Positions 1-37,212 of a stretch of DNA of 37,212 bases are shown piece after piece; position 1 is the stretch's first letter; each line of letters starts with the position of its first letter. The position numbers were made by a program, and so were the translations under genes. The notes beneath the pieces were generated by a model, which saw only the letters and a program-made list of their open reading frames with translations, had not been told where the DNA came from and did not search any database. Source of the DNA: Phoronis australis (lineage: Eukaryota > Animalia > Phoronida); the NCBI GenBank assembly GCA_002633005.1, contig NMRA01001231.1:1-37212 (forward strand). The letters run 5' to 3'.

Positions 1-212
1 AGTTCGCAAAAAGTGCCAAAATGTAGCTGTAACGAGGCTTGGAATTGGCAGAAAAACAACACGTTCCCATAGCAACTACAAGGTGGCGCACGCAAAACAA
101 TTAATGTTGGTATGAAGGTTGGGGCATCAACCCCTACCATCATGCAAACAATCGAGGAAATCCGTGACATAGCCTTTATCACTTTTTGCCTGGTCCATTC
201 GTGGACGTGCTC
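1..212. mobile_element. Terminal part of a TTAA-flanked DNA element (Kolobok-like end, reverse complement GAGCACGTCCACGAATGGACC)
   Basis: Ends ...gtggacgtgctc|TTAA (213-216) exactly where homology to the inverted arm near 12340 begins. The other end is outside the window. Confidence 0.35.
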
Positions 213-216
213 TTAA

Positions 217-2186
217 ATCAATAGCCGAATGGGCAAGTCTGGCCTTCACGCTGCCAGAAGTTTTTGTCCCTTTCATCCTCGTTCAGGTAGCCTATCACAC
301 TTGAGGTACATGTATCTCTACAACATGTTGGATGTTCGGCAGTTGCTAGTAACTTATCACTTCTGATCTTGTTCAACCACTGGCCTTTGTCAAAAAATAT
401 TTTCATTCATGATCACCCAGTGTTTATTTCAGGTTACTGGAGTTCACTGCATATCATTAAAATGAACAACGCCTCAATATCTACATCAAACAAAATTCGT
501 TTTAATTCTAAGGATCTGACCCAACCCACTCTGCTCTTTACTGTGCATCGTATTGGGATGGGTGCTGGACTGGGCCCTTTCAGAACATTGAGCACTGTGT
601 GAGGTTACCAGGCAAAGCAATTTATACAAAATATTAAAAATGATTGTATATGTACATGCTATTGACGTCTTCTTGCAGTGTCGGCTGGACGCAACGACAT
701 TCCAAACGAAATTGTACTCGGGGCAGCCTTTGTTGTAACGGTGAAGGCATACACGACCTTTTGAAGACTCGACGTCATCAGGGGCAGGCAATTTTCCTTT
801 TGAACATTCCTACGCCATAACCTGCGCGACACAGAAAACGTTAAAACTGTATTATTTTTTACAATTCTCCGCCAAATGTTCCAGTTGCGTGATGACTTGA
901 TAACCTAGCATGTGTTTTTCATAAACCAGGTTTTATTTTTTACATGCCTTAAGTGTTCAATGGTTAGTTGGTTGTAGAACGTGTTAATTAATTATTAGAA
1001 TTGATTGTGTTTTGCTTGTTATTTACTTTGTCATCACAGCTCATTTATAGTCCGCAATTGTCACGAAGACAGGCAGTAGAGTACGTTTATGTTAATGCAG
1101 TAATGAAATTCTAGTGCTCAGCAAAATACCTATTGTTTTGTGAACGCAATATTTACATTTACAAAACCGTATTGTGTTTTTACAAACGTCACACATCTGT
1201 TGATATAATGTTAGTTCATTGTTTGTTTGATGAAGATGTTTATTGTTTTTTGAATTTTACTCTATTTATTTTGCTTGTTATTTATTTACACATTCCATTT
1301 GATTTACTCTTTTACAGTAGCACAACAATGAAGTTCTCCTTTGTTAAAACCGTATCGTTTTCTTGTGTTGAGAAAAATACGTAGTGTTTTGAGAAAACAA
1401 TATTTGTTTTTCGTGAAAGGGATTTGTTTTACATGCGTGTCATCTTTTGTTGGTATGATGTTCAAATGTTACTTGTTTGATGAACATGTTACTTGTTGTT
1501 AGAATTTACTTTTTGCTTGTTGTTCCTGTAGTTTTATGCTAATTTTTGTTTTTTATGTTGGCTTCGCTTAATTTCTTGATAGTTTTAACTTTAAAAGGTT
1601 TTTGCTAAATGGTTATTTGTAATTTGCTGTTTATAATGATATTCCTTCAACAGTTGCATCCACTGTTCCGTTAAATGTTGAAATAAAACTTTATGGAAAC
1701 ACCATTTTAGAGTGATTTTGCGAAGCTCTAGATTTCCTTAAGATATTCCGTATGACAGACACAGACAACACGTTGTACATGTAATGGAGGTGCCACCACT
1801 GAGCTATAACTATTGACGCTCATGGATATACGAAGCTTTATTCAGGGTGTGCTCAATTTCAGTCGATGTAAACAGTCGCATATAACGGCATCACAACTTT
1901 CCAAAAACGAACTGGAGATTGTCCGTTTTTCAAAAACAACCCACTTTTTTGCTTCTTCGATGACGGTTTTGCTTTTTAAGGTAACGGGTACCGCTAATTG
2001 ACAAAAATGATTTGTTTAAAGAAACTCGCTGTGTATGGAGCAAAATATATGAGGTTTGAGTTTCCGTTTTCGAAAGTGGGTCTGTTGAAAAGGCTGTCAC
2101 CACCGCGCACGGTCTGTTTACATGCAACGCTCGATTCTGCGAACTGCAACAAGCTTCAGATGTCAGCTCATCTCATTGATGAATTA
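217..2186 (+). repeat. Outer inverted-repeat arm A (~2 kb), homologous to 10356-12340 in opposite orientation
   Basis: Colinear reverse-complement matches throughout, e.g. ggcctttgtcaaaaaatattttcattcatgatcacc vs 12169-12204, and tgtcagctcatctcattgat vs 10363-10382. Diverged, with indels (roughly 75-85% identity by eye). Confidence 0.92.
830..2033. mobile_element. Possible non-autonomous EnSpm/CACTA-like element nested in arm A (counterpart 10508-11713)
   Basis: Bounded by CACAGAAAAC (830) and ...CGCTGTG (2033); internal degenerate ~230-255-bp T-rich repeats near 910, 1135 and 1390; no clean TSD. Confidence 0.35.
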
Positions 2187-2390
2187 GCAACTCAAGTCAC
2201 AAACCGTCTACGTGTAAATACACGCCAGTTTTGATTTCGCAATCTTAAGGTTGGTCAACTTCAATAAACTCTTGCACTTTTCCTTGAAACGCTGATAACG
2301 AAAAGAGAATTCCATCATGGTAGGCAATATAATGTGACCAGTTTTATCAAAGTAAATCACCTAATTAGATTTCGTTTTCAGCCTCCTTAA

Positions 2391-4956
2391 AGTCCTTCTC
2401 TCACGCGTTGTTACCCCTTATTACATGGTTAGAGGATGTTATAAGGATCCAAGAAGTACTTACCCCATAATTAATACAAGATCCGTACTCGAAAAAAGTT
2501 TAAATGAACGCGAAACTCGTGATTCGCACCCGAAGAACCACCGCCATTTTGAACTTGCCGCGACCCCGGAAGTACAATTCATTCAGGAACCCACGCCGAG
2601 AAAACGCGTCAGTTCGACTGGAGCAGTGCCTGTACTGATACCAGCCAGCAAACGGGGATAAAATAATCGACAGCGCGCCTTAATTTTAATAAAATCAAAC
2701 TACGGACAATTTTATCGAATTTGCTGAAGAAATGTGGCCAATAAATTTTGACTGAAATTATTTTGCCAGACTCGGGACCGCAGCTTATCGGACCCGGTAC
2801 GGATCGGGAGCAGACACTGGCGAACGGTAAATGCATGCGGTTGCAAGCTCTTTTGTCGAAGGAAAATGGTCAAATCATAAATGCTGCATACATTCAAGTG
2901 TAGGTTCAGCCACTTGCATGAAATTACGGGCTGGTTAGTCCTGTGTCACACTGCCGCGGTAGACCTTAGTTAGCCTGAGTCACCAGCTACCAGTGAGGAC
3001 TATCGTCAAAATACAGCTTGTTAGTAGGCCTATACAGCTTTGCGCCAAGGCTACCCTTAGGCCTAACTGGTCGTTGGCCACAGCGCTCGCTCAAATTAGG
3101 TTTATTTAGAACTTGAGTACTTCTGGCGAACTGTGCAAAGTTGTTGGCTTTCAATAGAGATTTTCCCAGACTTTGTATGAGTGCACCAAGCCTAAAACAA
3201 TGCGCGGGGGGCTGGAATTTTTGGGAATGTCTTTTACTATAAGATTCAGTGGGTATGTTCAGAGCCATGAATTGCAGACGCTAAATTTTGGCACTTCCTG
3301 TCTTGTAGTGGATTATTGTCTCGTTTTCTACTTTTTCGGAATTCGTGCTTCTATGACTGAGGCAGATCTTTTTCAAGTTCTCCAAAAAGGGGGCTCGTCC
3401 GAGCACACAAGTATGACAAGTCCAATACAACATGTTATCATTTTTTATTCATTAACCCAAAATGATTCAAACTTTTAACTTAATAAGTAACTTAAAATGC
3501 ACAATACTTTACAACATTTAGCATTACAAACACTATTCAACAGCAACAGTTTCAATGATATGAAAGTGGACATACATGTAACAATTACCATGGTGACGGA
3601 ATAGTGTTTCCTTACACCAGAATTTGACAAGCATCATTTAAAAAAATAGGAAGTTGCAAGGAAGAAGAATTGGAGGCTTGAAGCTTCACAATCCAACATA
3701 GTTTTAATTATTTCTCAAATTAAGATTATTCATATTGTTGACTTGATAACCTGAATTAAGAAGCAATAAGTTGCAAAACATTACTTGAAAGCAAATGAGA
3801 CTTAAAATTTAGAAAAGTATGAATCATTTTGTGACACCGAATCAAGTCTTGAACAGCAGTTGACAGTCAAACAAAAAAACATTTCAAAATTATTTCAACT
3901 ATTTTCTTAGCTTAGTGTAAGATCACCTGAATGGGAAATTTACAGTAAAATAATTCGAATATATCTTATATTTTTGCACAAAAACACGAAAATTGAACAA
4001 AGTTTCTTTTTTGTAGCAACGTTTGTCGAAATGTATCAACGTTAAATCTTCACAAATTACAAACTAGCCGATTGAACATGCCTTTCAGTTCAGCAAAAGT
4101 CGCCATGTTGTCGGTGCCGCCAGAAATGAGACGAAGTCCAACAGGAATTGTGAGCACATTTATCACTTAATGATTAACAACTGCGAGGCTGTCATTTGGT
4201 GAACACTGTTAAATCGTGCAGAATAGTAAGTAAAGATATGTCTAACTAAATTTCACCGTAATTTGTTGGCGAAAACAATTTACACAAAGTTTTAACTCGT
4301 AACTTATCCCGCTGTCCTCCAATATGGCCGACGCGATCCAAACAAAGTGACCCAAATTAGGCCACAAAACTTGCAATAACTGTACACTGCTTGCCCCGAT
4401 TTTGATACTTTTTCGATTTTTACTGAGTAGATGGTACTACCTTTCCGATGATAGCAAAGTACTTTTTCAAAACGAGAAAAAAAATAAAACTGAAAAAAAT
4501 TGGTTGGACCCATATTGATTCCTAGGTTCGACCGGCCTACTTAAGGAACTAAACACCAATGCTATTTTAACATACTAAGTACGCGTAACATTCCAAAAAA
4601 ATCAACGACCAGTAACTACAAACTATAAATACACTGCATATGCAAACGAATCACGAGATATTACTAATAAAACAAAATAATGAAGACTTTTCGAGCAAGC
4701 CATAGCACATTCAGTTATAAGGAAAAAATGGCGGCGTTCAGGACAAATTCCTGAACTGATGAGCCGGAAATGTGCGTACGGAAATAACCGATGACAGCCG
4801 GTAATTATACGCTCACAGAGAAGGGTCAAATACTGTTAAAAATCGCTTTTGGCAAGAAAGGCGAAAAGAATATAAAGAAAGGGTGTCAAAAATAAGATTT
4901 TATGTCGTAAGTATTTTCGGATACTGGAACCACATGCGCAGTTTGAGAGAAGGACT
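2391..4956 (+). mobile_element. Complete non-autonomous Kolobok-like DNA transposon (2566 bp)
   Basis: TTAA on both sides (2387-2390, 4957-4960); perfect 13-bp TIR AGTCCTTCTCTCA / TGAGAGAAGGACT. Purine-purine terminus plus TTAA fits Kolobok rather than piggyBac. Two further copies lie in the window. Confidence 0.8.
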
Positions 4957-4981
4957 TTAACATAGTAGATGCATTGGTTAA

Positions 4982-7318
4982 AGTCCAGGGCCCGGTTTCC
5001 AATCTCCGTTCTCAGACTCATACTCATACTCGAGATTCCATACTCAAAATCGTGCTCACTGGAGTCGTACTCAAAAAAGCGTATCTAATGACGTATTTCG
5101 AGTAGACTCCAAACGTACTCAAATCTTACAGTCATACTCGAGTTGCTATGGAACTCTTTATGATGTGAAATGCAAAATCACGCAAAGCCGCGCTGATTCA
5201 TCGCTCCCTATTGGAATAGACCACCCCAAGAACTAGGCCTATATTATCGTCTGCTGTCGCTACAACTACAAGAGTATGTCTATAACGTGGAATTCTGAGT
5301 GTTCTGTAACTGTTATTCATTTTTTAGTTTCAATATATATTCTTATGACATTTCTTTGATACGTTTGGCAATTATTACGCTTTACTTCTTGAGTTCCTCA
5401 CCCAGTCCCGAAAATGTCTTAAGAAATATGTAACAGCTTATCATATCACATCTCTGTTGCTAATTTAGTCTTGACATAAAACCCATTGCTGAGTAGGCCT
5501 ACGCTGATGTCAAACTTTGATACTGCATCTTTGTATTTTACGGGATGTATCAAGTGACTTGACATTTGGCACGTGAGTTAAAAAACAATACTTGTGCAGG
5601 CATTCAGAGTTCACCAGTGGCAGTGAACGGGACGAGACGTCTACTTAGAAATCGGCAAACAAAATCTGGAATTCCATTTGAGGATTGAGGAATTATAGAT
5701 GACTAAGTTATGATGAGAAATCTACCATACAGGGAAGCAAACTGTTTTTAACTTCCCTCCCCTCCTCGTCTTTTGAAAACCCTACAAAACGTAGGCACAC
5801 ATACCGAAATAAGGGCATCACAAACTTCTCACACGACTTTTCCCACAACTGCTTTCGACGCTTGTTGTGACTCGCCGACAAGGGATTACAGTGCGCCTGT
5901 TGCCAGGAATTGTAGAGGTAGAATGGCGGACATAACATACAGTGATACGGCAGGTTAATAAGGTCAAGAATAAGAAGATTTAAGATGAAAACTATTATCT
6001 CTGAACTGAAATTGAAGTGCTGAGATACGGTAAGAGGACTTATTGCTTTAGATTTGCTGTGTTTCTTGGTTCCCTTTCGATATTTTGTTCTCTGGCTCGT
6101 ACATTTATTTATTTTCCAGTACGATTTCAAGCACACTGCCATACCAAACTTGAAATTTGAGAATAGACTCGGAATTTTTACTCAAAATCGTACTCGAAAT
6201 ATAGATGAGATACACTTCAGTTCGAGTACACTCGAAAACTGAATACGTGCTCGAAATTTCGAGTACAGATTTTTCGAGTATGACATTGCATACACCAAAG
6301 CTAGTCTGTACTCGAGTTGAGTATGAAGTGTGAGTTTGAGCATGATTCGAGTCTGAGTACGGAGATTGGAGACCGGGCCCTAGTCTCATAATGCCCATGT
6401 GGTTCCAGTATCCGAAAATACTTCTTAAATAAAATCTTATTTTCGACTCCCATTCTTTATATTCTTTCCGCCTTTCTTGCCAAAAGCGATTTTTAATAGT
6501 ATTTGACCCTTCTCTGTAAGCGTACATGTATAATTAGCGGCAGTTATCGGTTTTGTACCCACATTTCCGTCCTATCAGTTCAGGAACATGTCCTCAACGC
6601 CTCCATTTTTTCCTTTTAACTGAATGTGCTATCGCTTGCTCGAAAAGTCCTCATTACTCAGTTTTATTAGTGATATCTCGTGATTCGTTTGTATGCGTAG
6701 TGTATTTATAGTTTGTAGTTAGTGGTCGTTGAATACTTTTGTTTAATGTGTTAAAATAGCATTGGTGTTTAGTTTCTGTTATGTTCGGCGGTTGAACCAG
6801 TATGAGTCGAACCAAATTTCTTTCGTTTTGAATTATTTTTTTCGTTTTGAAAAAGTACTTTGCTGTCATCGGAAAGGTAGTGCACTTTACTCAGTTAAAA
6901 TCGAAAATCTATCAAACTCGAGGAAAGCAGTACAAAATTATTACATTTTTTGTGGCGAAATTTCGGTCACTGTGTTTGGATCGCGTCGGCCATATTGGAG
7001 GACAGCAGGATACGTTACAAGTTTAAAACTTTGTGTAAATTGTTTTTGCCAACAATTTACGGTAAAATTTAATGAGACATATTTTTAAGTACTATTCAGC
7101 ACGATTCAACAGTTTTCACTAAATTTCAGCGTCGCAGTTGTTACTTATTGAATGATAAATATGCTCACAAATCCCGTTGGACTTCATCTCATTTATGGTG
7201 GCACCGACAACATGGCGACTTTTGCTGAACTGGAAGGCATGTTCAACCTGTTACTTTGTAACTTGTGAAGATTTAACGTTGACACGTTTTGACAAACGTT
7301 GGTACAAAAAAGGAAATG
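4982..7318 (-). mobile_element. Truncated inverted copy of the same Kolobok-like family (right end only), interrupted in its TIR by 4989-6379
   Basis: TTAA (4978-4981) + AGTC..[insert]..GTCTCATAATGCCCATGTGGTTCCAG; 6383-7318 is the reverse complement of ~4000-4950. Confidence 0.8.
4989..6379. mobile_element. Non-autonomous PIF/Harbinger-like element (1391 bp)
   Basis: 31-bp TIR GGCCCGGT(T/C)TCCAATCTCCGT(T/A)CTCAGACTC (29/31 match); subterminal TACTCGA-type repeats; 3-bp flanks CAG/CTA replace the CTG of the host TIR (CWG-like target). Confidence 0.6.
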
Positions 7319-7593
7319 GTTCTTGAAAGAACCGTTGAATAATTCAACATAAATCACACAGTATACCATGCTCACTCAAGTACTGAAGGTCCTCTTCATT
7401 CAAGTTTTCATCTGGGAAGGTTGGATGAAAACACAGGAGATGACAATATCGATGACAGTTGTAACACTTTATATAAATGTTACCGTTCTCCAACGTTATA
7501 ACGAACGCTGCCTTTTTCAGTTCTTGTTCCTGGATTCAGAAGTAGCCCTGAACCACAGGGAAAAAAGACATACTACGAAAACGAAACAAAAGA

Positions 7594-8201
7594 AAGGGTG
7601 ATCAGTATCTCTCCCACGACTTTGAAAATGAGATTCTTGATTTGATGGTGTCACTTGTTATAAGGGATTTGGAGACAGACATTGGGGATGGGTTCTTTTG
7701 CGGCGAATTTACCGACATTAGCAACAGTTTTCCATGTGCATTCATTCGGTGGACAATCAACTTGAATGTCATGAAGATTTTGTAAGGTTTTTTTTACCTA
7801 CCAGATATTGCTGCTGGAACAATATCGCATGCGTTTTAAATGTAGATTGCTAGTACTTAAACTATCACTGACCAAATGCCAAGGACAGACGTGTCGCGAA
7901 GACTATACAACAAGAACGGCCGAAAGCATTCCCTACTCATAATCATAGCCACTCGCTCATTTTAGGCGTTAAAAACGTATCCAAAAAATGTTGTCTAACA
8001 CAAAAATCAGAGGGAATAATTAAAGAAATCCTGACTTCAGTCAAGTGTTCTGCGAAATGTGAACAACTATTTGGGGAAATTAAAGACAACGTCGAGGATG
8101 ACGAGGACAATCTCTCACCCACCGGACTCTTGAAACTCTGTCCAGCGAGATGGACAATTAAAGCCTTATGCTACAAGCGCGTGTTGGAAAATTATCCGGC
8201 C
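7594..8201 (+). pseudogene. Decayed hAT-superfamily transposase fragment (ZMYM1/ZNF862-like type)
   Basis: Stitching frames gives KGDQYLSHDFENEILDLM...FTDISN / FSMCIHSVDNQLECHEDFV / LKLSLTKCQGQ / VAKTIQQERPKAFPTHNHSHSLILGVK...EQLFGEIKDN...LLKLCPARWTIKALCYKRVLENY. These are recognisable hAT motifs (IQNE-like, CxGQxYD-like, HCxxHxLxL-like, TRW-like) with several frameshifts and stops. Confidence 0.78.
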
Positions 8202-8366
8202 TCTTACTATGTAACCACCTGCTACAATTAATGTCGATGGAGTGTTTCTTGGTGTCTTTGCATCTCGTGGTTCTACAGACTACTGAAGTGGAAAAACTTA
8301 ATCACCACTTTGTCACATGTTACACCTGATGATAAAGGCCGGTACCGTGGGCGCTACCAGCGGCAA

Positions 8367-8411
8367 AATTAAGTAAGTCTTCAGATAGCCAGCTTGTTGT
8401 GGACTGTAATG

Positions 8412-8450
<39 letters not shown>

Positions 8451-8709
8451 ATATATATGTGTGTATATTGACATATATATATATATATTCACCTGTATAT
8501 ATATGTGTGTGTATATTGATATATATATATATGTATGTATATACATATACAGGTGTATACTAAGTTGCAGAAAATCATTTATGGTTTGAAATATTCGTTG
8601 AAACATGTGCAGCGGTTCATTCGATTTCAATGAGTTTCGTACTCAATGAATCAAACAGTAAAAACATTACAGTCCACAACAAGCTGGCTATCGGAAGACT
8701 TACTTAATT
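8367..8709. repeat. 45-bp inverted repeat pair enclosing a (TA)n/(TATG)n microsatellite (MITE-like)
   Basis: 8367-8411 aattaagtaagtcttcagatagccagcttgttgtggactgtaatg vs the reverse complement at 8665-8709 (44/45); microsatellite ~8414-8550. Confidence 0.8.
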
Positions 8710-10355
8710 GTGTCAGGTTCTTTTGGGGACGCTATAAACAAAGCAATTGACTAAGCCCGATTTCCTACATGTTGATTAAAAGTAGCATGGCATAAAAATA
8801 GTCGTCCTACCACCGTGCGTCGGAATTTTCATCAACTGAATGTTTTTAATTTTTAGACCAGTAAAACTGCTTTTTCACAAGTGACACCTTCAATCATTGT
8901 TTTAGGTAACCCGAATGATGAGCTTAAGGCAAAATTCGGATGCCGTAGATGCGAAATTCGAATTTACTCCATCACGAAAACGTATAGGCACAAACGTCTA
9001 CATTCCCGCATTATGCGGCATTAAATGCCTGTATTTACACAACTATACCGAATATATATGTACATGTATGTTTGTATCTATATATAGATTGCGTGTGAGT
9101 ATGTGTATGAGTGTACTATGTTTGACTCCCAGGTATAATGCTTCCTATGGCTTTTTGGGCTTAATTCTTAGTATTTACATAGTAGCACAACATCTGATAT
9201 TTCTTGACGTCATTGAAGTGCTTAAAGTCTAGAATTGTATCAAATTACCAAAACAATCCGCATCAGCAGTCCAATTTTATCACCTGCAAAAACTATCCCT
9301 GTTTTGTTTATTTCAACCAATTTTCGTTCTATCACCTGCGAATGTATCCTTGGCGTCCCACATGAGTAGTAAGAGCATTATACTCCCCGTTTCCTAGATG
9401 AAATATTACGGATCCTATGAATGTTTTTCTCATAAGTACATGTAAGTCGTCTAAAACGTCAGTCAAGCTTGCCGAAGTTGTCATTACTGAGTTCTCAAAT
9501 TTATTTCTAAACTGTTGAGGGTTGCCGATAACTACAGAGAATTATTTTGTTTCTGAATCAGGGATTGGAAAGTCATTTTAATACCTGTTATGCCAAAATC
9601 AAGTTTAGTTTTCTTTTCAACTCTCAGATCTCTAAGAATTAGGATTTTTTGGTCGATACATATCACGCAGAATAGACACAGCCAATTACATCATTATTCA
9701 TCATGCACTGTCTTTAGCAAGATAAGTCGTGCGATACTGCTGCTCGTTTTCAATTGTATTATGGCTAGCATGTGTTAAACAATGGCACTGCGTGTGTGGT
9801 GGTTGTGACAACTCAGTAACTGATCAAGCTTAGGCTCTATTCACTTTCAGGACACGGGAGAAGCGCATACATGGTACGGCATTAAAAAAAGCTCGCTTTT
9901 TGGTGGACATGTCACAAACGTGCTGGATACGTTCTTTCGTCACATCCAAGTCCGTGGAGGTCAGACACTTTCAATTGAAGCAAATTCCTTCTATTATTTC
10001 GTTTTTGCGATATTGAATTCAGGGTAGTGGTATGCAATGATATAAAAGAAGGTTCGATGTTGCTCACAATGTAGTCACTCGACAGAACACACTATAATTA
10101 AAATGGTGACCTCTTGAAATAACTAACCAGGTAGCGATTGTCAACTCAAGGACTTAAATAGTTTCAGAATCTAGTCGAATCAAATGTGCTCATGTCATTC
10201 ATAATACTTTGACATTGTCATGTTCAAGTTAGGCAAAATGTCCGGTCTGAAATGTACATGTACATTGCCAGGAAAAATCCCTTTGAAACGATTCCATGGA
10301 TAGCTGATCCATTCGGCAGAGTAGATTTGCATTATGTAAACACTTACGGGACATT

Positions 10356-12340
10356 TAATTCGATCAATGAGACGAGCTGACAGCTGCAGCTTGTTGCAGC
10401 TCGCTGCATCGAGGATTGTACGTAAACAGACCGTTCGTGTTGGTGACAGCCTTTCTAACAGAGGCTTCCCAAAAAGGAAACTCAAACCTCATAGATTTTG
10501 CTACAAACACAGCGAAAATTTTTAAACAAAGCATTTTTGTTAACTAGCGATACCCCCAATATTAAGCAGGAAAATCATCAGCTAACACCTTTAAAATCCT
10601 GCGAGGAAGTCAAAAAGTGGCCGATTTCGGAAAGTTATGGTGCCGTCATGCGACTGTATATATTGACTGAAATTGAGCACAGTTTTAATAAAGTTTCATT
10701 GTATCCATGAGCTTCAACAGTTATACAGATCAGTGTTCGTACCTCAGTTAAATATTCAACGTATTGTCTGGGTGTGTTATACGCAATATCTCTATGAAAT
10801 CTAAAGCTTCGCAAAACCACTTTAAAATGGTGTTTCCATATACTTTTATTACAACACATTAACATAACAGTGGGTGCAACACTTGAAGGAATATCAGCAT
10901 AAACAGCAAATTACAAGAAACAATCCAGTAAAAGTTCTAACAATAGAATTTCAAGCCAAGCCAACTTAATGAAAAAAACAAGAATTACCCGAAAAACTAG
11001 AAGAACAACAAGCAAAACACTTAGAGTAAATTGTAATAACAATTAAACATGTTCATCAAACAAGCAACATTTGAACATCATACTAACAAAATACAACACG
11101 AATGTGTAAATCAAAACCCGTTCACGAAAAACAAATGTTAGGTTCTCAAAACACTATATATTTTTCTTAACACCAGAAAACGATGCGGTTTTATTAAAGG
11201 AGTATTTCATTGTTGTGTTACTGTAATACTGTAAATCAAATTGAATGTGTAAATGAATAACAAACGAAATAAACAGAGTAAGTCTCGAAATCAAAAACAT
11301 CTTCATCAAACAAACAATAAACGAACATTATATCAACAAAAAAACACGTTGTATGTAAAACCACAATACGGTTCACTAAAAGTAAATATTAGTTCACAAA
11401 ACAGTAGGTATTTTGCTGAGCACTAGAATATAATACTGCCTTAACATAAACGTACTTTACTGTCTGTCTTCGTGACAGTTGCAGACTATAAATGAGTTGT
11501 AATGACCAAATAAATAACAAGCAAAACACAATCAATTTTAATAATTAACACGTTTACCAATGAAGTACCAATTGAACATCAGGCACCTAATAAATAAAGC
11601 CTGGTTCATAAAAAACACATGCTAAGTTATCAATTGATCACGCAACTGGAACATTTAGCGGACAATTGTAAAAAATAATACCGTTTTAACTTTGGGGTAC
11701 ATTGTTTTCTGTCTTCACAATGGTAATGGCGTAGGAAATCAGCAGGAATGTTCAAAATAAAAAATGGCGCAGAACCTGCCTCTGATGACGTCAAACCTTT
11801 AAAAGGTCGTGTAGGTCTTCGCCATCACGACAAAGGCTGCCCCGAGTACAATTTTGTTTGGAATGTCATGGCGTCCAGCCGACACTGCAAGAAAACGTTA
11901 ATGGCGTGTTTATGTACAATTATTAAGATTTTGACTAAATTACCTGGAACCAGGACAACGTTAGAAAAACTTTGCCAGGTAAACCTCACACTGTGCTCAA
12001 TATTCTGAAAGGGCCTCAGTCCTGCCAACATCTTAATACGATGCACATTAAAGAGCAGGGTGGGTTGGGTCAGCACCTTAAAAAAACGAATTCTGTTTGA
12101 TGTAGATATTGGGGCGTTGTTCATTTTAATGACATGCAGTGGACTCCAGTAAACTGAAATTAACACAGGGTGATCATGAATGAAAATATTTTTGACAAAG
12201 GCCAGTAGTTGAGTGATAAGGGACTGGAAACTGTCCAACTTTCAACATATTGTGGAGACACCTCATGTTTGATATGGGACCTGAACAAGGATGAAAGGAC
12301 GAAAGGTTTTGGAAGCGTGTAGGCACATTTAGCTATCGAT
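10356..12340 (-). repeat. Outer inverted-repeat arm A' (inverted copy of 217-2186)
   Basis: See arm A. Confidence 0.92.
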
Positions 12341-14001
12341 GAGGAATAATCTATAAGGATAGAGTGTGTTGTCAGGGCCAATGTGAGGTAGTTGACAACA
12401 TTCATGGTTTACCACAATGTCCTGCTTACCTTGAGCTAAGGTCAGATATGATCAATACATTGAATATAGGATAGGAGAATATAGGGCACTGCCAAGTGGG
12501 AAGTGCTTCGCTAAATCTGCCTATACGATATCAACGATGTCAACAATGTTCCAATGTTAGTGATGAAGAAGCCGAAACGTGATAGACTCGCTGATTATTG
12601 CCAAGACCTGCTTATAAGAAGTTATACCGTTTGGTACACATCATTTTTGTTGTTCTCAGTTGCAAGGTTTCTAATACGTCCAGAAAGACACTGGCATTGT
12701 AATGTAATTCTGAAAATGTTTGAAAAGAATAAAACTAAAACTTATCTACCTATCTGTCTTCTTTTGTCCTCCATAAATGAGAAAGTCATACAAAAAAGAT
12801 TGAAGGGGAAATAAGCTTTTAGTAGATCGTATTTGATGGAACTATTCTGATATCTGTCATAACATAGTTTAGACACATCAGATATTCAAGTTATTTTAAT
12901 GTAATTAGGGAGGCATCAGAGTAATGTATTCTATAGCCAAGTTAATTTACGACGTTCCTGAAAATTAATTTTTGCACAATAAACCTGGCCAAAAATACCC
13001 TTCCATTCGTCACATCTGTGTGAAGCTTCATTTCTGCAACACCAATTACATGGCAAACTGTTCTGAGTTAGTTATCATCTTTTACGTCACCAATAATGTC
13101 AATAACCTATTACGGTAATCAAGGCTGATATGCAGATTGGTCAAGCAAACCAAGACTTACGTGTAGGCATATCTAAACATTCTCTTATTTTCATGGCATG
13201 CATTTGATGCTGGCCAAACGTCCAACCCGACAAAAGTACACAGGGTACTGTTGATCGAGGCATACTGCCCTTGTGAAGCACTTTTCAACAAGAATACAAT
13301 TTCATAGGAACGTTACTATAATTCTATGTCAAGTTAAGCTAAGTCTTCTTATTTCTTAGCATACATGAGGGGCCTGACAATATAATTAAAGCTGGTAAAA
13401 CAGCAAACTTACAAAACGATTAGTCAACTAGACATTTAGATGCTGAAGTTACCTTTAGAAGCAAACAATACATCAAACCACGCAAAACTTTAACCGACCA
13501 TTGTTTGTGGTGTGGGAACAGTTGCTAAGGCCATCATTCCGAATTAAAGATGATTATAAAATTTCAAGTAGCCCTGTTTCTGCGTGGAGAGAATGTACTA
13601 TGTAACCCAGTGTAACTTAATTCATACAGATTATATTGTCATCATATCCATCAGTGCAGCAGTTTAAGATAAAACTTTTGGACTGAATGCATCAGAGTAA
13701 AAACGAATGGATACAAATCCACTTAATGTCAATGGACCTTCAGAGGAAATGCTGTGAAGCATTAGAGCATGATACATTTCCGATTTCACAATTCCTTAAA
13801 CCATATTCGCAACATTTGGAAGAATATATTACAAAATGTTATCCACAGAAGTGACCACAGGACAATTGATCAAGAAACATTGAGTTCGCAAGAGAAGATT
13901 TGCAGTTTGAACAAATCAAATAAGTTGATTAATGGTTCTTGTGAAAGTGGTATACCGGTGAACACAGTTAATTTCTGAACTAGAGAAAAATATAGGCATA
14001 C

Positions 14002-14037
14002 CTCCACCTTCTCCACTTCCAGTTGGTTTAACGGTAT
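14002..14037 (-). CDS. 36-nt stalk micro-exon copy E: (D)TVKPTGSGEGG
   Basis: ctaaattatgatttacag|ATACCGTTAAACCAACTGGAAGTGGAGAAGGTGGAG|gtatgc. Confidence 0.68.
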
Positions 14038-14546
14038 CTGTAAATCATAATTTAGCTTTACATTAAATATTCCTGTAATAGTGTGGTCTCCACGCAAGTG
14101 ACGAAAAGTCACTGTGGGCCAATGAAACACGAAAACTTAATCTAGAGTGCTGAGTGTTGGTAGAATGGGTAGGGTACAGTTGACATCTATCTTGTGTTCA
14201 GAACGTCTATGCCACAAAAGGTGAGTTGCCAAGTTCAAACTCATGCCAGTCGTAATAGTTCACCTTCCAACAGCAAAGGGTTTTCTAGGGTTAAGGTTCT
14301 CGATCATACTGTAATAATCACTTTGCCAAACTTAAGTGAGACTATTGACATACAGACCCTGAATGCTGCGATATCACTCGGTATGAAAGTCTGAATATAC
14401 AGGTAGCTTTCTTTGCTTTCCCAGTATTTCTTACTTCTCACTTGGTCAAACACTCTTTTGAGAGTGGCATGTGGTTTGCCTACTTAATATATGATCTGTC
14501 TTCAGAGATTAAAGTTAATTTTGAGTTAGAGAAAAATATTTCATAC

Positions 14547-14582
14547 CTCCACCTTTTCCATTTTCTGTTGGCTTAACGGTAT
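14547..14582 (-). CDS. 36-nt stalk micro-exon copy D: (D)TVKPTENGKGG
   Basis: ctaaattatgatttacag|ATACCGTTAAGCCAACAGAAAATGGAAAAGGTGGAG|gtatga. Confidence 0.62.
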
Positions 14583-14988
14583 CTGTAAATCATAATTTAG
14601 TTGCACCATGAATATAATTATACAATGTACGTATCTATACTTCAAAGTCACTGCTCAAAAGAAACGAAAACGCAAGAGACAAAAGTTTATAGTGTGTGTA
14701 CAGGTATGTCTGCTTTTTCTTATACTAAATTGAAGAAATGAAACTAAACTTTAGCACCAAAGATGTTCACAAATTTCTATGTCTTAGTACCAAAAAACTT
14801 GTTGATCTGTTGTTAGAGGAGCCAGGATTGGGAATCCTGACATGTTTGACATAGTCATAGCGCCACCATGTGGATTAGCTTCTAAAAGGACCCATTGCAA
14901 CAAATTCCCTGGTGGAGCAGGAGTACTTTCCAACAAATGATGACCTAACAAAACTTGCGAAACATGTTCACAAAGAAGTCAGCCCCGA

Positions 14989-15158
14989 TGAGAGAAAGTT
15001 GGATAAACTCATAAGAAAAGTGGAATGTAGCCTTTTAGTAATGTGACTAAGAAAATTATTCAAATTAAAAAAACAGCTCGATAAGAGAAAGTTGGATAAA
15101 CTCATAAGAAAAGTGGACTGTAGCCGTGTGACTACGAAAATTCAACTTAAAAAACAGC
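14989..15158. repeat. Two-copy ~90-bp tandem duplication
   Basis: agagaaagttggataaactcataagaaaagtgga...gtgacta..aaaatt..caa.ttaaaaaa.cagc occurs twice. Confidence 0.85.
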
Positions 15159-15617
15159 CAAATAGGAAAATGAACATGCTTTTACAAGTTCCAAATAAAA
15201 GTCACCAAACTACCATTATGTAATTGAAATACCTTATAAATGCATTAGCGTAAAAGCAATAAAAAGACAGTTCTGATACTTGGGAAGGTAACAGCATTTC
15301 CCTGAGAGGTCCCTTCAACAGACTCTATTCGGTTTACTTCATTTCTTGCGCCATTTCCGCAACATTTGGAAAATTATACGTTTTCAACAATGTCATGGTA
15401 GTTTGGACATCGGGGCTTATAGCAATACCAACTAATGCCCGATGTAATCAATAGAAGAGATCATACTAACAATGTTCATCAGGAGAAACAAGGGGATTTG
15501 CAGTTTGGAAGAACAACTCCAATTGCATTGATAAGAAACAGGTGCTGTTGATGCTTGAAAGTGGGGTATTGTCTGCCTAATGTTAAGTTTATAAATTTGG
15601 GAGAAATATTGACATAC

Positions 15618-15653
15618 CTCCACCTTCTCCAATTCCAGTTGGCTTAATAGTGT
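15618..15653 (-). CDS. 36-nt stalk micro-exon copy C: (D)TIKPTGIGEGG
   Basis: ttgcag|ACACTATTAAGCCAACTGGAATTGGAGAAGGTGGAG|gtatgt. Confidence 0.65.
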
Positions 15654-15724
15654 CTGCAAATTACAATTAAGTTTTATATTAAGTATTCATATCTTTAAAA
15701 AGCAAAATTTGGTGCACAACAAAT

Positions 15725-15742
15725 GCGCCACTAGATGGCGCG
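15725..15742 (+). promoter_or_regulatory. CTCF-like motif GCGCCACTAGATGGCGCG in the micro-exon repeat unit (second copy 15958-15975)
   Basis: Matches the CTCF core consensus CCASYAGRKGGCRS; a GC island within an AT-rich intron. Motif match only. Confidence 0.4.
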
Positions 15743-15850
15743 AAATAAGCAGAATTTATGTAAAAATAGCAACATGTCATTGTTTCTTTAATGGAAAGCT
15801 ATTGCCTGCCTAATATTAAGTTTCTAAATTGGAGAAAAATATTGACATAC

Positions 15851-15886
15851 CTCTACCTTCTCCACTTCCAGTTGGCTTAATAGTGT
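15851..15886 (-). CDS. 36-nt stalk micro-exon copy B: (D)TIKPTGSGEGR
   Basis: Identical to copy A; cttaattgtaatttgcag| acceptor and |gtatgt donor. Confidence 0.65.
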
Positions 15887-16083
15887 CTGCAAATTACAAT
15901 TAAGTTTTACATTAAGTATTCATATCTTTAAAAAGCAAAATTTGGTGCACAACAAATGCGCCACTAGATGGCGCGAAATAAGCAGAATTTATGTAAAAAT
16001 AGCAACATGTCATTGTTTCTTTAATGGAAAGCTATTGCCTGCCTAATATTAAGTTTCTAAATTGGAGAAAAATATTGACATAC

Positions 16084-16119
16084 CTCTACCTTCTCCACTT
16101 CCAGTTGGCTTAATAGTGT
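16084..16119 (-). CDS. 36-nt stalk micro-exon copy A: (x)TIKPTGSGEGR
   Basis: ttgcag|ACACTATTAAGCCAACTGGAAGTGGAGAAGGTAGAG|gtatgt; phase 1-1, compatible with the C2 exon. The upstream intron runs into the N gap. Confidence 0.65.
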
Positions 16120-16129
16120 CTGCAAATTA

Positions 16130-16694
16130 NNNNNNNNNNNNNNNNNNNNNNNNNNNNNNNNNNNNNNNNNNNNNNNNNNNNNNNNNNNNNNNNNNNNNNN
16201 NNNNNNNNNNNNNNNNNNNNNNNNNNNNNNNNNNNNNNNNNNNNNNNNNNNNNNNNNNNNNNNNNNNNNNNNNNNNNNNNNNNNNNNNNNNNNNNNNNNN
16301 NNNNNNNNNNNNNNNNNNNNNNNNNNNNNNNNNNNNNNNNNNNNNNNNNNNNNNNNNNNNNNNNNNNNNNNNNNNNNNNNNNNNNNNNNNNNNNNNNNNN
16401 NNNNNNNNNNNNNNNNNNNNNNNNNNNNNNNNNNNNNNNNNNNNNNNNNNNNNNNNNNNNNNNNNNNNNNNNNNNNNNNNNNNNNNNNNNNNNNNNNNNN
16501 NNNNNNNNNNNNNNNNNNNNNNNNNNNNNNNNNNNNNNNNNNNNNNNNNNNNNNNNNNNNNNNNNNNNNNNNNNNNNNNNNNNNNNNNNNNNNNNNNNNN
16601 NNNNNNNNNNNNNNNNNNNNNNNNNNNNNNNNNNNNNNNNNNNNNNNNNNNNNNNNNNNNNNNNNNNNNNNNNNNNNNNNNNNNNNNNNNNNNN
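16130..16694. other. Assembly gap (565 N)
   Basis: Run of N. Confidence 1.
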
Positions 16695-17899
16695 AGTCAG
16701 ATTCCCAGCGGTTATAAAAGACCCGATGTCCCGAGACCGATATAATCCAGAACTGACGTTTTCCTGTTCCGATGTTTCCCGAGGTCGATGTTCTGTAAAC
16801 CCTGTATTCTATACCCGTAGCCAGCTGTTGCACCTAAACTGGCACTAGATGCGAAACTGTGGTTCAAGTTAGCGAACTTTTCATTCTTCTCTTTATACAC
16901 CCCCCTCCCCGGCAACTTTTCGCTCCCCGAACCACCGTCACCGTAAAATGTTCAGACTCCTATAGAAACAACCTTGTTCCGGCTGAAGCGGGCAGTTAAA
17001 AACAAAATCATTCCGGATGGGTAAAAAGGGTACAATGTAGGTGGTAACGATATCCAGAAAGTCACCCCTATACTAGATGGAGTTTGCCTCGCAAAATTGT
17101 ATTATTATAACCTTTCTTACCATTGCAGCGGTTTAATACCTTATTACCGCAAACACTGAGGTTAACGACTATGCTCACGCACGAACCTACTCCCTACCTT
17201 TAAAGTGTTTCATAATAAACGCTCCCTGATCTATTAAAAGTCTCCCCTTAAATTTTGAGAATTTCCAATTAAGCACCCACAGTTCAAGCTAGCGCCGATC
17301 GTAGCGCACTACAAACGACCGCGTGTGGTTTACAATTGACACGCAGCTTACAGTTTGTATATTGTGTGTCACTTTCATTTTACACAATTTCATTTTTCAA
17401 AAACGTCTTTTCACATTATTTAAAAATCAAATCCCGGCTTTGTTTTATACCTCGGAAAGAAAGTTAACACTAGTGATATGCGTGTCGTTTTGTGACTGAC
17501 CTATTTTTCCCGTACCCGGAAGGTATTGAGGAGCAAACTCGCCATTACCCGAGTTAGTTTGAATCGTTAACGACTTTGATGACAGCCAGTAGCAGGCCAG
17601 ATATAACAAAATCCCGGATACTTTTTCAACAGGCATTTTCTCCCTTTTCACATCGCAAATTTAGCTACTCGAATGCACAAGTCAGTTAGAGGGCAATGAT
17701 TCAACTTTCACGTCGGCAACTTGCCTTGCGCTCTAGAGTCTTTCAATGGCGGTCGTGAAGAACAGTAAGGCCGTACCTGCATGAATGAAGTCAATTTTGA
17801 GATCCGAAATTTGTGAGTATTTAACGCTGCAGGTAAGAGCATGATTTAAACATTTCCTCGATGATCTAAAGAAATCTGTTTTGGCGCGTAAAAATGGCG

Positions 17900-18013
17900 G
17901 GAAAATTTTGCGACCTGGCATTTACGAATGCGAGCTGGATTTTGAACATGCGACCTGGGATTTTGGCTAGGTCGCAAAATGCGACCTGGCGATTTTAATA
18001 GCGTCGAGCCCTG
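17900..18013. mobile_element. hAT-like element terminus (reverse complement CAGGGCTCGACGCTA) with TGCGACCTG subterminal repeats
   Basis: ...gcgtcgagccctg at 18001-18013 and four tgcgacctgg-like motifs; the other end is not seen. Confidence 0.5.
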
Positions 18014-19255
18014 TAATAGATGCCTAACTGCCAAATCTCATGAAAATCCATTGACGACCCTCTCGGATTCAGAGGTTCAAGGGGGCACACCTGTAGCATG
18101 ATCTGCCCCAAAGTCGTCATCCTCTGTTTTCAACTCTATAAAAATACATCAGAAAAATTCAATAAAGATCCTGCAGAGCATGTAAAAGATACAGCCATGG
18201 GCGAAAAAACAAACAAAACTGCCACTAGGAGAAGCCATAGTATTCCAAGCCATCGGAAAATCATCTTCAGCTGCCTTCTTCACAATAAGAATATATATGC
18301 CAATTTTCAAAATCATCCCTAAAGCGGTTTGGTTGAGAGAAAGGTGGATGCCAAAACACAGACTCAAAAAACAGTAAAAATGGCCACTAGGTGGTGCAAA
18401 GCACAACTGAATCCGTCCCGAAATGTGAGAATGGCATCATCTCACTAATAGATGTCTAACTACTAAATTTTATGAAAATCCATTGAGGACCTTCAAATCT
18501 ACAGAGGTAACCATAAAATATTAAAATTGCCAATAGGGGGCATACCAGTAGTCGGAGAGGTCCGAAATTCATCATCCGTTGTCACCTTCATCAGAACACA
18601 TCCTTCCAAATCTAATCAAGATCCTGTGAGGAGTTTAGAAGATACAGCCATGGGCGAAAAAGCAAACAAAGTATTCCAAGTCATCGGAAAATCATCGACA
18701 GCTCCGCTGAACACAGTAAGAACATAAGTCAATTTTCAAAATCATCCCTAGAGCGGTTTGATTGAGAGAACGGCAGACGCCAAAATAGAGACTAGAAAAC
18801 AGTAAAAAAATGGCCACTAGGTGGCGCAAATTACCTCAAATCCCTTTGAAAATGGGAGGATGGCATCATCTTACTAATAGATGCCTAACTCATAAATTTT
18901 ATGAAAATCTGTTGAGGGCAATCGAATATACAGAGATTAGCGTAAAAAACTAAAAGTGCCACTATGGGGCACACCGGTAGTCAGAGGTCCGAAATTCGTC
19001 ATCGCGTGTCGTCAGCTTCATAGAAACACATCTGCTAAATCTCATCAATATCCTGTGAGGGGTTTAGGAGATACAGCTGCGGAAGCCGGACGACAGACGC
19101 CGAATGCCCAGACAGAGATGACGGCAATATGCCACCACATATAAATTTATTTATTTACTTATTATTTATTATTGTGATATTTAAAATGAGGGTGGCCTCT
19201 TCAGTGATGGCTCTGCTTTCCAAGAGGACCCTCAAAATACGTGGGCGCACAAAAA
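18014..19255 (+). mobile_element. DINE-1/HINE (Helentron-associated)-like element, 5'-truncated, with ~430-bp internal tandem repeats
   Basis: Repeat units start near 18015, 18447 and 18876. The 3' end has a GACA-rich tract, a tgccaccacat...gtgggcgca hairpin and an A-run. Confidence 0.5.
19146..19233 (-). mobile_element. 3' tail fragment of an L2/Crack-like LINE (or derived SINE) inserted in the HINE hairpin loop
   Basis: Minus strand gagggtcctcttggaaagcag...ctgaagaggccaccctc stem followed by a (TAAA)n-like tail. Confidence 0.45.
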
Positions 19256-19488
19256 TGCTTTCACAATTTGAAAATAAAAATTAATCTTCAACCATATTAT
19301 TATAATGTAAACGAAATGTTGACTTCGTTTCAATAGCCATAGACACATCTATAAAAGGCATTAGAGTTAAAAAAAACACACACAGAAACACAACGTCCTT
19401 TCGAGTTAAGGACCCTCCTGTACGATAGATGTCAATGCACAGTCTATTCTGTTTTCCGCATTCGTAGCACCATATCCTCAAGATTTGG

Positions 19489-20903
19489 AACAAGAGCAAC
19501 GAGGAGCGTTGAAATGCGCCCATGAATGCACAGAAAACGGTTTTTCTCTAGGGTTGTTTATATGAAACACAAAAATAGTCATTAGATGCCAAAAATATGT
19601 CGAATCCACTCAAAAACCATCAAAGCTATCCAAATTTCATGAAATCCGCCAAGAAACTTCTGAGAAACCGAGAAAAACGAGAAAGGAACCTGTCACTAAA
19701 GAGGATATAGGTGCAAAAAACATAACTGTCATCAAGAGGCACCACAGTAAATAAAGTCGTCAGAAAATTGGACGACATCGTCACCTCACTAATATTCACT
19801 GTAGGCCTATGTGTCAAATTTTATGAAAATCCATTGACGAACTTTGAAGGTAAGCAGAAAAAAATAAAATTGCCACTAAGGGGCACACCAAAGTCAGAGA
19901 GGTCCGAAATTCGTCGTCATAGAAACGCATCTGCTAAATCTCATCAAGATAATGTGAGGGTTTAGGAGATGTCGCCATGAGAGCAAAAACAAATAAAGCT
20001 GCCACCAGGAGGGGCCACAGTACTCGAAGTTGTCGGAAAATTATTGTCAGATGCATTTGTAAAAACACATATGTCAATTTTCAAAATCATCACTGGAGCG
20101 GTTTGGTTGATAGAAGAGCAGACGCCAAAAACAGACTAGAAAACATTAAAATCGGCCACAGGGTGGCGCAAAGTACCTAAAATCTCTCCGAAAATGGACA
20201 GATGTCATCATCATCTTACAAATAGATTCAAATCAAATGTAAGGCAAATCCTTTGAGGACCTCCGAAAATACAGACTTTTCTGAGGTAAGTGTAAAAAAC
20301 TAGAGTTTCCGAAAATCGTCGTCGTCTTTCGCCATCTTCAAAGAAACACATCTGCTGAATCTAATCAAGATCCTCTGATTAGGAGATGCACTCATGGGCG
20401 CAAAAAACAACAGGTGCCACATTAGTCAAAGTCGTCGGAAAATCATCCTCAGCTGCCTTCTTCACTGTAAAAACATATACCCCCGTACGTCAGTTTTCAA
20501 AATCATCCCTAGAGCAGTTTGGTTGAAAGAAGCGCGGATGCCAAAATAGACTCAAAAACACTAAAAATTGCCACTAGGTGCCGCAAAAATACCTCAAATC
20601 TGTCCCAGAACAGACTGATGGCATCATCTCATTAATCCATTACGTAACTGCCAAATTTCACGAAAATCCGTTGAGGACCTCAGAAGATAAGGAAGTAAGT
20701 GTAAAGATTTAAATTTGCCACTAGGGGGCACACCGATAGCGGGAGAGATCCGAAATTTGTCGTCTGTTGTCAGCTTTATAGGAATACATCTGCCAAATTT
20801 TTATCACGATCCTGTGAGGATTTAGGAGATACAGCTGCAGACGCCGGACAACCAGACAGAGAAGACGGCAAATGCGAACACATGTAATGTGGGCGCATAA
20901 AAA
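19489..20903 (+). mobile_element. Second DINE-1/HINE-like element, with ~415-bp internal tandem repeats
   Basis: 5' aacaagagc...aaatgcgccca; units near 19808, 20221 and 20634 homologous to the first copy; 3' gacagagaagacggcaaatgcg...atgtgggcgcataaaaa|tttt. Confidence 0.55.
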
Positions 20904-21109
20904 TTTTTCAAATTGTCAAAATAGTTGGAACAGTCTTAAAGCAATGCTGTTCAACTGATGCCTGGTGTTTTCAATAGAAGTGATCACAAGACAGTACCGG
21001 TTCATCAGAGATTTTTCAAAACTGTCGTATCTTACTGATAAGTTCAAGACGTTAGTGTTCGAATTTTAGAACTGTAGGTGAAGGCACTTTTCGCATGTAC
21101 GTACGGTAA

Positions 21110-21195
21110 TCATGGACTGGGCGCTTATTTTAGCAAAGATTGCAAACGCTTGGGGTTGGTTACAGGGGCATGGGCGCTTATTACACCAAATACGG
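21110..21195. mobile_element. Terminal fragment of a TA-flanked CCGTA-type (Tc1/mariner-pogo-like) element
   Basis: gggcgcttatt repeats ending ...ccaaatacgg|TA. Confidence 0.45.
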
Positions 21196-23118
21196 TAAAA
21201 CAAAATGTTAATTTAATGAACTTATTTTTTGTTGGTACCTTGTGTTTCTAAAAAATGCTTAGCCTTCGGTAAAATGATGCAAAAATATCCATACAAAAAG
21301 TTCCTAAGGTAATCTAGAGCATAATAACAAGACCTAAAGGAAGTCATGTCAAGTTGCTTTTGCGTTGGAATCAACGTGTTATTTCTGCTCTGACCTGCCA
21401 GGCTGTGTTTGGTGTTGAAAAAGCTGATAGTAGGCATTTTTAAACGTTAGGAACCTGCCGCCTACTTTACCGAGCACTTTTTCACATCCTCACTGTAGTA
21501 GTCACTCGTTTTGTGTTTTTCAGTGCATTGAGTCATTGGGTGGCTTGTATGAAGTGATTTCATAGCAATCATTGTCTCATCTTTCATATTTTTGTTCCCC
21601 AGGACCTTTTTAAGATTGGGCTTTTCTTTTTCTGCTGAGCCTCGAGGAAAGTAAACCGGCGTTTAGAAAGGATAGAGGAAACTGTTGGAGACATTGGGAA
21701 GAACAGAGGGATGCAACTGGAAGAAGAATAAATACATGTATCTGATGGAATATTCTCTGAAACTCAAAAATGCCACTGTGGATCAAAAAATTCATAAATG
21801 TACCTGCGGGTACTGTGATAACACATCACCATTATTACGTATTTACGTGGGCATGGGTCAGAAACATCAACAACATGGCCCAGAAAATACGTTTGTACAA
21901 GCTGAGGGTGAGCTCTAATTTAAAAAAATGATTGAAATGCATTCTCATTACAGTGATGATTGGTAATGCTTTAAACTTTATTTCACATTTGATATTTTGA
22001 CAGCCACATTTGCTTATTTAAGTTTTGAGTTAGTATTCTATTTAACACATAACAACCATTTTACCATTTTCCTGATAACTAACAGCTGTCAAATACAAAA
22101 TGATTATCACTTTCATTCCCATCTATATTGCTTACCTTCTAATGGAAGTGAAGATTTTGGGGGTTGTTTCATAATCTTTAATCAAGTGTATTGGAAAGTT
22201 AAAATCCTAGAGTATATTCGTAGCATAGGCCCACCTGTGATGATTCCGTGCAAATAGTCAGTAAGTACATTTTAATTACATTGAATTAGTAGCAAAGACC
22301 AATATACATGTAGCTTAAATACTGCAAATGTATGAATTATTCTGAATTGATATCTTAGTAACAACAAAAAATTTATTACTAGAAATTCAGAGTGTACATT
22401 CGTCATTAACTCCATCATTAACTCAACTTAAACATGCATCAAGCTGCCTCACAAAAAATTCTTAGAAAATATCCTCAAAAAATTATTTTGTTGTACTTTG
22501 CAAACATTCCACTGAGTCATTATGTAAAACAAAAAATGTAACTTGATGCCACTCACAGAAAATCAACGTCAACAATTAAAAAAAATTCCAATTCTCTTCG
22601 CTTGTCTGTCACACATAAGGCAATTTTCTCAGTCAGACCAAACGTTAGGGTAAAATCTGATCCTATGAAAGCTATCAATGACTGTACACCTATCAATTGA
22701 TATAATAGTTATTTTCCTAACATGAATGTCCCCAGATGGAATTGCCGTAAGCCATTTTAGTCATACTGTTATTAGAATTTTACCAATAGTAATTTTTATT
22801 ATGATGACAGGAAAATGCCATGTTGTCTTATTACTTTTGCATTGTATTGTATATTCTGGTCAGTTGTTCACTAGACTATATGGAGTAAGCTGTAATCTGG
22901 CGTTCGAAACGTGGATTATTTGGGACATTCAGATGACCTATTTTCTACGCCATGTGACTCAATCATGCCGTCAATCAGATCCAACACTACGCTTTACCTT
23001 AACAAACAGAAATAAGGCTCTTCTGTGTATCTATTTGTTATACGATAGTAATTTCATAAACATGGTCGGTGGACATTCACGCAGAAGGCCATTACCGCCA
23101 GAAGTCCAGAAGCAAATT

Positions 23119-23166
23119 CAGCAACACACAGCAACACACAGCAACACACAGCAACACACAGCAACA
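23119..23166. repeat. (CAGCAACACA)n 10-bp tandem repeat, ~4.7 copies
   Basis: Seen directly. Confidence 0.95.
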
Positions 23167-23740
23167 AATGAATTAAAAAAACCCAGCCAGATGTTTAAGT
23201 TTGGTCGACACAATGGCAATGTGGTCAAAGTCTGTAAAGAACTTAGCCTTGAACATAACAGAAATTAATTTACAAACAAATTATCTTCAATTTCTTTGAT
23301 ATTGATAGAAACAAGCAAATACAACCACAATTGCAAACAGGAACCGAACACATAATTGCACAGAGCTCATAGCGACGAGTCTAGGGATCATTTTTTCCAC
23401 CTGCAATTCCTGGTTTTGAGGTAGGAAATTTTGGAAGTTGAAATTGTTAACTCTGGCATTTTCTAGCAGTCAATTGGTTAAAGTTGTGGTGAAACGTAGA
23501 GAGAATGCTATTGTAACAAATGTGAAGATACTAGTTCCCCAAGACTGCAAATATACAACATATGAAATAAAGGTCATGAAGGAAACGTAAAACTATGCAT
23601 TGCCAACGGGGATTAAAAAGCAGCCCTATGTTTCTTGGAGGTTGCAATAGAATCGTGGCTCAGTACAACAACTTCCTAAGTAATGCAAATTGTTGCCTAC
23701 AGCAGGAATAAGTACCATGACAGTTAAAATAACAACTTAC

Positions 23741-24064
23741 TGGTCCCCTTAACAGCCTCAGTTTCAGCGTACAGAGTAGCCTGCCTGTTTGACACTTGAC
23801 ATCGGAACTGTACACCATCATCAGCTGTATCTAAGTTGACCCTGAGTGTGCTGTTGCCGTTAGTGGTTCCATCATTGTTGTTGGCGGTAGTCATCTTAAC
23901 ATTCTCCGTTATATTTTTGTATGCACCGCTACCAATCCGACGTGACCACACCATAGATGCCTGTGGTTTGCCCAAGTTAGCTGTACATATGAGGACAGCT
24001 GGTCCTGTTGCACCAAGATCAGACTGCGTCGGGGCTCCAGATATAGATGGTTTGCTCGGTAGGA
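23741..24064 (-). CDS. Exon encoding a C2-type (CD80/nephrin-like C2-set_2) Ig domain
   Basis: Acceptor ttcttatttccccag| at 24065, donor |gtaagt at 23740; 324 nt, open, phase 1-1. Translation (V)LPSKPSISGAPTQSDLGATGPAVLICTANLGKPQASMVWSR...NSTLRVNLDTADDGVQFRCQVSN...EAVKGT shows the C..W..C pattern, G-K-P motif and N-glycosylation sequons. Confidence 0.92.
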
Positions 24065-24265
24065 CTGGGGAAATAAGAACAAAATAAGCATTACAGCACC
24101 AATTTACCTATCTAGCTACAATTGATCGCCCAAGTTATCTAATTAAAACACTTTGACATTTGAATGACGTTTTGGCATGCATTGGCCCCTTAATTCGGTA
24201 TGATGATAAAATGTCACCAGACTTCTACATGGCCTCTTTTAACATTGTTAGTAATAGCCGAGATT

Positions 24266-24336
24266 ACCCGACCCGGGGATCGAACCAGCGACCCCCATAA
24301 AACAAGCAAGCATGCTAACCATTCAGCTAATAGACA
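24266..24336 (-). mobile_element. tRNA-derived SINE-like head or tRNA pseudogene
   Basis: Minus strand A box TAGCTGAATGG (24329-24319) and B box GGTTCGATCCC (24286-24276) at tRNA spacing; anticodon arm and acceptor stem degenerate. Confidence 0.6.
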
Positions 24337-24548
24337 ATTGCCCATTATCGAGTAGCTAACAGGGGCTCATATGATTCACCAGAAGCACATCTACAACAAC
24401 ATGTAGTTGCAAACTCTTTGGTAAAACTTTGACACATTTGAATGGGCAGCATCGCCATATTGATTTCCAGCGACAGCGTTGAATAATTATGGGTCAACTT
24501 AATCATTGTCAAAAAGCTCTCCATTACTAAGTTTAGACGGCAAACTTT

Positions 24549-27500
24549 AGTCCTGGTCTCACACGTTGTTAACCCTTATTACATGGTTAGAGGATGTTAT
24601 AAGGATCCAAGAAGTACCTACCCCATAAGTAATACACGACCCGTACTTGAAAAAAGTTTATTAATGAACGGTAAAGGCATGCGGTTGCAACCTGTTTTAT
24701 CGAAGTAAAATGTTCAAATCATAAATGCCGTATACATTCAAAGGTAGTTTCAGCCACTTGCATGAAATTACCGGCTGATTAGTCCTGTGTCGCACTGCCG
24801 CGGCAGCCCTTAGCTAGCCTCAGAGCAAGCTACCAGTATGAAGACTAACTACAGCTTGTTGGTAGACCTACATGTATACAGCTTTGCGTCAAGGCTACCC
24901 TTAGGCCGACCTGGTCGCTTTGGCCAAAGCGCTTGATCAAACTAGGTTTATTTAGAACTTGGGTACTTCTGGCGAACTGTGCAAAAGTGTTGGCTTTCAA
25001 CAGAGATTTTCCCAGACTTTGTATGAGCGCACCAAGCGTAAAAAATGGGGGCTGAAATTTTTGGGAAGGTATATCTTTTACTATCAGATTCACTAGGTAT
25101 GTTTATAGAGCTAATGAGTTGTAGACGCTAACTTTTGGCACTTCCTGTCTTCTAGTGAAATATTGTCTCGTTTTCTACTTTTTTCGGAGTTCATGGATTT
25201 CTGACTGAGGCAGACCTTTTTCCATTTCTCCAAATAGGGGGCTCGTTCGAGCATATAATAATGACAAGTACAATACAAAATGTTTTCATTTTTTATTCAT
25301 TAAGCCAAAATGATTCAACCTTTTAACATAATAAGTAACTTAAAATACACAATACTTTACTCGGGATCTTTTCGTACATCAAAGCATTATTATTGTTTGG
25401 TATGATTTCTAAAAGTTTATCAGTGACAGTTACATCAATCAATGCTGAATGTTTATGCTGTCAACTCGATATAGGTTAAAGAGTTAAGATTATAATCCAA
25501 TCCCAATGGCAAAGGGTACGTGAGTGATAAATATCCATTGCATTAGACTATTTGTTTACTCCCTACCATATGTCTTCTGGAAATCTATTACACGTTGAAA
25601 TGAAAATCTATCACGTCAGTTTTCACGTAACCTTTGGTTTTTAGGTTTGAAGGCTTGTACGGTGCAGAGGAGATATGCATCGCTTCTGCACCGTCCCTGA
25701 ATGGACAAGAATTGTTTTTTAGCATTTGACTGCAGCTAACCAACAAGATCTTCCCATCATCCAGTGCAGAGCTGTTGTCAAAGCCTACTTTCAATATTGG
25801 AGACAACGAACAAAGCCTTTGAAAAGTAACAGTATTTTTAAAGTCATTTTGTTAAATTACTTATTCAGGTCCCGAGGGGGGATTGGCATGGGGGGTTGAA
25901 ATATTTGGTACAACTGAATGTGTGGAAATAACAGGTAATACATGTTTGGGGAAAAGAGCATGGTGAGGTAATTCTTAACCTTCATGAAGTCCCTTCAAGT
26001 TGATTTCATGAAACTGTTTTGCTACTTTTATCGTTTGTAAAACCACGAAAATATATTACATTTTCCGAATTCACAATGACTGAATAGTCTTAACTCATGC
26101 CTTGAAATGCTGTAAGTCGTAATAAATTCAAATGACTGCCATTGTTGTGAAAATCGCATCTTTGATGGTGCCTTACGACTCTTAAACAACGGAAAGATTA
26201 TCCATGACCCAAGTCTTCATATCTTCTATTAGAAGAAAAACGATTCCCTCAACCTTAGGCTAGAAGTATGCTTGACAGACCCGTGAACCTGTAATTTGAG
26301 TTTAAAATTGCTGAAAGTATCAAAATTAAAAAGGCTTGAAAATGGGTAACAAAGGTTTGAAGTTGTCTCAAAAAACTTGTATATTATACAGACAAGCGAA
26401 GCGTTTAAATAATTTTCATGGCTAGGGGTAAAAAATAAAGACACAGTTTTACGCAATACTCATTATATACAACCTTGGTTTCTGAAAATATTAATTATTT
26501 ACTTTTATGTGAAACTGTAGAGCAATCACCATATATTTTTGAAAAACAGGAATAACATTTTTGATCCAATCTGAAGTACGTAATTATTCATATTTCAATA
26601 TTTGTTCCAGGTTCAGTGACATTTTAAGGTCACGTCAAGCTGTATCATAGACAAGCTTTGTTACTCCGTTCTCGTCCCACAGCCCTTCCACACACCAGCA
26701 GTGCTGCATGGCACAATGTGCAAGTCAGTGGCCCAGGAGAAATGTGAATCGCAGTACTAAGTTACCATAAGACAATGTGCCAGTGGGGTGTCTATGTATC
26801 AAGACGAACTATATCTGACTGCTACACAAATAAGCCTTGTTGGTGAGGATGCCCTTTCATGGGCAATGAGTCAACATGAGGGACTGAAGATAAAGAAGAC
26901 CAAGTCACACTCTGGTCTAGTTCAGAGTCGGATTTTGGGCTCAAAACGATTCATGTGATATGCTGCTGTGTTTACCTTCAAGGGTCTAATTGTGGATGTT
27001 ATTGAGGCTGAATGAGGTTACATGAAAGAAAGCCAGTGTTGAAACTGGACCTTTTTACATGCGCTTCTATAGGCCATTGAAACTAGAAACCAGTGAAATG
27101 AAAGCCAAAAACTGAGTGACATTAAATTTTCCTTTCAGAAGAAAGGCTTTATACTACTGGTAAAAACTTTTCAATTTGGTACAGATTATGGGGAAATGAC
27201 ATTTAGTGACTGTATCGATTGTCTTATTGTATGTTTTCAATTGTATGAGCTGGATAAGAATCTGCTATGCACAAGATTCGAGAATAAACAATCATCGGTG
27301 TATTTAAAAACAAATGGCAAACTGAAAAAGCACGGAAAGAAACAACATTGCGAGGGAGTCCATAATAAGGCAAATCAGATGCTGAATTTCTGAATTACGT
27401 TCAATTCTCTCAGGTTATTGCTGAAGGATTGCTTTTCACATTGTCCAACGGTGAAATAGATGGTCAGGCGGTTGATTTCAGTTTTTTCTTGCCTGGGGTA

Positions 27501-28440
27501 ACAAAATAGAAATATTAGCAAATTGTAAAAGAAAAGACAAGACAAAACTACTTTTGTAAGGCAGAACATACTTGACATCTCATAGTCATAGAGAGCACAC
27601 ACGGGGCTTGAGCATCCACACACTTTCTGTCAGTTAGTTAAACCTGTTGACCGCAATTGTCCACGAATATAGTAACCTTAGGTCTTATGAGAATTTGTGG
27701 CCACCTGTCGAAGACTTGCACCAGGGCAATTAGCAGTAATAAGGCTTAGGGCGACGACGTATTTTGATAAAAATTCCATCTTTTACCAGTTGTTTACATG
27801 CCGACAGCCACACATGCGCAATTCAATCACCACTAGTACAGCAGCGACACCGCGGGGAGAATTCTCCGAATAGCCCCATTGCAATAACTTTACACTGCTT
27901 GCCCAGATTTTGATACTTTTTCAATTTTTACAGAGTAGAATACACTACCTTTCCGATGATAGCAAAGTACTTTTTCAAAACGAGAAAAAAATTGGTTGAA
28001 CTCATATTGGTTCCTAGGTTCGACCGCCCTAGGTAAGGAACTAAACACCAATGCTATTTTAACATAATAAGTATGCGTAATATTCCATAAAAATCAACGA
28101 CCACTAACTACAAACTATAAATACACTACATATGCAAACGAATCACGAGATATTACTAATAAAACAAAATAATGAAGACTTTTGAGCAAGCGATAACACA
28201 TTCAGTTACAAGGAAAAAATGGCGGCGTTCAGGACAAGTTCCTAAACTGATGAGCCGGAAATGTCTGTACGGAAATAACCCAAGACAGCCGGTAATTATA
28301 CGCTCACAGAGAAGGGTCAAATACTGTTAAAAAATGGCTTTTGCCAAAAAAGGCGACAAGAATATAAAGGGTCTCGAAAATAAGATTTTACTAAGTATTT
28401 TCAGATACTGGAACCACATGGGCAGTTTGAGACCAGGACT
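24549..28440 (+). mobile_element. Longer Kolobok-like element of the same family (3892 bp) in the V-C2 intron
   Basis: Perfect 13-bp TIR AGTCCTGGTCTCA / TGAGACCAGGACT; TTAA at 28441 (left TSD eroded). 24549-25360 is homologous to 2391-3510 and ~27875-28440 to ~4370-4956, with a unique ~2.5-kb interior. Confidence 0.8.
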
Positions 28441-28477
28441 TTAACATGCTTAAATTGGTGAGCCTACATAGGTATGG

Positions 28478-28645
28478 TCAGTAAAACAAAGCGACGAAAA
28501 ATAAGTATTGTAGGTCGTACAGCATGCCGTATTATTTTGCACTAATTTGTTTCTCGGGGAGCATTTATCGTAGCCTAAGGTGGTTCAAACCCACGGTATG
28601 CTGTACGGGTTACAGAACTTATTTTTCTTTGATTTGTTTTACTGA
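28478..28645. repeat. Imperfect 53-bp inverted repeat; the right arm follows a Kolobok-like start cTAA|GGTGGTTCAAACC (28579)
   Basis: tcagtaaaacaaagcgacgaaaaataagtattgtaggtcgtacagcatgccgt vs the reverse complement of 28593-28645. Confidence 0.7.
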
Positions 28646-29670
28646 ATTTCACTAGGGGGAACATTCACAACATTTACTTTGCCCTTTTGACCCTTTTTCA
28701 GCACAACAGAAACAAGTTAGTATCCAGAATTTTTGATTTGTTGTTATTGATTAACTTTGTTGTCTTAAGGTTGACATACTCTGCTGCAGTTCCCTTTTGA
28801 CTAGGCGAAAAAATATTTTACTCTGACACTAACTTAGTTTTTTGTTCACACTCTACACGTCGAATTTTGCGACCAATTTGCACAAAATTTATAGACTCTC
28901 GCTCGAACATACCAAGTAGAAGCTCAGTGTTTTTCGTCATAATCAGATTCAATAAGGCGGATCAAGAGGCCGTTTTGTTTTCAATATCAGATTCAAAGCT
29001 CATAGAAGTCGCACTTTTGAGGTACACTGCTGAATATTGATACGATTATTATAGCAGACGTGTACTAGAGTTGTGGCGGAAATCAATCCCTTCCACTCAA
29101 ACATAGCGCAACAATCAACCATTATGTGGGCAATTGACTTTCGGGAAGAAAACGTTTTGTCCCGTAGTGTGTGCATTATAGGATTAATTGCTTTGAAAAT
29201 GTTAGATTCGTGTAGCTTTCTTTATTATCAGTGCTGCTTAACAGTAAGTTGCTTTGAAAGTGACGGATCTGACACGTTTTCGTCAATTTTCAGTTGTGCT
29301 GAGGAGGGGGGGGGCTTTTGAATGGAAAGAGCAAAGGACGTAATTTTGCATGTAGATTCTCTAAGATATACTTTTTAAAATCAACACAAACGATTTTCCC
29401 TGACATACTGGTTTGAGTTATTTGACTTTCACTTTGAAGAAAAATGCAAATATTGAATCTTTAAAAATTTGTGGACTTTTGTGAAACTAATCTGTAACAT
29501 GGAGTTTTGAACAGGAATTCAGATGTTTTCCTCTTTTCAAAAGGACGTCTCGTGTTCAATTTATCCACGATTTTCTGAAGATGATGTTAATTTCTGGATT
29601 CAATTTTGCTGCACTTTTGTTGGTTTACCTAAGGAACAATAATATTTCATACTTATTTTTACATCTCCAT

Positions 29671-29713
29671 TCATCATCAACATGGTCATCATTGTCACCA
29701 TCATCATCACCAC

Positions 29714-29748
<35 letters not shown>

Positions 29749-29769
29749 CCACCATCTCTGGTCATCATC
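29671..29769. repeat. (CAT)n microsatellite
   Basis: Seen directly. Confidence 0.95.
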
Positions 29770-30509
29770 CCCAGTGTAGTCTTTTCATCAATTTCGCCAA
29801 GTATGTTGCTCTGACACCAATTTTTTGTTTCTTTGTTTGCAGGATACAAGTTCGCATTTTTCGACTGATCTGCATGTAATTCACACACAACCAGTTGTTC
29901 CAGATGGACTGGATGCAAATTGTTTTTTGCAATGATAGGATTCCAGAAGGTGGAAGTGGTGGCCATTTTCTTTTCAAATTCATATTCAAATGTCCTGGAA
30001 GCCCTACATGTAATGTTTGACATACATGACTGAAAATTGGGGTACCAGAAGTGAACTAAACATGTGCCGGAAATCAACTACAAATTTCGTAAAAAGTTCC
30101 TGTTATAAAACTAAACCTGCCATTTCTAAATGAACAAGTATAATTTCATATACCGTAAGTTAATTGATTCTGAGAATGATTTGAGTTATTACGAGTCAAA
30201 CCAAAACAGTCTTTTCTAATGTAGACAATTGAATATTTTTTTCAAAAATGACCAGTCCTAACACTAAAAATTCATTGAATTCAGTGACAAAAAGCCACAA
30301 ACAATCTGATTTTGATTCGCTTGTATCATTCAAATTACACAACTTAAAACATGAGATCCTAAGTTAGCATTGGTAAGTGATATTAGACAATTTAATATTT
30401 TTCAATTATCCCATTAAGTGCAGCTGACTCTCGAATACAGATTTTATAGTGTTTTAGGGTCGGAAATTCTGGAATAAATGTGGTGAGGTAGGCATGATTC
30501 AAAGTTGCC

Positions 30510-30666
30510 TACTTCAGTTTACCCTTCATACGGCTAATTGTTCTGGCCATTCTGACCTGTCTATCTGGTAACAACTTGGGTGTTTACTTCAGTTTACACT
30601 TCATCAGTGGTCCTCACTTAGACTACTCTATCTGGTAACACCTTGGGTGCTTACTTCAGTATACAA
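30510..30666. repeat. Degenerate ~65-75-bp tandem repeat (tacttcagtttac... / tctatctggtaaca..ttgggtg)
   Basis: tacttcagt core occurs three times, ctatctggtaaca twice. Confidence 0.7.
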
Positions 30667-30980
30667 TTCCCTTTTACTTTATTCAATGATTCCTGCTTGG
30701 TAGATCAACTGATACAAGCTTATATTACTCATTCCTAAGTCCTGCACCTTTGGTGTCTACTTTCTCTTTCAGTTCCGTTTACTTTGCCAATTTATTAATA
30801 GGTCCCCGTTTTACAATGGGTTCGACCATTCAGATATCACTTACTTAATCCTTAATTCTTAATGTTCAGTGTAATAGTAATTCAACTCGCCAAGTTCTTC
30901 TTCTTACCGCTCCACCCGTTACAGTGCTGGCCTGTTGTTTCAGTGTTCCATTTCTGATCCCTTTACTCTTCCTTTTCAGC

Positions 30981-31610
30981 ATGCCACGAAAAACTGCTTT
31001 GCCATACCAGTCTCGTGGATCATCTCGCCAAGAGCCACACGTAAACCCTCCGTCGTCCATTTCATCTCTAACTTCGGACCTCTTTGCACAACTACCGGAC
31101 AATTCAACACTTTGACATGCCCTAAGGGATCTACTCGCCAATGATCTACCTCGGCCCTTGGAGGCTTCCCCCCGGCTCGCCATCACTAACATGGTGACTC
31201 CTTCAGCCGTTCACCAGCCTACAGTAATGCCAACCATCCTCACTTCTACCTCACCGCCTACATCTTCACCAGCTACGGACACATCAACAGCATTGGATCA
31301 CCATATGCCATCCGTTGCAGGTAACCTTGACGTCTCTGGCTTTGGGCTTCAACTTGGATGCAAAAACCAAAAACCTCATATGGAGAGACCAATATGTCGA
31401 TTTTGGTCTCCTAATTAAGCCGGTGTCATCCCCACACCTCCAGCTCTCCATAGTTAACCATCAACCACTTTTTTAACCTACCCCCAAATCTCGCTCCAAC
31501 AACAACATGTTTCAGTGGAACCAGGCATTTCTCATCTATTTAGCCATCAACATCACCCGTCACCCACATCAAGCACCTCATCTCGCAAAGTTTTGTCATA
31601 CCACAATCTC
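30981..31610 (+). pseudogene. Decayed gag-like ORF1 of a tyrosine-recombinase retrotransposon (DIRS/Ngaro-like)
   Basis: ATG at 30981, a Pro/Ser/Thr-rich N-terminus, then LGFNLDAKTKNLIWRDQYVDFGLLI and FQWNQAFLIYLAINITRHPHQAPHLAKF, resembling conserved DIRS/Ngaro ORF1 motifs (KIWxxxYVDL; WxxAFxxY...HP...LxKY). Two in-frame stops and a frameshift. Confidence 0.65.
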
Positions 31611-31849
31611 CATCAATCACCATTTCGGTTTTGCCCCCGCCATCAACAGTTTCGTCAGTTGCGCTCAGCGTAACCCCTGTTCCTCGGGAAACCACCAATA
31701 TGGAACTCTGGAATCTGGTTATCATCCATCTCCCAAAATTTCATCTCCCTCTAACTACCCCAATTCCACCCGTACTAACTACCCAAGCACTCGGTCCTTT
31801 CGTTCCCAATTTCTCCAACCACGTTCAGCTGCCTCTGAGACACAAGCTT

Positions 31850-32110
31850 CCAGCAAACATGCCGCAAGCTTGCGGAAAACAATTTTGTTTGCAGCAAACC
31901 AGCCGCAAAATTTGCAGGAGTTTGCCGCTACCCGCAACTCAGCCGCACACATTGCCGCAACCTTTCTGCAAACACTGAAGTTTGCAGGAATGCTGCGGAA
32001 AACTTGGTGATTCAAAAAGTGTTTGCGGGAAAGTTGCAGGAAACTTTATAGGTAAAAAAGTGTTCTCAGGAATAGGTGAAAAAGTGCTTGCTCGAAATTT
32101 GCAGGAAACT
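31850..32110. repeat. Cluster of GCCGCAA/TTTGCAG motifs in both orientations; likely subterminal region of an EnSpm-like element
   Basis: More than 10 short motif copies starting near ccagcaaacat. Confidence 0.45.
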
Positions 32111-33234
32111 TCAATGTTTAAGGTGTTAGCATTAAGATTTTGACAATGTTAGAAAATGTGAAATTGTTTTTTATTTTCTAAATTTCAAACAAACCTCAAA
32201 TCCCAGAACCTATGAGGGCAGTTACTTATTTTAGATAACTTAACTAAATGTGACCTACAGTTGGGTAAGTTACATTGTTAAAAACGGCAAATGCTCAAAG
32301 GTGACCAAATGCGACCTAAAACACTAGAGAATATAACTGAATCTGTGTGTACTGTGTTTTTTATTCAGTAAGTGTACTTAACAAATTTTCAACTTTCATA
32401 CTGCTGTCAAAGTCAATACAGCAAAATATTAAATGCAATTGCTTTAAAACAACAAAGGCAGCATAAAAAATATAAATACCAACCATGCACAAATAACTGT
32501 ATGATCCAATTTTACCAAATGTGCAAACACTAGCATTAGTCATTTTGATTTTTCAAGGACATTTAGCATTGTTGTGAAGACTGAAATTTTTTCAAAATAT
32601 TGTCTGTCGGCAGCTATGGTACGGACTTCATGGCGCGGGATTCTTGTGGTACTGCACATTATTTATGAAAAAATAAGAAATTAAATTTCACTAGTGAATC
32701 CTTATGTTATTACAAGCTACACGTCCCTACTAGAACTCGAAAGACGAACAGCCTCGATAACCCGGCAATATTACATTCATCGAAATAGGGAGAATTTGAC
32801 ACCTTTCCGTGAGTTACAAGAATTCTTGAAAATCCGAGAACTTCCAACCTAAAGCTCATTGAGAGGGTTGGCGAAACCATTTTATTTCTCTAACCTGATT
32901 ATTTCGAATATACGTTTCATCTAGAGCACTGCAATAAGAAACTTGGTGCGGCAGAAAGTGTGTCTGAAATTGGAGGTATTGATGCGGTGTGGTTCTTGAA
33001 CTTAAATTTGCGACCATGAGAAGAAAACACAGTGAGAAAGCGTTCAAGGTATTACATTTTGAAGCAAATCCATTATCCGGGATAATAATTTGTTTCTTGT
33101 ATTATAATTTACATTGCCGAACCACCGCCCCCGACGCTGTGGTTGCACTCTTTGTTATTATCAATTTTAATCAAAAATGGGTAATCGCGTGTTTCCTTAG
33201 CACTGGACGCGGAATCATCAATCTTCAAAAGTCA

Positions 33235-33394
33235 GGGATGGGCGGTTAACCGAGAGGTGGGTGCTTAACTGGAAATCTTCAAAATTGCAAGGGGGGGGCG
33301 CTTAACACAGCAGTGAGCCTTTAAATTGAAAATCCACCTAAAGTAGGGAAATGGGCGGTTAACTGAGCATGGGCGTTAAACCGAAAGATTACGG
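33235..33394. mobile_element. Terminal fragment of a TA-flanked CCGTA-type element
   Basis: gggcggttaac / gggcgcttaac repeats ending ...ccgaaagattacgg|TA. Confidence 0.5.
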
Positions 33395-34477
33395 TATTAC
33401 TTAACTTTCTATTCACCACTTATGTATACCTTCATTGCTGCTATGTTGAGCCCTGAGTATGTAGAATGTGCATGTCAATCGTTAACGGAAGCCAGGATCT
33501 AATGACCAAGCTAGGTAAGCAAGACTCTACGAGATTACGCGAGATATTACCGTGTGATTTCAATGAGAGCACGTGATTTTGGCTAAAATTTCTCAGCGTG
33601 AGACATGTATTTTGAACTTTCCCCTGTGACGTCACCCGATGTCCCAAATCTCGGATTACTCCCCCAAACTGCAAACGTCAGGCACGGCCACTACCAAAGT
33701 TGAGTTTGCTAACGGCTTGGCAGGTTTTTAGAGGGAGTATGCGCCACAGATATAATGCTCATGCTGCCAACGAAACTCCTTATAAGGCAATGAGATGAAC
33801 TCGGTCAATCTCAATGGGCCAGTGGCACCAAAAGTAATCAATAATATTCAACTAAGTGAGAAATACACAAACAACAACGAATGAGAACCATCAAAAGAAG
33901 TTTCATGCAAATGTTTGTTGAGACTGGTTTCGGAAACGTCCATGTCACGGGGCCCATGGAATACTGAAAAATGTGCTACGAAAACCAAAATTCTGGCCTC
34001 CCAGAAGACGGCCTGTTGTGTAAACTGCTGCGCAATGATGTCTTTGCTGACAAAATATACTTTGCAGAACTAACCACCAAGCCCTAGTTATTTTCAATGG
34101 CTAATATGATCAGTTGTCCACTGAACACAAAAAGGTGACTACAAAAGCAAATAGGCCTAACTTAAGGATCAGAGACTTTCGTGCTGTACTGCACCTCCAG
34201 TGAGCAGGTAGTGGATTAGGCATATGGGTAGCTCTGGGCCTTTGTTTAAATTCAGTTGGCTATGACTAGTTGTTCAAGATGAATTGAAAAGATATTACTT
34301 ACACACGGCCTTACATCATAAACAGACTAGCTGCCCGGTCTGCCGCTTGAGTGAGACTGCTGATTAGGCTGTCCATAACTTACCACTTTGCCTTTATTCA
34401 GTTTCAATGCGCTTATGGCTAGTTGCTGTCAAACGTAATTAACGACGACGACGCCTTTTTTACAAAGTAGTCCCTAA

Positions 34478-34609
34478 ATTTTTAAACTGGTCGCAGGATT
34501 TTTAAACAGGACGCAAGATTTTTAAACAGGATGCGGGACATTTAAACAGGCCGCGCGTTCGGCCAAACAGGATGCTGCGACACGTTAAAAGTGGTCGTGG
34601 AGAACACTG
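34478..34609. mobile_element. hAT-like terminus (reverse complement CAGTGTTCTCCAC) with ~20-21-bp subterminal tandem repeats
   Basis: Four (att)tttaaac(t/a)gg units, then ...gtggagaacactg. Confidence 0.5.
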
Positions 34610-34943
34610 GTGTCAATTTGTTCCGTGTCAGTGCCGTTATAGACTGGAACAACTCGTTTTGTGTCGGCTGAACCATGTCAGTTTTTGAAGTGTAAACGGC
34701 ACTTAAGTGAGTAACAGCTCGGTAAATACTCTGCTTTGAATTTACGTATTTATGCACGACTATGCATACTTGAGTACTCACAACCCAAACTTCCAGCACC
34801 TAGGCATTTTTTGCATACAGTACACACATCTGATATATATTAAAAAGAGCAAGACCAAGACTCAAAAAGAAACCAATCAAATCACATTGCTCCATTGTAT
34901 GGCAAATATCAACATTTCTAAAGCAAAGCCTTGATATACTTAC

Positions 34944-35309
34944 CATCTAACACAACTTTAGTAACAACAGGTGGGACAGCTACGTTGACGTTTTTAGTAA
35001 ACAGTACAGTGTACTCTCCCTCATCATTTTTTTCAACTTCATTTAGAGTGATGGTGAACTGAGTCCTGCCATCATAGTAGTTAGTAGAGCTGCGAGACCT
35101 GTAGGATTCTGAAAATGATCCATTTGGGAGAAACTGTGCTTGAATAACAATAGGTGCAATGAAAACATTCTGCAAACCCTTATTCAACGCAACGCTGTTG
35201 AAGGAATCACCACCACTCTCTGTGTAACCGATTTCAAATACAGCTGAACCTCCTTCAATAGCTATGGTGTCACTGGGAACATTCACATCAAGAGCAGCAT
35301 CAACAACAC
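34944..35309 (-). CDS. Exon encoding an N-terminal V-type Ig-like domain without the canonical disulfide
   Basis: Acceptor ttttattgcag| at 35310, donor |gtaagt at 34943; 366 nt, open, phase 1-1. The translation has V-set hallmarks (EGGSAVFEIGY; SYRSR; FTITLNEVEKNDEGEYTV, a D-x-G-x-Y motif) but no Cys or Trp. Confidence 0.9.
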
Positions 35310-35861
35310 CTGCAATAAAAGAACAACACAAATCGTTAAAATGCATCCAAGACTGCACTACAGGTACAATGTAGTATGCTTCCACGGTGTTAATCAATAA
35401 ATAGCATGTACAATGTACGGTAATATTTATTTCAGACTAATTTTTGACAAAGTTAGTATCCCAGACAAACACATGATAAAAACCATCAAAAATCAGTCAA
35501 ATTACTTCTTACAATACGAGAAAACCAGCGAGTGCTCTAGTACAGTTGAACTTTGTTGCAATGAATCTCCTGGGACTTTTCCAAGATGTTCTTAAGTAAT
35601 CAAGGTTCACAGTAGCTTTCATTGGTACCGGGATTTTCCGTAGATAAGCCCCCGGGTGTGTATTCGAAAAATAAAAAATTTCAAGCATTTTAGTAACACC
35701 ATTCGGAAAAGGGGAGCGTGTAAACGGAAAGTCATAATTCTGCCTACGTAAATACCAGCATGAAGCGCGATATGTATTTTTGTAAGTGAAACAGCCCTTT
35801 TTGGGTAGATTGGTAGTCCTTAAAAGGACTGTTGTGAATACTTTGATACCTGTTAACAACG

Positions 35862-36250
35862 TTAACTGTGTAACAGCCTCTCAACTTTTGTAATATCTGC
35901 CCAGCGAGACAAGAAAATTAATGTGCATGACACTTCCAGACCTCCTTGTGGCAAAGATGATCGCACCCAAGGTCGCTCAGCAGAAAACCTTAACTTCGAC
36001 TTGAATACTCCCACCTCGTATTGTGAAAAAATAACAAATTCAGGCCTGAGTTCTCTTGGTATGTGCCCAACCGTAAGTCCGTCTTTGACTACTTTCATGC
36101 TGTACCGATCAAGCGGATTAGGTCGTCATGTTCCACCCCAAGAACTTCACCCTCTATGGGACTCCACTTTCGACGATACACATGGAATCCACGTATTACA
36201 GTTTGCAAAACGTGAACTCTTGCTACTGTGGATTGTTGGGACGACTCAAG
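35862..36250 (-). pseudogene. Frameshifted stand-alone HIRAN-like domain ORF inside a transposon relic (element terminus TA|CCGGGATTTTCCG at 35628)
   Basis: TVIRGFHVYRRKWSPIEGEVLGVEHD / NPLDRYSMKVVKDGLTVGHIPREL / ICYFFTIRGGSIQVEV / SSLPQGGLEVSCTLIF: a HIRAN-type motif series broken across frames. Confidence 0.72.
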
Positions 36251-36479
36251 ATATTTTGTCTTTAAAGGAGAATGCCACCCAATTTAATTAGTCTTTTTTG
36301 CCGTCTTAATCGGTCTATATCCTCATCGCCTCGCATACGGTCGACATTACCTTGCCAAGAGGTGTCGCCTTAACCTGTGAGGAAGGTGAGAAACGACGCT
36401 GGCGACGTCAGTGGTTCATATTAAGAGTGAATGCTGCTATATTGCGGTGCATCGTTCCCGCTTGTCCGAACTAAGCAGC

Positions 36480-36623
36480 TGCGAGGAAAGCGGGTACATC
36501 GTTTTTTTAATTCCTCGAAAGTCTGAAGTGCTTAGGAAGTGGACCATGGTAGTGAAGAATGAAATGTATGCTGTAAACAGCAAGTATGAGGCCGTGAAAC
36601 ATCTCCGTGTCTGTGGCCTGCAG
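36480..36623 (+). pseudogene. Possible decayed THAP zinc-finger fragment
   Basis: C...VFLIPRKSEVLRKW...HLRVCGLQ follows the THAP pattern F-x-x-P..R-x-W...R-V-C-x-x-(H); the His-Phe and one N-terminal Cys are missing. Confidence 0.4.
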
Positions 36624-36881
36624 ACGTCGACAGTGCCTGACGAATGCCGGCTTATCAAATAACTCCATACACTGTACGTTCTTTTGTCTGAGCTTGTTCA
36701 CGGCGCATCTCTAGTATTTCTTCATCACTGTATTCGTGTTCAAATTGATAGCCTGTAAAACTTAACGATCCACTGATGAGCTCTAGCTCGTCCTAAATCA
36801 GGATTACAAGTTGCCATGTTGACGTTTATTACTGAGCGTTCTGTTTCAAAATGAATTATTCTCACCCTAACCAATACTTAC

Positions 36882-36948
36882 ACATGTATATAAAACTGAA
36901 ACAAAGTGTTTGCTGGCAGAAACTGTTGTGAAACAACTTGATTTCCAT
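36882..36948 (-). CDS. Putative first coding exon (signal peptide) of an IgSF protein: MEIKLFHNSFCQQTLCFSFIYM + 1 nt
   Basis: Minus strand gggATGG (good Kozak context) at 36948. 67 nt = 22 codons + 1 nt, ending ATGT|gtaagt, a perfect phase-1 donor. Joining to the V exon gives ...LCFSFIYMCVVDA|ALDV, a hydrophobic core plus a plausible V-x-A cleavage site. Confidence 0.65.
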
Positions 36949-37212
36949 CCCACGGCCAGGTGTTAGGGGAATCTTTATTTCCTTTTACATTACTCAAATA
37001 ATGATTGTCAACGTACAATTTTTGCCCTGACGGTGCTGTGGCCAAAGCGGAACCTGAATTCGCGGCCCCCCACGAGTAAGTAGATTTGCAGTTTCGTGGC
37101 TAATTCACCAACATAATCAGGTGCACATTACTTTGGCTCCCTAGTATAGTATTTTCTTGACTGAAAGTTTAGTTTCCACTGAACGTTGGCTGGTTTATGT
37201 TCGCGATATCTG

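Follow-up and report, generated by a model that had tools for sequence, protein, structure and literature searches.

In SmPoMuc, the multigene family of polymorphic mucins of Schistosoma mansoni, a micro-exon of 27 nt is repeated head to tail together with its flanking introns, the number of repeats varies between genes and between individuals, the array breaks genome assemblies and the repeats are predicted to be O-glycosylated; these repeats are ~1 kb in length, reach up to ~20 per gene and lie near the N-terminus, and the sections of that account drawn on here describe no Ig domain or GPI signal (PMC2576457). Small optional exons also alter the glycosylated extracellular length, as here, of CD46 (the STP exons, of which STP-B encodes 15 residues; PMC2118878), of CD45 (exons 4-6, where CTCF promotes the inclusion of exon 5; PMC3902899) and of CD44 (the variable exons; PMC12563948). 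The chicken BG genes form an immunoglobulin (Ig) superfamily multigene family with copy-number variation and tiny repeated exons of 21 nt, as here, but there one V domain and a transmembrane segment precede the array, which encodes a coiled coil in the cytoplasm (PMC4046983), whereas the array described here is extracellular and Gly/Pro/Thr-rich. Short frame-neutral exons are shared with the Schistosoma MEG genes, where they make up most of a secreted protein (PMC10526429), and tandemly duplicated exons in an Ig gene are shared with Dscam, where they are mutually exclusive (PMC1397879) and not joined in series as here. In prawn lectins, repeats of 30 and 33 bp vary within one exon (PMC7536079).

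Here we describe an array of 36-nt micro-exons in a gene of the phoronid Phoronis australis, found in a stretch of 37,212 nucleotides (contig NMRA01001231.1, assembly GCA_002633005.1), which we refer to as the window. The array works like a SmPoMuc-type cassette placed where CD46 has its stalk exons, without belonging to either family; the layout of Ig, Ig, linker and predicted GPI signal argues against membership of SmPoMuc. Compared with SmPoMuc, the cassettes here are 233 bp long, with older ones beside them, and form a membrane-proximal linker behind two Ig domains. CD46, CD45 and CD44 are each encoded by a single transmembrane gene that has a fixed number of exons and is proven to be alternatively spliced, whereas the exons here are near-identical, still duplicating and part of a multi-copy GPI-type family, the chains of units being unphased to gene copy. 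In CD2/CD48 and CEACAM-type proteins an N-terminal V-like domain without the usual disulfide is followed by a C2 domain, and some members are GPI-anchored; the likeness is in layout only, the best solved-structure match to our C2 domain being CD276 (E 2e-7) and the V domain having none below E 0.06. In a literature search that covered mostly open-access articles, partly and without their supplements, we found no account of an Ig protein of GPI type whose extracellular part contains a duplicating array of micro-exons.

Micro-exons and their cassettes

A scan of both strands (up to 14 mismatches) detected exactly five copies of the 36-nt unit in the window, A to E, all on the minus strand (Table 1), and a profile search of the window recovered the same five with E-values of 4e-18 to 5e-23, the next best match having an E-value of at least 3.9. 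CAG on the 5' side and GTATG on the 3' side flank all five copies, and a branch-like motif lies ~18 nt upstream, CTTAAT in B and C and CTAAAT in D and E, the sequence upstream of A falling inside an assembly gap. An initial annotation, made from the sequence alone, had described five such copies with acceptor, donor and, where visible, branch-like motif, as both searches and the motifs of B-E now bear out; it had also noted that a listing of open reading frames misses these exons, and a simple ORF listing does lack them. Its further observation, that the copies are equal in length and open in the phase left by the C2 exon, agrees with the translation, in which phase 1-1 holds for the C2 exon and every copy and no stop arises where they join. 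Each micro-exon is a multiple of three in this phase, so that the reading frame is kept when one is gained, lost or skipped. As for a transposon-borne repeat, the searches covered the window, which holds only these five copies, and the copies are spliced to the exons of the gene.

Three of the copies (A, B and C) belong to a tandem cassette of 233 bp with 97% identity, and between the cassettes of A and B a single base of 233 differs. The introns downstream of C and E can still be aligned (score 127; shuffled maximum 83.5), which marks these as older relatives; the view that duplications of different ages coexist therefore stands. The assembly gap adjoins A, and its end keeps the register of the 233-bp cassette. 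Five is therefore the lowest number of copies that the array can have, and from the length of the gap, 2.4 cassettes (565/233), we infer that it likely hides about two further copies.

Table 1 Features of the window, with strand and the basis of each call.
Feature	Position	Strand	Basis or remark
Inverted paralogue of the end of the last intron, the last exon (its coding part from 679) and the 3' UTR	242-2186	+	84% identical, stop position the same
Open frame, 119 residues	7872-8231	+	
3' UTR, end approximate	11798-10680	-	Stranded depth in bins 10676-12232, near zero below; A(A/T)TAAA at 10850 and 10689
Last exon, coding part	11884-11799	-	Read joints to 11884 and translation; absent from the initial annotation
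Micro-exon E	14037-14002	-	Ser-Gly in the window; Asn-Gly in most reads
Micro-exon D	14582-14547	-	Peptide TVKPTENGKGG; without Ser
Micro-exon C	15653-15618	-	Ile in place of Ser
Micro-exon B	15886-15851	-	Sequence identical to A; Ser-Gly present
Micro-exon A	16119-16084	-	Peptide TIKPTGSGEGR; Ser-Gly present
Assembly gap, 565 N	16130-16694	.	Adjoins A, ends in register with the 233-bp cassette
C2-type Ig exon	24064-23741	-	324 nt, phase 1-1
V-like Ig exon	35309-34944	-	366 nt, phase 1-1, predicted from sequence
Candidate first coding exon	36948-36882	-	22 residues, phase-1 GTAAGT donor, in frame with the V exon; inferred

Ig exons and predicted GPI signal

The C2 exon is, by its sequence, an immunoglobulin superfamily domain, with two Cys (26 and 88), a core Trp (39), two N-glycan sequons and a Pfam C2-set_2 score of 33.1 bits against a cut-off of 21; it is expressed and spliced both to D and to the last exon. 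The V-like exon scored 20.4 bits with Pfam V-set (E 6e-4), below the cut-off of 26, its Atlas features matched V-set clusters at 0.95 (196 of 256 features in common), it contains no Cys and no Trp, and a single-sequence structure model reached a pLDDT of 41.5, too low for a fold search. The candidate first exon, a possible signal peptide, is weakly hydrophobic (best 11-mer 1.2). In translation, the candidate first exon, the V-like exon and the C2 exon run on into the five copies with no stop between them. RNA reads were mapped over 8600-24150 and the V-like and candidate first exons lie beyond this region, so both are predictions from the DNA.

The last exon encodes 27 full codons and then a stop, with small residues, a short polar spacer and a hydrophobic tail (best 11-mer 2.78, best 19-mer 1.03) that contains a Lys in the window. 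Judged by inspection and hydropathy, this matches the GPI signal layout described in PMC9203819, and with a hydrophobic tail followed directly by a stop the product is predicted to be GPI-anchored, without a cytoplasmic domain; the Lys in the tail and the weakly hydrophobic candidate signal peptide count against this. Of the IgSF receptor proposed in the initial annotation, the Ig domain is upheld by the C2 exon, which scores above the cut-off, but a signalling receptor by itself is unlikely, given the predicted GPI-type signal at its end. For the transcripts seen, in which the stop falls at codon 28 of the last exon, we rejected a transmembrane receptor that has a cytoplasmic tail.

An inverted paralogue of the last exon lies tail to tail with the gene's own, its frame and stop position retained, and its upstream exons would fall before the start of the window. 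Two further 3' ends were recovered from the loose ends of reads, one from 326 and 274 reads (X1 and X2, see below) and one from 66 reads (X1); hand translation places a stop at codon 28 in both, their tails are at least as hydrophobic, and the coding length of the last exon is thus equal in the window gene, the paralogue and the two read-derived ends. Among the 25 best-ranked read variants in the 3' UTR, mostly sites where nearly all reads differ from the window, 17 match the inverted paralogue; these sites would, if anything, favour changes private to the assembled copy over a simple origin of the reads from the paralogue.

Splicing of the micro-exons in RNA

RNA evidence came from three raw-read runs (X1-X3, under the same species label, ~18-19% of each sampled) and a contig set (X4), all mapped on 8600-24150, with X1 and X2 mapped again on 11770-16129 at lower stringency; the X4 contigs leave the micro-exons uncovered. 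Single sites in A, C and E were covered by 193-544 reads in X1 and 147-507 in X2, against mean depths of 2.5 and 2.2 in 23 intron bins, and the orientation of read mates was nearly all one way, which fits RNA from the minus strand.

Reads join the micro-exons to each other and to both neighbouring exons. With both orientations summed, D was joined to E in 180 (X1), 181 (X2) and 1 (X3) reads, so copies are joined together and the mutual exclusion typical of Dscam does not apply. C was joined to D in 65, 49 and 2 reads and A or B, which the reads cannot tell apart, to D in 64, 55 and 1. Junction reads from the C2 exon, ending at 23741, into one of the copies had been expected in the initial annotation, and are present for D (57, 60 and 0 reads); a joint of C2 to A was not among the best 15 of 204 joints or, in the second list, the best 15 of 30. 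The last exon was entered at 11884 from E in 121-132 (X1), 126-134 (X2) and 2 (X3) reads, and directly from C2, with zero units, in 64-112 (X1), 37-84 (X2) and 2 (X3) reads, zero-unit transcripts making up roughly one fifth to one third of those that reach the last exon. Splicing thus uses the predicted sites and places the micro-exons in series between the C2 exon and the last exon; transcripts carry zero to several units, and more than one copy is used, several being spliced within one transcript.

In run X3, depth was 43 in the C2 bin, ~0.4-1.3 in the micro-exon bins and 3.9 in the last-exon bin, compared with 240, 17-27 and 81 in X1; X3 appears to express mainly other family members, so that use of the family differs between samples.

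Reads from other alleles and paralogues

The haplotype assembled in the window is nearly absent from the reads. At position 11868, ~99% of reads differ from the window (540 of 544 in X1, 456 of 463 in X2), its own letter being kept in 4 of 544 and 7 of 463. In E, 464 of 544 (X1) and 431 of 507 (X2) reads, ~85%, have Asn in place of the window's Ser; in C, 202 of 227 and 138 of 158 reads have Ser where the window has Ile; and in A, Gly stands for Arg in 181 of 193 and 134 of 147, the window's letter at 16087 occurring in 12 of 193 and 13 of 147. Reads translated by hand contained 36-nt units that are absent from the window, of a TIKTTESRDGG type (three nucleotide variants in X2) and a TSKPTKSGDGG type, and the consensus of 87 and 62 reads, at an agreement of 0.70 and 0.68, suggests a 30-nt unit without Ser-Gly; every unit seen in reads has an open frame and is a multiple of three. 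Joints that are impossible in the order of the window were also found in X1 and X2, E to D in 32 and 27 reads, E to E in 43 and 44, and C to C in 92 and 46, and X1 holds three different 3' ends of the last exon, all stopping at codon 28.

The ends of C2 bound for the last exon and those bound for D differ in consensus at one site, as expected if they originate from different gene copies, although the former consensus, at an agreement of 0.90-0.93 (against 1.0), may include the C2 type that goes to D. A few intronic reads equal the 233-bp cassette with one difference, which means that this locus has a transcribed allele or very close paralogue. At least three gene types are represented in the reads, which stem from other alleles and paralogues, and the gene belongs to a multi-copy family. 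As these types are unphased, the variety of junctions can be attributed to differing arrays, to skipping, or to both.

Where reads continue from an E-like exon into the intron, at 14000, donor position +2 is C in 6 of 8 and 13 of 16 cases, suggesting that one gene copy has a GC donor, which is weaker. In 68, 35 and 5 reads, a related C2 exon is preceded at 24051 by 25 letters matching 8671-8695, an arm of a 54-nt inverted repeat; this joint may reflect either capture of an exon end or exonisation of the repeat arm.

Constraint on the unit and its glycan sites

Nine of the 36 columns vary among the five copies, four synonymously and five non-synonymously, and the synonymous excess gives p=0.18 (4 of 9, against 9 synonymous sites of 35). 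Comparison of B with C shows two changes in the 36 exon bases, each of which alters the residue, but only one in 50 bases upstream. Exon mismatches were fewer than flank mismatches in all five older pairs, which are non-independent, with Fisher p-values of 0.057-0.47. The initial annotation had seen synonymous changes without indels, and constraint behind them: the four synonymous changes are real, but five others change a residue, and the lack of indels is true of the window only, the reads suggesting a 30-nt unit in other gene copies. Its contrast between exons and indel-ridden flanks is confirmed in that splice sites and frame are kept in all five copies whilst the flanks take indels; the case for constraint is weakened by the p-values above. 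Selection on the peptide of the unit shows no significant sign, and a function of its length is thus only hypothetical.

Copies A, B and E of the window have Ser-Gly, in a region without structure, as do most reads on A and C, where the commonest unit reads Gly-Ser-Gly-Glu; the pair is absent from D, from the Ser-Arg units and from the 30-nt unit, and Ser is lost in the window's C. Around the Ser lie Glu at +2, Asp at +5 and Lys at -4, and the net charge of a unit is 0 to -1. Thr beside Pro makes ordinary O-glycans at least as likely as glycosaminoglycan. The xylosyltransferase sequon is given as Ser-Gly in unstructured regions (PMC10570366), GSG was ranked first among attachment contexts in a study whose mapped human sites have acidic residues mostly N-terminal of the Ser (PMC10424144), and a preprint finds an acidic cluster to be required in one protein (PMC13405426), each as far as the portions of these sources used here extend. 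The earlier proposal that Ser-Gly units tune the number of glycosaminoglycan sites loses ground to the replacement of Ser by Asn in ~85% of E reads and to the several units without Ser-Gly. Ser-Gly units of some copies may carry a putative glycosaminoglycan, which we rate as possible and rather doubtful.

Relatives and neighbouring elements

Word-index protein searches returned no relative among 217 candidates for C2 and 291 for V against longer proteins, nor among 2 for C2 against proteins of similar length. A full HMMER search gave 163 matches at E ≤0.001, none of them at 1e-30, all pointing to distant Ig proteins; the closest relative shares 54% identity over 69 residues of an 80-residue fragment, 2 of 10 matches looked up are Lingula kinases, and the motif of the unit was present in none of the 152 matched proteins examined. 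For C2, the highest-ranking Atlas cluster points towards molluscs, though with two records only. One relative of 302 residues (P0076) has an apparent signal, a V and a C2 domain, a short Ser/Thr linker and a hydrophobic end, without the repeated unit, and the alignment of its V domain with that of the window is not significant. A pattern scan of metagenomes yielded 58 loci; all 60 matches diverge after the pattern (10-20 mismatches in 23 bases), none matches the window by blastn, and they were dismissed as chance.

Four perfect matches to what we take to be the CTCF-type consensus lie in the window, at 15728-15741 and 15961-15974 (+) and also at 18814-18827 and 20718-20731, against none in 100 shuffles. 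One falls in the intron of each 233-bp cassette (15728, 15961) and two in an unrelated 429-bp repeat, so these matches may be repeat debris. A degenerate array of ~430-bp repeats occupies 17900-20900, in the intron between C2 and the micro-exons, and draws many divergent RNA reads from copies elsewhere. The open frame on the plus strand at 7872-8231 resembles what is presumably a fragment of a hAT-type transposase.

How linker length varies

On balance we favour a linker built in 12-residue steps between the C2 Ig domain and the predicted GPI signal, in a multi-copy family, with its length differing likely mainly through the arrays of different alleles and paralogues. The cassette of exon and flanking intron would duplicate head to tail, probably by unequal crossing-over, and the phase 1-1 exons, being frame-neutral, keep the reading frame through gains, losses and skips. 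The Thr/Pro/Gly-rich linker would then be a flexible, probably O-glycosylated spacer that sets the reach of the Ig pair from the membrane, and copy-number differences between gene copies would be the main source of its length variation. Variation in exon copy number had been raised in the initial annotation and is implied by the units and junctions absent from the window. Skipping within a gene probably also contributes somewhat, at about an even chance. It is unlikely, in our judgement, that one gene skips its micro-exons combinatorially and so tunes both height and glycosaminoglycan-site number. Reads lead into D-like exons from C2 (57 and 60 reads) or from A/B/C-like units (151 and 122 summed), into E-like exons from D (180 and 181) or from A/C-like units (84 and 44), and into the last exon from C2, E or another unit, all of which such skipping would produce, and CD46 does use stalk-exon skipping (PMC2118878). 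However, with the window haplotype nearly absent and at least three gene types in the reads, copy number can explain these junctions without skipping, and the gene types suffice for those observed. The glycosaminoglycan part of the proposal draws on the commonest unit in reads on A and C, Gly-Ser-Gly-Glu, GSG being the top attachment context, but the acidic residues of human sites lie mostly N-terminal (PMC10424144), whereas the units have a net charge of 0 to -1 and a Lys four residues before the Ser; in addition, 85% of E reads have Asn for Ser, and D, the Ser-Arg units and the 30-nt unit are without Ser-Gly.

The same copy-number arrays could expand neutrally, with any number of units tolerated and the cassette duplicating and drifting without a tuned function of length, which we also regard as improbable. 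In its favour, 5 of 9 variable exon sites change a residue and the synonymous excess is at p=0.18, B and C differ more in the exon (2 of 36) than upstream (1 of 50), and roughly a fifth to a third of transcripts do with zero units; on the other side, splice sites and frame are kept in all five copies whilst the flanks hold indels, the units in reads are all open and triplet, and exon mismatches are lower than flank mismatches in five older pairs, none significantly. The frequent out-of-order joints (E to E, E to D and C to C) would also arise from back-splicing or trans-splicing of the window's own exons, and for SmPoMuc, whose transcripts can contain up to 100 repeats when the genes have ~20, trans-splicing has been put forward (PMC2576457), but this reading is very improbable here, since extra gene copies explain both the read units missing from the window and the placing by the aligner of near-identical units on the closest copy. 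Equally speculative as combinatorial skipping is the fullest version, an invertebrate, GPI-anchored Ig recognition family in which reach and glycan load would be varied in 10- and 12-residue steps simultaneously by cassette birth and death between alleles and paralogues and by tissue-specific skipping within a gene, with Ser-Gly and non-Ser-Gly modules interchangeable and a CTCF-type site in the youngest cassette.

The locus represents a micro-exon cassette, verified by RNA and caught in the act of expanding, that encodes the extracellular linker of a protein of the Ig family. Should selection act on length and glycan units, the family would offer a natural 12-residue series for testing linker length in adhesion or recognition across the gap between cells; if length is not selected, it would be a clear example of frame-neutral exons letting a linker drift.
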